Part shown: positions 1-64,000 of the stretch, piece by piece
Position numbering within the stretch: the stretch's first letter is position 1
Layout of the letters: each line of letters starts with the position of its first letter
NCBI GenBank assembly: GCA_965242525.1
Contig: OZ251459.1
Coordinates: 1,312,001-1,376,000, forward strand
Direction: 5' to 3'
Length of the DNA: 64,000 nt
Origin: an uncultured Candidatus Binatia bacterium
Lineage (GTDB): Bacteria; Desulfobacterota; Binatia; UBA9968; JAJDTQ01
The notes under the pieces: model-generated
The model's input: the letters and a program-made list of their open reading frames with translations, nothing else
The model's database searches: none
What the model was told of the DNA's origin: nothing
Position numbers and translations under genes: made by a program

Positions 1-535
1 AGACCGGCTCGTCCGCCAGTATCACGTCGGGGTCCTGGACCAGCACCCGGGCGATGGCCACGCGCTGTTGCTGGCCCCCCGAGAGCTGGTCCGTGCGGCT
101 GAAGAGCTTCTCGCCGATGCCCACGTCGGCCAGGGCCCGGTAGGCCACGTCCAGCCGGGACGGCCGCGCCAGCGAGACCAGGGACCCCGGCAGGGACCAC
201 CTCCCCAGCATGCCCGACAGCACGTTGTGGACCACCCGCAGGCGCGGCACCAGGTTGTGCTGCTGGTAGATGGTGCCGATGCGCCGCCGGACCTCGCGCA
301 ACCGCCGTCCGTACAGCCCCCCCACCTCCCGGCCGCGGATGGAGAGCCGTCCCGAGGTGGGGCGAACCGTGCAGTTGAGCATGCGGAAGAGCGTGGTCTT
401 GCCCGCGCCGCTGGGTCCGATGAGGGCCACGCGCTCCCCCCTGGCCACCTCCAGGTCGAATCCTTCCAGCGCCGCCTGCCCCTGCCCGAACACCTTGCGG
501 ACGTCCTCCAGGCGGTATTGCGGCGAGGCGGTCAA
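1..535 (-). CDS. phnC: PhnC-like ABC transporter ATP-binding protein (runs off the left edge of the window)
   Basis: Manual translation from TTG at 535, overlapping the binding-protein stop, gives ...[19 protein letters not shown] (Walker A) and later [14 protein letters not shown]...ILADEP. Not in the ORF track because the stop lies outside the window. Confidence 0.85.
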
Positions 536-1395
536 TTGACCTTGAGCATCCCCGCGGCCACGGCCGCGTCCCTGATGCCGTCCCAGTCCGAGTCCCTGGC
601 GGGGACGAACTTCCGGGTGCGCTGCAGGTCCATGATTTCCTTGTGCCGCGGGTCGGCGTAGTCGAGTTTCAGGAGCGCCTGCTTGAACTTTTCCCGGACC
701 TCCTCGGGCACGCCGCCCCGGGCCACCCACACGTAATCCACGTAGGGCGGCGTGGTCCAGAACACGTGGACCTTCCCGACATCGACCCTGCCCTTCTCCA
801 CCAGCTTGGCCCACACCAGGAAATTGAGCACGCCGGCATCCACCCGCCCGGCCGCCACCCACGCCGCGGTGGCGTCATGGGCGCCGCTGAAGCCGAACTT
901 GCGGAAGTCCCGCTCGGGATCCAGTCCCGCGGCCACGAGGAAATGGCGCGGCATCAGGTGTCCGGAGGTGGAGCTCACGCTGCCGAAGGCAAAGGTCTTG
1001 CCCTTGAGGTCCGCCAGCGTCCGGATGCCGGAATCCGTGCGCGTCACGAAGACGCTCTTGAAGGCCCGGTCCTCCACGCGCATGACCAGCCTTGTGGCGC
1101 CCTTGGCTCGATGGACCGCCTGGACCGAGGTGAAGCCGCCGTACCAGGCGATATCCAGCCGCCCCGCGGCCAGCCCTTCCACCGTCGCGGCATAGTCCAC
1201 CACCGGGACGAACTTGACCTTCATCCCCACTTCCTCGGCCAGGTAGTCGGTGAAAGGCTCGTACTTGCGCAACAGTTCCTGGGGGTCCTCGTCGGGTATG
1301 GCGGAGATCCGCAAGGTGTCGGCCCCGGCGCTTCCCAGGGCCGCGAAAGTGAACAGCATCCAGAGGCACAGCCACCGGCCCGGTCGTCGTTTCAT
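532..1395 (-). CDS. phnD: PhnD-family periplasmic binding protein (phosphonate/putative selenate clade)
   Basis: Signal peptide, then LRISAIPDEDP, AWYGGFT, FGSVSSTSGHLMP and GAHDAT motifs. ATG at 1395 is preceded by a GAGGGAGG RBS. Confidence 0.85.
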   Translation of the reverse strand: MKRRPGRWLCLWMLFTFAALGSAGADTLRISAIPDEDPQELLRKYEPFTDYLAEEVGMKVKFVPVVDYAATVEGLAAGRLDIAWYGGFTSVQAVHRAKGATRLVMRVEDRAFKSVFVTRTDSGIRTLADLKGKTFAFGSVSSTSGHLMPRHFLVAAGLDPERDFRKFGFSGAHDATAAWVAAGRVDAGVLNFLVWAKLVEKGRVDVGKVHVFWTTPPYVDYVWVARGGVPEEVREKFKQALLKLDYADPRHKEIMDLQRTRKFVPARDSDWDGIRDAAVAAGMLKVN

Positions 1396-1514
1396 CCAAA
1401 CCTCCCTCGATCGCATGGCCCAATTGGACAGGAAAGCCGCCCATATGTCAAATATACGGGCGGTGACGGTGGGTTGCCGGAAGGAGTTGTGGTAGATTCC
1501 GCGCATCCTCGGCC

Positions 1515-2594
1515 ATGAAAGAATCGCCCCTCCAGGACCTCCACGAGCGCAACGGCGCGGTCTTCCTCCAACGGGAAGGGTGGCGCCTGCCCGCCCATTT
1601 CCGGGACCCCGCGGCGGAATACGACGCGGTGCGTTCCGGCGCGGGCTGGCTCGACTTGGCGGACCGGGCCCTGGTCTCGGTCACAGGCCCGGACGGCGCC
1701 GAGTGGCTCCAGGGCATGCTTTCCAACGACGTCAAGGCCTTGGGCACGGGCGAAGGAGCGCCGGCCGCGGTCCTGAACGTACAGGGGAAGATCCTGGCGG
1801 ACGTGCGGGTGTTCCGTACCGACGATTCCTTCCTCCTGGAACTGGACGAGCCCCTGCTGCCGGGCGTGCTCGCCCACCTGCACGGCTACCTGATCGCCGA
1901 CGAAGTGGATCTCGACGACCTCTCCCGGCGGCTCGCCCTGGTCTCGGTCCAGGGGCCCGAGGCGGAAGCCGTCCTCGCCCGCTTCCTGCCCGCGGACTCG
2001 CTGCCCGGGTCCGACCTGTCCCACCGGGAGTCGGAGTGGGCGGGCGGGCGAATCCGGGTCATCCGGGCCACGCATACGGGGGAGCCCGGCTTCGACCTCG
2101 CGGCGCCGGCGGAAGCCCTCGCGGCCCTGGCGGCGCTCCCCGCGGTCCGGGGCGTCCCGTGGATCGGGGGCCACGCCCGGGAGGTCCTGCGCATCGAGGC
2201 GGGCATCCCCCGGTACGGGGTCGATATGGACGCCGAGACGCTGCTGCTGGAGACCTGCCTCGACAACGCCGTCAGCTTCACCAAGGGATGCTATCTCGGA
2301 CAGGAAACGGTGGAGCGCATCCACTCCCGCGGCCACGTGAACCGCAAGCTGGTGGGCCTCAAGGCCGAAGGCCACTTGGCGCCCGGCCGGGACGACCCGG
2401 TGCTGCGCGACGGCCGCCCCGTGGGCCGGGTCACCAGCGCCACCGTGTCGCCCCGGCTCCAATGCCCCATCGCCCTGGGCTACGTCCACCGGGACTGCGC
2501 CGAGCCCGGAAGCGCCGTCACCATCGCGCACGGACCCCGGAAGATCGCCGCCGCGGTCCATGCGCTGCCCTTCCGACCCCCTCCCGGCCCGTAG
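1515..2594 (+). CDS. ygfZ: YgfZ/GcvT-family folate-binding protein
   Basis: FTKGCYLGQE signature and a GcvT-like N-terminus. Confidence 0.88.
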   Translation: MKESPLQDLHERNGAVFLQREGWRLPAHFRDPAAEYDAVRSGAGWLDLADRALVSVTGPDGAEWLQGMLSNDVKALGTGEGAPAAVLNVQGKILADVRVFRTDDSFLLELDEPLLPGVLAHLHGYLIADEVDLDDLSRRLALVSVQGPEAEAVLARFLPADSLPGSDLSHRESEWAGGRIRVIRATHTGEPGFDLAAPAEALAALAALPAVRGVPWIGGHAREVLRIEAGIPRYGVDMDAETLLLETCLDNAVSFTKGCYLGQETVERIHSRGHVNRKLVGLKAEGHLAPGRDDPVLRDGRPVGRVTSATVSPRLQCPIALGYVHRDCAEPGSAVTIAHGPRKIAAAVHALPFRPPPGP

Positions 2595-2618
2595 TCCGGC
2601 AGGCCCGGAGGCGGGACC

Positions 2619-3077
2619 CTACAGCTTGTCGAGCTCGGCCAGCAGGTCCTGGTTCTCCGGAATGCCGCTCTCGTAGAGCTTGGCGAACCGCACGGTCCCC
2701 TGCTTGTCGATGATGAAGACGGCCCTCTTGGGAAAGCCCTGGGGACGCAGGCAGTCGTACTGCTCGCACACCGCCCCGTGGGGATAGAAATCGGACAACA
2801 TGGGAAAGGTGATCCCGCCCATCTTTTCCGCAAACGCCTTGTGGGCGAAAACCGAGTCCACACTCACGCTCAGGACCTGAGCGTCTCTGGCCTCGAAGCC
2901 GGACTTGTCGGCCTCGAAGTTGCTCAGTTCCTGCTGTCAACCGCCGGTGAAGTCCAGTGGATAGAACGCCAGCACCACGTTCTTTTTGCCGGCGTAGTCA
3001 CCCAGGGAAACCTTCTCGTCCCGGGAAACCGGCAGGCTGAATTGGGGAGCCTTCTCCCCTACGTTGGGCATTGCCAT
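2619..3077 (-). CDS. Selenocysteine-containing peroxiredoxin (AhpC/TSA, AhpE-like), 152 aa, Sec at codon 47
   Basis: MAMPNVGEKAPQFSL...NVVLAFYPLDFTGG-TGA-QQELSNF...SVDSVFAHKAF...RAVFIIDKQG. The TGA (2937-2939) sits exactly at the peroxidatic Cys of PxxxTxxC, the frame is open on both sides, and an AAGGAG RBS lies upstream. Confidence 0.9.
2891..2919 (-). promoter_or_regulatory. Putative bacterial SECIS hairpin
   Basis: 17 nt after the UGA: CTTCGAGGCCG-ACAAGTC-CGGCTTCGAGG, an 11-bp stem (two G-U pairs) with a 7-nt loop. Confidence 0.7.
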
Positions 3078-3140
3078 TGCGCGTCTCCTTTCCGCTTGCT
3101 TTCCTCGGTTCCTTTCGAACGTCCGCTCCCACGCTGTCTA

Positions 3141-3689
3141 TCACACTCCGCCGCGGCGATAAAGGCGGCGGAAGTCCTTCAGGGCCTCCACCGTGCTGGG
3201 AAAGGCGAGGTCGTCCCAGGGGATCCGGGACGGGGCGAAGGTGCCGGCCTCGGTGCTCTCGTCTCCGGCCGCAAGGGTCCCTCCCACCACGTCCGCCACA
3301 TAGACGATGATGACGTTGGGGGATCCGGGGTAGGAGTAAACGCCCAGGAGCGACCGGGTGGCCACCTCCAGGTTGCTTTCCTCCCGGGTCTCCCGGACCG
3401 CGGCTTCGGCCGTGCTTTCGCCCCTGTCCACGTAACCGCCGGGGAAGACCCACTTGCCCAGGGCCGGCTCGATGCCCCGGCGCAGCAGCACCACGCCCCG
3501 GTGGAGCATGCAAACGGCGCCGGCCACCACCTTGGGGTCCTGGTAGAATATGAACGAGCACTCCCCGCAGACCAGGCGCTCGGGCTCGTGGTCCTTGAGC
3601 ACGCGCCGCGCCAGCGGCCCGGCGCAACGGGGGCAGAAGCGGTAACCGCCGGCCCCGTGGTGGTGCGCGTGATGGTCGTGGTTCGCCAT
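3141..3689 (-). CDS. NUDIX hydrolase with N-terminal His-rich tract and Zn ribbon
   Basis: CPRC...CGEC ribbon and Nudix box GGYVDRGESTAEAAVRETREES. Start reassigned to ATG at 3689. Confidence 0.88.
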   Translation of the reverse strand: MANHDHHAHHHGAGGYRFCPRCAGPLARRVLKDHEPERLVCGECSFIFYQDPKVVAGAVCMLHRGVVLLRRGIEPALGKWVFPGGYVDRGESTAEAAVRETREESNLEVATRSLLGVYSYPGSPNVIIVYVADVVGGTLAAGDESTEAGTFAPSRIPWDDLAFPSTVEALKDFRRLYRRGGV

Positions 3690-3736
3690 GGACGGCTCTT
3701 TCGTCGTCGGGTCCGTGCGAGGGACCCCCGGCCTCC

Positions 3737-4483
3737 CTACCGCGCCGCGGGCGCCCGCGGGAGGGCCGCGGCGCGCCGGAGGGCCGCCACCTCCTCCCCG
3801 GACAGGGGGCGCAAGGCCCCCGGGGCCAGGGCCCCCAGCGCGATGGGGCCGAAGCGGCTCCTCACGAGCCTCTCCACCGTGTGGCCCACCGCTTCCACCA
3901 TCCTCCGCACCTGCCGGTTGCGCCCCTCCCGGAGTTCGATGCACAGCCACGCCTTCCGCTTCAGGCGCTTCCGCACCCGCACCCGGGCCGGCGCGGTCAT
4001 GCCGTCGTCGAGCCTGACGCCGCGGCGCAGCCGCTCCAGTTGCGCTTCCGTCGGGGTCCCGCTCAACTTGACCTCATAGGCCTTGCGGACGCCGTGGCTC
4101 GGATGGGTCAGGCGGTGGACCAGGTCTCCGTCGTTGCTGAGCAGCAACAGGCCCGAAGTGCCGTAGTCCAGCCGCCCCGCGGGAACGACTCCGGGCGGAT
4201 GGCCCCCGCCGCGCAAGTAGTCGGCCACGGTGGGCCGCCCTTCGGTGTCCCGCATGGTAGTGAGGACCCCGCCGGGCTTGTGGAACGCCAGATAGACAAT
4301 GGACGCCGCGGGGCGCAGCAGCCGGCCGTCCACGCGGATGCTGTCCCGGGCCGCGTCGGCCTGCGTCCCCAGCTCCCGGACCCGATGCCCGTTGACCGAG
4401 ACGCGGCCCTGGACGATCCACTGTTCCGACTGGCGCCTGGAGGCGAGTCCCGCCCGGGCCATGATCCTCTGGAGCCGTTCCAT
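3737..4483 (-). CDS. rluB: 23S rRNA pseudouridine synthase (RluB/RsuA family)
   Basis: S4 domain, GRLD catalytic motif, EGRNRQVRRM; adjacent to scpB. Confidence 0.9.
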   Translation of the reverse strand: MERLQRIMARAGLASRRQSEQWIVQGRVSVNGHRVRELGTQADAARDSIRVDGRLLRPAASIVYLAFHKPGGVLTTMRDTEGRPTVADYLRGGGHPPGVVPAGRLDYGTSGLLLLSNDGDLVHRLTHPSHGVRKAYEVKLSGTPTEAQLERLRRGVRLDDGMTAPARVRVRKRLKRKAWLCIELREGRNRQVRRMVEAVGHTVERLVRSRFGPIALGALAPGALRPLSGEEVAALRRAAALPRAPAAR

Positions 4484-4492
4484 GGGTCCGTG

Positions 4493-5203
4493 TCAACCGG
4501 GGACTTTCCCGTTCCCGAAAGGGTCCGCTCCGGGGTCTTCCGGGGCAGTCCGGTCCGCGGGACCCTCCTCCTCGCTTTCGGTCTCCGGGTCGGGGCGCTC
4601 CATGACCGTATCCCCGGCGCCTGCCGGAGGCAACGGATCGCCCGAAGGGGGCGCCGGCTCGCGCGGTTCGCCCTCCGCGCGGGTCATGTCCTCCATCTCC
4701 TGCAGGGTCGGCAGGCTCGCCAGGTCCTTGAGGTTGAAGGCCTCCAGGAACTCGCGGGTGGTGCCGTAGAGGAAAGGCTTGCCGGCCACGTCCTTCCGCC
4801 CCACGATCCGCACCAGGCGGCGCTCCAGCAGCGTCGATACCACGCCGTCCACGTTGACCCCGCGGATCTCCTCCATCTCCGCCCGGGTCACGGGTTGCCG
4901 GTAGGCGATGATGGCCAGGGTCTCCAGGTTCGCCCGGCTCATGCGCGCGGGCTTCACCGCGGTGAGCTTCCGCACGAAGTCCGCGTGCTCCCTGGGAGTC
5001 CGCAACTGGAAGCTGTTGGCCACCTCCACCAGACGCAGCCCCCGGCCGGCGTCCTCGTACTCGCGCTGCAACCCCCGGAGGGCATCGAGGACCTCCCCCC
5101 GCGGGACCTCCCCCACCACGCCCTTCAGGCGATCGACGGACAGGGGCTCGTCCGCGGCCAGCAACAGGCTTTCGAGTATGGACTTGAGCCGGTCAGTCTC
5201 CAT
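4493..5203 (-). CDS. scpB: SMC-Scp complex subunit ScpB
   Basis: LETLAIIAYRQPVTRAEMEEIRGV and YGTTREFL motifs. Confidence 0.95.
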   Translation of the reverse strand: METDRLKSILESLLLAADEPLSVDRLKGVVGEVPRGEVLDALRGLQREYEDAGRGLRLVEVANSFQLRTPREHADFVRKLTAVKPARMSRANLETLAIIAYRQPVTRAEMEEIRGVNVDGVVSTLLERRLVRIVGRKDVAGKPFLYGTTREFLEAFNLKDLASLPTLQEMEDMTRAEGEPREPAPPSGDPLPPAGAGDTVMERPDPETESEEEGPADRTAPEDPGADPFGNGKVPG

Positions 5204-5957
5204 AGCCGTCCTCCGGCGCCTCCGCGTCCAGGGCCGCGCCGGCCTCGGACAGCGCGAGGGTCAGGACGATGGGACCCAGGCGCTCTTCCTGCACCGCGTC
5301 CACCGCGCGGATGCGGATGAGCTCCAGCAGCGCGAGGAACGTCACCACCACCTCCATGCGCGAACCCGCGGCGTCGAACAGCTCGTGGAAGAGCAGCGGC
5401 GCGCGGCCCCGGAGCTCGTCGAGGATGCCGGTCATGCGCTCGCGCACGGACACGGTCTCCTGCACCACCGTGTGGACGGACGGTTCCGGGAACCTTTCCA
5501 GCACCCGCTGGAGCGCGGACATGAGGTCGAACACGGAAAGCTGCTCGAAACGGACCTCCCTGACCGGCGCGGACCGGCCCTGCCGCGCGAACACGTCCCG
5601 GTTGAGGATCTCCCGCCCCTCCAGGTCCCGGGCCGCGTTCTTGAAGCGTTCGTACTCCAGCAGCCGGCGCACCAGCTCCTCCCGGCCGTCGCCGGCCTCG
5701 TCGTCGTCATCCTCCTCGCCCTCTTCCTCCGGCGGGAGCAGGGTCTTCGACTTGATGTGCAGGAGGGTGGCCGCCATGACCAGGTACTCCCCGGACACGT
5801 CGAGGTTGAGGCCCTGCATCAACTCCAGCGCGGCCAGGTACTGCTCGGTGATGGACGCGATGGGGACGTCCACGATGCTGAGGTCGTTCTTCCGGATCAG
5901 ATGGAGCAGCAGGTCCAGCGGACCTTCGTAGATGGGCAGTTGCACGCGGAGGGACAT
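5193..5957 (-). CDS. scpA: Segregation/condensation protein ScpA
   Basis: YEGPLDLLLHLI, EYLVMAATLLHIKSKTLLP and VVTFLALLEL motifs. Confidence 0.95.
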   Translation of the reverse strand: MSLRVQLPIYEGPLDLLLHLIRKNDLSIVDVPIASITEQYLAALELMQGLNLDVSGEYLVMAATLLHIKSKTLLPPEEEGEEDDDDEAGDGREELVRRLLEYERFKNAARDLEGREILNRDVFARQGRSAPVREVRFEQLSVFDLMSALQRVLERFPEPSVHTVVQETVSVRERMTGILDELRGRAPLLFHELFDAAGSRMEVVVTFLALLELIRIRAVDAVQEERLGPIVLTLALSEAGAALDAEAPEDGYGD

Positions 5958-5960
5958 GGC

Positions 5961-6938
5961 CTACAGGGTCAGCGCGGACCGCACCTCGCCCATGGTGGCC
6001 GCGGCCTCCCGGCCGGCCACGCGGTTGCCCTGGGCGATGACGTCGCGGATGTCGTCCGGCCGTTTTTCGTAGCGGACCAGGTTTTCCCGGAACGGCGCAA
6101 GGTCGTCGATGACGTGGCGGATCATCACTTTCTTGCAGTCCAGGCAGCCGATGCCCGCGCTCCGGCACCCTTCGGAGACCTCCCGGATCTCCTCGGGGGT
6201 GCTGTAGATCCTGTGCAGTTGGAAGGCCGGGCACTTTTCCGGCTCGCCCGGGTCCGTGCGTCGGACCCGGGCGGTGTCGGTCACCATCCGGCTCAGCTTC
6301 CGGTCGATGGCCTCGGGGGGGTCCGACAGCAGCACCGAGTTGCCGTAGCTCTTGCTCATCTTGCGCCCGTCCAGTCCCGGCACCCGCCGGGCTTCCGCGA
6401 GCAGCACCTCCGGCTCGGGGAAGACCGGGCCGTAGAGGCCGTTGAAGCGCCGGACGATCTCCCGCGTCAGCTCCACGTGGGGGGCCTGGTCCGCCCCCAC
6501 CGGCACCCGGTGGGCCTTGTACATGATGATGTCGGCCGCCTGCAGCACCGGGTAGCCCAGGAACCCGTAGGTGGACAGGTCGCGCCCGCTGAGCTCCTGC
6601 ACCTGCTCCTTGTAGGTGGGGTTCCGTTCCAGCCAGGGGACCGGAGTCAACATGGAGAGGAGCAGGTGGAGCTCCGCGTGCTCCTTCACGTCGGACTGCC
6701 GGAAGATCGTGCACTTGGCCGGGTCCAGGCCCACGCTGAGCCATTCCGCCACCATGGCATGGGAGCTTTCCCGGATCCGGTCGGGGGACTGGTAGTCTGT
6801 GGTCAGCGCGTGCCAGTCGGCCACGAAGAAGAAACAGCGGTAGTCCTCCTGCAAGCCCACCCAGTTGCGCAGGGCTCCGTGCAGGTGGCCCAGGTGGAGG
6901 AGTCCGGTGGGGCGCGCCCCGCTTACGATGGTCTGCAT
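5961..6938 (-). CDS. trpS: Tryptophan--tRNA ligase
   Basis: HLGH (HIGH-like), YPVLQAADI and KMSKS motifs. Confidence 0.96.
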   Translation of the reverse strand: MQTIVSGARPTGLLHLGHLHGALRNWVGLQEDYRCFFFVADWHALTTDYQSPDRIRESSHAMVAEWLSVGLDPAKCTIFRQSDVKEHAELHLLLSMLTPVPWLERNPTYKEQVQELSGRDLSTYGFLGYPVLQAADIIMYKAHRVPVGADQAPHVELTREIVRRFNGLYGPVFPEPEVLLAEARRVPGLDGRKMSKSYGNSVLLSDPPEAIDRKLSRMVTDTARVRRTDPGEPEKCPAFQLHRIYSTPEEIREVSEGCRSAGIGCLDCKKVMIRHVIDDLAPFRENLVRYEKRPDDIRDVIAQGNRVAGREAAATMGEVRSALTL

Positions 6939-6947
6939 GGCTCCAGC

Positions 6948-7604
6948 TTACACGACTCCGACGATGACGGCCAGAAACCAGATCACCGAGTCCCCCAGGG
7001 GCGCCAGCGTGTAGCTCAAGACCCCGGTCATCAGCAGGGCCACGACGATGAGTATCCCGAAAGGCTCCACGCGGGCCACCTGCATGGCCTGGGGTTCGGG
7101 CAGGAGTCCCACCAGTACCCGGCCGCCGTCCAGGGGCGGCACCGGAAGGACGTTGAACAGGGCCAGCATGACGTTGATGCGGACGCCGGCCACGCCCATG
7201 TACCACAGGTACGACGCCAGGGAGCCGGTGGCGGCGCTTTCGGTCACTAGGATGAGTTTCAGCAGCACCAGGCTCAGCAGGGCGAGGACCAGGTTGGCGC
7301 CGGGACCCGCCAGGGCCACCCGGACCATGTCGCGCCGGGGGTCCTTCAGGTTGTGGTAGTCCACCGGCACCGGCTTGGCGTAACCGAACACCGGGGCCCC
7401 GGCCCAGAGCAGCACCGCGGGCAGCAGCACGGTCCCCACCAAGTCGATGTGGGACAGAGGGTTCAGGGTCAGCCGGCCCATGGCCGCGGCCGTGGGGTCC
7501 CCCAGCCGGTAGGCCACCCAACCGTGCGCCACTTCGTGGAACACGATGGCCGCGAGGACCGGGAACGCCCAGATGGACAACTGCCAGAGGAACTCCTGGG
7601 GCAT
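6948..7604 (-). CDS. Site-2 protease family (M50) membrane metalloprotease
   Basis: HEVAH and NVLPVPPLDG motifs. Start reassigned to ATG at 7604 (AAGGAAG RBS). Confidence 0.92.
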   Translation of the reverse strand: MPQEFLWQLSIWAFPVLAAIVFHEVAHGWVAYRLGDPTAAAMGRLTLNPLSHIDLVGTVLLPAVLLWAGAPVFGYAKPVPVDYHNLKDPRRDMVRVALAGPGANLVLALLSLVLLKLILVTESAATGSLASYLWYMGVAGVRINVMLALFNVLPVPPLDGGRVLVGLLPEPQAMQVARVEPFGILIVVALLMTGVLSYTLAPLGDSVIWFLAVIVGVV

Positions 7605-7639
7605 GGGAACTTCCTTGAGCGGCGCGCCGGGCGGGCGCG

Positions 7640-8557
7640 TCAGCGCTTGCCCTCCTGCTTCTCGCGAGGATGGTAGCGCCGGTGGACCTGTTTGATGCGG
7701 GTGCGGCTCACGTGCGTATAGATCTGGGTGGTGGCGATGTCCGAGTGCCCCAGCATCGACTGGACCGCGCGCAGGTCCGCGCCCCCCTCCAGCAGGTGGG
7801 TGGCGAAAGAGTGGCGCAGGGTATGGGGCGTGACCCGGTGCTGCAACCCGGCCCGCCGGGCGTACCCCCGGATCAGCTTCCAGAACCCCTGGCGCGTGAG
7901 CGGCCGGCCCGAACGGTTGAGGAACAGGTAGTCGCTGTGCCCCCGGGCAAGGAAGCGCGGGCGGACGTCCCTCAGGTAACGCAGCATGCAGTCCCGGGCC
8001 CAGCGGCCGAAGGGGACCAGCCGCACCTTGGCCCCTTTCCCCTTGACGGTCAAGTAGTTGCCCTCCAGGTTGACCTGCTGCAGGGTGAGGGAGACCAGCT
8101 CCGAGACCCTGAGCCCGCTGCCGTAGAGCAGCTCCAGCATGGCGCGGTCCCGGGCCCCCAGGGGCTTGGCCTCGTCGGGTTGCTCCAGCAGCGTGCGCAT
8201 GTCCTCGCTGCCCAGGGTCTCCGGCAGGCGGCCCGAGGCCCCCCGGGACGAGAACTCGGGTACGGGGTCGGCGGCCACCGCCTCCTCCTCGATCAGGAAA
8301 CGGTAGAACCGCTGCATGGTGCCCAGGAGCCGCGTGACCGACCGGTCGCCCAGGCCGCACGCCCTGAGGTCGGCTGCGTAGGCGCGCAGGTCCGACCGGG
8401 TGGCGTCGCCCCAGGAGCGGACCCCCCGTTCCGAGAGGAACTCCGCCAGCCGGTTCAGGTCCCGGCTGTAGGCCTCCAGGGTATTGGCCGCCAGTCCCCG
8501 CTCCACCGCCGCCGCCTCCAGGAACCTGTCAACCTGTTGCGTGAGCTCGTCGTGCAT
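7640..8557 (-). CDS. xerD: Tyrosine recombinase XerD
   Basis: ERGLAANTLEAY, RDRAMLELLYGSGLRVSE, HTLRHSFATHLL and LGHSDIATTQIYTHV. Confidence 0.93.
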   Translation of the reverse strand: MHDELTQQVDRFLEAAAVERGLAANTLEAYSRDLNRLAEFLSERGVRSWGDATRSDLRAYAADLRACGLGDRSVTRLLGTMQRFYRFLIEEEAVAADPVPEFSSRGASGRLPETLGSEDMRTLLEQPDEAKPLGARDRAMLELLYGSGLRVSELVSLTLQQVNLEGNYLTVKGKGAKVRLVPFGRWARDCMLRYLRDVRPRFLARGHSDYLFLNRSGRPLTRQGFWKLIRGYARRAGLQHRVTPHTLRHSFATHLLEGGADLRAVQSMLGHSDIATTQIYTHVSRTRIKQVHRRYHPREKQEGKR

Positions 8558-11228
8558 GCTCCGGCTCCAGCTCCCTGTAGAGCGTCTCGCGCAGGGCTTC
8601 CAGCCGCGCCCGGTCGCGGACCTTCCCCCCTTCCCCGTCCGTGACGTAGAACACGTCGGCCACCCGGTCCACGTCGGTGGAGATCTTGGCCAGGTGGATG
8701 GAGAAGTCCAACCGCGACAGCCAGTAGGTGATGGTGAACAGGACCCCCGCCCGGTCCTGGGTATAGACCTCGACGATGGTGAAGTCGTCGGAGGCGCGGT
8801 TGTCCCACTGCACCAGGGTCGGACGTTTCCCCCGGGGCCTCTGCGGCAGCGAGGGCAGCGACCTGCCCACCAGCTCCGCCACATCGACACGGCCCTTCAG
8901 CACCCGTTCCAGGGTCCGCTCCATGCGCGGCCACTTGTCGGGATCCATCACGACTTCGGCCTTGCCCTGATGCGAGATGCGGAAGACGTCGAGTATGCGC
9001 CCGTCCCGGCGCGTGTGGATGCGGGCGCTCAGGACGTTCAGCCCCATGGCGGCGAAGACCCCCGCAATGGAGGCGAACAGGCCCGGCTGGTCGTGGGCGC
9101 AGACCGCCACCTCGCTATGGCCGCGGGCGGGGTGGTGGAGCACCGCGGCCAGGAACGGCTCGTCCCCGAGACGCCGCAGCAGCCGGTAGTGGAGCGGCAT
9201 GGCTTCCTCGGGGGTGTTGAGGAAGTAGCGCACGGGCATGGCGTCGATGAACTCCCGCCGCACTTCCTCCGGGGGATGGTCCGTCCCCAGGCGCTCCATG
9301 AGCCGCTCCTGTATCCGCCGCGCCTTCCGTTCCCGGTCCGGCTGCGCGGACTCGCCCTTCTCGCGCTCCTCCAGCACCTCCAGGGTGCGGTGGAAGAGTT
9401 CCTCCAGCAGCGCCCCCTTCCAGTCGTTCCACACCTCCGGCCCCACCGCCTTCATGTCCGAATAGGTGAGCAGGTACAGGGCCTCGAGGTTCTCCGCGGA
9501 GCCCACCACGTCGGCCAGGTCCCGCACGGTCTTCTCGTCCCGGATGTCCCGGCGAAAGGCCGTGCCGGTGAGGGTCAGGTGGTGGAGCACCAGGAAGGCC
9601 AGGGTCTCCTGCTCGTCCACGTCGAGCCCCATGCGCGCGGCCGCTTCCAGGGCCATGTCGCGGCCCAACTCCGAGTGGCCGCCGCCCTGCCCCTTGCCGA
9701 TGTCGTGGAACAGGATGCCCAGGATCAGGATCTCCGGCTTCCGGACCTCCCGGGCGAGTTGCGACAACCGCGGCAGCGAGTCCTCGAACTCCCCCGACCG
9801 CAGGCGCTCGAACTCCTTGACCGCGCGCATGAGGTGCTGGTCCACCGTATAGATGTGGTACAGGTCGTGGAGCGCCATGCAGCGGACCCGTGCGAACTCC
9901 GGGACCAGGGCGTCCAGCACGCCTGTTCGGTGCAGCTCCAGCAGGGTTTCGTAGATCCGGTCGTTGCCGCGCAGGATGTCCAGGAACCTGCGGTTGGGCG
10001 CCTCCAGGCCCCACAGGGTCCCTCCCAGGGCTTCCACCCGGGCCCGGACCACCTCCCGCGAATCCTGTCCCAGGCTCAGCCCGTGCCTTTGCAGGTCGGC
10101 GAAGACGTCCAGCAACTCCTCGGGGCCGACGTTCCCGGGCGTCACCGCCAGGGTCCCCCCTGCGATCCGCACTCCGGGACGCAACTCCCGCCCCGGCCGG
10201 GGCCTCCTGCGTTGGGAGGGGTCGTGGTCCACCGCCCGGTGGATGACCAGGGACGACAGGCGGCTGACCTCCTCGGCGTGCAGGTAGTAGGAGCGCATGA
10301 AGGTCTCCACCTCGCTCGACTTCCCGGCCTCGTGGAACCCCAGCCCCCGGGCGGCCTGCTCCTGGGACTCGAAGGTCAGCCGGTCCTGTCGCCGTCCCGC
10401 CAGGAAATGCAGTTCGTTCCGGGTGCGCCAGAGGAAGTCCCGGGACCGGGCCAGGGTCTCCGCGTCCCTGGGGTCCAGCAGGCCCGCCCCCGGCAGGTCA
10501 TGGATCTCCGCCGCGCCGCATTTGACCCGGGCGATCCACATGGCGGCGTGGATGTCGCGCAAGCCCCCCTGCCCCTCCTTCACGTCGGGCTCCAGCAGGA
10601 ACACGGACTCGCCGTGCCGCCGGCGCCGCCGGCCGTGTTCGCAGACCTTGGTCTCCACGAACCTGTCGCCGGCGCCTCCGCCGAGCTGCCGCCGCACCGT
10701 CCGCTCCAGGTCCCGGTACAACCCCGGGTCGCCGCAGACGTAACGCGCGTCCACCAGGGCCGTCCGGACCACGTGGTCGCGCCGGGCGTGGCGCGCGCAC
10801 TCGGCCACCGTCCGGGTGGCGTGGCCCACGGTCAAACCCGCGTCCCACAGGGGGTAGAGGATCCTTTCGGCGACGGGTTCCACGGAGGCCGCGGCGCGCC
10901 AGCCGTACAGGAAGAGGATGTCGATGTCCGAGTACGGGTTCAACTCGCCCCTGCCGTAGCCGCCCTGGGCCGCCACCCCGAAACGCCCTCTGGACGCCGC
11001 GCCGCGGTCCGCCTCCGCCGTCTCCAGGAGACGCCGCAGCAGGCAGTCGATCATGGCTCCGTGCGCCCGCACCACGTCCGCGCCCGAGGCCCCGGCGCGA
11101 TGGGACTCCAGCAGCAGCCGCCGCCCCCGGTCCACGTAGGCCCGGACCCCGGCGCCGGACACGGGGTCCGTGACCGACTCGTCCAGGAGCCGACGCCAGG
11201 CCTCCACGGGCGCTTCCGAATTCTCCAT
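8529..11228 (-). CDS. glnD: [Protein-PII] uridylyltransferase/uridylyl-removing enzyme
   Basis: GGYGRGELNPYSDIDIL nucleotidyltransferase motif, HDIGKG HD domain and two C-terminal ACT domains. Confidence 0.95.
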   Translation of the reverse strand: MENSEAPVEAWRRLLDESVTDPVSGAGVRAYVDRGRRLLLESHRAGASGADVVRAHGAMIDCLLRRLLETAEADRGAASRGRFGVAAQGGYGRGELNPYSDIDILFLYGWRAAASVEPVAERILYPLWDAGLTVGHATRTVAECARHARRDHVVRTALVDARYVCGDPGLYRDLERTVRRQLGGGAGDRFVETKVCEHGRRRRRHGESVFLLEPDVKEGQGGLRDIHAAMWIARVKCGAAEIHDLPGAGLLDPRDAETLARSRDFLWRTRNELHFLAGRRQDRLTFESQEQAARGLGFHEAGKSSEVETFMRSYYLHAEEVSRLSSLVIHRAVDHDPSQRRRPRPGRELRPGVRIAGGTLAVTPGNVGPEELLDVFADLQRHGLSLGQDSREVVRARVEALGGTLWGLEAPNRRFLDILRGNDRIYETLLELHRTGVLDALVPEFARVRCMALHDLYHIYTVDQHLMRAVKEFERLRSGEFEDSLPRLSQLAREVRKPEILILGILFHDIGKGQGGGHSELGRDMALEAAARMGLDVDEQETLAFLVLHHLTLTGTAFRRDIRDEKTVRDLADVVGSAENLEALYLLTYSDMKAVGPEVWNDWKGALLEELFHRTLEVLEEREKGESAQPDRERKARRIQERLMERLGTDHPPEEVRREFIDAMPVRYFLNTPEEAMPLHYRLLRRLGDEPFLAAVLHHPARGHSEVAVCAHDQPGLFASIAGVFAAMGLNVLSARIHTRRDGRILDVFRISHQGKAEVVMDPDKWPRMERTLERVLKGRVDVAELVGRSLPSLPQRPRGKRPTLVQWDNRASDDFTIVEVYTQDRAGVLFTITYWLSRLDFSIHLAKISTDVDRVADVFYVTDGEGGKVRDRARLEALRETLYRELEPEHARRAHATG

Positions 11229-11237
11229 TGCGCGGCT

Positions 11238-12386
11238 TCACTCCTCTCCGGGGCAGCGGATGTTCCGCAGCTTGTCGGCGTACTGCCGGACGCCGTGGGA
11301 CAGCCCTTCGACGATGGCGGACTTGACCGCTTTCTTGCGCAACGCGCCGGCGTCGCGGGGATTGCTCACGAAGAGCAACTCCACCAGCGCCGCCGGCATC
11401 TCGCCCACGGTCAGGACGTAGAAAGGGCCTTTCTTGACCCCGAGGTTGCGGGCCTTGCCATAATGGGGCCGGACCTTGCGGACCAGCGATGACTGCAACT
11501 TGTCGGCGAGGACCGGCGTGTAGCAGGCGAAGCTGCTCAGCTTCAGGTCGCTGAGGATGTACTGGAGGTCCTCCACCTTCCTGAGTGAAGTGCCGTTTTC
11601 CCGGGCCGCCAGCTTGAGGATGGCCCTGTCCTTGATCCGGTGGTCCAGGTAGTAGGTTTCGAGGCCCGCGGCCTTGCGGTTCGCGCTGGCGTTGGAGTGG
11701 ATGGAGACGAACAGGTCGGCAGCCGCCCTGGTGGCGATGTTGGTCCGTTCCTTCAGCGAAACGGAGACGTCCCGGTCCCTGGTGAGGACCACGTCGACCC
11801 CCATTTCCCGTCGAAGCCTTCCCGCCAGCCCCTTGGCAACGGCCAGCGTGACGTCCTTTTCCCTGAGGCCGTTCAGGCCCACCGCGCCCGGGTCCTTTCC
11901 TCCGTGTCCCGGGTCCAGCACGACCTTCCGGAGCGACCTTCGGACCGCCTCGTCCTCGGGCTTCCTGCCCGCCGGAACTCGCCCCTTCCGCTCCACGTCC
12001 ACCAGGATCCGGTGCGGGTCGGCGAGCAGCGCCGCGTCGTGGACGCCGGGATGTTTCAGGTCGAGCACCACCCGCGCCACGTCCTTCCTGTACTGGTTCA
12101 TCCGGACCCGCCGCACCAGCCGGTCGTTTACGTCCACGCGGCGCCGCGGGACCGCCAGACGGGTCCCGGACAGGTCCAGGTAGATCCTCGGCGGAAGCCC
12201 TTTCCCGGGAGCCGCATCGAGTCTGTGGACGGCGTATTCCACCGGAGCGGCCAGGTCGAGGATGACCCGCGTGTAGTTGGCCGACGACAGGTGGCGCACT
12301 CCGGTCAGCCGCCCGGCGGCCGCGTCGCCCGCGGCCGCCAGGACTGCGGCGCACAGGGCGAGCCACAGTGGAAGGAAACGCGCCAA
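11238..12386 (-). CDS. N-acetylmuramoyl-L-alanine amidase (AMIN + Amidase_3, AmiC-like)
   Basis: Signal peptide, AMIN-like region, LDPGHGGKDPGA, EK, SIHSN and ALVE motifs. Confidence 0.92.
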   Translation of the reverse strand: MARFLPLWLALCAAVLAAAGDAAAGRLTGVRHLSSANYTRVILDLAAPVEYAVHRLDAAPGKGLPPRIYLDLSGTRLAVPRRRVDVNDRLVRRVRMNQYRKDVARVVLDLKHPGVHDAALLADPHRILVDVERKGRVPAGRKPEDEAVRRSLRKVVLDPGHGGKDPGAVGLNGLREKDVTLAVAKGLAGRLRREMGVDVVLTRDRDVSVSLKERTNIATRAAADLFVSIHSNASANRKAAGLETYYLDHRIKDRAILKLAARENGTSLRKVEDLQYILSDLKLSSFACYTPVLADKLQSSLVRKVRPHYGKARNLGVKKGPFYVLTVGEMPAALVELLFVSNPRDAGALRKKAVKSAIVEGLSHGVRQYADKLRNIRCPGEE

Positions 12387-14981
12387 TCAGCCGTCCCCCC
12401 TCGCCTCGGTCACCAGTTCCGTCAACACGTTCAACGCCTCCAGGGGCGTGAGGACGTTGGTGTCCATGACCCGGAGCCTCTCCCGCAGCCTGTCGCCGCG
12501 GGGTTCGTACAACATCAACTGGACCCCTTTCGACGGCGTCTCGTCCCCGGCCAGCCGGGGTTGCCCCCAGGAGTTCAACTCCCCGCCTTCGAGGTTCTTC
12601 AGGATCTCCCTGGCCCGGTCGATGAGGGCGCGGGGCAATCCGGCGAGACCGGCCACCTGTATGCCGTAGCTGCGGCTGGCGGGACCTTCCTTCAGGGTGC
12701 GCAGGAAGATCACCTCCCCCTGCCATTCCTTGACCGCGAAGTTGAAGTTCTTCACCCGCTCCCGGGTGCGGGCCAGGGCGGTGAGCTCGTGGTAGTGGGT
12801 GGCGAACAGCGTCCGCGGCCGGTACGGCGACTCGTGCAGGAACTCGGCCAAGGCCCAGGCGATGGAGATGCCGTCGAAGGTGCTGGTGCCGCGCCCCACC
12901 TCGTCCAGCAGGATCAGGCTGCGGGGGGTGGCCAAGCGCAGGATGCGGGCGGTCTCCTTCATCTCCACCATGAAGGTGGATTCCCCCAACGCCAGCGCGT
13001 CGGTGGCGCCGAAACGGGTGAACAGGCGGTCCACGAGTCCCACGTGGGCCGTGTCCGCGGGCACGAAGCTGCCCATCTGGGCGAGCACCACCACCAGCGC
13101 CACCTGCCTCATGTAGGTGGATTTGCCCGCCATGTTGGGGCCGGTCAGGAGCTTGATCTGGGTGGTCTCGGAATCCAGCCGGCAATCGTTGGGCACGAAC
13201 CCGCCGCGGCCCAGCGCCGCCTCCACCGCGGGGTGGCGCGCGCCGGTCATGGCCAGGGTCAGGCCGGAATCCACCCGCGGGCGGACGAAACGGCGGGACT
13301 CCGCGGTCTCCGCAAGGGCGAGCAGCGCGTCCAGCCTGGCCAGGGCGAGGCTCGATTCCCTGAGGATCCGGTAGTGCGCGGCGATCCGGTCGAGCAGGTC
13401 GGCGAAGAGCCGGGTCTCGAGCTTCAGTATCTCCTCGCCCGAGCCCAGCACCCTGGCTTCGTACTCCTTGAGCTCCGGGGTGATGAAACGTTCGCCGTTG
13501 ACCAGGGTCTGCTTGCGCAGGTAGTCGTCGGGGACGCTGGCGAGGTTGGCCCTGGTGACCTCGATGTAGTAGCCGAACACCTTGTTGTAGCGCACCTTCA
13601 GGGATTGGATGCCGGTGCGCTGCCGTTCCCTGTGCTGGAGCTCGGCGATCCAGCCCGTGGCGTTGCTGCGGACGGCCGACAGTTCGTCGAGCTCGTTGTC
13701 GAAACCGGGCCGCATGACCCCCCCGCCCCGGAGCGACGCCGGGGGCTCGTCCACGAGGGCCCGCTCCACGAGATCCACCACCTCCGGAGCGGCGTGCAGC
13801 CCCGAACGGATCTCCACGAGCATCTCGCTGTCGCACCGCCCCATCTCCTCCCGCACCCCGTCCAACGCGCGCAGGGTGTCCTTGATGGCCGCCGCGTCCC
13901 TGGGCGTGGCGCTCCGGGAGGCGATGCGCCCCGACAGGCGCTCCAGGTCCTGCACGCGGTGGAGCGCGTCCCGCAGCCTGCCCCGGGTCTCGGAATCGTT
14001 CAGGAGCTGCTCCACCGCGTCCTGCCGATGCCGGATCCGACGCTCGTCCAGCAACGGATAGAGTATCCATTTCCGAAGCTCCCGCGCTCCCATGGCGGTG
14101 CGGGGGGGTTCCAGGACCCCGAGCAGGGAACCGCGCCTGCCGCCGTCGAAGCTCTGCAGCAGTTCGAGGTTGGCCTGGGTGGTCTCGTCGAGCATGAGGA
14201 ACTGGGAGGCGCGGTAGGGTTCCAGCGCGGTCAGCACGGGCACGGCCCCGGGGGAGCGGTCCTCCAGGTAGGCGAGGATGGCGCCCGCGGCCCGGACCCC
14301 CAAGGGCCACTCGTCCCGGGGGCCGTCGTAGGCGCCGGCGCTGCGCAGCCGCTGGACCGCGGCGTCGGAGAACCACGTTTCGGGGCCCTGCGTGCAATGC
14401 ACGTGGGCGTAGTCCCGGCGCAGGTTCGAGAGCGCCTCCGAACCGGCCTCGGGAAGCAGCAGCTCCCGGGGCTGGATGCGCCCGAGCTCGCTGGTGAAGG
14501 CGGCGTAGCCCTTCACCTGGGTGAAGCGGAACTCCCCGGTGGTGACGTCCACGAACGAGAGGCCGTAGGAGTCGTGGGCCCCGGTGACGGCCACCAGGAA
14601 GTTGTTCACGTCGGCGTCCAGCCCCTCGCCTTCTGTGAGGGTGCCCGGGCTGACGACCTTGACCACCTGGCGCTGGACCACGCCCTTGGCCGCGGCGGGG
14701 TCCTCCACCTGTTCGCACACCGCCACCTTGAACCCCGCGGACAGCAGCTTGCCGATGTAGGGGGCGGCCGCATGGTGGGGCACGCCGCACAGGGGCACCG
14801 GGGCCCCGTCGCTGCGGTTGCGGCTGGTGAGGGCGATGTCGAGCACCTTCGCGGCCTTTTCCGCATCCTCGAAGAACATCTCGTAGAAGTCCCCGAGCCG
14901 GAAGAACAGGATGGCGTCCCGGTGCCGATCCTTGATCTCCAGGTACTGATGCATCATGGGCGTGAGCCGCGTGCGCTCCAT
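12387..14981 (-). CDS. mutS: DNA mismatch repair protein MutS
   Basis: TPMMHQY, FRLGDFYEMF, GPNMAGKSTY, STFMVEM and DEVGRGTST. True start is ATG at 14981; the 1818-aa ORF extension is spurious. Confidence 0.97.
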   Translation of the reverse strand: MERTRLTPMMHQYLEIKDRHRDAILFFRLGDFYEMFFEDAEKAAKVLDIALTSRNRSDGAPVPLCGVPHHAAAPYIGKLLSAGFKVAVCEQVEDPAAAKGVVQRQVVKVVSPGTLTEGEGLDADVNNFLVAVTGAHDSYGLSFVDVTTGEFRFTQVKGYAAFTSELGRIQPRELLLPEAGSEALSNLRRDYAHVHCTQGPETWFSDAAVQRLRSAGAYDGPRDEWPLGVRAAGAILAYLEDRSPGAVPVLTALEPYRASQFLMLDETTQANLELLQSFDGGRRGSLLGVLEPPRTAMGARELRKWILYPLLDERRIRHRQDAVEQLLNDSETRGRLRDALHRVQDLERLSGRIASRSATPRDAAAIKDTLRALDGVREEMGRCDSEMLVEIRSGLHAAPEVVDLVERALVDEPPASLRGGGVMRPGFDNELDELSAVRSNATGWIAELQHRERQRTGIQSLKVRYNKVFGYYIEVTRANLASVPDDYLRKQTLVNGERFITPELKEYEARVLGSGEEILKLETRLFADLLDRIAAHYRILRESSLALARLDALLALAETAESRRFVRPRVDSGLTLAMTGARHPAVEAALGRGGFVPNDCRLDSETTQIKLLTGPNMAGKSTYMRQVALVVVLAQMGSFVPADTAHVGLVDRLFTRFGATDALALGESTFMVEMKETARILRLATPRSLILLDEVGRGTSTFDGISIAWALAEFLHESPYRPRTLFATHYHELTALARTRERVKNFNFAVKEWQGEVIFLRTLKEGPASRSYGIQVAGLAGLPRALIDRAREILKNLEGGELNSWGQPRLAGDETPSKGVQLMLYEPRGDRLRERLRVMDTNVLTPLEALNVLTELVTEARGDG

Positions 14982-15112
14982 CACATCACCCCGCGTCCTC
15001 CACCGCCGGGGTCCGGGAGGTTCCCGCGCATCCCCGCGTCCCGGTCGCCAGCCGCCGAACCTCGCCGTTCCACTCGTCCACCACGTTGCCGGTCCCCAGC
15101 GAGAAGACGAAC

Positions 15113-16705
15113 CTAGACCTTGCGCCGCTGGCCCAGCAGGTAGTCCACCAGGAGGTACTGTCCGAGACGGTCGGGACGGGTGTAGAAGGCGCGCCCCTTG
15201 TTGAGGCGGGTCATCTCGTCCACGAACCCCTTCAACACCGGGCTGTCGTCGAGCATGAACGTGTTGATGGTGATGCCCCGCCGGGTGACCCGTCTCGCCT
15301 CCTTCAGGGTCTCTTCCGCGGCGCGCTGGCTGATGCCGCCGAAGCTGAGGGGCCATTCGCAGTAGAGCCGTCCCTGGCGGCAGTACGCGGTGGGCTGGCC
15401 GTCGGTGATCACGATGATCTGCTGGTTCTGGGTCGAGCTCCGCTTCTTCAACAGGTCGATGGCGAGCCGGAGTCCGTCCTGGAGGTTGGTGAAGGGGTCC
15501 CCCATGTTCCAGGTGGCTTCGGGCAGGTCCCTGGCCTTCAACTCCACCGCCCGGGTGAAGAAGCCGACGATGCCGAAATAGTCCTGGGGGTAGCGGGAGC
15601 GGCACAGGGACTCCATGGCCAGGGCCACCTTCTTGGCCGCGGCGAACCTCCCGTCCCAGCTCATGGACCAGCTCATGTCCAGCAACAGCACCGTCGCCGC
15701 CCGGGTCGAGTACCGGGAATCGAGGACCATGAAGTCCCGGGGGTCCAGGTCCAGGGGCGTCCGCGGGTTGCGCCGCAGGGCGCTCCGGAGGGTCTCGTTG
15801 AGGTTCAGGTTCAGCGCGTCGCCGGACACGTAGGGCTTGCTCGATTCGGGCACCGGCTCCTGGCTCCCGCGCCGGGCGATGGCGTGCCGGCCCGCGGCGT
15901 CCCGGTCCAGTTGCTTGTGGATGTCCCTCAGGGCCATCTGGCCGATGCGCCGGACGCCGCGGGGGGTCAACTCGAAGCGGTCGCCCTTGTCCACCAAGTA
16001 GCCGCCGTCCTCCAGGGACGACTCCAGCCGCATGACCCCCTCGTAGTCCTCCCGGGCCTGGTTCCCGAGCAGGCTGTTGAGCAGGTCCGTCTCCACGTCC
16101 CTGGGGTGGCTGCCGGAGAGCTGGCCCTCCAGTTTCTGCAAGCCCTCCATGCGCTCCTGGATCTCCTCGGCTTCTTCGAAGTTCAACGATTCCCTGCCCC
16201 TGAAGAGGTTTCCCTCGCGTCGGATGTAGTTTTCCAGGCGGCGGATCCTGTCCAGTTGGGAAAGGATCTCCCGGAACTCTTCCCCGGCCCGGGCGTTCTC
16301 GAAGTCGTAGCCGGCCAGGCGCTCGATGGCGTCGCTCAGCTTCGGCGGCAGGTGCTGGAGGAACTGGTCCTTCTTCTCCGCCTCGGCCCGGTCGTCCTGC
16401 TGCTCGAGGGTCTTGCGCTCGTTGGCGACGATGTCCTGCAGCCGCTCCTGGATCTCGTCCAGGGCCGAGCGGATCTGGTACTGCTCGTACATGCGGCGCT
16501 TTTCCCGGGCCACACGCGAAAGCAGGTCGTCGAGACCGGACACCCGCTCCTCTTCCTCGCCCATGCCGCGCTGCATCAGGCGGCGCATGGACTGCTGCAG
16601 GTCGCCGGTGTCGTCCAGGTGCTCGTTGAGCTGGTCGAACACCTCGTCCGGCCGGAAGGAGCTGTCCCGGCCCCGGTCCCAGCGGCTGTAGCGAGCGTGG
16701 ATCAT
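15113..16705 (-). CDS. von Willebrand factor A domain protein
   Basis: Long helical N-terminus, MIDAS motif DMSWS...T...ITDG. Confidence 0.85.
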   Translation of the reverse strand: MIHARYSRWDRGRDSSFRPDEVFDQLNEHLDDTGDLQQSMRRLMQRGMGEEEERVSGLDDLLSRVAREKRRMYEQYQIRSALDEIQERLQDIVANERKTLEQQDDRAEAEKKDQFLQHLPPKLSDAIERLAGYDFENARAGEEFREILSQLDRIRRLENYIRREGNLFRGRESLNFEEAEEIQERMEGLQKLEGQLSGSHPRDVETDLLNSLLGNQAREDYEGVMRLESSLEDGGYLVDKGDRFELTPRGVRRIGQMALRDIHKQLDRDAAGRHAIARRGSQEPVPESSKPYVSGDALNLNLNETLRSALRRNPRTPLDLDPRDFMVLDSRYSTRAATVLLLDMSWSMSWDGRFAAAKKVALAMESLCRSRYPQDYFGIVGFFTRAVELKARDLPEATWNMGDPFTNLQDGLRLAIDLLKKRSSTQNQQIIVITDGQPTAYCRQGRLYCEWPLSFGGISQRAAEETLKEARRVTRRGITINTFMLDDSPVLKGFVDEMTRLNKGRAFYTRPDRLGQYLLVDYLLGQRRKV

Positions 16706-16777
16706 GAGGCGTCGAACGCGGCCCGAGGCGGCCGCCGGCCCGGGGCCCGGCCGTCAGGGAGGCGCGCGGCCGGGCGG

Positions 16778-18175
16778 TCACTTGCCATACTTGACGCGGC
16801 CGCCCGCGGCCTCCTTGTTGAGCTTCTGGTGCAGGTGCAGGCCTTCCAGCACCAGTTCGGTGGCCGAAGCGACGAACGCCGGCGAGTCGGCCTCCCCCAG
16901 GGCGCCGATGGTCTCCTTCAGCCCCGGTATCTCCTCGATGCCCTCCAGGTAGTCCTCCGAGCGCATCTCGTCGGAGACCTCCGCCCCCCCGCCGGAGTTG
17001 AAGTACTCGATGACGCTCTGCAGCGAGTCCACATCGAGCCGGGTGTCGAAGGTCTTGAGGATCGCCCGGTTCAGGAGCCGCTCGATGAGCTCCTCCTCGT
17101 TCTTTTCCTCGCCCACGTACTCCACCTCGATCTTCCCGCAGGTGGAGGGAAGCACCGCGTGGAGGTCGCTCACCCGCGGCACGATGGCGGTCTCGCCGAG
17201 CCGCAGGGCGCGCTTCTCTGCGTTGCTGACCATGCTCTCGTAGTTGTTGATGCTGACCCGGACGCTGACCCCGGAGGACTGGTTGATCTCGCTCGAATTG
17301 CGCGCCTCGAAGGTCAGGTGGCCCAGGACCTCCTTCATGAAGTCCGGGATGAGCACCGCATGGCTGCGGTCGTGGAGCGGCGCGGACTCCTGCTCCATGA
17401 TGTCGATCTCGTGCTCCACCCGGCGAGGGTAGTGGGTCCGTATCTGGACGTCGAAGCGGTCCTTCAGCGGGGTGATGATGCGGCCCCGGCTGGTGTAGTC
17501 CTCCGGGTTGGCGCTGGCCACGATGACCACGTCTAGGGGAAGGCGGATCTTGTAGCCCTTGATCTGGACGTCCTTCTCCTCCATCAGGTTGAACAGCCCC
17601 ACCTGCACCTTCTCGGTCAAGTCCGGGAGCTCGTTGACCGCGAACACGCCCCGGTTCGTGCGCGGGATCAGGCCGTAGTGGATGGTCTCCTCGTCCGCGA
17701 GGTAGCGCCCTTCCGCCACCTTGATGGGGTCGATCTCGCCGATGAGGTCGGCGATGGACACGTCCGGGGTCGCCAGCTTCTCCCCGTAGCGGTGGGTCCG
17801 GTCGATCCATTCCACCTCCAGGTCGTCGCCTTTCTCGGCCCACCGGCGCCGACAGGGGGCGCAGATGACGTGGAAGGGGTCGCAGTTGATCTCGCAGTCC
17901 CTGACCCTGGGGATCTCCTCGTCCAGCAACTGCGTGAGGCCGCGAATGATCCGCGACTTGGCCTGTCCCCTCTCCCCCAGGAAGACCATGTGGTGGCCCG
18001 ACAGGATGGCGTTCTCGATCTCCGGGATCACGGTCTCTTCGTAGCCCACGATCCCCGGCAGGAGGCGCTTCCCGGACTTGAGAAGGCCCATCAGGTTGCG
18101 GCGCATCTCGTCGCGCACCGGCCGGACCGCGGCTCCGCTGCGTTTCAGGTCGCCCAGGGTCTTGATGGATTCCAC
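16778..18175 (-). CDS. Mg-chelatase/MoxR-like AAA+ ATPase, partner of the vWA protein
   Basis: GERGQAKS Walker A, variant Walker B VFAVNELPDL, SANPEDYT and LKDRF. Confidence 0.85.
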   Translation of the reverse strand: MESIKTLGDLKRSGAAVRPVRDEMRRNLMGLLKSGKRLLPGIVGYEETVIPEIENAILSGHHMVFLGERGQAKSRIIRGLTQLLDEEIPRVRDCEINCDPFHVICAPCRRRWAEKGDDLEVEWIDRTHRYGEKLATPDVSIADLIGEIDPIKVAEGRYLADEETIHYGLIPRTNRGVFAVNELPDLTEKVQVGLFNLMEEKDVQIKGYKIRLPLDVVIVASANPEDYTSRGRIITPLKDRFDVQIRTHYPRRVEHEIDIMEQESAPLHDRSHAVLIPDFMKEVLGHLTFEARNSSEINQSSGVSVRVSINNYESMVSNAEKRALRLGETAIVPRVSDLHAVLPSTCGKIEVEYVGEEKNEEELIERLLNRAILKTFDTRLDVDSLQSVIEYFNSGGGAEVSDEMRSEDYLEGIEEIPGLKETIGALGEADSPAFVASATELVLEGLHLHQKLNKEAAGGRVKYGK

Positions 18176-18207
18176 GCCCCTACCTCCTGCCAGGCTCTCC
18201 CGCCAGG

Positions 18208-18510
18208 CTAACCGTCATCCTCCGCGGCAGGCGTCCGGTTGACCCGCAGGCGAAGCTCCTTGCCGACCTTGAAGAACGGCACCCTCTTGGAGGACACGGA
18301 CACGACCTCCCCGGTCTTGGGGTTCCGCCCGTCCCTGGCCCTCCGATGCTTGACCACGAAACTGCCGAAACCGCGTATCTCGATTCGTTCCTCGCGCCGC
18401 AATGCGACGATCAGGGAGTCGAAGACGGTGTTGACGATCACCTCCGCATCGAACCGCGACAGGTGGGGAAACCTGTCGTTGATTTCCTGGATCAGGTCTC
18501 GCTTCGTCAT
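18208..18510 (-). CDS. ihfB: Integration host factor beta subunit
   Basis: IEIRGFGSF and GRNPKTGE; follows rpsA. Confidence 0.92.
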   Translation of the reverse strand: MTKRDLIQEINDRFPHLSRFDAEVIVNTVFDSLIVALRREERIEIRGFGSFVVKHRRARDGRNPKTGEVVSVSSKRVPFFKVGKELRLRVNRTPAAEDDG

Positions 18511-18541
18511 GCAGTTCTCCGAAAACCGCCCCCTGCGCAGC

Positions 18542-20326
18542 TCAACCCTTTTCCTTGTCGTCCTCTTCCGTTTCGGGCTGGCCCACCCGGTCCAGCTTCA
18601 ACTCCTCGTTCAATATGGTCTCGAACGAGAACCGCCCGGCCTCCTTCTCCCGCTGCAAGTAGGTCTCCAGCTCCTCCCTCTCCGCGGACTTCTCCAGCGC
18701 ACGGATGCTGAGGCCGATCTTCCGTTCCTGCAGGTCCACGTTGACCACCTCCGCCTCCACCGTATCGCCCACGTGGTAGAGGCTGGAGGGTTTCTCCACG
18801 TGCTCCGTGCTGAGCTGCGAGACGTGGATCAACCCCTCCACGCCTTCGGCCAGGCGCACGAACACGCCGAAGTCGAGCACCCGGACCACCTCGCCGGTGA
18901 CCCGGGAACCCGTCGGATGCTCCTTGACCACCTGTTCCCATGGGTCCATGGTCAACTGCTTCACACCGAGGGAGAACCGCTCCACCTGGGGGTCCACCCC
19001 GAGCACCTTGGCTTCCACCATGTCACCCTTCTTGTAGAGCTCGGAGGGGTGCTTGACCTTCCGGGTCCACTCCAGGTCGGAGATGTGGATCAGGCCGTCG
19101 ATGCCCTCCTCGACCCCCACGAACACGCCGAAGTCCGTGATGTTCCGCACCGGCCCCTTGACGACGCTGCCCTCGGGGTACTTCTCCTTGGCCTGGAACC
19201 ACGGGTTCGGCAAAACCTGGCGCAGCCCCAGCGAGATGCGCCGGCGCCCGGGGTCCGCCTTCAGCACCATGGCCTCCACGGTCTCCCCCACCTGGACCAC
19301 CTTGGAGGGATGCGAGAGCTTCTTCGCCCAGGACATCTCCGAGACGTGGATCAACCCCTCCACCCCCTTCTCCAACTCCACGAAAGCGCCGTAGTCCGTC
19401 AACCCCACCACCTTGCCGTGGATCTTCGAGTCCACGGGGTACCGCTCCGCCACCGACTCCCACGGGTCCGGCGTGATCTGCTTCATGCCCAGGGAGATGC
19501 GCTCCTTCTCCTTGTCGAACTTGAGCACCACCACCTTGACGGTCTCGCCCAGGCCCAGCAGGTCGCTGGGATGGTTGACGCGGCCCCAGGACATGTCGGT
19601 GATGTGCAGGATGCCGTCGATCCCCCCCACGTCCACGAAAGCGCCGTAGTCCGTGATGTTCTTGACCACGCCTTCCAGGATCACGCCCTCGTCGAGAACG
19701 GCGAGGGTCTCTTTCTTGAGCACCTCCCGCTCCTTCTCGAGCAGGACCTTGCGCGACACCACCACGTTGTCGCGCATCCGGTTGTACTTGAGGATGGTGA
19801 ACCGCTCCCGTTTCCCCACGAACTGCTCGAGGTGCCGGGTGGGTCGAATGTCCACGTGGGAGCCCGGCAGGAAACCGTCCACGCCCACATCGACCTTGAA
19901 CCCGCCCTTCACCCGGGAGACGATGACGCCTTCGACCGGGGAGTTCTCCTCGTAGGCCTTCTCGATCCTGTCCCAGACCTTGATGCTCTCGGCCTTCTGG
20001 CGGGAGAGCACGATCTCGCCCCGGTCCCCTTCGGGGGACTCGAAGAAGACGTCCACGTCGTCGTCCACCTCCACCAGCAGCTTGCCCTCGCGGTCCTGGA
20101 ACTCCTGGACCGGGATGCGCCCTTCGGTCTTGTAGCCTACGTCCACCACCACGTGGGTCGGGTTGATATCCACCACCTTGCCGGTCACCACCCCGCCCGG
20201 CTTCACCGCCTGCAGGCTCTCCTGGAACAAAGACTCGAAGTCGTCTTCCGCAACCGGGGTTTCCTGGCCCTGCGGGACCTGGCCCTGCGGTATTTCCCGG
20301 TTCTTGTTTGCCTCGCCGTCCATCAT
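18542..20326 (-). CDS. rpsA: 30S ribosomal protein S1
   Basis: Six S1 repeats of the DYGAFV...GLIHVSE type; follows cmk. Confidence 0.97.
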   Translation of the reverse strand: MMDGEANKNREIPQGQVPQGQETPVAEDDFESLFQESLQAVKPGGVVTGKVVDINPTHVVVDVGYKTEGRIPVQEFQDREGKLLVEVDDDVDVFFESPEGDRGEIVLSRQKAESIKVWDRIEKAYEENSPVEGVIVSRVKGGFKVDVGVDGFLPGSHVDIRPTRHLEQFVGKRERFTILKYNRMRDNVVVSRKVLLEKEREVLKKETLAVLDEGVILEGVVKNITDYGAFVDVGGIDGILHITDMSWGRVNHPSDLLGLGETVKVVVLKFDKEKERISLGMKQITPDPWESVAERYPVDSKIHGKVVGLTDYGAFVELEKGVEGLIHVSEMSWAKKLSHPSKVVQVGETVEAMVLKADPGRRRISLGLRQVLPNPWFQAKEKYPEGSVVKGPVRNITDFGVFVGVEEGIDGLIHISDLEWTRKVKHPSELYKKGDMVEAKVLGVDPQVERFSLGVKQLTMDPWEQVVKEHPTGSRVTGEVVRVLDFGVFVRLAEGVEGLIHVSQLSTEHVEKPSSLYHVGDTVEAEVVNVDLQERKIGLSIRALEKSAEREELETYLQREKEAGRFSFETILNEELKLDRVGQPETEEDDKEKG

Positions 20327-21015
20327 GAAACGATTCTCCCACTTTCTTTTGATTTCGCGCCCTTCTTGCTTACTTGCTCAAGCACCTTCTCGATTACGGC
20401 CGCCACCGACAGGCCGGTGGAGTCGATCAGCACCGCGTCGTCCGCCCGGCGCAGCGGCGCCACGGTCCGCTCCCTGTCCCGCCGGTCCCTGCGCATGACG
20501 TCCGCCAAGGTCTGCTCCAGGGTCAGCCCCGAACCCCGGCCGGCCAACTCCCGGAACCGCCGGCGGGCCCGGGTCTCCGGCGAGGCGTCCAGGTAGATCT
20601 TCACCTCGGCGTCGGGAAACACCACCGTGCCCATGTCGCGGCCCTCGGCCACCACGCCGCCGCTCCGGCCCATGGAGCGCTGCAGGTCCGCCATCCGTTT
20701 CCTTACCACGCCCAGGCCGGAGACCCGGGAGGCCATCTGCCCCACCTCGGGGGTGCGGATGGCTCCGCTCACGTCCGCGCCGTCCAGCATCACCGCGGGG
20801 GAGTCCTCGTCCGCGCCCAGGTCCACCGACGTGCCTTCCAGTATCCGGCCCAAGGCGCTCTCGTCGTCCGGGTCCGTCCCGTGGCGCATGACCTTCCACG
20901 CCACCGCGCGGTACATGGCCCCCGTATCCATATAACGGTATCCCAGACGCTTCGCCACGGCCCGGGCCACGGTGCTCTTGCCCGCCCCCGCGGGGCCGTC
21001 GATGGCCACGATCAA
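20323..21015 (-). CDS. cmk: Cytidylate kinase
   Basis: AIDGPAGAGKST, DTGAMYR and EGRDMGTVVFPDA. Confidence 0.96.
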   Translation of the reverse strand: MIVAIDGPAGAGKSTVARAVAKRLGYRYMDTGAMYRAVAWKVMRHGTDPDDESALGRILEGTSVDLGADEDSPAVMLDGADVSGAIRTPEVGQMASRVSGLGVVRKRMADLQRSMGRSGGVVAEGRDMGTVVFPDAEVKIYLDASPETRARRRFRELAGRGSGLTLEQTLADVMRRDRRDRERTVAPLRRADDAVLIDSTGLSVAAVIEKVLEQVSKKGAKSKESGRIVS

Positions 21016-21063
21016 CTATCCTATCCCCACTCGGCCACATGCACAACTCACGGGAACCACCCG

Positions 21064-22344
21064 TCAACCGCCGATTTTCCCGAGACTTTCGAAGAAGCCC
21101 GGAAACGACACCCCGACGCACTCCTCGCCGGACAGCAGGACGCCGCCCTCCGCGGACAGGCCCGCCACCGCCAGGGCCATGGCCACCCGATGGTCCCCGT
21201 GGCTCTCCACCGACGCGCTCCGGAGCCGGTCCGCGCCCTCGACCGCCACGTCGTCGCCGCGCTCTTCCACCTTCACCCCCAGCTTGGCGAGCTCCCGGCC
21301 CATGACGGCGATGCGGTCGGACTCCTTGAAACGCAGCTCGCCCACGTATCGGAACAGGGTGGAACCCCGGGCCAGGGCCGCGGCCACGAAGAGCACCGGG
21401 TACTCGTCGATGGTCCGGGGCGCGAGGTCGGCCGGGACCTCCGTGCCCTCCAGGCGCCCGCCCCGGATGCGCAGGTCCGCCACCGGCTCGCCGTTCTCCT
21501 CCCGGACCCGGGTCATCTCGATGTCCGCGCCCATGGACCGCAGCACTTCCACCGCCCCGCTGCGCGTGGGGTTGCAGCCCACCCCCCTGACGCACAGGTC
21601 CGAGCCGGGCACGGCGGCCGCGGCCACGGCCAGGAACGCCGCCGAAGACATGTCTCCCGGCACCTTGAGCCGCGTCCCCGACAGTTCCTGCCCGCCCCGG
21701 ACGACCACCTCCGGGCCGGCGCTCTCCACCGCGGCGCCGAACTCCCGGGCCATGATCTCCGTGTGGTCCCGGGAGCGGCAGGGCTCCTCGAACCGGGTCT
21801 CCCCCCGGGCCTGCAACCCGGCCAGGAGGACCGCGGACTTGACCTGCGCGCTGGCCACCGGCGAGGCGTAGGCGATGCCGTGGAGACCGCCGCCCTCGAT
21901 CTCCAGGGGCGCGCGGCCGCCGCGGCCGGCCACCCGGGCGCCCATGCGCGTGAGCGGGTCGATGACGCGCTCCATGGGACGGCTGCGCAACGAGCCGTCG
22001 CCGTCGAGGGTGGCGGTGAAGGGGCGGCCCGCCAGCAACCCCGTCAACAGCCGCATGGTGGTGCCGGAGTTGCCGCAGTCGATGGTCTCCTGCGGCGGGC
22101 GCAACCCGTCCCAACCCCTGCCCTCGATGCACAGGGCGCCGTCCTCGCGCCGGAACTCCACTCCCATGCGCCGGAACGCCGCCACCGTGCTGGAGTTGTC
22201 GGCCCCCCGGGAGAGGTTCTCGATGCGGGTCTCGCCCCGGGCCACCGCCCCCAGCATCACCGCCCGGTGTCCGATGGACTTGTCGCCCGGCACTTCCAGT
22301 TCGCCCCGCAGCGGGCGCGACGCCTGTGGGACCCTGACGGCCAT
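21064..22344 (-). CDS. aroA: EPSP synthase (class II)
   Basis: PGDKSIGHR, GNSGTTMR, SAQVKS, KESDR and DHRVAM. Confidence 0.96.
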   Translation of the reverse strand: MAVRVPQASRPLRGELEVPGDKSIGHRAVMLGAVARGETRIENLSRGADNSSTVAAFRRMGVEFRREDGALCIEGRGWDGLRPPQETIDCGNSGTTMRLLTGLLAGRPFTATLDGDGSLRSRPMERVIDPLTRMGARVAGRGGRAPLEIEGGGLHGIAYASPVASAQVKSAVLLAGLQARGETRFEEPCRSRDHTEIMAREFGAAVESAGPEVVVRGGQELSGTRLKVPGDMSSAAFLAVAAAAVPGSDLCVRGVGCNPTRSGAVEVLRSMGADIEMTRVREENGEPVADLRIRGGRLEGTEVPADLAPRTIDEYPVLFVAAALARGSTLFRYVGELRFKESDRIAVMGRELAKLGVKVEERGDDVAVEGADRLRSASVESHGDHRVAMALAVAGLSAEGGVLLSGEECVGVSFPGFFESLGKIGG

Positions 22345-22347
22345 CGG

Positions 22348-23202
22348 CTACTTCATCCTCTTCCGGGTGGTCAAGGCCCGCTCGAACTCCCGTTCCAACC
22401 CCTCCCCGTCGTTCCGGCGGATGCAGTCGGCCATCCTCTCGATCCCCCGCGCGTGTTCCCCCAGCCCCTTCAGCACCGCCTCGCGGTTGAGGAGGCAGAT
22501 GTCGCGCCACAACTCGGGACGGCTGGCGGCGATGCGGGTGGTGTCCTTGAACCCTGCGCCGCAGTACGCGGCCAAGTCCAGCGACCCCACCTTGGAGCGT
22601 TCCAGGGCGTTGACCAGCGCATACGCCACCACGTGGGGAAGGTGGCTGACCACCCCCATGATCCGGTCGTGGACGGCCGCGTCCATCAACTCCACCCTGG
22701 CCCCCAACCGGCGCCAGAACGCCCGCAGCTTCTTCACCGCGGCCGGGTCGCTCTTCTTCGTGGGCGTGAGTATGCAGCGGCGGCGGACGAACAGGTCCGG
22801 CCGGGCCGGGTCGGGTCCCCACTGCTCCCCGCCGGAGATCGGATGCCCCCCCACGAAGGGCGGTCCGCCCTTCAACAGCCGCTCCATGTCCGCCACCACC
22901 CGGCGTTTCACGCTGCCCGCGTCGCTGACCAGGCACGCAGGGTCGAGCCTCGGCAGGAACGACCGCGCCACCGGAACGATGGCGCTCACGGGCGTGGCCA
23001 GAAGCAGGAAGTCGGCGTCCTCGGGAAAATCCCCGGCCTCCAGGAACCAGGAGTCCAGGATCCCCATCCTCTTCGCCCGGCCCAGGGTCTTCCGGTTGCG
23101 TCCGTACCCCACCACGCGCCGGACCAGTCCGTGCTTCCTGGCGGCCAACGCAATGGACCCGCCGATGAGGCCCACGCCGGCCACCACCATGGTGCGGAAC
23201 AT
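22348..23202 (-). CDS. tyrA: Prephenate/arogenate dehydrogenase
   Basis: GVGLIGGS, DAGSVK, GGHPISG, SHLPH and GFKDTTRIA. Start is ATG at 23202. Confidence 0.93.
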   Translation of the reverse strand: MFRTMVVAGVGLIGGSIALAARKHGLVRRVVGYGRNRKTLGRAKRMGILDSWFLEAGDFPEDADFLLLATPVSAIVPVARSFLPRLDPACLVSDAGSVKRRVVADMERLLKGGPPFVGGHPISGGEQWGPDPARPDLFVRRRCILTPTKKSDPAAVKKLRAFWRRLGARVELMDAAVHDRIMGVVSHLPHVVAYALVNALERSKVGSLDLAAYCGAGFKDTTRIAASRPELWRDICLLNREAVLKGLGEHARGIERMADCIRRNDGEGLEREFERALTTRKRMK

Positions 23203-24323
23203 CAGCGGCCCCCTCCCCCCTCGCCCGGCCCACCGTCTCCCGGCAGCTCGGCAAGGGCGGCCAGGAGCTTCCGGTTCTCGTCCCCGGTCCCCACGGTCAC
23301 GCGCACGTGCTCGGGAAAATCGGGACCCACGGGCCTCACGATGACCCCCTTCCGCAACAACTCCTCGTAGCAGCGCCCCACTTGGCCGGTCCGCACCAGC
23401 AGGAAGTTGGCCTGGCTCGGGACCCATTCGAGCCCCAGGGCGGTGAGGCCCTCGGCGAGACGCGCCCGACCCTGCCGGTTGGCCTCGACGCTCCGGCGCA
23501 GGTGCTCCCGGTCGTCCAGGGCCGCGGCCGCGGCCCACTGGGCCGCGGCGTTGACGTTGAAGGGTTGCCGCACTTGGTTCATGGGCGCGATGATCTCGGG
23601 ACGGGCGACGCCGTACCCGATGCGCAGGCCCGCCAGTCCATAGACCTTGGAGAAGGTGCGCAGGGTCAGCACCGAGCGGTCTTCCCGGTGGTGCTCCAGG
23701 GAGTCCGGAAAGTCCGGGTCGTCCGCGTACTCGAAGTACGCCTCGTCCGCCACCACCAGGACGTCGGGACCCACCCGTTCGAGGAACCCCTCCCACTCCC
23801 GCCGACGGTAGATGGCGCCGGTGGGGTTGTTGGGGTTGGCCAGGAAGACGCAGCGGGTGTCCCGGGTCAGGGCCCGGGCCATGCCCTCCAGGTCGTAGGC
23901 GTAGTCCTTCAACGGCGCGGTCCGCACCGCGGCGCCCACCGCGTCCAGCGAGAGGCGATAGGCCACGAAAGTGCCCTGGGCCAGCAGGGCTTCGTCTCCC
24001 GGACGCAGGAACGTCCGCACCGCGAGGTCGATGAGCTCGTTGGAGCCGTTGCCGAAGATCAGCCCTTCCGGCTGGACCCCGAGCCTCCCGGCCAGCGCGC
24101 GCCTGAGATGGAAGCAGTCCCCGTCCGGATAGAGGTGGAGGTCCTCCAACCGCTCCCGCAGCGCCTTCACCGCCCTGGGGGACGGACCCAGGGGGTTCTC
24201 GTTGGACGCCAGCTTGGCCGACCCCCGGATGCCGTACTCCCGCTCCACCTCGTCGATGGGCTTGCCCGGCACGTACGGCACGATGCGGCGGATATGCTCC
24301 GGAACCTTGTCGGCGATGCTCAT
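23202..24323 (-). CDS. hisC: Histidinol-phosphate aminotransferase
   Basis: KLASNENPLG, NPNNPTG, DEAY and TFSKVYGLAGLRIGY. Confidence 0.94.
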   Translation of the reverse strand: MSIADKVPEHIRRIVPYVPGKPIDEVEREYGIRGSAKLASNENPLGPSPRAVKALRERLEDLHLYPDGDCFHLRRALAGRLGVQPEGLIFGNGSNELIDLAVRTFLRPGDEALLAQGTFVAYRLSLDAVGAAVRTAPLKDYAYDLEGMARALTRDTRCVFLANPNNPTGAIYRRREWEGFLERVGPDVLVVADEAYFEYADDPDFPDSLEHHREDRSVLTLRTFSKVYGLAGLRIGYGVARPEIIAPMNQVRQPFNVNAAAQWAAAAALDDREHLRRSVEANRQGRARLAEGLTALGLEWVPSQANFLLVRTGQVGRCYEELLRKGVIVRPVGPDFPEHVRVTVGTGDENRKLLAALAELPGDGGPGEGGGGR

Positions 24324-25396
24324 AGGCTGCACGGGTAGGAGCCGAGGACCTTGAGGAAGACGCAGCTCCCGGCGAGCTGCTTCAGCGCCTTCCCCACCCG
24401 GGCCTCCTGCTCATGTCCTTCGAAGTCGATGAAGAAATAGTACTCCCACGCCTTCTGGCGCGAGGGGCGCGACTCGATCTTGGTGAGGCTGATGCCGTGC
24501 TTCGAGAACGGCGCCAGCATCTCGTGCAGCACCCCCACCCGGTCCTGGACCGCAAAGACGATGCTGGTCTTGTCCTCGCTCGTGGCCGCGGGCGGGTCGT
24601 TGCCGATGACGAAGAACCGGGTGATGTTGTCGCGGACGTCGGCGATGTTGTCCCGGACCACCTTGAGGCCGTACACCTCCCCGGCCAACCGGCTGGAGAC
24701 CGCGGCCGCCTCCCGGTCCGAGCGGGCCTCCTTGGCGGCTTGCGCCGTGCTGGCCGCCTCCCCGACCGCGGCGTCGGGGTAATGCGCGGCGATCCATCGG
24801 CGGCACTGGGCCAGGGCGTGGGGATGGGAAAGGATTCGGCGGACGTCCCGGTCCCGGCCCGACCGGGACAGCAGGCAGAGCTCGATCTCGACGCTCACCT
24901 CCCCGCAGATGCGGACGTCCGACTCCTGCAGCAGGTCCAGGGTGTGGGTCACCACTCCTTCGGTGGAGTTCTCGATGGGCACGACGCCGTAGTCCACGTT
25001 GCCCGCGGCCACCTCTCGAAACACGTCGTCGGTGGTGGGCTCGGGGGAGTACCGCACGGCGCTGCCGAACTGCCGCTGGGCGGCCACGTGGGTGAAGGTG
25101 GCCTGCGGCCCGAGGAACGCCACCCTCATGCGGGCCTCGATCCCGCGGCAGGCCGACAACACCTCCCGATAGACGGCGCGGACGGAGGCCGCGGGCAACG
25201 GCCCCGCGTTGGCCGCGGAAACCTGCCGGAACACGGCCCGTTCGCGGCTGGCCACATAGACCGGCCTTCCCGTGCGGCTCTTGTGATGCCCGATCTTCAG
25301 GGCGAGGGAAGCTCTCTCGTTGAGAAGCGCTACAATCCTGGAATCAACTCGGTCGATCTTCTTGCGGAGGGCATCTACCGGTTCTCTACGGCTCAA
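24320..25396 (-). CDS. pheA: Chorismate mutase/prephenate dehydratase (P-protein)
   Basis: N-terminal chorismate mutase domain, PIENSTEG, TRFF and ACT domain LTKIESRP. Confidence 0.95.
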   Translation of the reverse strand: MSRREPVDALRKKIDRVDSRIVALLNERASLALKIGHHKSRTGRPVYVASRERAVFRQVSAANAGPLPAASVRAVYREVLSACRGIEARMRVAFLGPQATFTHVAAQRQFGSAVRYSPEPTTDDVFREVAAGNVDYGVVPIENSTEGVVTHTLDLLQESDVRICGEVSVEIELCLLSRSGRDRDVRRILSHPHALAQCRRWIAAHYPDAAVGEAASTAQAAKEARSDREAAAVSSRLAGEVYGLKVVRDNIADVRDNITRFFVIGNDPPAATSEDKTSIVFAVQDRVGVLHEMLAPFSKHGISLTKIESRPSRQKAWEYYFFIDFEGHEQEARVGKALKQLAGSCVFLKVLGSYPCSL

Positions 25397-25434
25397 TGAA
25401 AAACCTCGAGGGGATGGATTGCGACCAGACGGCT

Positions 25435-25463
25435 ACGTTAGCCGAACTCCTGCGGAATTGCAA
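25435..25463 (-). promoter_or_regulatory. Putative sigma70 promoter of the pheA...rpsA operon
   Basis: TTGCAA-N17-TAACGT on the minus strand, about 40 nt upstream of pheA. Confidence 0.5.
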
Positions 25464-25522
25464 ATACGATCCCCGTCGTTCCCAACCTTCTCCCACATTG
25501 CGCTTGGCCCCTGCCTCCCCTT

Positions 25523-25752
25523 TGGGGCGCTTCCGAAATTCGTGTGGATTGCGACACTCCCCATCCCGTCATTCCCGCGAAAGCGGGAATCCATCCGGTT
25601 TGCTCGCAGGGTCTGGATTCCCGTCCCCGCTTCCGCGAGGACATGCTTTCGCGGGACTGACGACGGGTGGGCGTCTGCGGAGCAATGACTGCGTGACTCC
25701 TATCGCTCCCCTTTCCCCCTACCTTGACCACACGAAAGCCGGAAGAGCCCCA
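25523..25752. mobile_element. Putative MITE (~230 bp) with ~25-bp imperfect terminal inverted repeats
   Basis: Left end TGGGGCGCTTCCGAAATTCGTGTGG versus reverse complement of the right end TGGGGCTCTTCCGGCTTTCGTGTGG. Right-end copies recur at 37795-37816 and 39421-39468. No transposase. Confidence 0.6.
25567..25662. repeat. REP-like palindrome pair (dRS3-like ATTCCC-N8-GGGAAT)
   Basis: CGTCATTCCCGCGAAAGCGGGAATCCA followed by an interrupted inverted copy TGGATTCCCG...CTTTCGCGGGACTGACG. Confidence 0.8.
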
Positions 25753-25881
25753 GCCCCCTTCGGTAACGTTCCCGGATGGGAATATGCTATACGCTCGATG
25801 AATCGAGTCCACCGCTTGGCAGGGTCGAATCCCGTTCCCCCGGGAGGGTCCGGGAACGCTTTTCGGGCGTGAAGAAGCTCC

Positions 25882-28800
25882 ATGAACAACCACGTGTCCA
25901 TCCACGGGGCGCTGCAAGACTTGGCCGCTGCGGTGACGGAGAAGACGACGCAACCCACCGCGGGGGAGCCCGAAGACCAGCTCCGCGCCCCGTTCGAAAC
26001 CTTCATGGCGGACGTCGCCGCGGCCTTGGGCCGGCGCGTCACCTGCACCGGCGAGACGCCGCTGCCGGACCGGCTCGGCCGGCCCGACTACGCGGTTCAC
26101 GGCAACGGCCTGCTCGTCGGCTACGTGGAGATCAAGGCCCCGGGCACGGGCGCTGACGCAGCCCGTTTCAAGGGCCGCAACCGCCAACAGTTCCAGCGCT
26201 TTTCGGCGATCCCCAACCTCCTCTACACCGACGGCAACCAATGGGCGCTGTACCGGGGCGGCGAACGGGCGGGAGGCGTGGTCCGGCTTTCGGGGGATGT
26301 GGCCCGTGACGGCCGGCACGCCGCGGCGGTGGAGGACGCTCCCGGCGTCGAGCGCCTGGTGCGGGACTTCCTGTCGTGGGAGCCGCTCCTGCCCCTGGAC
26401 GGCAAGGGCCGCATGGACCTCCGGCGCTTCGCCGACCTGCTGGCCCCCCTGTGCCGGATGCTGCGGGACGACGTGGCCGACGCCCTCGCCGACCCGGCCT
26501 CCCCTCTCGTTCACTTGGCCGGGGACTGGCGGCAACTGCTGTTCCCTCACGCCTCGGACGTCCAGTTCGCCGACGCCTACGCCCAGACCGTCGCCTTCGC
26601 CCTGCTGCTGGGGCGCAGCGAGGGGGCGGACCCGTTGACGCTGGAAGGGGCCCAGGCCGCCCTCGCCGCACAGCACGGCCTGCTCTCCCGCGCCCTGCAA
26701 GTCCTGACCGACCCGGGCGTGCGGGCGGAGATGAGCGCGTCCCTGGACCTGCTGCTGCGGGTCCTCGCAGTCGTGCCGCCCGCGGCGCTGGCCGGACCGC
26801 AGGACCCGTGGCTCTACTTCTACGAAGACTTCCTGGCGGCCTACGACCCCAAGCTGCGCAAGGACGCCGGGGCCTACTACACTCCGGTGGAAGTGGTCCG
26901 CGCTCAGGTGCGTCTGGTGGACGACCTGCTGGTCCATCGCCTGAACAGACGGCTGGGCTTTACGGAACCCGGCGTGGTCACGCTGGATCCGGCTGCAGGC
27001 ACGGGCACGTACCTGCTGGGGGTGGTCGAACACGCCCTGGGGCGGGTGGAAGCGGAACAGGGGACGGGCGCGGTGGCGGGACAAGCCGCGGAGTTGGCCA
27101 ACAACCTCTACGGCTTCGAATTGATGGCGGGGCCGTATGCGGTGAGCGAGTTGCGCGTCAGCCGCGCCTTGCGCGACCGGGGGGCATCGTCGGCCGACGC
27201 GGCGCGGGTCTATCTGACCGACACCCTGGAGAGCCCCCACGCGGAGCCGCCGCAACTGCCGCTGTTCCTCCGGCCCATCTCGGAGCAGCGCCGCAAGGCG
27301 CTTGCAGTGAAGCGTGAGACGCCGGTGCTGGTGTGTATCGGCAACCCGCCCTACGACCGGCACGAGGCCGCCACCCCGCACAACGGGGACCACACCGGCT
27401 CCTGGGTGCGATGGGGCGAGAACGGGGCGCTGCCGGCAAAGGCTTCTTCCTCGCGCGCCGCGGGCGCGGACGCCATCTTCCGGGACTTCCTCGATCCGGT
27501 GGTGGCAGCGGGCCGCGGCGTCCACCTCAAGAACCTGTACAACCTCTACGTCTATTTCTGGCGCTGGGCGCTGTGGAAGGTGTTCGAGCACGACACCGCC
27601 CGCGGGCCGGGCGTGGTGAGCTTCATCACCGCGTCGAGCTACCTCGACGGCGACGCCTTCCGGGGCATGCGCGAACACATGCGGCGGGTGTGCGATGAAG
27701 TGTGGATCCTGGACTTGGGCGGCGAGGGCCGTGGCACGCGCAAGAGCGACAACGTCTTCGCCATCCAGACGCCGGTGGCCATTGCGGTTGCGGCGCGCAC
27801 GGGCAAGGCGAAGGAGGACGAGCCCGCGAAGGTCCGCTACGCGCGCATCGACGGCACGCGCAGACAGAAGCTGGCTGCCCTCGACGCCATCGACGGTTTC
27901 CGGAAGGTGGCTTGGCAGGACTGCCCCAACGAGTGGCAGGCGGCGTTCCGTCCCGCGGGCAAAGGGGATTACTTCGCTTGGCCGCTGCTCACCGACCTGA
28001 TGCCGTGGCAGCATTCGGGCGTCCAGTTGAAACGCACTTGGCCCATCGCGCCGGATGCGGACACGCTGGAACGCCGTTGGCGAGCGCTGCTCGCAGCTTC
28101 GGGCGCGAACCGGACCGCGGCGTTCAGGGAAACACGCGACCGCAAGGTCTCGTCGGAATGCCCCCCGCTGTTATCGGGAGACGAGACGACGCCTATCGCC
28201 AGCCTGGGCCGTGACGCACCGACCCCGCGCATGGAACGCTATGCCTACCGGTCGTTCGACCGGCAGCGCCTCTTTCTGGATACGCGGCTGGCAGATTACC
28301 TGCGCCCCGCGCTGTGGCGCGCCCATGGCGAACGGCAAGTTTACGTGACCAGCCTCCTCAGCCAAGTCCTCGGCAACGGCCCGGCGCTCACCGCCTGTGC
28401 GCTGCTTCCCGACCTTCATCATTTCCCCGGCGGAAGCGGAAAGAGCATCGTTCCTCTCTACCGGACCGCAGACGCTTCGGAGGCCAACCTCCTGCCCGGC
28501 CTACAGGACCTCCTCGGCAAGACCCTTGGGCGCAAGGTCACTCCCGAACACTTCCTGGCCTACGTCTATGGCGTGCTGGCCCACCCGGCCTTTACGGCGC
28601 GGTTTTCCGAGGAACTGGAAACGCGCGATCTGCGGGTCCCGCTCACCAGGGACGCCGGGTTGTTCGAGCGGGTCCGCAGGACGGGCGCCCGCCTGTTGCG
28701 GTTGCACACCTACGGCGAACGCTTCGCCGGCGGGAGGCAACGCGGCCGGGTTCCCCGCGGCGCGGCCCGATGCGTCAGGGCCGTGCCCGGCGACCCTGCC

Positions 28801-29196
28801 AGCTATCCCGAAGCGTTCCGCTACGACGACGCGACACAGACGCTTCACGTGGGCGCGGGCGAGTTCGCGCCAGTCACGCCCGAGGTCCATGGGTTCGAGG
28901 TCTCCGGCCTCAAGGTGGTCCAATCCTGGCTCAAGTACCGCATGAAGGACCGGGGCGGCAAGAAGTCCTCGCCCCTGGACGCCATCCGCCCGGAGCGATG
29001 GACGCCGGGGTTCACCACCGAATTGCTGGAGTTGCTCTGGGTGCTGGAGGCCACCCTCGATAGCTACCCGGAACAGGCGCGCCTGCTCGACGCGGTGGTC
29101 GAAGGCCCCTGCTTCCGGGCCGACGAGTCGCCGCCCGTCCACGAGGCCATGAGGAAGCCGCCGGGCTCGGCCGAGGTTCCGGAGAGGCTGCTCTGA
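25882..29196 (+). CDS. Single-chain restriction-modification enzyme, type ISP-related without helicase (nuclease + N6-adenine MTase + ISP-type specificity domain)
   Basis: RPD...VEIK (PD-(D/E)XK), GAYYTP, LDPAAGTG (motif I), GNPPY (motif IV), YRSFDRQ and VVQSWLKYR. Confidence 0.85.
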   Translation: MNNHVSIHGALQDLAAAVTEKTTQPTAGEPEDQLRAPFETFMADVAAALGRRVTCTGETPLPDRLGRPDYAVHGNGLLVGYVEIKAPGTGADAARFKGRNRQQFQRFSAIPNLLYTDGNQWALYRGGERAGGVVRLSGDVARDGRHAAAVEDAPGVERLVRDFLSWEPLLPLDGKGRMDLRRFADLLAPLCRMLRDDVADALADPASPLVHLAGDWRQLLFPHASDVQFADAYAQTVAFALLLGRSEGADPLTLEGAQAALAAQHGLLSRALQVLTDPGVRAEMSASLDLLLRVLAVVPPAALAGPQDPWLYFYEDFLAAYDPKLRKDAGAYYTPVEVVRAQVRLVDDLLVHRLNRRLGFTEPGVVTLDPAAGTGTYLLGVVEHALGRVEAEQGTGAVAGQAAELANNLYGFELMAGPYAVSELRVSRALRDRGASSADAARVYLTDTLESPHAEPPQLPLFLRPISEQRRKALAVKRETPVLVCIGNPPYDRHEAATPHNGDHTGSWVRWGENGALPAKASSSRAAGADAIFRDFLDPVVAAGRGVHLKNLYNLYVYFWRWALWKVFEHDTARGPGVVSFITASSYLDGDAFRGMREHMRRVCDEVWILDLGGEGRGTRKSDNVFAIQTPVAIAVAARTGKAKEDEPAKVRYARIDGTRRQKLAALDAIDGFRKVAWQDCPNEWQAAFRPAGKGDYFAWPLLTDLMPWQHSGVQLKRTWPIAPDADTLERRWRALLAASGANRTAAFRETRDRKVSSECPPLLSGDETTPIASLGRDAPTPRMERYAYRSFDRQRLFLDTRLADYLRPALWRAHGERQVYVTSLLSQVLGNGPALTACALLPDLHHFPGGSGKSIVPLYRTADASEANLLPGLQDLLGKTLGRKVTPEHFLAYVYGVLAHPAFTARFSEELETRDLRVPLTRDAGLFERVRRTGARLLRLHTYGERFAGGRQRGRVPRGAARCVRAVPGDPASYPEAFRYDDATQTLHVGAGEFAPVTPEVHGFEVSGLKVVQSWLKYRMKDRGGKKSSPLDAIRPERWTPGFTTELLELLWVLEATLDSYPEQARLLDAVVEGPCFRADESPPVHEAMRKPPGSAEVPERLL

Positions 29197-29308
29197 GCGG
29201 GCTTTCCCGGTCTGTGGGACCCCGCACCCGCCTGGTTGGCGACATGTCATCCACGTCCCATGCCGGCCTCCTTCCACCGGGAAGTCTGCCGGCGTCCTGA
29301 TTTGCCGC

Positions 29309-30187
29309 ATGTTGCGGGCCGCTCGACAGACCCGGGCCTATCTCTACGCGGGCCTCACGGTGCTCTTCTGGTCCACGTGCGCCACCGCGTTCAAGCTCTC
29401 GTTGCGCCACGTGGGCGCGGACGTGCTGGTGTTCTACTCCTCCGCGGCGTCCACGGCCGTGCTGCTCGGGGTCACCGCGGCCACCGGTCGCCTGGGACGG
29501 CTCCGGGAGTGGCGCCTCGCCGACTACCGCGCCTCCCTCTGCCTGGGTTTCCTGAACCCTTTCCTCTACTACCTCATGGTCTTCCGGGCCTACGACCTCC
29601 TGCCGGCCCAGGAAGCCCAGGCGCTGAACTTCATCTGGCCCATGGTGCTGACCCTGGCTTCCATCATCCTCCTGCGGCAGCCCGTCAGCCTGCGCTCGAT
29701 GGCGGCCATGGCCGTCGGCTTCTCCGGCGCGGCGACCGTGGCCACCCGGGGACGGTTCCTGCGTCCGGCAAACCCCCAGGGAGCCGTACTTGCCCTGGGA
29801 AGTACCGTCGTATGGGCCCTCTACTGGATCTACGGGATCAAGGACGTCCGGGACCCGGTGACTCGCCTGCTGGTGAACTTCGGGTTCGGATGCGCGTTCA
29901 CCGGCGGTTACCTGTGGCTCACCGGCGCGCTGGTCCTGCCCGGGACCCCGGGACTGGCCGGCGCCGCCTACATCGGCGCGTTCGAGATGGGCGTCACCTT
30001 CGTCACGTGGCTCCAGGCCCTCAGGCTCTCCCGCACCACAGCCCAGGTGAGCCAACTGATCTACCTCACGCCCTTCCTCTCGCTCTTCGTGATCCGGTGG
30101 TTCGTGGGAGAGGCCATTTCCGCGAGCACGGTGGCGGGACTCGCCCTGATCGCGGGCGGCATCGCGCTACAGCGGCGCGGGGCCTGA
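29309..30187 (+). CDS. DMT/EamA family transporter
   Basis: About ten hydrophobic segments arranged as two EamA repeats. Confidence 0.88.
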   Translation: MLRAARQTRAYLYAGLTVLFWSTCATAFKLSLRHVGADVLVFYSSAASTAVLLGVTAATGRLGRLREWRLADYRASLCLGFLNPFLYYLMVFRAYDLLPAQEAQALNFIWPMVLTLASIILLRQPVSLRSMAAMAVGFSGAATVATRGRFLRPANPQGAVLALGSTVVWALYWIYGIKDVRDPVTRLLVNFGFGCAFTGGYLWLTGALVLPGTPGLAGAAYIGAFEMGVTFVTWLQALRLSRTTAQVSQLIYLTPFLSLFVIRWFVGEAISASTVAGLALIAGGIALQRRGA

Positions 30188-30200
30188 AGCGCACGGCCTC

Positions 30201-31193
30201 TCAGTCCGCTTTCTCGCCGAAGGGAAGCTCCGTCCCCAGGCCCTTCTCCCGCGCCAACCCGTAGATCCAGCTCGCGATCCCCACGTCCAGTATGCCCATG
30301 CCCGGGGACTCGTAGAGGATGACCTCGCGGTCGCTCCGGCGTCCGGGCTCCTTCCCCGCCACCACGTCGCAGAGCTCCGCGGCCACGTCCTCCCGGCTGA
30401 ACCGGCCGCTTGCCATGAGCGAGGGGAAAGGTTTCCGGGGCGGGGTGTCGCCCAGCACCTGGTCCGTGCCGGAGAGGAACACCCGCGACCGTTCCACGGT
30501 GGATTCGTCGAACTCCCCGGGGGCCAGGGACATGAGCAGCGCCCCGGGCTCCAGCCAGTCGCCCTCGAACACCACGGTGTTCCCGGAGGTGGCCAGCAGC
30601 ATGATGTCGGCGCCGGCAACGGCTTCCCGGCCGGACTCCGCCGCCGCGACCTCCACTTCCAGCACCGCGGCCATCTCTTCGCAGAAACGCCTGCGGTTCT
30701 CGGCGCTTCGGCTGTACGCCTTGACGCGCCGGATGGGGCGAACCGAGCAGCACGCCCGGACGAAACCCCGGGCGTAGCGTCCCGTCCCGATGACCCCCAG
30801 GGTCTGCGCGTCCGCCCGGGCCAGGTGCTTCGCGGCCACGCCGTAAGGGGACGCGGTGCGGATGGCGTGCAGGTGGTAGTCGGAGATGATGGCGGTCATC
30901 TCCATGTCCTTCCAGTCGAAGAGGCAGATGACCTCCGAGCGGTTGGTTCCCCGGTACCCGGAATAGACCCGCACGGCCGCGGCCCCCAGCTCCGGCGCCA
31001 TGCCCGGCAGGATGCGGATGTTGTGCCAGAGGTGCCCCGGGTGGTCCGGATGCTCCATGGTCAGGCGCTTGAGGTGGTGGGTGCTGCCCGCGGACTGCTG
31101 GCGCAGCACCTCCTCGATGACCGCCACCGCTTCGCCGTAGGCGTCCCGGCCCTCCATGGCCCGGAGGACGTCCCGTTCCGTGAGGAAGAGCAT
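30201..31193 (-). CDS. Ornithine cyclodeaminase/mu-crystallin family protein
   Basis: IRTA motif, GVIGTGRYA Rossmann motif and YESPGMGILDV. Start is ATG at 31193. Confidence 0.85.
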   Translation of the reverse strand: MLFLTERDVLRAMEGRDAYGEAVAVIEEVLRQQSAGSTHHLKRLTMEHPDHPGHLWHNIRILPGMAPELGAAAVRVYSGYRGTNRSEVICLFDWKDMEMTAIISDYHLHAIRTASPYGVAAKHLARADAQTLGVIGTGRYARGFVRACCSVRPIRRVKAYSRSAENRRRFCEEMAAVLEVEVAAAESGREAVAGADIMLLATSGNTVVFEGDWLEPGALLMSLAPGEFDESTVERSRVFLSGTDQVLGDTPPRKPFPSLMASGRFSREDVAAELCDVVAGKEPGRRSDREVILYESPGMGILDVGIASWIYGLAREKGLGTELPFGEKAD

Positions 31194-31204
31194 GGCGCCT
31201 CCCC

Positions 31205-32614
31205 CTACCGCGCCGACCCGCGGGCTCCCGGCCGCGGGCCTCCGGCCCCCGGCTTCGCCAAGTTTCGGACCAGGCGCCGGGCCCGTTCCACCGCCCCGGG
31301 CTCGATGGACAGGGACGAGGCGAACCCGTCCAGGGGCCGGGTGGCGTCGATGCCCATCTTGGCGGTGACGGCGTCGGTGGCCGAGGGGTCGAGCAGCGTG
31401 CCCATGGCGGCATCCACGATGAACACGTCCCGGTTGGCCTGCATCCGCGTGGCCACGGCCCAGAGCACCGCTTCCTCGTCGAACACGTCGATGTCGTCGT
31501 CCACCACCACCACCAGCTTCACGTAGTGGTCGGCGCCCATCACGCTGAAGATGGCCTGTTTCCCCTGTCCCTCCGCGGTCTTGCGCAGCGACACGTAGCA
31601 GTGGAAGCTGCCGATGCCGGAGCGCACCGGCACGTGCACGGCCTTGAGGTTCGGGATGGTCTTCTCCAGCACGTTGGTGAACTCCACCTCCCGCGGCATG
31701 GACAGGCAGCGGCAATGCTCCATGCTGTCGCCGCCGTTGATGTCCTGGTAGAGGGCGTCCTTCCGGTAGTGCAGCGCGGTGGCCTCGAAGACGTTCTCGG
31801 TGCTCCGATTCGAGGCGTACCCCGTGAACTCGCCGAAGGGCCCCTCCTTCTCCCGCACCCCGTTCAGGATCCGCCCCTCGACGACGATCTCCGACCACCG
31901 GGGCACGTTGACTTCCACCGTGGCGCAGGGCGCGAGCTCCAGCGGTTCGCCCAGGAGACCCCCCTGCAAGGCGAACTTCTCCACCCCCGCGGGCGGCAGC
32001 GTCAAGGCCCCCAGGGAAACGAGGGGGTGCACGCCGATGCAGACCGCGGCTTCCAGGGGCTCGCCCTTCTCCTCGGCGCGGCGGAAATACTCGAACATGC
32101 GCCGCCGGGAGTGGAGGCTGACCCCCAGCCTGCGCGGTCCCTTGAGCTGCATCCGGTGGAACCCCGCGGTGCTCATGCCCGACAGGGGGTCCCGCGCCAC
32201 CAGCAACCCCGCGGTCACGTAGGGGCCGCCGTCCTGCTCGAAATGGGTCAGGACCGGAAGCCGCCGGAGGTCCACCTCCCGGTGGAGCACGCTGTTCTCC
32301 CGGTACGGGGCGTCCTTGCACAACTTGGGGGGAACGGGCCGCTGGATGCGCTCCTTGAACTCGTGGACCAGCCGTTCTTCCGACGTATCGAAGGCCCAGG
32401 CCAGACGGGGGCGGTGCGCCAGCACGTTGGCCGCCACCGGGAACCCGCTTCCCACGTCCCGGAACAGGACCGCGGGGCAGTCAGGCAGCCGCTCCGCCTC
32501 CATGACCACCGCGGTGGCCTCGAACTCCGCAGCCACGGCCTGCTCCACCTCGAACAGTTGCTCGGGGCGTTGGTCCTTCAACCGCTTCAGGAAACCCTGT
32601 AGATCCTGCGACAC
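31205..32614 (-). CDS. UbiD-family prFMN-dependent decarboxylase
   Basis: DGGPYVTAG, HRMQ, EGPFGEF, VVVVDDDID and KMGIDAT. Probable GTG start at 32614 after GAGGGGG. Confidence 0.9.
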   Translation of the reverse strand: MSQDLQGFLKRLKDQRPEQLFEVEQAVAAEFEATAVVMEAERLPDCPAVLFRDVGSGFPVAANVLAHRPRLAWAFDTSEERLVHEFKERIQRPVPPKLCKDAPYRENSVLHREVDLRRLPVLTHFEQDGGPYVTAGLLVARDPLSGMSTAGFHRMQLKGPRRLGVSLHSRRRMFEYFRRAEEKGEPLEAAVCIGVHPLVSLGALTLPPAGVEKFALQGGLLGEPLELAPCATVEVNVPRWSEIVVEGRILNGVREKEGPFGEFTGYASNRSTENVFEATALHYRKDALYQDINGGDSMEHCRCLSMPREVEFTNVLEKTIPNLKAVHVPVRSGIGSFHCYVSLRKTAEGQGKQAIFSVMGADHYVKLVVVVDDDIDVFDEEAVLWAVATRMQANRDVFIVDAAMGTLLDPSATDAVTAKMGIDATRPLDGFASSLSIEPGAVERARRLVRNLAKPGAGGPRPGARGSAR

Positions 32615-32628
32615 TCGAACCCCCTCAT

Positions 32629-32779
32629 GGAACATCCGAAGGATCGGGACATGGAGGATGGCCCCGTCACCCTGACCCTCCCGTCCCCGTTCGCCCCCGT
32701 CCCTGTTCGCCCCCCGTCTCCGTTCCTTTCCGCCTCCGTTCGTCCTGGGCGTAACGGAGCGGAGTCGAAGGACGCGCTC
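32629..32779 (+). repeat. Interspersed modular repeat family B (core CCGTTCGTCCTGAGCGTAGCGAAGCGGAGTCGAAGGACGC)
   Basis: GGAACATCCG...ACATGGAGG...TCACCCTGACCC...core; homologous to 39023-39120 and 42545-42685. Confidence 0.8.
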
Positions 32780-34018
32780 TCACCCGCCGCCGCGGAACCG
32801 TTCCCGGACCGCGTCCAGGGAGCAGTCCAGGGGGGCCGGCGGCCGGACGGAGCGCAACGCGGCGTCCACGTCCTTGAGGCCGTGGCCGGTGGACAGCACC
32901 ACCACCCGTTCCGTGCGCGAGACGTCGCCTCGGTCCACCAGCTTCACCAGCGCCGCCACGGCTACGGCCGCCGCGGGCTCGGCGAAGAGTCCCGTGGTCT
33001 TTCCCAGCAACGGCATGGCTTCGAGGATCTCGCCGTCGGACACGCTCACCGCGCTCCCGCCGGAGGCCCTCAGGTCCTGCACCGCCATGACGCCGTTGCG
33101 CGGCAGCGCCACGCTGATGCTGTCGGCCAGGGTGTCCGGCGTCACCGGACGGACCACCCCGTCCCCTTCCAGCGCCAGCTTGACGGCCTGGGAGCCTTCG
33201 GCCTGGGCCGCCACCAGCCGGGGCAGCCGGGAGATCCATCCCAGTCCGTGGAGGTCCACCAGCCCCTTCCACACCCCGCTCAGGATGCACCCGTCCCCCA
33301 CCGGGACGATGACGGTGTCCGGGGGCTCCCAGCCGAGCTGCTCGACGGTCTCCAGCGCCACGGTCTTCTTCCCCTCCACGGTGTAGGGGTTGTAACCGGT
33401 GTTGCGGTTGTACCAGTCGAATTCGTCGCTGGCCCGGACGCAGAGGCTGAAGGCCTCGGAATAGCCGCCCCGGACCGGGAGCACGTCCGCGCCGAACACC
33501 AGGAGCTGGGCCACCTTGGCCCTGGGTGCCGACTCGGGCACGAAGATATGGCACCGCGCCCCCAGGGCCGCGGACAGGCACGCCAGCGACGCGCCGGCGT
33601 TGCCGGTGGAGGCGGCAGCGAACTCGCGCCGGCCGAGCTCCCGCCCCTTGAGCAGCACCACGGAGCTGGCCCGGTCCTTCAGGGAGGCCGAGGGGTTGAC
33701 GGTGTCGTCCTTGATCCAGAGCCGTTCCAGGCCCAGGGACTTGCGCAGACCCGGGACCGGATAGAGGGGCGTCCCCCCCACCGCCAGCGGGAACTCGACG
33801 CGTTCGGCCGCCAGGGGAAGCAGCGGCAGGTACCGCCAGTGGTCCCGGAACGGCGCCGCGCCCACTTGGTCCCGGCTCACGGTCTCCCGGATGCGGTCGT
33901 AGTCGTAGGCGGCCCGCAGGGTCCCCAACTCGCCGCACCCGGGGCAACCGTACCGCCGCGGGTCTTCCCCGTACGCGGCGCCGCACAGGACGCACGTGAG
34001 GCTCACGGGAAGGGGCAT
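32780..34018 (-). CDS. Threonine synthase-like PLP enzyme with N-terminal Zn ribbon
   Basis: CVLC...CPGC, GGTPL, NPSASLKDR, ASTGNAG, EGKKT, PVGDG and TGHGLKD. Confidence 0.88.
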   Translation of the reverse strand: MPLPVSLTCVLCGAAYGEDPRRYGCPGCGELGTLRAAYDYDRIRETVSRDQVGAAPFRDHWRYLPLLPLAAERVEFPLAVGGTPLYPVPGLRKSLGLERLWIKDDTVNPSASLKDRASSVVLLKGRELGRREFAAASTGNAGASLACLSAALGARCHIFVPESAPRAKVAQLLVFGADVLPVRGGYSEAFSLCVRASDEFDWYNRNTGYNPYTVEGKKTVALETVEQLGWEPPDTVIVPVGDGCILSGVWKGLVDLHGLGWISRLPRLVAAQAEGSQAVKLALEGDGVVRPVTPDTLADSISVALPRNGVMAVQDLRASGGSAVSVSDGEILEAMPLLGKTTGLFAEPAAAVAVAALVKLVDRGDVSRTERVVVLSTGHGLKDVDAALRSVRPPAPLDCSLDAVRERFRGGG

Positions 34019-34020
34019 GG

Positions 34021-35055
34021 TCAGCGGACGAAGTGGAGGTTGCGGCGGGCCAGGTTGGCCCGGTCTTCGTCCCGCACCGGATGCTCCCGGTCGGGGATCT
34101 CGACGGTCTGCTCCTTTCCGAACAACGGCGTGGAGAAGTAGCGCATGCCGGTGTCGTTGATCATGGTCACGATCATCCCGGTGGAAGGCAGCGCCGCGGA
34201 CAGCTTGTTGGCCGCGGCCACGTTGCAGCCGGACGAGATGCCGCACAGTACGCCTTCCTCCCGCGCCAGGCGCCGGGCCATGTGGATGGCGTCCGCGGAG
34301 GAGACCGTGACCACCCCGTCCACGTAGTCCAGGTCCAGGTTCCCGGGGATGAAGCCGTCGCCGATGCCCTCGATGGCGTGGGGTCCCCAGGACCCGCCCG
34401 ACAGGATCGGGCATTCCTCGGGCTCCACCGCGTAGATCCGCACGTCCGGGTTCTGCTCCTTCAGCCGCTTGCCCACGCCGGACACGGTGCCGCCGCTGCC
34501 CTGGGAGGCCACGAACACGTCCACCTGGCCGTCGGTCTGGCGCCATATCTCCGGGCCCGTGGTCTCGTAGTGGGCCGCGATGTTGTCCCGGTTGGAGAAC
34601 TGTCCGGGTTCCCAGTAGCGCCCCGGATGGGCGCGCTTGAGCTCCTCCACCTTCTCCAGGCACAGGTCCACGTCGCTCTCGGCCCCGGGGGTCAGCACCA
34701 GCTCCGCGCCGTACGCGCGCATGGTGGCCTTGCGTTCCTCGCTCATACCCTCGGGCATCACCACCACCACCGGATATCCGCACACCGCCCCGATCATGGA
34801 GGTGGCGATGCCGGTGCTGCCGGTGGAGGCTTCCAGGATCGTCATGCCGGGCCGGAGCTCGCCGCGCTCCTCCGCGCTCCGCACCATGCGGCGCAGGATG
34901 CGGTCCTTGAGGCTCGCCGAAGGGTTCATGAACTCCAGCTTGCCGCACAGGGACTGGGGTCCCGCGGCCACCTTGCGCAGCCGGAGCAGCGGCGTCAGGC
35001 CCGCGGCCTCGGTGATGTCCTCCGCGATCCGTCCCCGGGATGCCCAGTCCGTCAT
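34021..35055 (-). CDS. Cysteine synthase-family PLP enzyme
   Basis: KLEFMNPSASLKDR, QFSN, HYETTGPEI, HAIEGIG and GISSG; substrate loop is an atypical STGSTG. Confidence 0.88.
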   Translation of the reverse strand: MTDWASRGRIAEDITEAAGLTPLLRLRKVAAGPQSLCGKLEFMNPSASLKDRILRRMVRSAEERGELRPGMTILEASTGSTGIATSMIGAVCGYPVVVVMPEGMSEERKATMRAYGAELVLTPGAESDVDLCLEKVEELKRAHPGRYWEPGQFSNRDNIAAHYETTGPEIWRQTDGQVDVFVASQGSGGTVSGVGKRLKEQNPDVRIYAVEPEECPILSGGSWGPHAIEGIGDGFIPGNLDLDYVDGVVTVSSADAIHMARRLAREEGVLCGISSGCNVAAANKLSAALPSTGMIVTMINDTGMRYFSTPLFGKEQTVEIPDREHPVRDEDRANLARRNLHFVR

Positions 35056-35081
35056 GTTCGTTCCCTCCTGCCGGCGCCCCG

Positions 35082-35954
35082 TCAGAGCCCCAGCATGGCC
35101 CTGGGGTTGTCCACGATCAGCTTCTCCACGTTCCGGGGCGAGACCCCCTTCTCGTAGAGCCCCTGGGCGTAGAGCCACAGGGCCTCGGGGGGCAGCGGGT
35201 TGTGGGACTGGCCGGTGTCGCTCATGACCACGCAGTTGTCGAACCCCATGGAGTCCATGATCCCCTTGGTGAACTCCAGGTTGACGTAGGCCCACATGGG
35301 CGAGATGGTGCAGTAGCCGAACTCGCCGATGGCGCCGTAGCGCATCATCTGCTTCAGGAAGTCCAGGTTCATGCCCGCGGGCACGCGGAAATAGGGATGG
35401 GTGATGAGGATCTTCTTCACCCCCCGCTCGTGGGCCGCCTTCACCAGCAGCTCGATCTCCCCCAGGGAGAGGTGGGCGGTCCCCAGGATGGCGTCGTACT
35501 TGGCGACGAGCTCCAGCACCACCATGGCCTCCTCCACCACCTTGCCGTCCCTGACCGCGGAGATGGGCTCGCCCCAGACGAAGTCCGCCCCGCTACTCTG
35601 GGTGTCGTAGCTGCCCCTGGCCCCGTGGACCTCCACGTGGTGGGCGGCGTCGATGGTCGGCATCCAGATCTCCTTGGCGCCCAGCCGGAGGCCCACCTCG
35701 GCCGCGGCCGGGTTGATGCCGCCCACGAACTGGTTCATCACCACGCCGCCGAACACCTTGATGTCGGGGAAGTCCTTCTGGATGAGGTAGGCCCGGCTCA
35801 CCGTGCTTTCGTGGTGGCACTTCAGCACGATGGCGGCCATGCCCGCGTCCGACGCGGCCTGCACCGCCTGGCGGTCGTCCACCCGCCGCTGGAAGACGCA
35901 GGGATACGAATGCACGTGCAGGTCCACGGCCCCGTCGAGTTTCATGAATTCCAT
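35082..35954 (-). CDS. Amidohydrolase/PHP-like metalloprotein (DUF6282-like)
   Basis: DLHVH, VLKCHH, GGIN, WMPT, TAH, THP, SDTGQ and NP motifs. Start is ATG at 35954. Confidence 0.8.
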   Translation of the reverse strand: MEFMKLDGAVDLHVHSYPCVFQRRVDDRQAVQAASDAGMAAIVLKCHHESTVSRAYLIQKDFPDIKVFGGVVMNQFVGGINPAAAEVGLRLGAKEIWMPTIDAAHHVEVHGARGSYDTQSSGADFVWGEPISAVRDGKVVEEAMVVLELVAKYDAILGTAHLSLGEIELLVKAAHERGVKKILITHPYFRVPAGMNLDFLKQMMRYGAIGEFGYCTISPMWAYVNLEFTKGIMDSMGFDNCVVMSDTGQSHNPLPPEALWLYAQGLYEKGVSPRNVEKLIVDNPRAMLGL

Positions 35955-36083
35955 AACGTCCCGTCCAGGCGCCCGCCCGGGGCGCGGTTGCGATCCTCGA
36001 TTTCGTCCATCCCCGGAGACTCCGACCCTGCTCCGCCATCCGAACGCCGAGGACCTGAGAAGCGTCGAGCCATTGCAGCATGG

Positions 36084-36112
36084 AACATAACACTTGACGG
36101 GCAGGACCGGAA
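36084..36112 (-). promoter_or_regulatory. Possible extended -10 promoter of the DUF6282 operon
   Basis: TTCCGG-N17-TATGTT with TG extension (TGtTATGTT). Confidence 0.3.
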
Positions 36113-36180
36113 GGCGGCGACGCAGGCCCCGGGCGGCTCGATCCTTCCGGCTGCCCACCGGCAAGGAGGCTCGGGCCACG

Positions 36181-36275
36181 ACGACTCTTTCGACCGGAGT
36201 CGAAAGTGGCTGCGACTTTTTTTGACCGTAGTCAAAAGTAGCCGCGACTTTTTTTGACTACGGTAGAAATTAGCT
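36181..36275. repeat. Three tandem ~32-bp units, each with a TTTTGAC-N4-GTCAAAA-type palindrome (operator-like)
   Basis: CTTTCGAC-CGGA-GTCGAAAG, TTTTGAC-CGTA-GTCAAAA and TTTTGAC-TACG-GTAGAAA, with centres exactly 32 bp apart. Confidence 0.85.
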
Positions 36276-36282
36276 GTATCCT
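36254..36282 (+). promoter_or_regulatory. sigma70 promoter, probably leaderless, for the AAA ATPase
   Basis: TTGACT-N17-TATCCT, with ATG 6 nt after the -10 and no room for an RBS. Confidence 0.7.
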
Positions 36283-36288
36283 TGAGAC

Positions 36289-37407
36289 ATGGCAGAGACG
36301 CCCCGCTACCTCTCCGGACAGGTCCTGTCCGACCTCCGCCGCAAGATGGTGTTCGTGGCGGGCCCCCGACAGGTGGGCAAGACCACCTTCGCGCGGAGCC
36401 TGCCCGGCGCCCCGGAGGGTTACCTCAACTGGGACGTGGCCGCGCACCGGCATCGCATCCTGCGGCGCGAACTGCCCCCGTCCGGCCTCTGGGTCTTCGA
36501 CGAGATCCACAAATACCGCCAGTGGCGCGGCTACCTCAAGGGCTTGTACGACGACCGCGGGGAGGGCCAACGGATCCTCGTGACCGGCAGCGGCCGGCTC
36601 GACCTCTACAGGTTCGGCGGCGACGCCCTGCAGGGGCGCTACCACCTGCTGCGGCTGCATCCCTTCTCCGTGGCCGAAGCGGGCGTGGGCACGCCCGCGG
36701 AGCTGCGCGACCTGCTGGAGCTCGGCGGCTTTCCCGAGCCCTGGCTGTCGGGCAGCCGCCGGGAAGCAAGGCGCTGGTCCCGGGAGTACCGGGCCCGGCT
36801 CGTGCGCGAGGAAGCGGCCACCCTCGAGCAGGTCCGGGACCTCGGCCAGTTGGAGCTGATGATGCTGGCCCTGCCCGAGAGGGTGGGCGCGCCGCTTTCC
36901 GTCAACGCCCTGCGCGAGGACTTGCAGGTGAGCCACAAGACCGCGGACGCCTGGCTCGGCGCCCTGGAGCGGCTGTACGCCATCTTCCGGCTGCCGCCGT
37001 TCGGCTCGCCCCGCCTGCGCGCGGTCAAGAAGCAGTGCAAGCACTACCACTTCGACTGGACCCTGGCGCCCGAAGACGGGGCGCGTTTCGAGAACCTCAC
37101 CGCCTGCCACCTGCTCAAGTGGGTCCACCACCAACAGGACACCGAGGGGTTGGACCTGGAGTTGCGCTACTTCCGCGACAAGGACGGCCGGGAAGTCGAT
37201 TTCGTCGTCGAGCAGCGGAGAACCCCGTCGCTGCTGGTCGAATGCAAGTGGTCCGACGCCCCTCCGGACCGAGGCCTCAAGTACCTGAAGGCAAGGTTCC
37301 CCAAGGCCGAGGCATGGCAGGTCTCCGCCATCGGCGTGAAGGACTACGTAACCCCGGAAGGAATCCGCGTAGCCCCCGCACTGGCGCTGTTGTCCGGGCT
37401 GGCGTAG
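36289..37407 (+). CDS. AAA_14 + DUF4143 ATPase with C-terminal PD-(D/E)XK-like motif
   Basis: GPRQVGKTT, FDEIHK, VTGSG, GGFPE, FENL and YFRDKDGREVDFVV...LVECK. Confidence 0.9.
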   Translation: MAETPRYLSGQVLSDLRRKMVFVAGPRQVGKTTFARSLPGAPEGYLNWDVAAHRHRILRRELPPSGLWVFDEIHKYRQWRGYLKGLYDDRGEGQRILVTGSGRLDLYRFGGDALQGRYHLLRLHPFSVAEAGVGTPAELRDLLELGGFPEPWLSGSRREARRWSREYRARLVREEAATLEQVRDLGQLELMMLALPERVGAPLSVNALREDLQVSHKTADAWLGALERLYAIFRLPPFGSPRLRAVKKQCKHYHFDWTLAPEDGARFENLTACHLLKWVHHQQDTEGLDLELRYFRDKDGREVDFVVEQRRTPSLLVECKWSDAPPDRGLKYLKARFPKAEAWQVSAIGVKDYVTPEGIRVAPALALLSGLA

Positions 37408-37557
37408 GGACCGTCCCCGCGTAAGCGGAGAAGCCAGGCTCACCTGGTTCGCCTGCTATTGCTGGTGCGGATCGTCCCCGCGTAAGCGGAGAAGCCCCGG
37501 GCGGCGCCGCGGACATGGACCCTGGTTGCGGATTGGCCCTGCGTAAGCGGAGAAGCC
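37407..37557 (-). CRISPR. Orphan type I-E-like mini CRISPR array: three 29-bp repeats, two 32-bp spacers
   Basis: Repeats at 37407-37435, 37468-37496 and 37529-37557 (period 61). Minus-strand consensus GGCTTCTCCGCTTACGCGGGGACGATCCG has a 7-bp stem and TTAC loop. Spacers are unrelated to each other. No cas genes in the window. Confidence 0.75.
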
Positions 37558-37605
37558 GGTAGCGGGCAACGGCGCTTGCCGTCGTTCCCGCAAAAAACCC
37601 CGCAC

Positions 37606-37634
37606 CGTCATTCCCGCGAAAGCGGGAATCCACT
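37606..37634 (+). repeat. REP-like (dRS3-like) palindrome
   Basis: CGTCATTCCCGCGAAAGCGGGAATCCACT, the exact reverse complement of 39216-39244. Confidence 0.85.
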
Positions 37635-37685
37635 TTGGTCTCGTTGTATGAACCTCTCCGGGTTGGATACTCTTCTCGATCCATT

Positions 37686-37748
37686 TTCCCTCACCCTGAC
37701 CCCCATACCCGTTCGTCCTGAGCGTAGCGAAGCGGAGTCGAAGGACGC
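37686..37748 (+). repeat. Repeat family B copy
   Basis: 63 bp with 3 mismatches to the reverse complement of 39023-39085. Confidence 0.85.
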
Positions 37749-37840
37749 GCTCTAGCGCCTATGGGGTTGGGGCAGGGCTTCCGTGCAAGCCGATCCACTC
37801 AAAAGCCGGAAGAGCCGAGGATAGCAGGCATGGGCAGGCG

Positions 37841-39016
37841 TCAGGAGGTTTGCAGGTCGTCAAGCACTTTGGCGAGCCTTGCCGCCAATGTCTCTACATG
37901 CGTCGCCACGTCATGGTGCGCGATTAACCGAGCCCTCACTGTGTCAGGGCGACGGTGCTGCTCGCCGAAAGGATCATTTTCGAACTGGCTGACCCAATCA
38001 TCCAGGATCTTCAGGCGCTTGGGATGAAGCAGCGAGGCGTAGGCAGGGGAGTCCTTGGATGCGCTTTCTCCGAATGCGTAATCGCGCAACCCCATCCAGA
38101 AAGGGCTGTCGGAAGGCGGGTAGAACCAGGCCACTGTGATGAGCCAAGGATAGCTCTCTTCAGGAGGTTTCACCCTGATAGAGAAGCCTTTATCACCTGG
38201 TACGACTTTGGCTCCATGCTCCTCGGCGATCCCAAAGAGCCGTTGGGTTGCACGACGCACCTCATCACCGGGCAAGTTGTCCAAGAAGGAGTTGCGGTCG
38301 ATCTTCGTGCGCTTGTGGGACCCGTCACGCTTGCTCGGCGAGGCCGCCGTGTGTCCAATGACGCGAGGCACGAGCGTGCTGCGCGCCTCGGACTCGCCTT
38401 TGAACTGCTTGACCTCGACGGCCAGCACCTCGATGTTGTCACGCAGTTGCGCGTTCAGGAACTCGACGATGCGGGCGAGTTCAGTGGGTATGGCGTCTGC
38501 CACGAACAGCAAGCGCAGGCGTTTGGCGTCGAGGTTCCTGGCGACTTTGCGCCAAAACGCCTCTGCGTCCAGTTCTTCGTCCTCGGGCTGGAGCAGGTCT
38601 TGCAGCGCCTTGTCTGTGGCTGCGGAATCTCCCCAAGTCTTCTCGAAGGACTGGCGCAAGGTTTCCGGTGTCCAGAACTGCGAGGCGTTTGCGGCATAGT
38701 CCAGCATCTGGCCGACGACCTCACGCCGTATCTGTGTGTTCGAACCCCGCTTCACCTCGACGAGCGTCGGCACGGCGTCCTGGTCAACGAACAGGTGGTC
38801 CAGCGACCAGCGGTCGGACTCGCCGGACGCGGCCGGTACGCCCATCTCGCGCTTGACGAGCAGCCATCGCCGGGGGTTGCCCGGACTCATTTGTTCTCCG
38901 TCCAGCAAATGGGGGTACTCGGCAAGGAGTTTCTGCATGTGGTCTTCCGACTCGAACCGCTGTTCTTCCATCGACTCCAGGTTGTCCCCATCCAGGATGT
39001 AGATGCGTTCGGCCAT
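37841..39016 (-). CDS. PD-(D/E)XK (NucS/DUF91-like) nuclease-domain protein with unknown C-terminal region
   Basis: E..MQ.LL..YP.LL...LLVKRE...LDHLFVD...LVEVKR...GQMLDYA. Visibly more AT-rich than its neighbours. Confidence 0.75.
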   Translation of the reverse strand: MAERIYILDGDNLESMEEQRFESEDHMQKLLAEYPHLLDGEQMSPGNPRRWLLVKREMGVPAASGESDRWSLDHLFVDQDAVPTLVEVKRGSNTQIRREVVGQMLDYAANASQFWTPETLRQSFEKTWGDSAATDKALQDLLQPEDEELDAEAFWRKVARNLDAKRLRLLFVADAIPTELARIVEFLNAQLRDNIEVLAVEVKQFKGESEARSTLVPRVIGHTAASPSKRDGSHKRTKIDRNSFLDNLPGDEVRRATQRLFGIAEEHGAKVVPGDKGFSIRVKPPEESYPWLITVAWFYPPSDSPFWMGLRDYAFGESASKDSPAYASLLHPKRLKILDDWVSQFENDPFGEQHRRPDTVRARLIAHHDVATHVETLAARLAKVLDDLQTS

Positions 39017-39022
39017 GTTCTT

Positions 39023-39120
39023 GCGCCCTTCGACTCCGCTGCGCTACGCTCAGGACGAACGGGGATGGGGGTCAGGGTGAGGGAATCCACCCTCCATGTC
39101 TCGATTGTCCGGATGTTCCT
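39023..39120 (-). repeat. Repeat family B copy ending 6 nt upstream of the nuclease ATG
   Basis: Reverse-complement match to 37686-37748 and 32629-32779. Confidence 0.85.
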
Positions 39121-39215
39121 GCCGTTTCATACCCGCTCCCTCCTTCGTGCCCACTTTCTTGTTGGACAATACCCCCTTGTCCTCCTGGAACAGGGAATAA
39201 ACCAGATGTTCCCCA

Positions 39216-39244
39216 AGTGGATTCCCGCTTTCGCGGGAATGACG
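39216..39244 (-). repeat. REP-like (dRS3-like) palindrome, inverted copy
   Basis: AGTGGATTCCCGCTTTCGCGGGAATGACG. Confidence 0.85.
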
Positions 39245-39300
39245 AGGTGGGCTTTCGCAGGAACGACGGCAAGCACAGTGGATTCCCGTTGCCCGCTACC

Positions 39301-39329
39301 GGCTTCCCTGCTTACGCGGGGATAAGCTC
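39301..39329 (+). CRISPR. Isolated type I-E-like repeat in opposite orientation (possible degenerate second repeat near 39361-39386)
   Basis: GGCTTCCCTGCTTACGCGGGGATAAGCTC, preceded by the same 15 nt (CCGTTGCCCGCTACC) that precede the 37529-37557 repeat on the minus strand. Confidence 0.55.
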
Positions 39330-39467
39330 GCGGGCACGAGCTGCGCGGCGCCTGCCTCCCGGCTTACTGCCTGCCGGGGCAGGCTCCGCAGGCGCGGTGG
39401 AACGACGGCTTGACCCCTGCCGCTCCCCTTTCCCCCCTGCCTCACCCACACGAAACCCGGAAGCGCC

Positions 39468-40172
39468 CTATCCTCCGGGATGGGCCGCGGCTTCGGCCGG
39501 TTCCAGGTCGAGGGCGCGGCTCACGGCTTCCAGGGCGGCCTGGTTGCTGGTGACCACGGGCAGGTCGTAGGCCTGGCGCAGTTGCGGCAGGGTCGCCACC
39601 GCCTGGTAGTTGGTGCAGGAGATGAACAGGGCGTCCACCTGCGGGCGGGGGCCCAGCTTCTCCCGGGCGAAGGCCAGGATCTCCCGCGGCTCCACCAGCG
39701 CCAAGTTGAAGTTGACGCTGATGCCCATGCCGTGGATGGACGCCACCTCGATGCCGTCGTCCTCCACGCTGGCCTTGATGCGGACGTTGAGTTCCTCGAT
39801 GTAGGGGGTCAGCACCGCGATGCGCCGCGCCTCCAGGACCGCCAGCATGCTCCGCACCGACTCGATGACGCTGACGGTGGGCTTGCCGGTGACTTCGGAT
39901 ATCCGGCGGCACAGTTCCGCGTCGTAGGCGTTGCCGCGCAGCGCCCCGGCGCTGGTGCAGCCGAACACCACCACGTCCGGCCGGGCGGTGGCCACGTCCC
40001 TGGCCGCGGGGAGCGTGTGCCGGTCCAGCATGGCCTCCTCGCCCTCGACGGTGGTGGCTTCCATGTACATGCGCCCGGTGTGGACCGTGGCCGCCGGCGG
40101 CAGGCAGCGGTAGAAGTCCACCTCCATGACCGTGTTGGAGGAAGGGATGAGCAGTCCGACCCGATGACCCAA
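39468..40172 (-). CDS. Maleate cis-trans isomerase/Asp-Glu racemase family protein
   Basis: GLLIPSSNTVME, FGCTS, LTPY, ISCTN and TSNQA, with both catalytic Cys present. Confidence 0.88.
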   Translation of the reverse strand: MGHRVGLLIPSSNTVMEVDFYRCLPPAATVHTGRMYMEATTVEGEEAMLDRHTLPAARDVATARPDVVVFGCTSAGALRGNAYDAELCRRISEVTGKPTVSVIESVRSMLAVLEARRIAVLTPYIEELNVRIKASVEDDGIEVASIHGMGISVNFNLALVEPREILAFAREKLGPRPQVDALFISCTNYQAVATLPQLRQAYDLPVVTSNQAALEAVSRALDLEPAEAAAHPGG

Positions 40173-40196
40173 GCGGTTGCCTCCTCGCTTCGCCCG

Positions 40197-41210
40197 TCAG
40201 TCTTCGCGGAACTCGCCCCGGGCCCTGGCCTCCCGGATGGCGGTGAAGACCCGTTCCGGCGTCACCGGCGTCTCGGTGATGCGGATGCCGATGGCGTCGT
40301 AGATGGCGTTCAGGATGGCCGGGGTGGTGGGGATGGTGGCCGGCTCCGCCACCCCCTTGGCCCCGAACGGCCCCCTGGGGTCGGCCACCTCCACGATCTC
40401 GCACTCGATGTCCGGCACGTCCATGGCGGTGGGCACCAGGTAGAAGGCCAGCGAACCCGTGCGCGGCACGCCGTCCTCCAGGATGTGCTGCTCGTAGAGT
40501 CCGTAACCCAGGCCCATGGCGGCGCCGCCCTCGATCTGCCCTTCCACCGCCGCGGGGTTGATGGCCTTGCCCGCGTCCGTGGCCGAGACGAGCTTGGTGA
40601 GGCGCACGCGCCCGGTCTCCGTATCCACCTCCACTTCCGCCAACTGGGTGGCCCAGCCATAGGTGGCGTAGGCGTCGCCCTGGGAAGTCTCCGGGTCCAC
40701 GTCGTCGGTGGTGTTGTCGTGCCAGCCCCAGGCGGCCGCCCGCCGGCCGTGGAAATGGAGCTGGTGGGCGACCTTGCCCACCGACACCAGCGGCCGGTCC
40801 GTCCGCGTCTCGCACACCTGCCCCTCACGCAGTTGCAGGTTCTCCCTGGGACACTCCAGCATGCGCGAGGCCATGTCCAGGAGCTGGTCCCGGAGGTCCG
40901 CGGCCGCCCGCTGCACCGCCACGCCCTGGACGAAAGTGGCGCGGCTGCCGGAGGTGGGCCCCGCGTCCGGGGTGCTGCCGGTGTCCGCGGCCACCACCCG
41001 TATCTGCCCGGGCTCGATGCCCAGCTCCTCCGCGGCCACCTGGGTCACCACGGTCATGACCCCCTGGCCCATGTCGCAGGCTCCCGAGTACACGGTGGTG
41101 GTGCCGTCCTCGGCCATCTCGATCTCGGCCGAGCCGATGTCGGCCCGGCTGAAACCGTAGCCGATGCCGTAGTACATGGAGCCGATGCCGAATCCTCTTC
41201 TTATTGCCAT
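40197..41210 (-). CDS. Xanthine dehydrogenase-family molybdopterin subunit, C-terminal half (NdhM-like)
   Basis: DMGQG, GPTSGSR, GQIEGG and GAKGVAEP (catalytic Glu). Own ATG at 41210. Confidence 0.88.
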   Translation of the reverse strand: MAIRRGFGIGSMYYGIGYGFSRADIGSAEIEMAEDGTTTVYSGACDMGQGVMTVVTQVAAEELGIEPGQIRVVAADTGSTPDAGPTSGSRATFVQGVAVQRAAADLRDQLLDMASRMLECPRENLQLREGQVCETRTDRPLVSVGKVAHQLHFHGRRAAAWGWHDNTTDDVDPETSQGDAYATYGWATQLAEVEVDTETGRVRLTKLVSATDAGKAINPAAVEGQIEGGAAMGLGYGLYEQHILEDGVPRTGSLAFYLVPTAMDVPDIECEIVEVADPRGPFGAKGVAEPATIPTTPAILNAIYDAIGIRITETPVTPERVFTAIREARARGEFRED

Positions 41211-42508
41211 GATCGCTCGAACCGCAGGCCGTGGGCGTCCATGTAGTCCCGGATGCGCCGGAGCGTGGCCTCGATGCCGCACCCCTCGTTCATGGCCTGC
41301 CCGGTGGCGGAGGCGAGCCCCGGCTTGAGGCAGTTCCTGAGCCGGAACTCCAGCGGCGACATTTCCAGACGGTGCGCCAACCTGTCCATCTGGGACTCGT
41401 GGGCCACCGCGGCCTGCATCACCCCGAAGCCGCGCATGGCGCCGGAAACCAGGTTGTTGGTGTAGAGGGTGTAGGTGTCCACCCGGATGTGGGGAACGTC
41501 GTAGGGGCCGGTGGCGTGGATGCCCGCCTTCTTGATGACGTAGGCCCCCAGGGAGACCCCCGCCCCCGTATCGCCGTAGATGTCGCCGTCCAGGAAGGTC
41601 AACCGTCCGTCGGAGCGGGCGCCGGTGCGGAACTTCATGGACATGGGGTGGCGCTTGGTGTTGGCGATGAGGGACTCCTCCCGGGTATAGACCAGGCGCA
41701 CGGGCCGGCGCGTCTTCAACGCCAGCATCCCCACGTGGATCTCGGCCGTGATGTCGTCCTTGCGCCCGAAGCCGCCGCCGATGGGCGCCTGTATCACCCG
41801 CACCCGGTTCATGGGCAGGTCCAGGGCCGGCGCGATCTGCCGACGGTCCCGGTAGGGGTACTGGGTCCCCACCAGGATGTTCAGCACTCCCGAGGGATCG
41901 AGCCAGGCCAAGCCCGCTTCCGGCTCCATGGGCACGTGGTCCATCCGATGGGTGCGGTACGACCCCTCCACCACCACGTCCGACTCCCGGAGGCCCTGCT
42001 CCACGTCACCCTTGCGCACGGTGGTGTGCTGGAAGACGTTGCCGCCTTCGTGCACCGCGGGCGCTTCCGGGTCCAGCGCGTCCTCGAACGTGAGCACGGG
42101 CCGCAGGGGCTCCAGCTCCACCCGGATCTTCGATACCGCCTCTTCGGCCGCCTCCTCGTCTTCCGCGGCCACCACCGCCAGGGCGTCGCCCGCGGACCGC
42201 ACCTTGTCGTCCGCCAGCACCCGCTGGTCCGGCACCGCGAGTCCGTAGCGGTTGGTTCCGGGCACGTCCGCGGCGGTGAGGACGGCTTCCACCCCCGGCG
42301 TCTTCGCCGCCTCCCGGGTGTCCATGCGGCGGATGGCCGCGTGCGGGGTTCCCGCCCACAGGATCTTGGCGTGCAGCATGCCCGGGACGATCATGTCGCC
42401 CACGTACTCGGTGGCCCCCAGCGCCTTCTCCATGGCGTCGGGCTTGGTGACGTTCCTGCCGATCCAGTGGTAGGAGCGGCCGGTTTCCCTGGACGCAGGG
42501 TCGTTCAT
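41201..42508 (-). CDS. Xanthine dehydrogenase-family molybdopterin subunit, N-terminal half (NdhL-like)
   Basis: Hammerhead domain, HVPMEPEA, GGGFGRK and GAMRGFG. Confidence 0.9.
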   Translation of the reverse strand: MNDPASRETGRSYHWIGRNVTKPDAMEKALGATEYVGDMIVPGMLHAKILWAGTPHAAIRRMDTREAAKTPGVEAVLTAADVPGTNRYGLAVPDQRVLADDKVRSAGDALAVVAAEDEEAAEEAVSKIRVELEPLRPVLTFEDALDPEAPAVHEGGNVFQHTTVRKGDVEQGLRESDVVVEGSYRTHRMDHVPMEPEAGLAWLDPSGVLNILVGTQYPYRDRRQIAPALDLPMNRVRVIQAPIGGGFGRKDDITAEIHVGMLALKTRRPVRLVYTREESLIANTKRHPMSMKFRTGARSDGRLTFLDGDIYGDTGAGVSLGAYVIKKAGIHATGPYDVPHIRVDTYTLYTNNLVSGAMRGFGVMQAAVAHESQMDRLAHRLEMSPLEFRLRNCLKPGLASATGQAMNEGCGIEATLRRIRDYMDAHGLRFERSWQ

Positions 42509-42544
42509 GTTACGGAACCTCCGAACGATCGGGGGAGCATGGGC

Positions 42545-42685
42545 GCATCCTTCGACTCCGCTCCGCTACGCTCAGGATGAACGGAGACGGGACCAGGACG
42601 AACGGAGACAGGATCAGGACGAACGACGACAGGAATGTCAGGGTGGGGGAATCCATCCCGGATGTCTCGATGGTCCATGGATTCC
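42545..42685 (-). repeat. Repeat family B copy with internal ~21-bp sub-repeats
   Basis: CCTTCGACTCCGCTCCGCTACGCTCAGGATGAACGG followed by CAGGACGAACG sub-repeats, then GTCAGGGTG..GGAATCCA..ATGTCTCGAT. Confidence 0.8.
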
Positions 42686-43171
42686 CTACTCCGCTCCCGC
42701 GCGTTCCCTGAGTTCGGCCGCCGCGGCGCGGACGGCCTTGACGATCTTGCCGTACCCGGTGCAGCGGCAGATGTTCCCCGCTATGGCGAAGCGGATCTCC
42801 TCGTCCGTGGGGTCCGAGACGTCCCGCAGCAGCGCCCAGGCGCTCACGATCATGCCCGGGGTGCAGTAGCCGCACTGGACGCCCCCCTGCTCCACCATCT
42901 GCCGTTGCAGCGGATGCGGCCCGCCGTCTTCGGCCAGCGCTTCGATGGTCACGATTTCCCGGTCCACCGCGTCGGCCACCAGCACCAGGCACGACACCAC
43001 CGGCCGCCCGTCGAGCAGCACCGTGCACGACCCGCACTCGGCCTCGTTGCACCCCTTCTTGCTGCCGGTGAGCCGCAGCCGGTCGCGCAGCACGTCCAGC
43101 AGGGACTCGTGCGGCTCCGCTTCCGCGGCCCGGGTGCGGCCGTTCACCCGTAGGTCGTAACGTTGTCTCAT
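42686..43171 (-). CDS. (2Fe-2S)2 small subunit of Mo-hydroxylase (CoxS/NdhS-like)
   Basis: GCNEAECGSC, QCGYCTPG and CRCTGY. Confidence 0.93.
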   Translation of the reverse strand: MRQRYDLRVNGRTRAAEAEPHESLLDVLRDRLRLTGSKKGCNEAECGSCTVLLDGRPVVSCLVLVADAVDREIVTIEALAEDGGPHPLQRQMVEQGGVQCGYCTPGMIVSAWALLRDVSDPTDEEIRFAIAGNICRCTGYGKIVKAVRAAAAELRERAGAE

Positions 43172-44061
43172 GCGGTTTCCGTCCGCTCCCGGGAGCGTGC
43201 GCGCGCCACCGCCCGGGCGAGCACCCGCTGCACCAGGACCCGTATCAACTCCCTGCGGTAGCCCGCGGAGCCGCGGATGTCGTCAATGGGCCGGCATTCG
43301 TCCATGGCCGCCCTTCCCGCCTGCTCCAGCGCCTCCGGGGTGGGCTCCTTCTCCCGCACCCGCTCTTCGGCCCTGGGAGCCATGAGGGGCGTGGGCGCCA
43401 CCGCGCCCAGGGCGATGCGCACGGCCTGCACCCGGCCCCGGACGGGGTCCAGGGTCACAGAGGCCGCGGCGCTGGCGATGGCGATGTCCATGGCCGACCG
43501 GGGGGTGAAGCGCTCGAACGCGTCGCCGGTCAGGGGCGGCGGCTCCGGCGCCTCCACCGCCAGCAGCAGCCCGCCCGCGTCCAGCACCGACTGCCCGGGT
43601 CCGGTGAAGAAAGCCTCCACCGGCGTCGTCTCCCGCCGGGACTCGCGGGTCCACACCCGCGTCACCGCGCCCAGGGCCATCAGCGGCGGGGCCGTGTCCG
43701 CGGACGGCGAGGCGTTGCACAGGTTGCCGCCGACGCTGGCCATGTTCCGCAACTGCAACGAACCCACCACCCGGAGGGCCTCGTGGAGCGAGGGGAAACG
43801 GCTGCCCACGGACGCGGCCGTCTCCAGGTCCCGCATGGGAGCGCAGGCCCCGAGCCGGAGCCCCGCCCCGGGCTCGCAGTTCCATCCGCAGAGTTCCGGG
43901 ATCCGCTTCAGGTTCACCAGCCCTTGGCAGCGGACCGCCCGACGGCGCAACTGTATGACGATGTCGGTGCCTCCGGCAAGGGGTCTGCGGTCCCCCTTCC
44001 CTTCCCGCAGCAGGCCGCTCGCTTCCTCCAGCGACCTCGGCTCGAAATAGTCGAACCTCAT
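43168..44061 (-). CDS. FAD-binding subunit of Mo-hydroxylase (CoxM/NdhF-like)
   Basis: AGGTD, RNMASVGGNLCNASPSAD and PIDDIRGSAGYR. Confidence 0.92.
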   Translation of the reverse strand: MRFDYFEPRSLEEASGLLREGKGDRRPLAGGTDIVIQLRRRAVRCQGLVNLKRIPELCGWNCEPGAGLRLGACAPMRDLETAASVGSRFPSLHEALRVVGSLQLRNMASVGGNLCNASPSADTAPPLMALGAVTRVWTRESRRETTPVEAFFTGPGQSVLDAGGLLLAVEAPEPPPLTGDAFERFTPRSAMDIAIASAAASVTLDPVRGRVQAVRIALGAVAPTPLMAPRAEERVREKEPTPEALEQAGRAAMDECRPIDDIRGSAGYRRELIRVLVQRVLARAVARARSRERTETA

Positions 44062-44064
44062 GGG

Positions 44065-45009
44065 TCAGGCTCCCAGCCTGGGGACCACGTCCGCGGCGAT
44101 GGCCTCCAACTGCTCCATCTCGTAGCGGTAGGGGATCAGGATGATGCGGTGGATGCCGGCGTCCACGTGGGCCCTGAGCTGCTCCACGCAGTCGTCCGCG
44201 GTTCCCCGGATGGCGTGATCGATGGTGGATTCGCTCCGCTTGGCGATGTCCCATTCGGTGGAGAGCCAGTGGCGCATGGGCTCCTCCACCGCCTCCCGGG
44301 ACGGCCCCACGTAGATGGCGAGCTGGTTGGTGGCGGTGAGCCCGGAGGGGTCGCGCCCGGCCGCCTGCGCTGCGTCCAGGATCTTGCCCCAGCTCCGGGT
44401 GAAGCTCTCTGGCGTGTAGAAGTAGGTGAGCCAGCCGTCTCCCATGCGGCCCACGCGCCGCAGCACCCGGTCGATGTAGCCCCCGATCAGTATCGGCGGG
44501 TGGGGCTTCTGGACCGGTTTCGGCAGGAGCACCGCGGACCGGAGGTTCAACTCGTCCACCTGTTCGGTCACCGCGTCCTCGGTCCACAACCGCACCAGCA
44601 ACTCCAGGTTACGCTCGAAGATGCGGCCCCTCTCCCGGTAGGAGACGCCGATGGCGTCGAACTCCCGGGCGTACCAGCCCGCGGCCGCGCCCAGCAGCAG
44701 GCGGCCGTTGGATATCTGGTCCAGGCTGGCGAGGACCTTGGCCGCCACCACCGGGTTGCGCAACGGCAGCACCATGACCCCGGTCCCCAGGCGGATGCGC
44801 TCGGTCCGGGCGGCGATGGCGGTGAGTATGGTGAGGGAGTCCAGCACCGGAAAACTCGGGTTCACCCCCAGCAGGATGTGGTCCCATGCCCAGAGGGACT
44901 CGAAGCCCAACTCCTCGGCCCTCCGGGCGTAACGGATCAACCCCTCCACGTCCGGGGTCTCGCCGGGACCCACGAAGTTGCGGATGGCGACTCCAACCTG
45001 CACGGCCAT
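44065..45009 (-). CDS. LLM-class flavin (possibly F420)-dependent oxidoreductase
   Basis: AEELGFESLWAWDH, LDQISNGR, PKPVQKPHPPILIGG and GDGW. Confidence 0.88.
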   Translation of the reverse strand: MAVQVGVAIRNFVGPGETPDVEGLIRYARRAEELGFESLWAWDHILLGVNPSFPVLDSLTILTAIAARTERIRLGTGVMVLPLRNPVVAAKVLASLDQISNGRLLLGAAAGWYAREFDAIGVSYRERGRIFERNLELLVRLWTEDAVTEQVDELNLRSAVLLPKPVQKPHPPILIGGYIDRVLRRVGRMGDGWLTYFYTPESFTRSWGKILDAAQAAGRDPSGLTATNQLAIYVGPSREAVEEPMRHWLSTEWDIAKRSESTIDHAIRGTADDCVEQLRAHVDAGIHRIILIPYRYEMEQLEAIAADVVPRLGA

Positions 45010-45054
45010 GGTTCCACCTCCTTCGAGCGCCAACGGGCAGGACTTCTTCGACCC

Positions 45055-45816
45055 CTACCCGAGAAAGTTCCTCTCCGGGTCGATGCTGCGCAGGGTCTCC
45101 AACTCGTCCGCGCCGGGGGCCTCGGTGACCGGTGCCCGGTCGGGAACCGGCAAGTCGAACCCGGTGTTGTCCCGGACCTGCTCCACGGAGACCCCGGGGT
45201 GGAGGCTCTCCAGCCGCAGGGCTTTGGTCCCTGGGTCGAAGGCCAGGGTGCCCAGATGGGTCACGATGCGGCTGACCCTGCCGAACAGGAGTCCCGCCCG
45301 GCGGCGCGAGTCCCCGCCCCGGAGGAAGCCCGGACTGGTCACGAAATCCACCTGGGGCACGAACCGCCGCCGCTCGTGCATGGTGACCACCATGACGTTG
45401 CGGCACAACGAGATGATGTCGTTGGCGCCCCCGCTGCCGGGCAACCGGACCCTGGGACGCTCGTAGCTGCCGATGACGCTGGAGTTGAGGTTGCCGTGGC
45501 GGTCGATCTGCGCGCCGCCCACGAACCCCACGTCGAGGAACCCCCGCTGGGCGAACAGGAACGTGTCGGTGATTCCCGGCAGCATCTGGGCCCGGGGCGC
45601 GGTGCGCATCTCGTTGGTGGAGTACGGCAACCGCCCGGGCACGATGTGCGGCCCCATGCTGCCGCCCTCCACCACGATGACGAGCCGGGGCGCACAGGTC
45701 TTCTGGGCGAGCACCGCGGACACCAGCGGCACCCCCACGCCGGCGAACACCGAGGCGGCCCCCGCGAGCTGGCGGGCGGCCACCACGGCCAGGAGCTCGG
45801 TGGCGGAATAGTTCAT
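45055..45816 (-). CDS. Family I CoA-transferase beta subunit (GctB/PcaJ-like)
   Basis: FAGVGVP, catalytic VVEGG, GGAQIDRHGNLNS and LPGSGGANDI. Confidence 0.9.
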   Translation of the reverse strand: MNYSATELLAVVAARQLAGAASVFAGVGVPLVSAVLAQKTCAPRLVIVVEGGSMGPHIVPGRLPYSTNEMRTAPRAQMLPGITDTFLFAQRGFLDVGFVGGAQIDRHGNLNSSVIGSYERPRVRLPGSGGANDIISLCRNVMVVTMHERRRFVPQVDFVTSPGFLRGGDSRRRAGLLFGRVSRIVTHLGTLAFDPGTKALRLESLHPGVSVEQVRDNTGFDLPVPDRAPVTEAPGADELETLRSIDPERNFLG

Positions 45817-46769
45817 CGCGGACCCAGGATCTCCTCGGCGCAACGCTTCTGCCGCGCCAGCGCCTCTTCGCCGAACAGCGCCAGGTACTCCCGGTGGTTC
45901 GACACGCCGTAAACGAAACGTTCCAGGTAGTCGTCGATGACGCCGGCGCCGCGGGCCTTGATGGCGCCGGTATAGGCCTCGAAGTGGCCGAAGTCGGCTT
46001 CGTAGAGGCCGTAGCACTCGTGGGGAAAGGAGCCGTAGGGGGCCTCCACCACCGCGTCCACCACGAGCCCGGGGATCACCGTCCGGTCCGGCCGTCCGCG
46101 GACCTCTTCCTCTTCGATGATCTCCTCGGCCGTGACGATGACCGTGGCCGCGGCCCGGGAGATGTCCGCGTCCATGTGGGGATAGCCGTCGATCTGGCAG
46201 TTGCCGAAACGGTCGGCCCGATGCACGTGGACCAGCGCCACGTCGGGGAAGAGGGCCGGCACGAGGCAGAGGGTCTCGCCGGTGAAGGGACACTCCATGG
46301 TCCGGGTCTCGGTGACGTCCATGAGGTCCGACCCCAGCATGGTCAGGGTGGGCAGGAACGGGACTCCCATGGCCCCGGCGCGGTAGCGCAGGCCGAGTCC
46401 CAGGTGGCTCCACTCCTCGAACCGCACCCGCCCCCCTTCCACCTCTTCGCGCAGCTTGAGGGAGAGGCCCCAGGGCAGGGCGATGTCGAACCAGCTCGTC
46501 ACCAGGGCGTCCACCGCCCCGGCCGCCATGAACCACTCGCCCTCGTAGCACATGAGGTTGCGCGAAAGGGTCAGGCCCCGGCGCCGCTGGCGCAGCACCT
46601 CCCACAACGCCGCCAGCGGGCTGCGCGAGAACAGGCAGCCGCCGATGGCCACGTGGTCCCCGTCCCGGACCTTGCGCACCGCCTCGTCCAGGGTCGTGAG
46701 CTTCTCCGCGGTGGATTGGGGCTTGGCTTCCAGCCGCCGCCGGGCCTCGACGAAATCGGCCGACTTCAT
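45813..46769 (-). CDS. Family I CoA-transferase alpha subunit (GctA/PcaI-like)
   Basis: VRDGDHVAIGG, AGAMGVPFLP and PDVALVHVHRADRFGN. Confidence 0.9.
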   Translation of the reverse strand: MKSADFVEARRRLEAKPQSTAEKLTTLDEAVRKVRDGDHVAIGGCLFSRSPLAALWEVLRQRRRGLTLSRNLMCYEGEWFMAAGAVDALVTSWFDIALPWGLSLKLREEVEGGRVRFEEWSHLGLGLRYRAGAMGVPFLPTLTMLGSDLMDVTETRTMECPFTGETLCLVPALFPDVALVHVHRADRFGNCQIDGYPHMDADISRAAATVIVTAEEIIEEEEVRGRPDRTVIPGLVVDAVVEAPYGSFPHECYGLYEADFGHFEAYTGAIKARGAGVIDDYLERFVYGVSNHREYLALFGEEALARQKRCAEEILGPR

Positions 46770-46893
46770 GGGGAGGGGACACCTCCTGCAGGGACCCGCG
46801 GCATCGGGCCGCCCCGGTCCCGGTCACGGGACATGCGCGCTGTGGCTCCGGTCATGCCCAAAGGCTGCTAACATCAAAGCCCGGTTCCGTCAA

Positions 46894-47829
46894 CTACGGA
46901 CCGTCGAGGAAGGCGCTGCAAAGCTCGCCGATGTCGTCCACCCGGTCCGGGTGGAGCCAGTGGAGGCTTCGGTCCGCGCGGAACCAGGTGAGCTGGCGCT
47001 TGGCCAGGCGGCGGGTGGCCCGCTGCATGGACGACAGGGCGTCCGCGGCGTCGAGGCGGTCCGTGACGCACAGCGCCGCCTGCCGGTAGCCCACGCTCTG
47101 CATGCTGCGGAGGCCCGGGGCATAGCCCATGTCCAGGAGCCCGCGGACCTCGTCCAGCAGCCCTTCGGCCATCATCCGCCGGCAGCGGCGGTCGATGCGC
47201 TCGTACAGATCCGCCCGGGGGCGGTCCAGGCCCACTCCGAGCACGTCGAAGGAGCGGTCGCCGAACCCGTGCTCGCGCTGCCATCGGCTCAGCGGCCGGC
47301 CGGTGCCGAGGACCACCTCCAGGGCGCGCACCACGCGGGTCCGGTCCCGGCAATGGATCCGCGCCGCGGCCTCCGGGTCCAGCCGCATCAGGCGCTCGAA
47401 GAGGCGCTCCGGGCCGCGTTCCGCAAACTCCCGCTCCAGCTCGCCCCGCAGCTCCGGGTCCGCTCCCGGTCCCGGGAACAGCCCCCGGCACAGGGCCTTC
47501 ACGTAGAGACCGGCGCCCCCCGCCACCAGCACGTTCCGGCCCCGGGCCCGTATGCCTTCCATGGCCCGGAGGGCGTGTTCCCGGAACAGCGCGGCGTGGA
47601 AGTCCTGGTCCGGGTCCACCACGTCCAGCAGGTGGTGCGGCCGCTGCCGTCGTTGGGCGGGGGTGGGCTTGGCCGTGCCGATGTCCATGTAGCGATAGAC
47701 CTGCATGGAGTCGGCGCTGACGATCTCCGCATGGAGCCGGTCCGCGAGGGCCAGAGCCGCGTCGGTCTTGCCGACGCCCGTGGGTCCCACGAGGAGCAGT
47801 ATCCTGGGTTTGGGGTTCACGGGCCGCAC
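46894..47829 (-). CDS. miaA: tRNA dimethylallyltransferase
   Basis: GPTGVGKT, DSMQVYRYMDIGTAKP and KRQLTWF. The start could be a few codons downstream. Confidence 0.95.
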   Translation of the reverse strand: MRPVNPKPRILLLVGPTGVGKTDAALALADRLHAEIVSADSMQVYRYMDIGTAKPTPAQRRQRPHHLLDVVDPDQDFHAALFREHALRAMEGIRARGRNVLVAGGAGLYVKALCRGLFPGPGADPELRGELEREFAERGPERLFERLMRLDPEAAARIHCRDRTRVVRALEVVLGTGRPLSRWQREHGFGDRSFDVLGVGLDRPRADLYERIDRRCRRMMAEGLLDEVRGLLDMGYAPGLRSMQSVGYRQAALCVTDRLDAADALSSMQRATRRLAKRQLTWFRADRSLHWLHPDRVDDIGELCSAFLDGP

Positions 47830-47863
47830 CGCTCCCGGTCGTGCGCGCCGCGCCGTCCCGCGG

Positions 47864-49630
47864 TCAGGCGCGCCGGAACATCCGCTCCAACTGGCCGCGG
47901 CTGAACCGGACCGTCACGGGCCGTCCGTGGGGGCATTGGGTGGCGAAGTCGGTCTCGTCCAACTCCCGCAGGAGCGCCTCCATCTCGTCCTTTTCCAGCA
48001 GCCGGTTGGCCCGGATCACGCTGTGGCATGCGATGCTCATGAGCCGCTCCTCCAAGCCTCGGTGCAACTCTCCGGACCGGCCGGTCTCGGCGAACTCGCC
48101 CACCATGGCGCGCAGCGCATGGCGGTAGTCGCCCTCGGCCAGAAGGGCCGGCACCGCCCTCAGGGAGAAGGTGTTCCTGCCGAAGGGCTCCACCGTGAAC
48201 CCGGCCCGTTCCAGGGCGCCGAGCCGCCCTTCGAGGACCAGGGCCTCGGCCGCGGGCAACTCCAGGACCTGGGGCATCAGCAACTCCTGCCGCTCGATGC
48301 GGCCCTGCTCCAGGTCGTCGTGCATGCGCTGGAAGGCGATGCGTTCATGGGCCGCGTGCTGGTCGATGAGCACCATCCCCGGATCGCCGTGGCAGAGGAT
48401 GTAGCAGCCCAGCACCTGTCCCACCACGGTCAGCGAGGAGAAGCCGCGGCCCTCGGCGCGGGCGGGGGATTCGGCCGCGTGGAGACCCGCGCCCGCCGGC
48501 GGCGGGAAAGGGCCCCGGAATTTGAGACCCGGGGCCTGGGAGACCCCGGCGCCGCGGTACTCCGGGACCGGCTCACGGGTACCCGCCAAGTCCGGCGCCG
48601 CCCCCGGGTCCGGAGCGTTGCCCGACAACGGCAACGATCCCCCTTCGGCCGCGGACTTGAGGGCTCCGCGCACCGCGGACAGCACCGTCTCGTAGAGCTC
48701 GGACTGGCGGCGGAAGCGCACCTCGGTCTTGGCCGGGTGGACGTTCACGTCCACGTAGCCGTAGGGCAGCTCCAGGTAGAGGATCGCCGCGGGGAAGCGC
48801 CCTTTCATGAGCAGCGTGTCGTAGGCCTTCAGCACGGCGTGGGCCAGCAGCTTGTCGCGCACGAACCGGCGGTTGACGAACGTGACCACGTACCGGGAGT
48901 TGCCGAAGGACTTGGGGGCCTGGCTGGCGAAACCCGCGCACTGCACGTGCCCGCGGCTCAGGGAAAACGGCGCCAAGTCGCTGCCGGCTTCGCCCAGGAC
49001 CTGCCGCACGCGGTCATGGAGCTTGGCCGCGGCGGGGTAGTCCGCGAGCCTCTTGCCCCCGTGATGGAGGCGGAAATGCACCGACGGATGCGCCAACGCC
49101 ACCCGGTCCACCACGTCGGCCACGTGCTTGACCTCGGTGCGGGGGGACTTCATGAACTTGAGCCGGGCGGGAACGTGGTAGAACAGGTCCCGCACCTCCA
49201 CGCTGGTGCCCGGAGGGCAGCCCGCGGCCGCGGGAGTCCCCTTGCGTCCGTTCTCCACACGGACCTTGCCCCCGACTTCCTGCGACGCCGGCCGCGACGC
49301 CATCTCCACCGCGGCCACCGAAGCGATGCTGGGCAGGGCCTCCCCGCGAAACCCCATGGTGGCGATCTCCGCAAGGTCCGCCTCGCTGCGGATCTTGCTG
49401 GTGGAATGGCGCTCGAAGGCCAGGGCCAGGTCCTCGAAGGCGATCCCCTGGCCGTCGTCGCTCACCCTGATGCGGGAGGTTCCGTTGCCCTCCACCAGCA
49501 CGGACACCTCGCCGGCCCCGGCGTCCAGCGCGTTGTCCAGCAACTCCTTCACCACCGACGCCGGCCTCTCCACCACTTCCCCGGCCGCGATGCGGTCGAT
49601 CAGGACGTCGGGCAGCATTGCGATCCTCAT
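47864..49630 (-). CDS. mutL: DNA mismatch repair endonuclease MutL
   Basis: IAAGEVVERP, GFRGEAL, DVNVHPAK, endonuclease motif DQHAAHER and CPHGRP. Start is ATG at 49630. Confidence 0.96.
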   Translation of the reverse strand: MRIAMLPDVLIDRIAAGEVVERPASVVKELLDNALDAGAGEVSVLVEGNGTSRIRVSDDGQGIAFEDLALAFERHSTSKIRSEADLAEIATMGFRGEALPSIASVAAVEMASRPASQEVGGKVRVENGRKGTPAAAGCPPGTSVEVRDLFYHVPARLKFMKSPRTEVKHVADVVDRVALAHPSVHFRLHHGGKRLADYPAAAKLHDRVRQVLGEAGSDLAPFSLSRGHVQCAGFASQAPKSFGNSRYVVTFVNRRFVRDKLLAHAVLKAYDTLLMKGRFPAAILYLELPYGYVDVNVHPAKTEVRFRRQSELYETVLSAVRGALKSAAEGGSLPLSGNAPDPGAAPDLAGTREPVPEYRGAGVSQAPGLKFRGPFPPPAGAGLHAAESPARAEGRGFSSLTVVGQVLGCYILCHGDPGMVLIDQHAAHERIAFQRMHDDLEQGRIERQELLMPQVLELPAAEALVLEGRLGALERAGFTVEPFGRNTFSLRAVPALLAEGDYRHALRAMVGEFAETGRSGELHRGLEERLMSIACHSVIRANRLLEKDEMEALLRELDETDFATQCPHGRPVTVRFSRGQLERMFRRA

Positions 49631-49750
49631 GGCTTGCCCTTCCACGTCCCGCGTTCGTTCACGGCGCGGGACGCCGGTCCGGGGAGAAGCCCGGAGACCG
49701 CTCCGCGGCCCTCCCGCGGGTCCACGCGCACGCGGCCCGGTTCCTGCCGA

Positions 49751-49918
49751 GGAAACCCTGAACGATCGTCTCCGTTCGTCCCAAGCGTAAAGAAGCGAAG
49801 TCCTCCGTTCATCCCGAGCGTAGCGAAACCAAGGCCCCCATTCGTCCCGAGCGTAGCGAAGCGAAGTCCTCCGTTCATCCTGAGCGTAGCGAAGCGAAGT
49901 CGAAGGACGCGCTTTCCC
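49751..49918 (+). repeat. Repeat family B as a tandem array of four 33-bp units
   Basis: Units start at 49771, 49804, 49837 and 49870; consensus TCCGTTCRTCCYGAGCGTAGCGAAGCGAAGTCC; no spacers. Confidence 0.85.
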
Positions 49919-49995
49919 ACGGGGAGAGGGAGTTCGAGCCGAAATGGATCGGAGGTTCCTTGACACCCGGAAGCCGCGGTGGATAAGCTCGCCCC

Positions 49996-50832
49996 ATGCG
50001 ACGCGGGGACGCATTGGATCTGCTTCGAGCGCGGCGGCTCGGCTTCCCGGCCGCGCCGGGACCGGCCTTCCGGGGAGCCCTGCTGGGGGCGTGCCTGCTG
50101 CTGCCGTTCCAGGGCGTTGCCGCTTCCCCCGTCCGCATGGAGGTCCGGCAGGTGGTCATGGACCCCGCCAACCGCACGCCCGTGGTGGTCCTGGCGGGAG
50201 CGGGCCGGCTGCTGCCCATCTGGATCGGCGCCGCGGAGGCGGCGTCCATCGCCCTGGCCCTGGAGGGGAAACCGCTTCCGCGGCCCAATACGCACGACAT
50301 GGTGCGGAACCTGTTGCAGGGCCTGGACGCGGCCCTGGAACGAGTCACCATCACGGAACTGCGGGACGACACCTATTTCGCGGTCATCACCCTCAAGGCC
50401 GGGCAACGCCGCATCCCGGTGGATTCGCGTCCCAGCGACGCCATCGCGGTGGCGCTGCGGACCGGCGCGCCCATCTACGCCACCGCGGAAGTCCTGTCCG
50501 GGAGCATCCCGTTCGACGACGCCGAGCGCCCGCAGGGCTTCATCCGCAGGATGGGGATGCACATGCAGGACCTCACCGCGGAGTTGGGGAAGCTGTTCGC
50601 AACCGCGTTGCGGGAAGGCGTGCTGGTTTCCCACGTGGAGTCCGGCAGTCCCGCCTCGGACCTGGGGTTCCGACGCGGGGACGTGATCGTCGGAGTCGGC
50701 GGCAAGACCGTGCGCAACACCCGGGAACTGGAAGCGGTCCTCCTCTCCCCCGCACGGCATGACTTCCGCATACGAAGAGACGGCGAGCCCGTCACCATCG
50801 TGATGAGCCCGCCGTCCCAAGCCGAACCCTGA
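49996..50832 (+). CDS. Bifunctional nuclease (DUF151/BFN) domain fused to a C-terminal PDZ domain, with predicted signal peptide
   Basis: LPIWIGAAEA, RPNTHD and DSRPSDAIAVAL; PDZ GVLVSHVESGSPASDLGFRRGDVI. Confidence 0.85.
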   Translation: MRRGDALDLLRARRLGFPAAPGPAFRGALLGACLLLPFQGVAASPVRMEVRQVVMDPANRTPVVVLAGAGRLLPIWIGAAEAASIALALEGKPLPRPNTHDMVRNLLQGLDAALERVTITELRDDTYFAVITLKAGQRRIPVDSRPSDAIAVALRTGAPIYATAEVLSGSIPFDDAERPQGFIRRMGMHMQDLTAELGKLFATALREGVLVSHVESGSPASDLGFRRGDVIVGVGGKTVRNTRELEAVLLSPARHDFRIRRDGEPVTIVMSPPSQAEP

Positions 50833-50848
50833 TCTTTCGGGCCGCCGG

Positions 50849-52291
50849 CTACGAACCGGCGCCGTTGCTGCTGAACAGCACCTTGCCCCACTTCTTCTCG
50901 GTGGCGTCCAGCACTTCCCGGCTCGATTCCGCCACCGGCGGGAACTCGCTCATCCACTCGTACGGGCGGCACGCGTCGATGATGGCGCGGGAGTTGAAGC
51001 CCTTCTTGGTGGGGTGCACGATGGGGTCCAGGGGGCCGCTCCAGGCGCGCCGGATGATGTCGATGTCCGCGTCCGGGTCCGAGCGCGTGGCCATGGCCCA
51101 GATCACGTCGTCGGTGTGGGAAGGGTCGATGTCGTCGTCCACCACGATGACGTAGCGGCCCAGGTACGCGCCCGCGTGGCACTGGGAGGCCACCACCGCG
51201 GCCTGCCGCGCATGTCCCGGATAGCGCTGCTTGATGGAGACCACCATGACCAGGCGGCTGCCTCCGGCCACCATCAGCCACACGCCCTTCACGTCCGGCA
51301 CTCCGGCCTTCTCCATCTCGTCCCAGATCAGCGCGGAACGCAGGTAGGAACGGTACCAGCCGAGCTCGGCCGGGGGCCTTCCCGGCGGGGAGCCCAGGAT
51401 GATGGGGTCGTTCCGGTGGTACAGCCTCTTGATCTTCACGATGGGCTCGTTCCGCTCCGCGCTGGCGTAGTAGCCCGTCCACTCCCCGAACGGACCCTCC
51501 ACCCGGTCGGCTCCGAAGATCACGTCGCCCTCCACCACGATCTCCGCGTTGGCCGGGACCATCAACCCGGAGTACGGCGCCTTGACCACCTCCAGCGGCT
51601 CCCCGCGGATGCCGCCCAGGAAGTCGTACTCGGGCACCCCGTAGGGCACTTCGATGCTGCCGCCCAGGAAGACCAGCGGGTCATGGCCGAAGGACATGGC
51701 CATCTTGAACGACTCCCCGGTCTGCTGGTACTTGTCCCGGTGGATGCGTCCGTGCTTGCCCGGGGAGATGTAGAAACCCACCGTGTCGGAGTCGTGGATC
51801 ATGACCCGGTAGGTGCCCCAGTTGGTCCAGCCCTCGTCCCGGTCCGCGGTGATGTCGATGCTGCCGGTGCCGATGTAGCGCCCGCCGTCCCGTTCGTGCC
51901 ACCGCGGCGTGGGGAACTTGAGCAGATCGACCTTGCCCTCCTCGAAGACGTTCTCGAACAGCGGGCTGTCCTTCAGCACCTTCGCGGGGATGGGCCGGAT
52001 CTTCCTGTAATGTTCGCGCCACGTGTTGACGAAGTCCATCTTGCCGTCCCCCGGGGGCAGGTTCAGCGTCAAGCCGATCCTCTTGCGCGAGCTCAGGGAG
52101 TTGGACAGGACCCGGTAGCCCTTGGGGTAGTCCTTGATCTCGTCGAAGAGCACCGCGGGACCGTCCTCCTTGCGCATGACCATCTCGGTAATGGCGCCGA
52201 TCTCCAGGTCCCAGTCGCAACCCTTCAGGGTCTTGAGCTCTCCCATGGCCTCCGCCTTGTCCATCCACTCGCGGCAGTCGTTGAATTCCAT
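50849..52291 (-). CDS. UbiD-family decarboxylase (second paralog)
   Basis: DGGRYIGT, GTYR, EGPFGEW, VIVVDDDID and IIDACRP. Start is ATG at 52291 after a GGAGG RBS. Confidence 0.9.
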   Translation of the reverse strand: MEFNDCREWMDKAEAMGELKTLKGCDWDLEIGAITEMVMRKEDGPAVLFDEIKDYPKGYRVLSNSLSSRKRIGLTLNLPPGDGKMDFVNTWREHYRKIRPIPAKVLKDSPLFENVFEEGKVDLLKFPTPRWHERDGGRYIGTGSIDITADRDEGWTNWGTYRVMIHDSDTVGFYISPGKHGRIHRDKYQQTGESFKMAMSFGHDPLVFLGGSIEVPYGVPEYDFLGGIRGEPLEVVKAPYSGLMVPANAEIVVEGDVIFGADRVEGPFGEWTGYYASAERNEPIVKIKRLYHRNDPIILGSPPGRPPAELGWYRSYLRSALIWDEMEKAGVPDVKGVWLMVAGGSRLVMVVSIKQRYPGHARQAAVVASQCHAGAYLGRYVIVVDDDIDPSHTDDVIWAMATRSDPDADIDIIRRAWSGPLDPIVHPTKKGFNSRAIIDACRPYEWMSEFPPVAESSREVLDATEKKWGKVLFSSNGAGS

Positions 52292-52433
52292 CGCTACCTC
52301 CACTCGGTGATCCGTCTCCGGCCGGCCCCCGTCCCCGCGGCCGGCTCTCCCGGCGTCCCGTGGACGTTCGTCCACGCGTCCGTCCGCGGACGCCCGGCGC
52401 CGCGAACCGCGGGGCGCCGGTCATTCTTTCCGG

Positions 52434-52877
52434 TTACGCCCTCTGGTACTTGCCCCTTGCCGTGCGCTTGATCTTGCCCTCCTTGGACCACCGCACCACC
52501 ACCTGCCTGAGGTACGCCCGGGGCTTCTCGCTGGCGATCTTGTGGGACTCCAGGTTGTCGATGGAGAACTCCGCGGGCAGGCTCCGCAAGATCGCGTTCC
52601 AATCGATCATGGAGCCCCGGCGCCCGGTTTTCCCTTTCGGTTTCTGGACCGCGGGCTGTTTCTGGACGGCGCGCGGACCCGGGGGCCTGCCGACCCTCCT
52701 GGGCTTCTCCGGCGCGGCCTGCCCGTCCGTCCCCGCGTTCCCGTCCAGCGTGCGGTAGAACTGTTCGCATTTCTCGATCTCGCCGCGCAAGGCGGCGACT
52801 CGACGGTTGACCGCAGCCAACTCCGCGTTCAATCCGTCGATGTGCTTCTTCACACTGGCCTTCAGATCCATAGCCAT
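52434..52877 (-). CDS. Small basic hypothetical protein (coiled coil, basic linker, putative winged helix)
   Basis: GGGAGG RBS, heptad-like N-terminus, RRVGRPP, and C-terminal ...[15 protein letters not shown]. Confidence 0.75.
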
Positions 52878-53041
52878 AGAAACTTCCTCCCTGTTCCACT
52901 GTCAAAGTTCGGTCAGCATTATCACCATATGCGAAAAAAGACAATGCGCACGACAGACGTTTTTACGGCGACTTGGCGGACGGCGTCCCGCGAGGGGTGG
53001 AAGGGTCCGCGGCCCGGAGTCCGCGGGCTGCCCCGCACGGC

Positions 53042-53070
53042 TTCGCAAACGCCGAACCGTATGGTATCAT
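53042..53070 (+). promoter_or_regulatory. Putative rpmB promoter
   Basis: TTCGCA-N17-TATCAT with TG extension. Confidence 0.5.
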
Positions 53071-53199
53071 CCGCGGTTTGGCGCTTGGCGCGCGGCGCCG
53101 TCGAGGGCATCCGCCGGCGCCGCGAAGAGGCCGCCGGAAGGGAAGCGCGTCCCGCAACGGGCGCCCGTCCATCGAAGGGATCGAAAGGATTCGAGAGAC

Positions 53200-53391
53200 A
53201 TGGCAAGGAAATGCTCCATCTGCGGCAAGGGACCCTCGGTCGGAAACAACGTCAGCCACGCCAACAACAAGACCCGGCGCCGCTGGCTTCCCAACCTCCA
53301 ACAGGTCCGGGCCAGGGTGAACGGCGCGGTGCAGCGCCTCCGGGTCTGTACCCGGTGCCTCCGGTCGGGCAAGGTCGAGAAGGTCGCCTGA
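53200..53391 (+). CDS. rpmB: 50S ribosomal protein L28 (Zn-ribbon type)
   Basis: [34 protein letters not shown]...VCTRCLRSG. Confidence 0.96.
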
Positions 53392-53423
53392 ACCCCGACC
53401 GGGGCCCCTCGAGGCCAACCCGG

Positions 53424-55628
53424 CTAGCCCTGGACCCGGCTCGCCTTGAAGACTCCCTTCACCCGGGAGATGTCCTGTAGCACTTGCCGCAACTGGTCGG
53501 AGTTTCCGATCATGATCTCGAAGGCGCTGACGGCCTTGCCGTCGAACGTTCGTATGTGGGCGCGCGCGATGTTCACGCCGGCTTCGGAGATGGCCGAGCT
53601 GATGGCGGCCAGGAGGCCGGGCCGGTCCGCGCAGCTCACTTCGATCTTCACCGCCCGGGGCATCTGCGCGTCGTCCGACCAGCCTACGTCCACCCTCCTT
53701 TCGGGATCTCCTTCGAGCCCCGTCGGACAACTCGCCACGTGCACCGTCACCCCCCGCCCCCGGGTGATGATTCCGGCGATGCCCTCGCCGGGCAAGGGGT
53801 TGCAGCAGCGGGCGAACCGCACCAGCACGTCCTCGATGCCCTTGACGCGCACCCCCCGGTCGCGCGCCCTCACCAGCCGGAAGAGCCGCTCCAGCCCCCC
53901 TTCCATCTGCTTCGCGTCGCCGGCGATCTGCTCCGGGGGCAGGAGCTTGGCGAGCACCTGGCGCGGCATGACCTTGCCGTAGCCGACCCCGGCCAGCAGC
54001 CCCTCCTCGTCCTTGACACCGAGCTCGCGTCCCAGGGTCTCCAGGGTCCCTTGCGCCCGGAGCTCCCGGTAGTCCAGCCCGTGACGGCTGAAGTCCCCTT
54101 CCAGGATCTCGTGTCCCAGGGCCATGCTCCGTTCCCGTTGCTGCGAGGTGATCCACGCGTGGATGCGGGACCGGGCCCGGGGGGTCTTGACCACCTTCAA
54201 CCAGTCGCGGCTCGGGGTCTGCTCCTGGGTCGTGATGATCTCCACGGTGTCGCCGCTCCTGAGTATGTACTTCAGGGGGACGAGCCGGCCGTTCACCCGG
54301 GCGCCCGAGCAGTGCTGCCCGATGTCGGAATGGATGCGGTAGGCGAAGTCGATGATGGTCGCCCCCTTGGGGAAGCCGCGCAGCTCCCCGTTGGGCGTGA
54401 ACACATAGACTTCGTCCGGGAACAGGTCCTCCTTGATGCTGTGCAGGAACTCCTGGGGGTCCGAGAGGTTGCGCTGCCATTCCAGGAGTTGCCGGAGCCA
54501 TGCGAACCGCTGCATGTCCGTCACCTGCAGGTCCTTCCCCTTCTTGTACCGCCAGTGGGAAGCGATGCCCTCCTCGGCCACCCGGTGCATTTCGTGGGTG
54601 CGGATCTGGATCTCGATGCGCCGGGCGTTGGGGCCGATGACGGTGGTGTGCAGGGACTGGTACATGTTGGCCTTGGCCAACGCGATGTAGTCCTTGAACC
54701 GGCCCGGCACCGGCCGCCACTTGGCGTGGACCACGCCCATGGACTCGTAGCACTCGCGCACCGTGTCCACCACGATGCGGAACGCCACCAGGTCATGGAC
54801 CTCGCTGAAGTCCAGACTCTGGTTCTCCATCTTCCGGAATATGCTGTAGAAGTGCTTGGGCCTTCCGCTCACCTCCGCGTCGATGCCCTCTTCCGCCAGG
54901 GCCTTGCTCAGCCGCGAGATGACGTCGTTGGTGTATTTCTCCCGGTGCTTCCGCTTCTGGGCCACGTCCTGTTTCAACTGCGCGTAGATCTCCGGACGGA
55001 GGTGCTTGAGGGCCAGGTCCTCCAGCTCGCTCTTGATCCAGTAGATGCCCAGCCTGTGGGCGATGGGGGCGTAGATGTCCAGGGTCTCCTGGGCGATGCG
55101 GCGCTGCTTCTCGGACGCCAGGTACTGGAGCGTCCTCATGTTGTGGATGCGGTCGGCCAGCTTGATGAGGACCACGCGGATGTCCTTGGCCATGGCCATG
55201 ATCATCTTGCGGAAGTTCTCGGCCTGCTTCTCCTCGCGGCTGGTGAAGTTGACCCGGCTCAACTTGGTCACCCCGTCCACCAGGACCGCGATCTCCTCGC
55301 CGAAGGCGGACTCGATCTCCGGCAGGGTGGCGAGGGTGTCTTCCACCGTGTCGTGGAGCAGTCCGCAGATGATGCTGGGCAGGTCGAGCTTCAGGTCCGC
55401 CAACAGGCCGGCCACCGCCACAGGATGGGTCAGGTAGGGCTCTCCGGACATGCGCTTCTGGCCTTCGTGCACCTCCGACGAAAACTCGTACGCCCGGCGC
55501 AACTGCTCCATGTCCGCGGTGGGCTGGTATTGCAGCACCTTGTCCACCAGCCCTGCGATGGGGCTGTTGGCGCCCGCGCCCCTGGAGCGGCGCCGAGGCC
55601 TTACCCCGGCTTCGGAATGAACCTGCAA
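53424..55628 (-). CDS. rel: Bifunctional (p)ppGpp synthetase/hydrolase (Rel/SpoT)
   Basis: HD motif LLHDTVED, YQSLHT, EIQIRT, TGS and ACT domains. Start uncertain. Confidence 0.95.
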   Translation of the reverse strand: MQVHSEAGVRPRRRSRGAGANSPIAGLVDKVLQYQPTADMEQLRRAYEFSSEVHEGQKRMSGEPYLTHPVAVAGLLADLKLDLPSIICGLLHDTVEDTLATLPEIESAFGEEIAVLVDGVTKLSRVNFTSREEKQAENFRKMIMAMAKDIRVVLIKLADRIHNMRTLQYLASEKQRRIAQETLDIYAPIAHRLGIYWIKSELEDLALKHLRPEIYAQLKQDVAQKRKHREKYTNDVISRLSKALAEEGIDAEVSGRPKHFYSIFRKMENQSLDFSEVHDLVAFRIVVDTVRECYESMGVVHAKWRPVPGRFKDYIALAKANMYQSLHTTVIGPNARRIEIQIRTHEMHRVAEEGIASHWRYKKGKDLQVTDMQRFAWLRQLLEWQRNLSDPQEFLHSIKEDLFPDEVYVFTPNGELRGFPKGATIIDFAYRIHSDIGQHCSGARVNGRLVPLKYILRSGDTVEIITTQEQTPSRDWLKVVKTPRARSRIHAWITSQQRERSMALGHEILEGDFSRHGLDYRELRAQGTLETLGRELGVKDEEGLLAGVGYGKVMPRQVLAKLLPPEQIAGDAKQMEGGLERLFRLVRARDRGVRVKGIEDVLVRFARCCNPLPGEGIAGIITRGRGVTVHVASCPTGLEGDPERRVDVGWSDDAQMPRAVKIEVSCADRPGLLAAISSAISEAGVNIARAHIRTFDGKAVSAFEIMIGNSDQLRQVLQDISRVKGVFKASRVQG

Positions 55629-56221
55629 ACCTTGAGCCTTTCCGCCGCGATGATGGCGGCGAGCCGCTCCACCGCGTCGTCCACGTGGTGGTTGACTATG
55701 GAATAATCATATCCCCGGATTTCCCCGATTTCACGCCGCGCGTTGCGCCAGCGCTGCTCGATGGTCTTGCGCGCGTCAGTGCCGCGGGCCGCCAGGCGGC
55801 GGCGCAGCTCGCCGAGGTTGGGCGGCAGCACGAATATGGCCACCGCGTTCGGGAAATGCTCCTTGATCTGGCGCGCCCCCTGCACGTCGATGTCCAGCAG
55901 CACGTCCCGGCGGCGGCGGACCTGCCCTTCCAGGAGCCGCCGCGGGGTGCCGTACAGGCTGCCGTGGACTTCCGCCCACTCGGCGAACTCTCCCGCATCG
56001 AGCATCCGGCGGAAGGCCTTCTCGGTGACGAAGCGGTAGTCCCTGCCGGGGACCTCTCCGTCCCGCGGCGGGCGCGTGGTGCAGGACACGGACAGGGTCA
56101 TTTCCGGGTAGATGCCCAGCACCTCGCGGGTCAACGTGGTCTTGCCCGCTCCGGACGGCGCCGAAACGATGAAGACGATGCCCTGGCGGGGTTTGGCGAA
56201 GCTGCGGATGGAGACCGTCAT
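55601..56221 (-). CDS. gmk: Guanylate kinase
   Basis: [22 protein letters not shown] and LDIDVQGA. Confidence 0.95.
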   Translation of the reverse strand: MTVSIRSFAKPRQGIVFIVSAPSGAGKTTLTREVLGIYPEMTLSVSCTTRPPRDGEVPGRDYRFVTEKAFRRMLDAGEFAEWAEVHGSLYGTPRRLLEGQVRRRRDVLLDIDVQGARQIKEHFPNAVAIFVLPPNLGELRRRLAARGTDARKTIEQRWRNARREIGEIRGYDYSIVNHHVDDAVERLAAIIAAERLKVCRFIPKPG

Positions 56222-57054
56222 TCGATGTTCTGCACCTGTTCCCGGACCTTCTCTACGCTTTCCTTGCCCCCGAGCACCAGCCGCACCACGTCCAACTGCG
56301 GCGCCTTGGCGCCGATGGTGGTGAGCTCCCGCTGGATCTCCTGCAGCAGGAAGTCGATCTTCTTGCCCACCGGTTGCCGCTCGCGCATCAGGCCCGAGAG
56401 CATCTCCACGTGGCTGCGCAACCGCACCGCCTCTTCGTTGATGCTGCCCTTGAAGGTCCCGCTGCCCGCCTCGCCCCCGGGATTGGCGGCAACTCCCTGC
56501 TCCTGCAGGCGCTTGTCGATGGCCGCGGCGCACCTCCCCAGGTCCCGGGCCGCGCGGCTCAACCGGCGCGCCTCGGCCGCCATGTCGCGCTTGAGGTTGC
56601 GCCCTTCCCGGTCCCGGGAGCGCGTCAGGCCCTTCAAGGCCGCGTCCAGGGCCCGCAGCACCAGCCGCTTCTCGCTGCCCTCCACGTGGTCCGGCTCCTT
56701 GAACTGGAACAGGTCGGGCAGGCGCGGCGCCAACTGGATGTCGATGTCTCCCTGGAGCCGGAACCGCTCCTTGATGCGCCGCAACTCCTTGCAGTATTGC
56801 TCCATGAGGGCGTCGTCCACCTCCAGCCGGTAGCCGCGCCCCTTCAACGGGGTCCGGTCGATATAGACGTCGGTGCGCCCCCGGTGGATCTGCGCCCGGG
56901 CCTGCTCGCGCAACTTGTCCTCAAGGCTCAGGTAGAGCTTCGGCACGCGCAGGTGGATGTCCGCGTGACGGTGGTTGACGCTGCGCACCTGCACGGAAAC
57001 CTTGACCTGCCTGTCCTGGAGGATCGCCTGGCCAAAGCCGGTCATGCTTCTCAT
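56218..57054 (-). CDS. yicC: YicC/YloC family endoribonuclease
   Basis: MRSMTGFG, RSVNHR, EEAVRLRSH and GKKIDFLLQEIQRE. Confidence 0.9.
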   Translation of the reverse strand: MRSMTGFGQAILQDRQVKVSVQVRSVNHRHADIHLRVPKLYLSLEDKLREQARAQIHRGRTDVYIDRTPLKGRGYRLEVDDALMEQYCKELRRIKERFRLQGDIDIQLAPRLPDLFQFKEPDHVEGSEKRLVLRALDAALKGLTRSRDREGRNLKRDMAAEARRLSRAARDLGRCAAAIDKRLQEQGVAANPGGEAGSGTFKGSINEEAVRLRSHVEMLSGLMRERQPVGKKIDFLLQEIQRELTTIGAKAPQLDVVRLVLGGKESVEKVREQVQNIE

Positions 57055-57092
57055 AAACCCATCGCTCCTTCCACCGGGCCCGACGTGCGTAC

Positions 57093-57162
57093 GGGAACCC
57101 CTGAACGATTGCCCCCGTTCGTCCTGAGTGTAGCGAAGCGCAGTCGAAGGACGCGCTTTCCC
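57093..57162 (+). repeat. Repeat family B copy
   Basis: CCCTGAACGAT...CCGTTCGTCCTGAGTGTAGCGAAGCGCAGTCGAAGGACGCGCTTTCCC, sharing flanks with the 49751 array. Confidence 0.85.
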
Positions 57163-57172
57163 GTCTCGGGCG

Positions 57173-59857
57173 CTACGGCGCCTGCATGGCCTGGAGCGAC
57201 TGCTCGAGCTGGCGGAGGGCTTCGCCGAAGCCGGCCCAGTCCCCTGCCCGCAGGCGCTCCATGGAGCGCCGGTACTGTTCCAGCGCCCGGGTCGCGGGAC
57301 CGTCGCCGTCCTCCTGCGCTGCGGCCACCCGGACGGCCGGAGGCGCGGCCGGCCCTTCCAGGCCCTCGCCGAACAGGTCACGCAGGGCGTCCTCCAGGTT
57401 CTCCTTCATGGCGATGCGGTTGCCGAACACCGCCACCACCCGCTTGAGCTCGGGAAGCGACCCCTGCTCCGCGGCCAGGTAGAGCGACTGGACGTAGAGG
57501 AGCGAGTCCTGGATGGGGATGGCGAGCAGGCTGCCGCGGATCACCTGCGAGCCGCGCTGCCCCCACAGGCTCAACTGCTGCGAGATGTAGGCGTCCTGGT
57601 CGATTCGGGCATCCACCTGCTTGGGGCCGTAGATGAGCTTGGCCTTGGGGAAGTTGAGGGCCAGCAGCTTGCCGTAATGGGCGCCGTCGCTTCGGGCGGC
57701 CAACCAGGCCCGCATGTTGTCGCGGTTGTTGGGGGTGAAGGGCAGCAGCAGCACGAACTCTTCCCGGTCCTCTCCCGGCAGGCGCATGATGGTGTAGTAG
57801 GGCTCCATCTCCCGCTCCTGCTCGTCCACCGTCCGGATGGGAATGCTCAGGAGGTCCTCCTTGTTGTAGAAGACCTGCGGGTCCTGCATGTGGTAGGTGG
57901 CGTACATCCGGGCCTGCACCTTGAACAGGTCCTGGGGGTAGCGAACGTGGGAGCGCAGGGCGTCGGGCATGGCCGTCAACGGCTGGAACAGCCCGGGAAA
58001 CCCCTTGGCGTAGGCGTTCACCACCGGGTCGTCCGCATCGCTGACGTAGAAATCGACGGTGCCGTTGTAGGCGTCCACCACGGTCTTCACCGAGTTGCGG
58101 ATGTAGTTGCCGACCCCGTCCGTGGGCTCCGAGTAGGGGTACCGTTCCGACTTGGTGTAGCCGTCGATGATCCAGAAGAGCCGGCCCTCCGGGGTGACCA
58201 CCAGGTACGGGTCCTCGTCGAAGACCAGGAACGGCGCCAGTTTCTGGACCCGGTCCTGTATCCTGCGGTAGTAGAGGATCCGGCTCTCCGGGGTGATGTC
58301 GTTGGAGAGGGAGATCCGCAGGGTGGCGAAGCGGGCGGAGTACAGCAGCTTGCGCCAGAACGACCGGAGCGGCACGCCCCCCTCGCCCTGGTAGGTGGTG
58401 TAGATGTTCCGGTCGCCGGCCGGGTAGTCGAGTTCCTGCGCGAGGGTCTTGACGAACACGTAGTCGTTGTCCACCTCGCCGAAGTAGATCTCCGGCCGGG
58501 TGACGTCGATGAAGCCGTCGGACACCGGCGGGATGTCCTTGACGAAGAACTCCGGCAGGCCCTCCTTGCTGATCTGGTTCACGGGACTGAACACCACGCC
58601 GTAGCCGTGGGTGTAAACCAGGTGCTCGTTGATCCAGATGCGGCTGGGAAGCTGCTCGTGGGACAGCTCCCGGGCCGACAGCATCACCTGGCGGTAGGTC
58701 CCGTCGATCTCGTAACGGTCGTTGTCCACGTCCACGAACTCGTAATAGGTTCGTATCTGCTGCAACTGGGCGTAGGTGGACAGCAGCGGTTGGTAGTTCC
58801 ACAGGCGGATGTTCTTGACCGTCGCGTCGTTCTCCTGGAGGTCATCGACGGTGAGCACCTCGTTCACCGGGAACTCCTGGGCGTCCACCCGGTCGAGGCC
58901 GTAGGCGTGCCGCGTGGAGCGGATGTTGCGCTGGATGTAGGGGGTCTCGGCCACGAGCTCGTTGGGGACCACGTGGAACTGCTGCAGGAACGACGGATAG
59001 GCGTACATCCCGATGCCGTGGGCCCCGGCCAGCACCCCGAGCCCGATGAACAGGGTCTTCAGGCTGGGCCGCCGCATCTGGACCAGGCAGAGGACCGCGG
59101 CCAGCACCGCCAGCACCGCCAGCACCCGGAGCGCCGGCAGTCTCGCGTGTATGTCCGTATAACCGGCGCCGAACACCACGCCGCTGTGGGAGTAGAGCAG
59201 CTTGTAGGCGTCCAGCAGGTAGCCGCCGCCCTGCACCGCCAGCAGCAGGGCGAGCAGGACCGACAGGTGGACCTTGGCCGCGCGTTCGACGGACAGCCCC
59301 TCCTCCGAGTACCGGACCCCGCCGTACAGGAGATAGACGAAGGCGGTGGCCGCCAGCACCAGCCCCAGGGCCACCAGGAACCAGCGGTAGAGGGCCTCCA
59401 GGGCCGGCAGGCGGAAGATGTAGAACCCGACGTCCTCTCCCATCAGCGGGTCCTGGATGCCGAAGGGTACCCCGTTGAAGAACAGCAGCACGGACTGCCA
59501 GTGCGAGGCCGCCTGGGGCGCGGCCAGGAACCCCAGGACCAGGGCCACCGGCAGCAACAACCGCCGGATCAACGGGTCCAGTTCCTCGGGACCCGGCACC
59601 TCCGGGTTCTGGCTCCGGAGCGGGACCACGCCGTCCCGCAGCCGGGCCGCGAGCTTGATGTTGACGTAGAAGAGCCCGAAGAACAGCAGCCCCGAGACCA
59701 ACCCCAGCAGCACCTTGATCCAGAGGGTCTTGGTGAAGACCCCGGAATAGCCGATCTCGCGGAACCAGAGGTAGTCGGTGTAGAGGTAGATGGCCTCGCC
59801 GAAGAGCGAGAACAGGAGAAACGCGCCGAGCGCGATCAGACCGATGGATTTTCGCAT
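57173..59857 (-). CDS. UPF0182 family membrane protein
   Basis: YTDYLWF, GAGYTD, HLVYTHGYG, NYIRNSVK and YPQDLF; several N-terminal transmembrane segments. Confidence 0.92.
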   Translation of the reverse strand: MRKSIGLIALGAFLLFSLFGEAIYLYTDYLWFREIGYSGVFTKTLWIKVLLGLVSGLLFFGLFYVNIKLAARLRDGVVPLRSQNPEVPGPEELDPLIRRLLLPVALVLGFLAAPQAASHWQSVLLFFNGVPFGIQDPLMGEDVGFYIFRLPALEALYRWFLVALGLVLAATAFVYLLYGGVRYSEEGLSVERAAKVHLSVLLALLLAVQGGGYLLDAYKLLYSHSGVVFGAGYTDIHARLPALRVLAVLAVLAAVLCLVQMRRPSLKTLFIGLGVLAGAHGIGMYAYPSFLQQFHVVPNELVAETPYIQRNIRSTRHAYGLDRVDAQEFPVNEVLTVDDLQENDATVKNIRLWNYQPLLSTYAQLQQIRTYYEFVDVDNDRYEIDGTYRQVMLSARELSHEQLPSRIWINEHLVYTHGYGVVFSPVNQISKEGLPEFFVKDIPPVSDGFIDVTRPEIYFGEVDNDYVFVKTLAQELDYPAGDRNIYTTYQGEGGVPLRSFWRKLLYSARFATLRISLSNDITPESRILYYRRIQDRVQKLAPFLVFDEDPYLVVTPEGRLFWIIDGYTKSERYPYSEPTDGVGNYIRNSVKTVVDAYNGTVDFYVSDADDPVVNAYAKGFPGLFQPLTAMPDALRSHVRYPQDLFKVQARMYATYHMQDPQVFYNKEDLLSIPIRTVDEQEREMEPYYTIMRLPGEDREEFVLLLPFTPNNRDNMRAWLAARSDGAHYGKLLALNFPKAKLIYGPKQVDARIDQDAYISQQLSLWGQRGSQVIRGSLLAIPIQDSLLYVQSLYLAAEQGSLPELKRVVAVFGNRIAMKENLEDALRDLFGEGLEGPAAPPAVRVAAAQEDGDGPATRALEQYRRSMERLRAGDWAGFGEALRQLEQSLQAMQAP

Positions 59858-59923
59858 TGGGTCCTCTTGTCTCCCGGAGAGCCGCGGTTTCACCCGCGGC
59901 CCGCCGGGTTTCGATGCAGGCCG

Positions 59924-61570
59924 TTAGAACGCGCCCTTGTGGGAGTATTCGATCTCCGCTCCGGTGATGAACTCCAGCAAGGCCGCCCTGCCCTCCTCGG
60001 TGGCCCGCCGGGCCCGGACGATGGCCGGGGCCACCGCGGCCGGCTCCTCCACCCGCTCCGCCCAACCGCCCATGGCCCTGGCCATGTCCGCGTAGTTGCC
60101 GCCCAGGTCCCGGGTCCCGTAACGTTCGTGGGACAGGGCCATGTGGCGCGTCTCCACCGCCATGGTGGAGTTGTTCAGCACGATGGTCAGTATGGGGATG
60201 TTCGACCGCACCGCGGTCTCGAAGTCCAGGCCGGTCATGCCGAAGGCGGCGTCTCCCATGAAGTTGACCACGAACTTTTCGGGCGCCGCGAGCTTGGCCC
60301 CCAGGTTCAGGCCCAACCCGGTGCCCAGGCCGTGGGACTTGCCCCACCCCAGGTAGGACCGCGGCCCCGCGGACCGATAGAACGGCATGAGCTGGTCCCG
60401 GGGGCTGCCGGAATCGTGGGTGACGATGGCCTCCGCGGGGTCCACCGCTTCCATGAACTCCCGGATGACCCGGTAGGGATTGATGGGCGCCTCGTCCGAC
60501 GTGAGCTTGGGCTTCCATTCCTCCAGCCACTGGGCCCGCAGCGCGGCGATCTCCGCCGCGGGCGAGCGCTCGGCCCTGGAGCCGCCGTTCAACAGATCCC
60601 CGACGGCCTCGACGAACTGCCGCAGCACCAGCTTGGCGTCGCCGATGACCGGGAAGTCCACGTGGTAGTTCTTGCCCATGTCGATGGGGTCGTCGATGGC
60701 CTGTATGAAGGTCTTGCCCCCGGGGACGGTGGTGGTCATGGGATGGCGGGTCAGGCTCGTGCCCACACCGAAGACCAGGTCCGCCTTCTCGAGGAAGCGG
60801 CGCACCGGCCGGTTCATCACCCCGGAAGCGCTTCCCAGCGACAGGGGATGGGTCTCGGGAAAGGCGCTCTTGCCCCCCATGGTGGTCATCACCGGGATGT
60901 TCGTGAGCTCGGCCAACTCCAGCAACTCGGGTCCCGCCTCGGCGTAGAGCGCCCCCTGGCCGGCATGGATGACGGGGTCCCGGGCCTCCAGCAGCGCTTT
61001 GGCCGCGGCCATGACGTCCCGCGGGTCGGCCTCCGAGCAAGCCCCCTTGACCGGCCGATACGATTCCAGGACGGCCGGGTCGAGCTGCTCCGCGGCCACG
61101 TCCGCGGGTATCTCCACCATGACCGGACCCGGGCGCCCCATCTTGAGCCTGGCGAAGGCTCGCCTCATGGTGTCGATGACCCGGTCCGCGGTGGTGACCT
61201 GCTCCACGAACTTGGTCACCGGAGCGTAGTTCCGCAACGAACTGAACTGGGGGAACACGCCGTCCCGTTCCCGGGTGTGGCCCAGGGGCAGCAACAGCAC
61301 GGGCACCGCGTCGGAGAACGCGGTGGCGACCCCGGCGTAGGCGTTCTCCGCCCCGGGACCGAACTGCATGGCGAACACGCCCGGTGGGCGGCCGTTGTTG
61401 ACCCTGCTGTAGCCGTCCGCGATGCCCACGCCCACCCGTTCCTGTCGGCAGATGACGGGGCGGATGCCGCGCTCCGCCGCGGCTTCGATCAGGGTCGAGG
61501 TCGGGAACGCGCTCAGGTAGCGAATGCCCTCCCGCTCCAGGATATGCGCGATGACGTCCACCGTTCTCAT
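59924..61570 (-). CDS. Thiamine diphosphate-dependent enzyme (acetolactate synthase-like, substrate unknown)
   Basis: RQER, GPGAEN, GRPGPVMVEIP and ThDP motif GDAAFGM...LNN. Confidence 0.9.
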   Translation of the reverse strand: MRTVDVIAHILEREGIRYLSAFPTSTLIEAAAERGIRPVICRQERVGVGIADGYSRVNNGRPPGVFAMQFGPGAENAYAGVATAFSDAVPVLLLPLGHTRERDGVFPQFSSLRNYAPVTKFVEQVTTADRVIDTMRRAFARLKMGRPGPVMVEIPADVAAEQLDPAVLESYRPVKGACSEADPRDVMAAAKALLEARDPVIHAGQGALYAEAGPELLELAELTNIPVMTTMGGKSAFPETHPLSLGSASGVMNRPVRRFLEKADLVFGVGTSLTRHPMTTTVPGGKTFIQAIDDPIDMGKNYHVDFPVIGDAKLVLRQFVEAVGDLLNGGSRAERSPAAEIAALRAQWLEEWKPKLTSDEAPINPYRVIREFMEAVDPAEAIVTHDSGSPRDQLMPFYRSAGPRSYLGWGKSHGLGTGLGLNLGAKLAAPEKFVVNFMGDAAFGMTGLDFETAVRSNIPILTIVLNNSTMAVETRHMALSHERYGTRDLGGNYADMARAMGGWAERVEEPAAVAPAIVRARRATEEGRAALLEFITGAEIEYSHKGAF

Positions 61571-61626
61571 GGGTTCGATCTTCCCCTATTGGCGCGCGAG
61601 CAAGGCCACGCCGGTCCACAAGGCGT

Positions 61627-62352
61627 CTAACGTCCGGGCCCGGGCAGGGCGAACGCGCTGCAAAGGGCTTCCCAGGTCCCGAGGTCGGCCAGCGTGCGCA
61701 AGGTGCTCAGCGTCGGCGGTATGACCGCCATGCGCCCGCGGTCCGCGCGTTCGAGTCCTTCCCCGGGGGTGATCCAGAGGCTTTCCGTCACCTCTTCCGA
61801 TACGCTGAGGGGCGTCTGGCCCTCGGGCAGGGGGGCCAGGAAGAAGCGCGTATCGAACCGCATGGCGTACCGTTCGGGCGTGGTCCGGTGGTAGAAATAG
61901 ACCGGGCTGCCGACGTCGCAACGAAGCCCTTCGGAGGCCAACAGGTCCGGGAAGCTGACGGACCCGCTCGACACGGACTCCCGCTTGGCCGCCACGCGTT
62001 CGCGCGTCTCCGCCCCCATGGCCGGGGCGCCGTCCGGTCCCACGCACAGGAGCACGCCCACTTCTTCGTACAGCTCCCGGACGGCGGCGACCCAATGGCC
62101 CATGGCGTCTTCGGCGCTGAGCTCGCCGCCCAGCCGGGCGCGGGCCTCCCCGGGCGAAAGGCCCCGGCACAACTCCAGCATGGCCGGAGAGCCGTCGGAA
62201 CCCTTGACGCTGCCTCCGGGAAAGACGAAGAAACCTCCCAGGAAGCGCATTTCCAGAGGGCGGCGCGTCATGAAGACTTCGAATATCCCGTCCTTCGCCG
62301 GGCGCACCAGGACGATGGTGGAGGCTCTCTTTGGAGGTCGGTTTTCCGGCAT
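61627..62352 (-). CDS. NUDIX hydrolase (Nudt19-like)
   Basis: VFPGG...AAVRELYEEVG with a long insert, and RFDTRFF. Confidence 0.85.
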   Translation of the reverse strand: MPENRPPKRASTIVLVRPAKDGIFEVFMTRRPLEMRFLGGFFVFPGGSVKGSDGSPAMLELCRGLSPGEARARLGGELSAEDAMGHWVAAVRELYEEVGVLLCVGPDGAPAMGAETRERVAAKRESVSSGSVSFPDLLASEGLRCDVGSPVYFYHRTTPERYAMRFDTRFFLAPLPEGQTPLSVSEEVTESLWITPGEGLERADRGRMAVIPPTLSTLRTLADLGTWEALCSAFALPGPGR

Positions 62353-62403
62353 GGACCCTCAGCACGCTCGTATCGAGGTTGGGGCGAGCGCCGGTGGCCT
62401 GCT

Positions 62404-63021
62404 TCAGCCTGCCTGGCTCCGCAGCTTTTCCACCAGACCCTCGTAGGATTCCCGGTCGATCACGCGGTTGAACTGTGCGCGGTAGTTGTTGACCAGGCTG
62501 ATGTCCTCGACCACCACGTCGTAGATGCGCCATTCACCCGGACTTCCCGATCGGTGCAGGCGGTAGTCCACGTCGAACTTGCGTCCCTCCCGGTCCACGA
62601 TCAGGGTGTCCACATGGGCGAAACGGCCGTCGAGCCTTTCCCCGACCACCTGCGCTCGATGGGCATCGTAGGAAGTGATCCGGCCTGCATAGGTCCGTTC
62701 CAGCAAGCGGGAAAAGAGCCTGGTGAACTCCGCGCGCTGCTCGGGGGTCCGGCGGCGCCAGTGGCGGCCCAGCGACCGCCGGGCCATCTCGGAGAAGTCG
62801 AAGAGCGGCGCCACCACCGCCCGCAGGCGCTCGACCTTCTCGTCCTGCTCCAGGTCCGAATCGAGGACCGCAGTGGCCTTTTGCAGCACCCGTTCGACCT
62901 CCTGCCGGGGACCTGCCCCCTGCGCCCAGGACATGGACGCGAGCCCGCACAGGAGCAGCACGACCGCGCACGAGCCTCCGGGACCCACGAGACGCCTTCC
63001 TTCCCACCATGTCCGCTTCAT
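62404..63021 (-). CDS. mlaC: MlaC/Ttg2D phospholipid-binding protein
   Basis: FDFSEMARRSLG and WRIYDVVVEDISLVNNYRAQF; signal peptide; likely ATG start at 63021. Confidence 0.88.
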   Translation of the reverse strand: MKRTWWEGRRLVGPGGSCAVVLLLCGLASMSWAQGAGPRQEVERVLQKATAVLDSDLEQDEKVERLRAVVAPLFDFSEMARRSLGRHWRRRTPEQRAEFTRLFSRLLERTYAGRITSYDAHRAQVVGERLDGRFAHVDTLIVDREGRKFDVDYRLHRSGSPGEWRIYDVVVEDISLVNNYRAQFNRVIDRESYEGLVEKLRSQAG

Positions 63022-63087
63022 GACACCCCGCCCACAATCTACGCAATAATCCCCCGGAAGCCAAACAGGACGCCGCTTCACGTGACG

Positions 63088-63885
63088 TCAGGCGAGCCGC
63101 ACGGTCCTGGAGAAGTCGTAGCCCACCGGCACGTCGCTCTCGAACCTCCAGTCCACCCGGTCGCCGCTCCGCTCCGGCCCCATGTGCCGTTCGAGGAACC
63201 GGAACAACAGCGCCCATGCCTGCTCGGCCGCTTCGGGCCGGTAGCGACCGGGCATGGTGTCGTTGAGCCAACCGTGGGGCGCGTCCCGGAATATGCGGAT
63301 GGAGTAACTCTTCCACGCCTCTTCCAGCGCGCGCCGGAAGCGCAGCACGTCGTCCACCGAGATGATATGGTCGCTGTCCCCGAACACCCCCAGCACCGGG
63401 CAGGACAACTGCCGGATGAACTCCCCCACGGAGGCGGGGCGTTCGTCGTGGGGCTGCCAGTCGCGTTGGTAGATCCCGCCGTAGAACACCAGCGCGCACC
63501 GGAGGTCGTCCCGGTGGGCCGCGGCGAGCAGCGGCTGCCGTCCGGTCTGGCATACCCCCATCACCGCGATTCGCCGGCCGTCCACGTAGTCCAGCGCCCG
63601 CAGGTAACCCAGGCACTGGTCCAGGTCCACCAGCGCCTCCTCGTCCCGGATGCCGACGCCCACCTCCCCCCTGGCCAGCGCCTCCCGGTCTCCGTCGAAC
63701 CGGGAAAAGAGGTCCGGCGCCAACGTCACGTAGCCGCTGCGCGCCAGCCGCTCGGCGATGTCCGTCGTGTGCTCCACGATCCCGTAGCGCTCGTGGAGCT
63801 GGACCACCGCGGGGGCGCGGCCGCTTTCCGAGGCCCTCGCCAGATAGCCCTTCTTGCCCGGAGCGAACTCGACTTCGGAAATCAT
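63088..63885 (-). CDS. Dienelactone hydrolase family protein
   Basis: HERYG, APDLF, nucleophile elbow GVCQTG and APHGW. Confidence 0.88.
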   Translation of the reverse strand: MISEVEFAPGKKGYLARASESGRAPAVVQLHERYGIVEHTTDIAERLARSGYVTLAPDLFSRFDGDREALARGEVGVGIRDEEALVDLDQCLGYLRALDYVDGRRIAVMGVCQTGRQPLLAAAHRDDLRCALVFYGGIYQRDWQPHDERPASVGEFIRQLSCPVLGVFGDSDHIISVDDVLRFRRALEEAWKSYSIRIFRDAPHGWLNDTMPGRYRPEAAEQAWALLFRFLERHMGPERSGDRVDWRFESDVPVGYDFSRTVRLA

Positions 63886-63922
63886 GTGGGGCGCCTCCTT
63901 TCAGACCTTCACGCCGCACAGC

Positions 63923-64000
63923 CTACCGGACCGCGCCGGACCGAGCTCCGTCTTCCACCAGTTCCACCTTCAGGCGTTTGCCGAGCACCGAGGCTGCCTT
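63923..64000 (-). CDS. 3' end of a gene entering from the right edge; resembles an XRE/HicB-type HTH C-terminus
   Basis: KAASVLGKRLKVELVEDGARSGAVR*. Only 25 residues are visible. Confidence 0.4.
   Translation of the reverse strand, partial: KAASVLGKRLKVELVEDGARSGAVR

Follow-up and report, generated by a model that had tools for sequence, protein, structure and literature searches.

A nuclease gene between inverted copies of a dispersed repeat element, with an orphan and possibly ectopic CRISPR-type mini-array, in an uncultured Candidatus Binatia bacterium

REP clusters of the REPIN/BIME type and IS-derived MITEs occur as hundreds of intergenic copies, and they form hairpins, inverted doublets, and composite mosaics. 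In Neisseria, dRS3 repeats with the consensus ATTCCC-N8-GGGAAT build arrays with variable inter-repeat elements of 19–214 bp, and these arrays have been suggested to promote the exchange of adjacent genes (PMC1797815). The same source describes minimal mobile elements, in which repeat clusters surround a small accessory cassette that lies between conserved genes and varies among related genomes. Short CRISPR arrays that arise away from the cas locus by off-target spacer integration have been termed neo-CRISPR (Nivala et al. 2018, cited in bioRxiv 10.1101/148544); their repeat comes from a duplicated repeat-like local sequence and they carry a self-derived spacer. Orphan or degenerate self-targeting arrays (Stern et al. 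2010, via PMC8616872) stand without cognate cas genes, retain few decayed repeats, and hold a spacer that matches a chromosomal gene exactly. Also described are the loss of cas genes situated between two arrays (PMC4489801) and the loss of CRISPR systems via self-targeting (PMC8616872). Finally, bioRxiv 10.64898/2026.09.05.749240 presents Madara (PADLOC PDC-S11) as a modification-dependent defense nuclease with a NucS-like PD-(D/E)XK domain.

Here we analyze a locus within a stretch of 64,000 nucleotides (the window) from an uncultured Candidatus Binatia bacterium. A preliminary description suggested that it may be an exchangeable or invertible defense-cargo slot of a new class, delimited by arms tipped with CRISPR repeats. 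We tentatively favor a reading that we consider quite possible, if short of probable: a known kind of repeat pair is combined with an orphan, possibly ectopic, mini-CRISPR at a repeat-rich recombination spot. The features of the locus are as follows, with the strand given where one is assigned.

36188..36283: three 32-nt tandem repeats of family D2, upstream of the ATPase gene, at the left edge of the islet common to the sister species G023
36289..37407, + strand: ATPase gene (AAA_14/DUF4143, PADLOC candidate PDC-S01), whose stop codon touches the mini-array
37407..37557, - strand: CRISPR-type mini-array, period 61/61, with a continuous 7-bp RNA stem on the - strand only
37407-37435, 37468-37496, and 37529-37557, - strand: the units of the mini-array, 29 nt each
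37436-37467 (copy from BacA/UppP) and 37497-37528: the spacers of the mini-array, 32 nt each
37558..37594: left flank, with the 15-nt block (37558-37572) and the half-REP (37574-37591)
37595..37640: left REP, a dRS3-like hairpin (REP arm 37595-37638)
37641..37752, + strand: left linker (37641-37685) and repeat B (37686-37752), both belonging to the composite element
37781..39029, - strand: nuclease cassette (ORF 37841-39016, 391 aa, and short flanks), inverted versus G023
39023..39211, - strand: right repeat B (39023-39085) and linker (39086-39211), the linker with an additional insertion of ~85 nt
39212..39300: right REP (39212-39255), half-REP (39257-39274), 11 nt (39275-39285), and 15-nt block (39286-39300)
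39301..39329, + strand: single inverted CRISPR-like unit, whose + strand folds into a continuous 7-bp stem (-15.1 kcal/mol)
39344..39463, + strand: dispersed element X, with four further copies in the genome
39468..40172, - strand: isomerase gene of the Amdase/Asp_Glu_race family, the conserved right neighbor

The mirrored order of modules that had been described is real. Reading inward, a 15-nt flank identical on both sides is followed by the 18-nt half-REP, by REP arms of 44 nt with 89% complementarity, and by 63 nt of repeat B (37686-37748 and 39023-39085) at 95%. The outer inverted match, with E 2.7e-9 when the whole genome is searched, is beyond chance. The linker stretches, which had been considered unrelated, turn out to be diverged parts of one composite element that makes up most of each arm, in the order half-REP, dRS3-like REP, linker, and repeat B. 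At least five other full copies of this stretch, with 71–76% identity and the same order of parts, occur in the genome, and the right REP and half-REP part recurs at 90–93% identity at 10 loci or more. The exact REP core is present in 230 copies genome-wide, and a blastn search with repeat B returned 807 hits, of which 230 are at least 55 nt long. Since both REP and repeat B form families spread over the genome, their mirror order is far less improbable than appearance suggests.

A composite MITE inserted twice had been offered as the mundane alternative, and for the stretch from half-REP to repeat B this is largely right: besides the five loci, flank and REP recur as a diverged third copy at C1:1708290-1708400, there without an intact CRISPR-like unit. 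The combination of CRISPR-like unit and exact 15-nt flank is found in the genome only at this locus. In the strain of run X5, the left flank has 10 additional nt, like the right arm. Copy number, hairpins, doublets, and mosaics are as in REPIN/BIME-type clusters and IS-derived MITEs, whereas a Y1 (RAYT) transposase family was not found in this genome. The REP core also fits the dRS3 consensus given for Neisseria (PMC1797815), although the host here, judging by runs labelled sponge metagenome, differs at the phylum level and an IS110-type recombinase was not found in its genome.

The claim of one I-E-like repeat per arm holds on the right, whose one inverted unit, bearing the identical flank, is 1.7 kb away from the left array; orphan arrays as described in PMC8616872 differ from the locus in this respect. 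The left arm has three 29-nt units at start-to-start distances of 61 and 61, which enclose two unrelated spacers and give what defines an array (at least three direct repeats of 23–50 nt, regular spacing, and unique spacers of similar length). As had been stated, the units of both arms read outward, which is also the sole orientation that gives a continuous RNA stem; the 15-nt flank common to them is on their 5' side. The distal left unit has a degenerate 3' end, and decay is greatest in the leader-proximal left unit. Spacer 1 has its protospacer in the genome's own BacA/UppP gene, ~42 kb away, at C1:1391370-1391401; the identity is 32/32, or 35/35 with flanks, and continues 2 nt into the last bases of the repeat. 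Relatives show 88 to 97% identity to this spacer among the matches listed, and in the X5 strain it differs at ~7 positions, versus 57 letters in 2128 across the whole contig. For spacer 2, viral_contigs yields no exact match, and the genome none that is near full length.

The array stands without cognate cas genes: Cas7e, Cas6e, Cse1, and Cas2e (PF09344, PF08798, PF09481, and PF09707) gave no matches in the 98.96%-complete assembly, and the sensitivity of this search is limited, as the profile controls matched in Thermus only. Two resident cas1 genes are I-G and I-B-like, and the resident arrays have periods of 63–69 and 72–78. The 29+32 geometry of the mini-array fits neither resident system, so that a lost integrase must be assumed. 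The genome_contigs scan contained no array with this repeat (15 loci, one match each), and 123 genomes of the order gave single hits only, with 2–3 mismatches and no more frequent than hits of a reversed control pattern. In contrast to described orphan arrays, no other genome searched yielded this repeat family, which resembles the REP of its host. Rfam contains no CRISPR family that matches the unit.

We hypothesize that a type I-E/I-F-like adaptation module, since lost from the genome, took a REP-like hairpin as a pseudo-repeat and so gave rise to a "neo-CRISPR". Two inverted copies of the ordinary composite element enclose the nuclease gene; their outermost REP-like hairpin is single on the right and has been multiplied to three on the left around the two 32-nt inserts. 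A 29-nt duplication beside each insert is the footprint of spacer integration of the Cas1-Cas2 type, and one insert is a copy from the cell's own uppP gene. The array is now an orphan in decay. Several observations suggest this ectopic origin. The unit resembles REP, with an alignment score reached by 0/5000 shuffles, a weak test when both hairpins are short and GC-rich; on the right, the unit stands where REP precedes element X in the four other copies; no array of the repeat turned up in the 123 genomes of the order or in the genome_contigs scan; and the flank beside the first repeat is GC-rich, is built from REP fragments, and contains 0 sigma-70-like sites in a scan that covers one promoter type. 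The short array away from a cas locus, the duplicated repeat-like local sequence, and the self-derived spacer are all shared with neo-CRISPR as described. In contrast, a REP/dRS3-like hairpin within a dispersed composite element would have served as the seed at this locus, and the integrase is gone from this genome.

Outward units with a shared 5' flank would also be expected of two divergent true arrays with homologous leaders. It is conceivable, though we judge it unlikely, that what we see is left over from a genuine type I-E-like CRISPR-Cas locus whose two divergent arrays had homologous leader-proximal sequences and whose cas operon was lost, perhaps by selection against the self-targeting uppP spacer, with the REP/MITE repeats and the nuclease cassette arriving later. 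The repeat and spacer lengths, the orientation of the stem with the flank on the leader side, the degenerate end of the distal left unit, and the extension of the uppP match into the repeat are consistent with such a relic, and both kinds of loss are described in PMC4489801 and PMC8616872. The lack of arrays with this repeat in the 123 genomes of the order and in the genome_contigs scan, the missing Rfam match, a GC-rich "leader" of REP fragments with no promoter-like site, the third "leader" copy elsewhere with no functional unit, and the similarity of the unit to REP argue against it, as do the strongest decay in the leader-proximal left unit and a site that is empty in 12/12 other genomes of the genus. 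A clearly less probable account dispenses with CRISPR: the units would be REP variants in a local array like those of NIMEs, with the uppP fragment brought in by templated repair or another non-Cas process. The resemblance of unit to REP, the dRS3 consensus with its variable inter-repeat elements (PMC1797815), and the missing cognate cas and Rfam matches agree with this. However, the period is exactly 61/61, the 32-nt inserts are unique and each is flanked by a 29-nt duplication, and one is an exact copy of a 32-nt piece of a distant gene (35 with flanks), while REP tails elsewhere are half-REP tandems with a period of ~25 nt and the only full-REP cluster genome-wide is irregular, with no regular array of this kind.

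The gene between the arms is AT-richer than its neighbors and starts 6 nt from repeat B, as the preliminary description had it: GC is 60.5% versus ~69.5%, and GC3 is 0.75 versus ~0.92. Its product has the PD-(D/E)XK fold and motif, with D73, D78, E87, and K89 invariant across 39 sequences. The best structure match is NucS (2vld_B, Z 11.0, rmsd 2.4, 108 residues aligned; next Z 7.9), and the PDC-S11 profile matches residues 8-226 (E 1.3e-12) over profile positions 10-194 of 358, or about half. The C-terminal domain (239-391) instead resembles YdhG/YjbR/MotA-C-like folds (Z ~6–7.5). The gene, which like that of Madara usually stands alone, is predicted to be a stand-alone NucS-like defense gene related to Madara/PDC-S11.

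A comparison of the interval from DUF6282 to isomerase across strains had been proposed. The two-gene islet of ATPase and nuclease occurs at this site in this species and in G023 only. It is absent from the site in 12/12 other genomes of the genus fetched, where the DUF6282 gene adjoins the isomerase gene, and the latter is present in 26/27 other genomes of the genus. Conserved flanking genes and a cassette that varies in relatives are likewise features of the minimal mobile elements in PMC1797815. Homology to G023 begins at 36219 and extends on the right to ~39288; the ATPase has 95% amino-acid identity to its G023 orthologue, and the G023 DUF6282 orthologue lies elsewhere on the chromosome; in G023, synteny breaks at the edge of the islet. 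In G023 the nuclease block 37781-39029 is inverted (82.6% over 1262 nt), with limits at the inner ends of repeat B. Nuclease dS versus G023 is 0.42, 2–4 times the 0.10–0.21 of the neighbors, which may partly reflect lower codon bias, and in the tree the G023 nuclease is nearer to four metagenomic homologues than to the nuclease of this genome. The excess dS and the tree placement would bear indirectly on exchange by transformation and homologous recombination.

The inversion, its limits at repeat B, the raised dS, the tree, the break in G023, the absence from 12 genomes, and the role proposed for dRS3 arrays in Neisseria (PMC1797815) weakly support a slot whose arms would be recognized by a recombinase that inverts or exchanges the gene between them. 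We nevertheless regard such a dedicated system as the most improbable reading of all. Inverted repeats flank the gene as in invertons, but no cognate invertase or recombinase was found: 20 neighboring ORFs from the 21–52 kb interval, picked mostly by codon-position GC, were scanned and contain no cas, transposase, or recombinase family, in agreement with what had been reported of the neighborhood, and the genome-wide search, which covered the IS110 family and the Y1 transposase family, had no match. In contigs of 4 runs, each from a different study, the two inner junctions are spanned solely in the orientation of the window, rare variants being dropped in contigs, and no strand change appears among the 15 joints listed of 75. 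A new class of element is not borne out either. The CRISPR-like tips occur only here, the remainder of the arms is dispersed, and the arms delimit no second slot in the genome; consecutive repeat B pairs 1–2 kb apart (n = 100) are arranged +- 32, -+ 25, ++ 24, and -- 19, with no excess of inverted bracketing (32/100), and bracketing inverted repeats surround 0/6 other nuclease loci in the genus.

Under the reading that we favor, the flip would have come about when the inverted repeats on either side recombined by ordinary means or when the cassette re-inserted independently, probably with no dedicated inversion system. Several points count against this reading: the integrase that it assumes is lost, the shuffle test is weak, the raised dS may partly reflect codon bias, and spacer 1 diverges in run X5. 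In addition, no single inversion was found by hand that turns the G023 arrangement into that of this genome, and the two repeat B copies share no perfectly matched run longer than ~22 nt, a marginal length for RecA-type recombination. As such, a nuclease gene lying between ordinary dispersed repeat copies, next to an orphan array that carries a piece of uppP, would point to a spot of recombination in this genome rather than to a new kind of mobile element.

The locus was previously described as a lone nuclease gene bracketed by the same modules in mirror order on both sides, and this arrangement is borne out at 37407-39329 with the features set out below.

Features of the nuclease locus
37407-37435, 37468-37496 and 37529-37557: three CRISPR-like units of 29-31 nt on the left, 61 and 61 nt from start to start
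Inward of the left units, in this order: a 15-nt block, an 18-nt half-REP, the hairpin of the REP, a 45-nt stretch and repeat B
37841-39016, minus strand: nuclease ORF, the sole ORF between the arms
39301-39329: single inverted unit, outermost module of the right arm, which holds the identical modules in mirror order
Pairing of the arms as inverted repeats: I1, 63 nt at 95%; I2, 44 nt at 89%; I3, 36 nt at 92%; I5, 27 nt at 85%

The single ORF between the arms is AT-richer, as described (GC 60.5% vs about 69.5% in its neighbors), and the reported lack of cas and transposase genes holds for 20 ORFs that were scanned in the 21-52 kb interval. These comprise metabolic or housekeeping genes and one Type ISP restriction enzyme, and no cas, transposase or recombinase family was found among them. 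The Type ISP restriction-modification gene (Type_ISP_C, N6_Mtase; 25882-29193) lies 8 kb upstream, so the neighborhood contains further defence genes. The repeats had also been said to point outward. Folding agrees, with a continuous 7-bp stem on the minus strand only for the left units (-12.0 vs -9.2 kcal/mol) and on the plus strand only for the right unit (-15.1 vs -11.3 kcal/mol), so that the units point outward with the shared flank on their 5' side. A plus-strand reading of the left array was dropped because folding favours the minus strand.

Searching each arm module separately against the whole 4.23-Mb assembly revealed that most of the modules are widely dispersed. Repeat B gave 807 blastn matches at E <= 1e-4, 230 of them at least 55 nt long (109 plus, 121 minus), and the REP core TTCCCGC-N4-GCGGGAA has 230 exact copies and fits the consensus that PMC1797815 quotes for dRS3 of Neisseria, ATTCCC-N8-GGGAAT. 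Half-REP, REP, linker and repeat B keep their order at five other loci in the genome (C1:607726, 2792296, 2320334, 3073001 and 3103984), with 71%–76% identity, and REP plus half-REP recurs at at least 10 loci with 90%–93% identity. Given these composite copies at other loci, each arm consists for the most part of a single composite REP/MITE element. The stretch within the arms that had been called unrelated is not so, as aligned composite copies show it to be the linker of one element in diverged versions, and an architecture held to be without precedent keeps its modules but loses most of its novelty to two inverted copies of a dispersed repeat. Consecutive repeat B pairs 1-2 kb apart (n = 100) are oriented +- in 32, -+ in 25, ++ in 24 and -- in 19 cases, so inverted bracketing of a gene-sized segment is common and not enriched. 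At other distances, -+ pairs outnumber +- pairs below 500 nt (80 vs 13), direct pairs dominate below 150 nt, and +- pairs outnumber -+ pairs at 3-10 kb (77 vs 35), a pattern suggesting that the copies form doublets and that their orientation follows gene direction or replication. The right linker additionally carries an insert of about 85 nt (39127-39211) between the near-identical 11-nt direct repeats GGAACATCTGG / GGAACATCCGG (minus strand), which looks like a duplication or insertion scar.

The outermost modules are less common. The exact 15-nt flank is confined to the two arms; one diverged copy, followed by 10 nt, half-REP and REP, lies at C1:1708290-1708400, and this third copy of the flank module has only a decayed counterpart of the unit. 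The unit itself was found at four sites in a genome search with a degenerate pattern, all of them at this locus. Within 138 nt outside the right unit lies a dispersed repeat, element X (39344-39463), with four other copies (C1:2068611, 3141876, 14633 and 1115331) and 81%–88% identity among the five. Elsewhere element X is always preceded by REP and a GGGTGGGCG-type tail; here the CRISPR-like unit occupies the place of the REP. A candidate second right-hand repeat at 39361 (spacing 60, about 45% identity to the unit) was rejected, as it belongs to element X.

It was proposed that the arms may delimit a slot whose cargo is exchangeable or invertible, and a dedicated switch would be one way to flip the cassette. 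The paired arms are what such a switch would be expected to show, but the ORFs scanned nearby include no recombinase, the Y1 (RAYT) and IS110 transposase families have no match in the genome despite its 230 exact REP cores, none of the six other nuclease loci in the genus is bracketed by inverted repeats, and of 87 loci with nuclease homologues only 1 has the ATPase of the upstream gene next to it, for which reason a conserved ATPase-nuclease operon was dropped as a reading. In addition, no alternative orientation appeared in the contigs of four sequencing runs from four studies, some labelled sponge metagenome, where the inner junctions are bridged only in the orientation of the window (37723/4-38777 by X5 record 10 and X6 record 19; 38756-39064 by X6 record 20; 38145-39066 by X1 record 6). 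None of the 15 joints listed changes strand; most of them fall at REP or repeat B with short sides and thus come from other copies of these repeats. The pieces listed for run X6 leave 37628-37722 uncovered, and as all of these are consensus contigs, a rare inversion or rare variants would be invisible in them. Taken together, these observations argue against a dedicated switch.

Comparison with relatives points to a site that has nonetheless changed. The islet, consisting of the AAA_14/DUF4143 ATPase (PDC-S01) and the nuclease, is absent from all 12 other genus genomes fetched, in which the flanking DUF6282 and isomerase genes are direct neighbors; an ATPase adjoining the isomerase occurs only here and in the sister species G023. 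The orientation of the cassette differs in G023. There, the nuclease follows the ATPase (95% amino-acid identity) by about 100 nt in the same orientation, and the CRISPR-like units and repeat B are absent from the islet. Relative to G023, 37781-39029 is inverted at 82.6% identity (blastn) between collinear flanks of 92.5% and 93.7%. Synonymous divergence is highest in the nuclease (dS 0.42, vs 0.21 in the ATPase, 0.12 in the isomerase and 0.10 in the next gene), the GC3 of the nuclease is lower (0.75 vs about 0.92), and in a tree the G023 nuclease groups with four metagenomic homologues while ours falls outside that group. Synteny with G023 breaks at the left edge of the islet, where the DUF6282 orthologue lies at 0.49 Mb and the ATPase at 3.94 Mb. 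The inversion, dS excess, tree and synteny break together indicate that the site is recombination-prone, and the cassette may have undergone inversion or replacement there. A single inversion from a G023-like ancestor was checked by hand, and none reproduces the observed REP orientations. Three 32-nt tandem repeats (36188-36283) lie directly upstream of the ATPase gene, as they do upstream of its G023 orthologue, and may represent an operator or the end of an element; G023 synteny ends just to their left, with DUF6282 about 0.56 Mb off around the circle.

The 391-aa nuclease has no match in Pfam or NCBIfam, and a profile search of PDB sequences returned nothing, whereas its residues 8-226 match PADLOC PDC-S11 (E 1.3e-12). 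The family lacks a Pfam model and is large (7942 of 8000 candidates scored at E <= 0.001), and 39 homologues all share D73, D78, E87 and K89. The best structural match of its AlphaFold model (pLDDT 84) is the Pyrococcus NucS nuclease domain (Z 11.0, rmsd 2.4 Å over 108 residues; next Z 7.9); Foldseek gave weak E-values, with a NucS probability of 0.99 at E 0.012. According to bioRxiv 10.64898/2026.09.05.749240, PDC-S11 has lately been named Madara, a modification-dependent defence with a NucS-like domain, and it is plausible that the family is a relative of this system. Scanning metagenome_contigs with the nuclease gave only distant relatives of at most 56% identity and thus did not resolve the locus at strain level.

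Of continuing interest is the small orphan array of CRISPR type, which appears to have grown on a REP-like hairpin and contains a self-derived spacer. The three left units have CRISPR geometry (29 + 32 nt), and all 32 nt of spacer 1 (37436-37467), or 35 when flanks are counted, are found unchanged at C1:1391370-1391401, in the 3' end of a BacA/UppP gene (PF02673, E 1.1e-70; last ~25 codons). On the outward-reading strand, the trinucleotide preceding this protospacer ends in CG, the last two bases of the repeat. Across 28 genomes of the genus, ours included, only the spacer-1 segment of the query gave matches at E <= 0.001. These came from 18 of the other 27 genomes and showed 88%–97% identity among those listed; other parts gave three weak matches (E 0.0025-0.008). 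Being exact in its own genome and diverged in the listed relatives, spacer 1 was copied from the lineage's own chromosome. Spacer 2 has no exact match in viral_contigs. A strain in X5, about 2.7% divergent, also possesses the array and arms, and its left arm includes the 10 additional nt that the right arm has. Its spacer 1 differs at about seven positions (two single-base deletions, three substitutions and a 2-nt insertion), vs 57 letters and 17 gap letters over the 2128 nt of the contig, so spacer 1 is diverging much faster than its surroundings.

The 29+32 mini-array fits neither resident CRISPR system. The two resident loci (G000:C1:753473-754339 and 434473-435306) account for both cas1 genes of the genome; one has a fused Cas4g/Cas1g (I-G) adjoining an array of ~141 repeats and the other an I-B-like Cas1 adjoining ~54 repeats. 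The true arrays have a 28-nt repeat with a period of 63-69 or a 36-nt repeat with a period of 72-78. Cas7e, Cas6e, Cse1 and Cas2e had no match in the genome; the controls matched in Thermus only, and hence the absence of I-E families is not proven. No array with the unit turned up among 123 genomes of the order, nor in a one-genome-per-species collection, which gave 15 loci with one match each. A search of Rfam with E as high as 10 brought up no CRISPR family but only miRNA-like matches attributable to chance, and a scan for sigma-70-like promoter sites found nothing.

How the units arose can be weighed from their likeness to REP. The similarity of unit and REP is significant (21-22 matched positions; score reached by 0 of 5000 shuffles), although shuffling is a weak null when both hairpins are GC-rich, and the right unit sits in the REP slot of a REP-X composite. 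A plain REP cluster would account for this resemblance, but full-REP clusters are rare and irregular (one locus, spacings 63 and 92), and the REP tails usually seen consist of tandem half-REPs that recur every ~25 nt and lack unique inserts. Such tails, with periods of ~24-27 nt, occur at C1:638285, 653691, 1080700, 3430850, 3579625 and 3770311, and the REP at C1:2135069 has one with a period of 73 nt. The evidence thus argues against a plain REP cluster. By its sequence, the mini-array instead bears a Cas1-Cas2 integration footprint, namely two unique 32-nt inserts, of which one is an exact gene fragment and each has a 29-nt duplication at its sides. Because the unit is REP-like, REP clusters are irregular and the inserts carry this footprint, we favour ectopic integration, in which Cas1-Cas2 would have inserted spacers at a REP-like hairpin to yield a 'neo-CRISPR'; Nivala et al. 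2018, as cited in bioRxiv 10.1101/148544, reported such a process. A serious rival, ranked below ectopic integration, is that a true I-E locus had two divergent arrays here and left this relic; both explanations require an integrase now missing from the genome. A broader proposal, which we consider improbable, is that REP/dRS3-type hairpins of dispersed MITE-like elements seed new CRISPR arrays, with Cas1-Cas2 using the hairpin as a pseudo-repeat, and that such clusters mark recombination-prone slots where single defence genes flip or swap between lineages. NIME arrays and minimal mobile elements have been proposed as recombination-prone gene-exchange slots in PMC1797815.

In repeat-dense genomes, two composite MITE/REP copies can mimic a purpose-built 'cassette with arms', and copy-number controls are needed before such patterns count as new mobile elements. 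The mini-array lies next to a nuclease cassette that is Madara-like and is oriented differently in the two sister species. Should ectopic integration at a REP-like hairpin be its true origin, the mini-array would show in nature how CRISPR arrays come into being, and would also record that a self-derived spacer has outlasted the matching cas genes of its lineage. If hairpins do seed arrays in this way, REP-type and CRISPR repeats would be linked mechanistically, and possibly in evolution.

Follow-up and report, generated by a model that had tools for sequence, protein, structure and literature searches.

A probable relic of CRISPR self-targeting: a decayed, cas-less type I-E mini-array in an uncultured Candidatus Binatia bacterium

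Introduction

What is a CRISPR-like array of only two spacers doing at the very end of an ATPase gene, with no cas gene in sight? The locus lies in a stretch of 64,000 nucleotides of contig OZ251459.1 from an uncultured Candidatus Binatia bacterium; this stretch is called the window here, plain positions refer to it, and positions preceded by C1 are those of the chromosome. The original prediction, made from the letters of the window, left the choice between a decayed orphan array and a regulatory mini-array of the CreA/CreR kind that borrows a distant Cascade. The two readings differ profoundly. The first implies a CRISPR system that has vanished, the second one that operates from elsewhere in the genome. 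We have examined the repeats, the spacers, the leader side, the neighbouring genes, the cas gene content of the genome and of its relatives, and the state of the locus in related strains from public sequencing runs.

Architecture of the array

Three direct copies of a 29-nt repeat occupy 37407-37435, 37468-37496 and 37529-37557, with start-to-start distances of 61 and 61, and are separated by two mutually unrelated spacers of 32 nt. Copies, period and the letters of both spacers were reproduced exactly as predicted. The three-repeat structure is not a product of chance. On the minus strand, to which all parts of the array are assigned, the order is leader remnant, R3, S2, R2, S1, R1. The best-kept copy is R2 (37468-37496), which reads GGCTTCTCCGCTTACGCGGGGACGATCCG and is predicted to form a hairpin with 7 bp in the stem and UUAC in the loop (-12 kcal/mol, z = -2.6); the 8-nt handle ACGATCCG comes after the stem-loop. 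The leader-proximal R3 (37529-37557) differs from R2 by 3 mismatches, its stem is broken and its predicted fold is weak (-7 kcal/mol, z = -0.6). At the trailer end R1 (37407-37435) has 2 mismatches against R2 and a 3' handle which reads GGTCCC, not GATCCG. S1 (37436-37467) is the older spacer. S2 (37497-37528) is leader-proximal and therefore the younger one.

The array had been described as starting in the stop codon of the ATPase gene. There is indeed an overlap of one nucleotide, since G37407 ends the TAG stop and at the same time opens R1, yet this start is nominal. In the relative G023 the corresponding locus is array-less, and its homology to our sequence extends to about 37413, i.e., it covers the last ~7 nt of R1. 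Because these nucleotides align with the post-stop sequence of G023, R1 is better called a truncated trailer-end repeat that abuts the stop; by comparison with G023 it has probably lost ~7 nt. A separate idea, that the repeat extends by 6-7 nt into the spacers in the form of a CTGG(T)(T)G motif ahead of each plus-strand copy, was dropped because the motif is not preserved in the strain of run X7.

Elsewhere in the 4.23-Mb genome the array repeat is absent at up to 7 mismatches, with the exception of one degenerate inverted copy at 39301-39329 (R4, see below). The dispersed copies which characterize REP and MITE families are thus not seen for this repeat.

Relationship to the type I-E arrays of the genus

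The cas-linked I-E repeats of the congeners G005 and G006 are identical to R2 at 22 of 29 positions in a gapless alignment. Across G005, G006, G011, G014 and G022 the identity is 18-22 of 29; 2000 shuffles gave a mean of 9.8 and a maximum of 19. The genus possesses two classes of I-E repeats, and these share 21-22/29 with each other, on par with the agreement between R2 and the repeats of G005 and G006. The arrays beside Cas7e in these five congeners have a 61-nt period and together hold 224 spacers of 32-34 nt. They are located downstream of Cas7e in the same orientation, and it is this arrangement which fixes the minus-strand orientation of our array. The hairpin of the array repeat is in the same register as that of the congeners' I-E repeats, and in both the 8-nt handle follows. 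The type I-E character claimed earlier is therefore upheld by the 61-nt period, by the stem with its 8-nt handle and by the 22/29 match to cas-linked repeats of congeners.

The comparison with cas-linked repeats that the prediction had called for was successful in one half only: similar I-E repeats exist in congeners, but the same repeat was not found in a cas-linked array. At up to 3 mismatches the array repeat is absent from 60 relatives, all 27 congeners included. Its 19-nt core has just 2 single matches in 185,579 species genomes, both chance-like (REP-like or ordinary hairpins), and 4 single matches in metagenome contigs, all in coding or terminator contexts. That these comparisons revealed no cas-linked array with the exact repeat counts against the reading as an orphan I-E array. 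A search for synteny between the array locus and the I-E loci of relatives found none. The Rfam 15 scan (cmscan of 36900-38100, E up to 10) returned no CRISPR-DR family, and mir-370 and cold-seep-1 at chance level; this null is weak evidence because short models score weakly. Three more solitary I-E repeats, which belong to the other class of the genus, are located at C1:2.438-2.441 Mb, in a dnaB-thiE islet that has counterparts in G023 and G005. Debris of I-E arrays is thus not unique to the array locus.

cas genes

The genome is 98.96% complete and contains only two Cas1 genes, one at C1:434 kb and the other at C1:753 kb, whereas the array occupies C1:1349 kb. The two Cas1 loci type as I-D-like and I-G; these resident CRISPR systems are about 600 and 900 kb from the array, and their repeats are unrelated to the array repeat. 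Models of Cas7e and Cas6e gave no match in this genome. Since the controls of these family searches were positive in Thermus only, tblastn with the congeners' own proteins is the stronger test: using all ORFs of at least 120 aa from the I-E loci of three relatives, the sole match was a weak one, of Cas3 onto the I-G cas3. The cognate cas genes which a functional I-E system demands were thus not found in the genome. Neither was an I-E cas remnant found at or near the array locus, a result which, like the missing synteny with the I-E loci of relatives, counts against the favoured reading. The prediction that no cas gene lies near the array is borne out: annotated with Pfam, 20 ORFs from the interval of 21 to 56 kb yielded housekeeping genes and one Type ISP restriction enzyme, and the nearest Cas1 is the one at C1:753 kb. 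The prediction had also staked the I-E reading on the presence of I-E cas genes in this genome or in relatives. This genome is without them, whereas Cas7e is present in 10 of the 27 congeners.

Spacer S1 is a copy of the host's own uppP/bacA

S1 is identical to the host chromosome (G000) at C1:1391370-1391401, 32/32 with 0 mismatches. The match is specific; the second-best site in the genome has 8 mismatches, and 6 shuffles of the spacer gave 9 or more. The identity stops exactly at the spacer borders, and the base that precedes the protospacer is a G, as is the last base of the repeat. With S1 the array thus has a protospacer, as expected of a CRISPR array. The target is the 3' end of the coding region of uppP/bacA (Pfam BacA, 1.1e-70), a single-copy core gene which 26 of 27 congeners possess at the syntenic position. 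In the crRNA sense S1 is antisense to the bacA mRNA. The alleles of 9 relatives differ from S1 at 2-6 positions (11 loci were examined, two of the alignments being partial), and even the closest sampled species deviates at 2 of 32. As a control, the 224 spacers of the relatives' I-E arrays were compared with this genome, and none (0/224) has a full-length match. When targets were sought for these 224 spacers in order to derive the PAM of the genus's I-E systems, chance matches of 17-20 nt emerged and no full target.

The statement that neither spacer has a long match inside the window is correct as far as the window goes. The perfect match of S1 is located ~42 kb from the array and ~15 kb past the end of the window. 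A scan limited to a window misjudges such arrays because the decisive protospacer is out of its reach. A further idea, that the spacers are parts of a MITE and recur unchanged at many loci, has to be abandoned; they do not recur in a repeated element, and S1 recurs once, as uppP/bacA itself.

The PAM consensus of the E. coli type I-E system is AAG. The flank of the S1 protospacer at this position reads ACG, and the G at -1 alone agrees. Because of this difference in sequence S1 might never have been interference-proficient, and autoimmunity may not have been the driver of cas loss.

Searches with spacer S2

Nothing comparable was found for S2. In its own genome the best sites have 9 or more mismatches, equal to the level of shuffled sequences, and at up to 3 mismatches it is absent from all 122 other genomes of the order. 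In the search for protospacers in mobile elements a phage collection gave 5 short matches only (E of 2 or more) and a plasmid collection 32 short matches only (E of 0.1 or more). Among viral contigs neither spacer had a match when every sixth base was left free, nor did the first 22 nt of S2. Of the targets that had been envisaged for the spacers, i.e., viruses, plasmids and host promoters, the mobile elements searched yielded no protospacer and the promoters no match; the host does hold a target, that of S1, inside bacA.

The leader side and a solo repeat

The leader side is as poor as had been predicted. Directly upstream of R3 a leader-repeat junction remnant of 15 nt persists (37558-37572, minus strand). 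These 15 nt are identical to those before the solo repeat R4, that is, leader A at the array and leader B at R4 have the last 15 nt in common. Across repeat and junction 32 nt are 94% identical, and this stretch occurs only at R3 and R4. Beyond the remnant, REP/MITE copies occupy the leader's place (37573-37753), consisting of a CGTCATTCCCGCGAAAGCGGGAATCC hairpin and a CCGTTCGTCCTGAGCGTAGCGAAGCGGAGTCGAAGGACG element; the core of the REP hairpin has 117 copies genome-wide, and a separate search gave about 285 partial matches. In the public runs depth spikes over these copies in bins 37548-37755. The leader-side 120 nt are made of REP copies and have 58% GC, compared with 46-54% in nine leaders of relatives, to which they bear no similarity. 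A scan for sigma-70-like promoters in 37200-39500 returned 0 sites. Hence, neither the AT-rich leader nor the promoter of a functional I-E system is seen, and the original prediction was right in missing such a leader.

A second leader-repeat unit is inverted relative to the array. Leader B (39212-39300, plus strand) repeats, in inverted form, the REP and junction stretch ahead of R3; 37537-37638 and 39212-39321 are 79% identical in inverted alignment. It is followed by R4 (39301-39329), which reads GGCTTCCCTGCTTACGCGGGGATAAGCTC, has 7 mismatches against R2 and is in canonical orientation on the plus strand. R4 is predicted to fold stably (-15.1 kcal/mol, z = -3.9). It sits 1.8 kb from the array and is followed by a MITE copy and no further repeat; the sequence after it, 39344-39467, has further copies at other places of the chromosome or genome.

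A small variable defence islet

The array is part of a 3.3-kb islet which is specific to this genome and rich in REP/MITE copies. The flanking DUF6282 and Amdase genes are directly adjacent to each other in all six relatives examined. The islet contains two genes. The AAA_14/DUF4143 ATPase (36289-37407, plus strand, 372 aa; PF13173 4.3e-20, PF13635 2.2e-24) is convergent with the array and corresponds to the PADLOC phage-defence candidate PDC-S01 (3.8e-45). Gene X (37841-39016, minus strand, 391 aa) has no Pfam family and is the PADLOC candidate PDC-S11; it is located 283 nt upstream of the array in the same orientation and is inverted relative to G023. Its GC3 is atypical (0.75 against about 0.9), and its nucleotide identity to G023 is 83%, that of the neighbouring ATPase 92%. 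In G023 the ATPase and gene X are at another locus, 82 nt apart and without repeats. Beside the ATPase of relatives the array repeat was not found at up to 9 mismatches (0 of 7 loci). We conclude that this is a small variable defence islet.

Variation among related strains

Two of four public runs, X2 and X3, show the array unchanged. In X4 (record 17) exactly 61 nt are missing (37408-37468), i.e., S1 plus one repeat. In X7 (record 24) S1 is changed at both ends and a 20-nt core is retained. Among the matches listed, contigs of 4 runs from 4 studies, no related strain has an extra spacer, so the leader-end turnover of spacers that goes with a functional I-E system is not seen among these matches.

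What the array probably records

Taken together, we favour with good though incomplete confidence the view of a true type I-E array that has decayed, is an orphan without cas genes and records self-targeting. Of the two options offered originally, the decayed orphan array is the one that holds: the repeat is of the I-E kind, I-E cas genes are absent from the genome, both end repeats have degenerated, REP copies stand where a leader would be, and, among the matches listed, related strains display loss or decay of spacers and no gain. The CreA/CreR-like mini-array served by a distant Cascade finds no support, as the genome has no I-E Cascade, the resident systems have unrelated repeats, and the match of S1 is full and intragenic.

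Its history most probably reads as follows. An I-E system, as in 10 of the 27 congeners, was presumably once active in the lineage or was transferred into it, and its adaptation complex would have cut S1 from the lineage's own uppP/bacA. It is this origin of S1 which makes the array a record of CRISPR self-targeting. The conflict caused by the self spacer would then have ended when the I-E cas genes were lost and the array decayed; signs of this decay may be read in the leader overrun by REP/MITE copies, in the mutated end repeats and in an inversion between duplicated leader-repeat units. The order of these events, and self-targeting as the driver of cas loss, are what we infer from this arrangement. 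The order of the spacers speaks against a history driven by autoimmunity: S2 joined an array that already contained S1, so the I-E system survived S1 for a while. Today the array is most likely inactive, be it as an immune or as a Cascade-guided element. A more far-reaching version appears doubtful to us, namely that the sponge-associated population preserves three independent escapes from one self-targeting event: cas loss with S1 intact (this genome, X2 and X3), precise deletion of the S1 unit (X4) and scrambling of S1 (X7), where the scrambling would include the PAM-proximal seed of the spacer. In the boldest form of this version, intact S1 would now be a Cas-free antisense RNA against uppP/bacA, co-transcribed with the upstream defence gene.

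Alternative explanations

Could the array have been made elsewhere? It, or a segment together with gene X, may have been built in another strain or species as a weapon against this lineage's DNA, the spacer being taken during inter-strain conflict or DNA uptake, and later have recombined into a cas-less genome in which it was harmless. The mobile or variable nature of the islet, the atypical GC3 of gene X and its greater divergence from G023, and the lack of any I-E cas trace at the locus all agree with such an import. Yet S1 is identical to the host's own allele, and with even the closest sampled species off at 2/32 any donor has to be sought among very close neighbours; moreover, a donor array with this repeat was encountered neither in the 60 relatives nor in the 185,579 species genomes nor in the metagenome contigs. 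We regard import as unlikely. Quite unlikely is a role as Cas-independent antisense regulator, in which a minus-strand transcript, e.g., by read-through from gene X, pairs via S1 with the 3' end of the bacA mRNA over 32 nt and modulates the stability of the uppP/bacA mRNA. In its crRNA sense S1 complements the bacA coding strand without a mismatch, gene X points the same way as the array, and a terminator scan placed all of its 3 matches elsewhere, none between the two. There is also a precedent, an unprocessed RNA of ~650 nt with a 35-nt stretch that matches the 3' end of glgP perfectly in antisense (PMC3484387). The proposal is at odds with the fate of S1, which is not conserved, being deleted in X4 and changed at both ends in X7, with the failure to find a promoter-like site in 37200-39500, and with the REP hairpins that lie between gene X and the array.

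That the array is still usable is very unlikely in our view. Here an I-E Cascade would act in trans, its genes being accessory in the species and carried by some strains or by a mobile element, and the mini-array would serve cas-bearing strains in immunity, with S2 as the memory, or as a guide of the CreA kind. I-E systems are indeed patchy in the genus, R2 retains a stable hairpin of the I-E type, and runs from several studies still contain the array. Still, this genome has no I-E gene, the stem of R3 is broken, the leader has given way to REP copies without a promoter-like site, and spacer gain was seen in 0 of 4 runs among the matches listed. Under an active I-E effector a perfect self-match in a core gene would be harmful, not regulatory, and, in contrast to CreA (PMC9458426, PMC8501985), there is no evident toxin gene and the match is complete and intragenic. 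Finally, the whole structure could be a pseudo-CRISPR, i.e., a local cluster of divergent REP-type hairpins with coincidental spacing. A k-mer chain scan finds 28 places in which at least 3 copies follow each other at 45-95-nt spacing, a number that includes the orphan array and two true cas-linked arrays. The array repeat can be aligned with the genome's own REP hairpin consensus at 22 identities with one gap, a likeness which we counted against the I-E reading, and such solitary hairpins arise by chance in other genomes. Nevertheless, we strongly disfavour this explanation and consider it scarcely credible. An exact 32-nt excerpt of a distant gene bounded by repeats is the signature of integration by Cas1-Cas2, not of the spread of REP elements; the copies are direct, equally spaced at 61 nt and of the same length and register as the I-E arrays of the genus; and REP clusters elsewhere in the genome have a ~30-nt period and consist of elements with many copies, while the array repeat is confined to its own locus.

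Comparison with known systems

With the I-E arrays of G005, G006, G011, G014 and G022 the decayed array shares the 29-nt repeat, the 61-nt period and the 32-nt spacers; it differs in having no I-E cas genes, no AT-richer leader, only two spacers and degenerate end repeats. With the REP/BIME hairpins of its own genome, which adjoin it, it has in common a GC-rich hairpin with a 4-nt loop. These elements exist in >100 copies and cluster with a ~30-nt period, while the array repeat is locus-unique and encloses a gene-derived 32-mer.

Among published cases, the incomplete or orphan CRISPR loci of Aggregatibacter actinomycetemcomitans include a similar array, in which one spacer is, over 35 nt, the exact antisense of the glgP 3' end (Jorth and Whiteley, 2012; PMC3484387). 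Both are small arrays kept after cas loss with perfect antisense to the 3' end of a housekeeping gene. CRISPR type and organism differ; expression was demonstrated there by Northern blot (PMC3484387), whereas the array here is known from sequence, and its self spacer has been lost or scrambled in related strains. In Streptococcus pyogenes an isolated CRISPR without spacer turnover was judged a non-functional orphan (Zhang and Ye, 2017; PMC5294841). Here as there the repeat is unlike those of the genome's cas-linked arrays and spacers are the same across strains; our array is far shorter, has a self-match and is situated in a REP-invaded, partly inverted islet.

In CreTA modules, CreA with its ectopic and degenerate repeats guides Cascade in the repression of a toxic RNA (PMC9458426, PMC8501985). 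One or two spacer units between degenerate repeats outside a normal array are the common trait. CreA requires its cognate Cascade (PMC9458426, PMC8501985), while this genome has no I-E effector genes, and the CreA spacer has partial complementarity to the promoter of the adjacent toxin RNA gene, while the match of S1 is full, intragenic and 42 kb away. Neither of these two hallmarks of CreTA, the cognate Cascade and the partial promoter match, is present. RliB-CRISPR of Listeria is likewise a cas-less array retained at a chromosomal locus, and it is processed by PNPase (PMC3886909). It is expressed and occupies the same locus species-wide (PMC3886909), in contrast to our array, which is absent from the 27 congeners at up to 3 mismatches and varies among strains.

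In kind, then, the array is not new, because well-documented examples exist of orphan arrays as well as of self-targeting spacers. It is an unusually clean case: two spacers only, a cognate subtype that is absent here and common in the genus, and a perfect match to a conserved cell-wall gene. The public runs contribute related strains with alternative states, in which this spacer is deleted or scrambled. The array provides a concrete locus for the model that autoimmunity leads to cas loss, or for a Cas-free antisense use of a relic spacer.

Structure of the array and its type I-E affiliation

A 29-nt direct unit occurs three times, with starts at 37407, 37468 and 37529 (61 and 61 nt start to start). 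The two enclosed spacers are 32 nt each and mutually unrelated. Thus, the three 29-bp repeats and two 32-bp spacers of the original prediction are reproduced in their coordinates, spacing and spacer sequences. On the minus strand the repeat unit reads GGCTTCTCCGCTTACGCGGGGACGATCCG. RNA folding yields a stem of 7 bp, a loop of 4 nt and a tail of 8 nt, matching the stem and the 8-nt 3' handle which had been predicted. Tandem Repeats Finder did not report the mini-array, as expected because the spacers between the repeats are unique; the only tandem repeat it listed has 32-nt units and precedes the ATPase gene. Across the whole assembly (4.23 Mb, 7 contigs, 67% GC, 98.96% complete), searched with up to 7 mismatches allowed, the 29-nt repeat is confined to the locus, with the exception of a single degenerate copy on the opposite strand, R4 (39301-39329). 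The ATPase gene (36289-37407, +) encodes 372 aa carrying AAA_14 and DUF4143 domains, and its TAG stop codon ends in G37407. The array was said to start in this codon. The 1-base overlap is real, a start by design is not: homology to the closest species, G023, extends about 6 nt beyond the stop, and the first repeat, R1 (37407-37435), appears from this alignment to be a truncated trailer-end repeat.

Cas7e is present in 10 of 27 congeneric genomes and absent from this one. Eight cas loci from Cas7e-bearing congeners were compared, six of which carry arrays; these have 29-nt units recurring every 61 nt and together hold 224 spacers, 32-34 nt long. Their repeats form two classes which are identical to each other at 21-22 of 29 positions, and the central repeat R2 (37468-37496) resembles one class to the same extent (22/29, gapless). 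Shuffling R2 2000 times gave a mean of 9.8 and a maximum of 19 identities to I-E repeats. This identity, together with the period common to the cas-linked arrays of congeners, upholds the type I-E assignment. In the congeners the cas genes lie upstream of the arrays in the same orientation. By this comparison the canonical orientation of the mini-array is the minus strand, which gives the order leader side, R3, S2, R2, S1, R1 and ATPase stop.

Two results qualify this assignment. An Rfam search of the mini-array gave no match to any CRISPR-DR family. R2 is about equally similar, with one gap, to an abundant REP hairpin of the genome; the REP hairpin and the I-E repeats are alike in register (19-22 identities with one gap). 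The REP family core, TTCCCGCGAAAGCGGGAA, has 117 exact copies genome-wide and often terminates runs of half-site repeats of about 30 nt (GCGGGAATGACG plus about 19 nt). Examples are positions 1080700-1080838, 3430850-3430963 and 3770311-3770482 of contig C1, which holds the window, and 37592-37635 within the window.

A spacer identical to bacA/uppP

Both spacers were searched against the genome. S1 (37436-37467) matches C1:1391370-1391401 at 32 of 32 positions, 41.9 kb from the array. The original statement that no long spacer match exists inside the window is correct for the window, but the perfect match lies about 15 kb past its end. The second-best site has 8 mismatches; six shuffles of S1 gave at least 9 mismatches or nothing at up to 9. 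Identity ends at the spacer borders. On the crRNA-like strand the protospacer is preceded by G, which is also the last base of the repeat, and the three nucleotides at the PAM position are ACG. The 224 spacers from relatives' I-E arrays served as a control; not one of them matches this genome full-length.

The target lies within the coding sequence, close to the 3' end, of a BacA/UppP gene for undecaprenyl-diphosphatase (270 aa, Pfam 1.1e-70). This gene is single-copy; 26 of 27 congeners have it too, with 73-89% nucleotide identity and a conserved relative position. Eleven relatives' loci were examined (9 aligned in full, 2 partially); the alleles of 9 relatives show 2-6 mismatches to the 32 nt of S1, which indicates that S1 was taken from the allele of its own lineage. 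An exact 32-mer from a distant gene set between two repeats is the product of Cas1-Cas2 integration. As S1 is such an excerpt, the locus is a true CRISPR array, and the REP-cluster identity was rejected. For S2 (37497-37528) no target was found in the own genome, in 122 other genomes of the order, or in the phages, plasmids and viral contigs searched.

Cas content of the genome

The genome has two Cas1 genes, in an I-D-like and an I-G locus at 425-439 kb and 745-765 kb of C1, outside the window. The I-D-like neighborhood comprises Cas6, Csc2, Cas3', Cas1, Cas2 and an array with 54 repeats of 28 nt; the I-G neighborhood comprises Csb1, Csb2, Cas3g, Cas4g/Cas1g, Cas2 and an array in which a 37-nt repeat recurs more than 140 times. 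Neither repeat is related to that of the mini-array. The I-D-like system is divergent: its hits lie below several curated cut-offs, and a 1016-aa large subunit has no family match.

Family searches of the genome for Cas7e and Cas6e returned zero matches. Because their positive controls matched in Thermus only, tblastn was added, the queries being all ORFs ≥120 aa of three congener I-E loci. It detected no I-E cas gene in the genome; Cas3 alone weakly matched the I-G cas3. Taken together, these searches indicate that a distant cognate Cascade does not exist in the assembly. The use of such a Cascade defines the CreA/CreR-like mini-array which the original prediction had offered as one reading, and this reading was rejected.

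Further, three solitary repeats of the genus's other I-E class are located outside the window at C1:2437792-2437820, 2439580-2439608 and 2440777-2440805, all on the plus strand and separated by 1.8 and 1.2 kb. They deviate by 2-3 mismatches from the cas-linked repeat of two congeners, G014 and G022. The first begins 3 nt past the dnaB stop codon, and all belong to an insertion of 4.7 kb that separates dnaB from thiE, has a lower GC content and lacks Pfam-recognizable genes. The distance between the two genes is about 50-550 nt in most congeners; inserts of about 4.7-4.9 kb are also present in G023 and G005. Thus, the genome contains debris of two I-E repeat classes and zero I-E cas genes.

The islet and the missing leader

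The DUF6282 gene (35082-36179, -) and the Amdase gene (39468-40172, -) are adjacent in all six relatives examined, so the intervening 3.3 kb or so are an insertion in this genome. They form a small, variable defense islet overrun by REP elements. The islet contains, in order, the ATPase, the array, REP/MITE copies, gene X, more REP copies, the solo R4 and a further MITE copy. The ATPase matches the PADLOC phage-defense candidate PDC-S01 (3.8e-45), and gene X (37841-39016, -) matches PDC-S11 (1.3e-12). No Pfam family matches gene X at E up to 10, and its GC3 is 0.75 vs about 0.9 in its neighbors. Homologs of similar length number in the thousands (7942 of 8000 scored candidates at E ≤1e-5) and are mostly unnamed; the N-terminal part of gene X has a D...EVK motif which may be PD-(D/E)xK-like. 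A Type ISP restriction-modification enzyme (25882-29196, +; 1104 aa, N6_Mtase and Type_ISP_C), 8 kb upstream of the islet, is a further defense gene; the rest of the neighborhood is housekeeping. The 32-nt tandem repeat (TTTTGACCGGAGTCAAAAGTAGCCGCGACTTT, 2.2 copies, 36188-36258) sits just before the ATPase start codon. As a similar pair of 32-nt units precedes the G023 homolog, it seems to travel with the ATPase gene, possibly as an operator or promoter.

In G023 the ATPase (92% nucleotide identity) and gene X (83%) are at another chromosomal place, in the same orientation and separated by 82 nt that contain no repeat; six other ATPase loci of relatives lack repeats at up to 9 mismatches. Here, gene X is inverted relative to G023 and flanked by inverted copies of about 100 nt (37537-37638 and 39212-39321, 79% identity), in each of which a 15-nt junction connects a CRISPR repeat to a REP hairpin. 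The 32 nt at the repeat-junction boundary are 94% identical between the copies and occur nowhere else. We read these as two putative homologous leader-repeat junctions which face outward, the segment between them having been inverted. The duplication may stem from two arrays, from an inverted duplication or from a REP-mediated event. As originally predicted, an AT-rich leader is missing: the 120 nt upstream of R3 (37529-37557) are REP copies at 58% GC that do not resemble any of nine relatives' leaders (46-54% GC) and lack a promoter-like site. The original leader has been lost.

Variation among strains

The stretch, whole or in part, is present in 20 public runs from 8 studies, several labeled sponge metagenome and none recorded as RNA. 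Contigs of four runs from four studies were compared. In X2 and X3 the array is identical. In X4 (record 17) position 37407 is joined straight to 37469, i.e., one 61-nt unit of S1 and a repeat is missing. X7 (record 24) keeps three repeats, and S1 is altered at both ends: four substitutions and a 2-nt insertion affect 37463-37467, the PAM-proximal seed in crRNA sense, and single bases are deleted at 37436 and 37442. The central 20 nt of S1 are unchanged, as is its length of 32; the flanks (1.3 kb) diverge by about 3%. X4 and X7 share a 10-nt insertion after 37571 which is also present in the inverted copy of this genome. Among the matches listed for the contigs of these four runs, in which small S2 differences are possible, no extra spacer was found. 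The strain pattern is loss and decay, without acquisition. In this it resembles orphan arrays deemed non-functional elsewhere (PMC5294841).

Discussion

By the features tested, the locus works like a type I-E CRISPR array and is one; it belongs neither to a functional I-E system nor to the CreTA modules or REP elements. I-E proteins and leader are absent, the end repeats are degenerate, one spacer is a perfect self match, and strains show loss, not gain. The decayed orphan array of the original prediction is thereby supported. An I-E system, of a kind still circulating in the genus, would formerly have served the array. S1 would have been acquired from the host chromosome and S2 later; the cas genes would then have been lost, the array decaying since.

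Stern et al. reportedly proposed in 2010 a model in which cas loss or degeneration of the array follows self-targeting. Simple autoimmunity of this kind is opposed by the greater age of S1 compared with S2 and by the lack of any cas remnant at the locus. Further, the S1 protospacer is flanked by ACG, not by AAG, the E. coli I-E PAM. Alternatively, the array may have been imported from a very close neighbor which had targeted this lineage. For a Cas-free antisense role of S1 against bacA mRNA, an orphan crRNA antisense to glgP is a direct precedent (PMC3484387). The co-orientation of the array with gene X would permit such a role; that other strains have lost S1 or carry it scrambled speaks against a conserved function.

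Both orphan arrays and self-targeting spacers are already known, also in combination. Of interest here are the clean, perfect match of S1 to a core cell-wall gene, a strain polymorphism which resembles alternative escapes, and the setting in a tiny PDC-S01/PDC-S11 islet.
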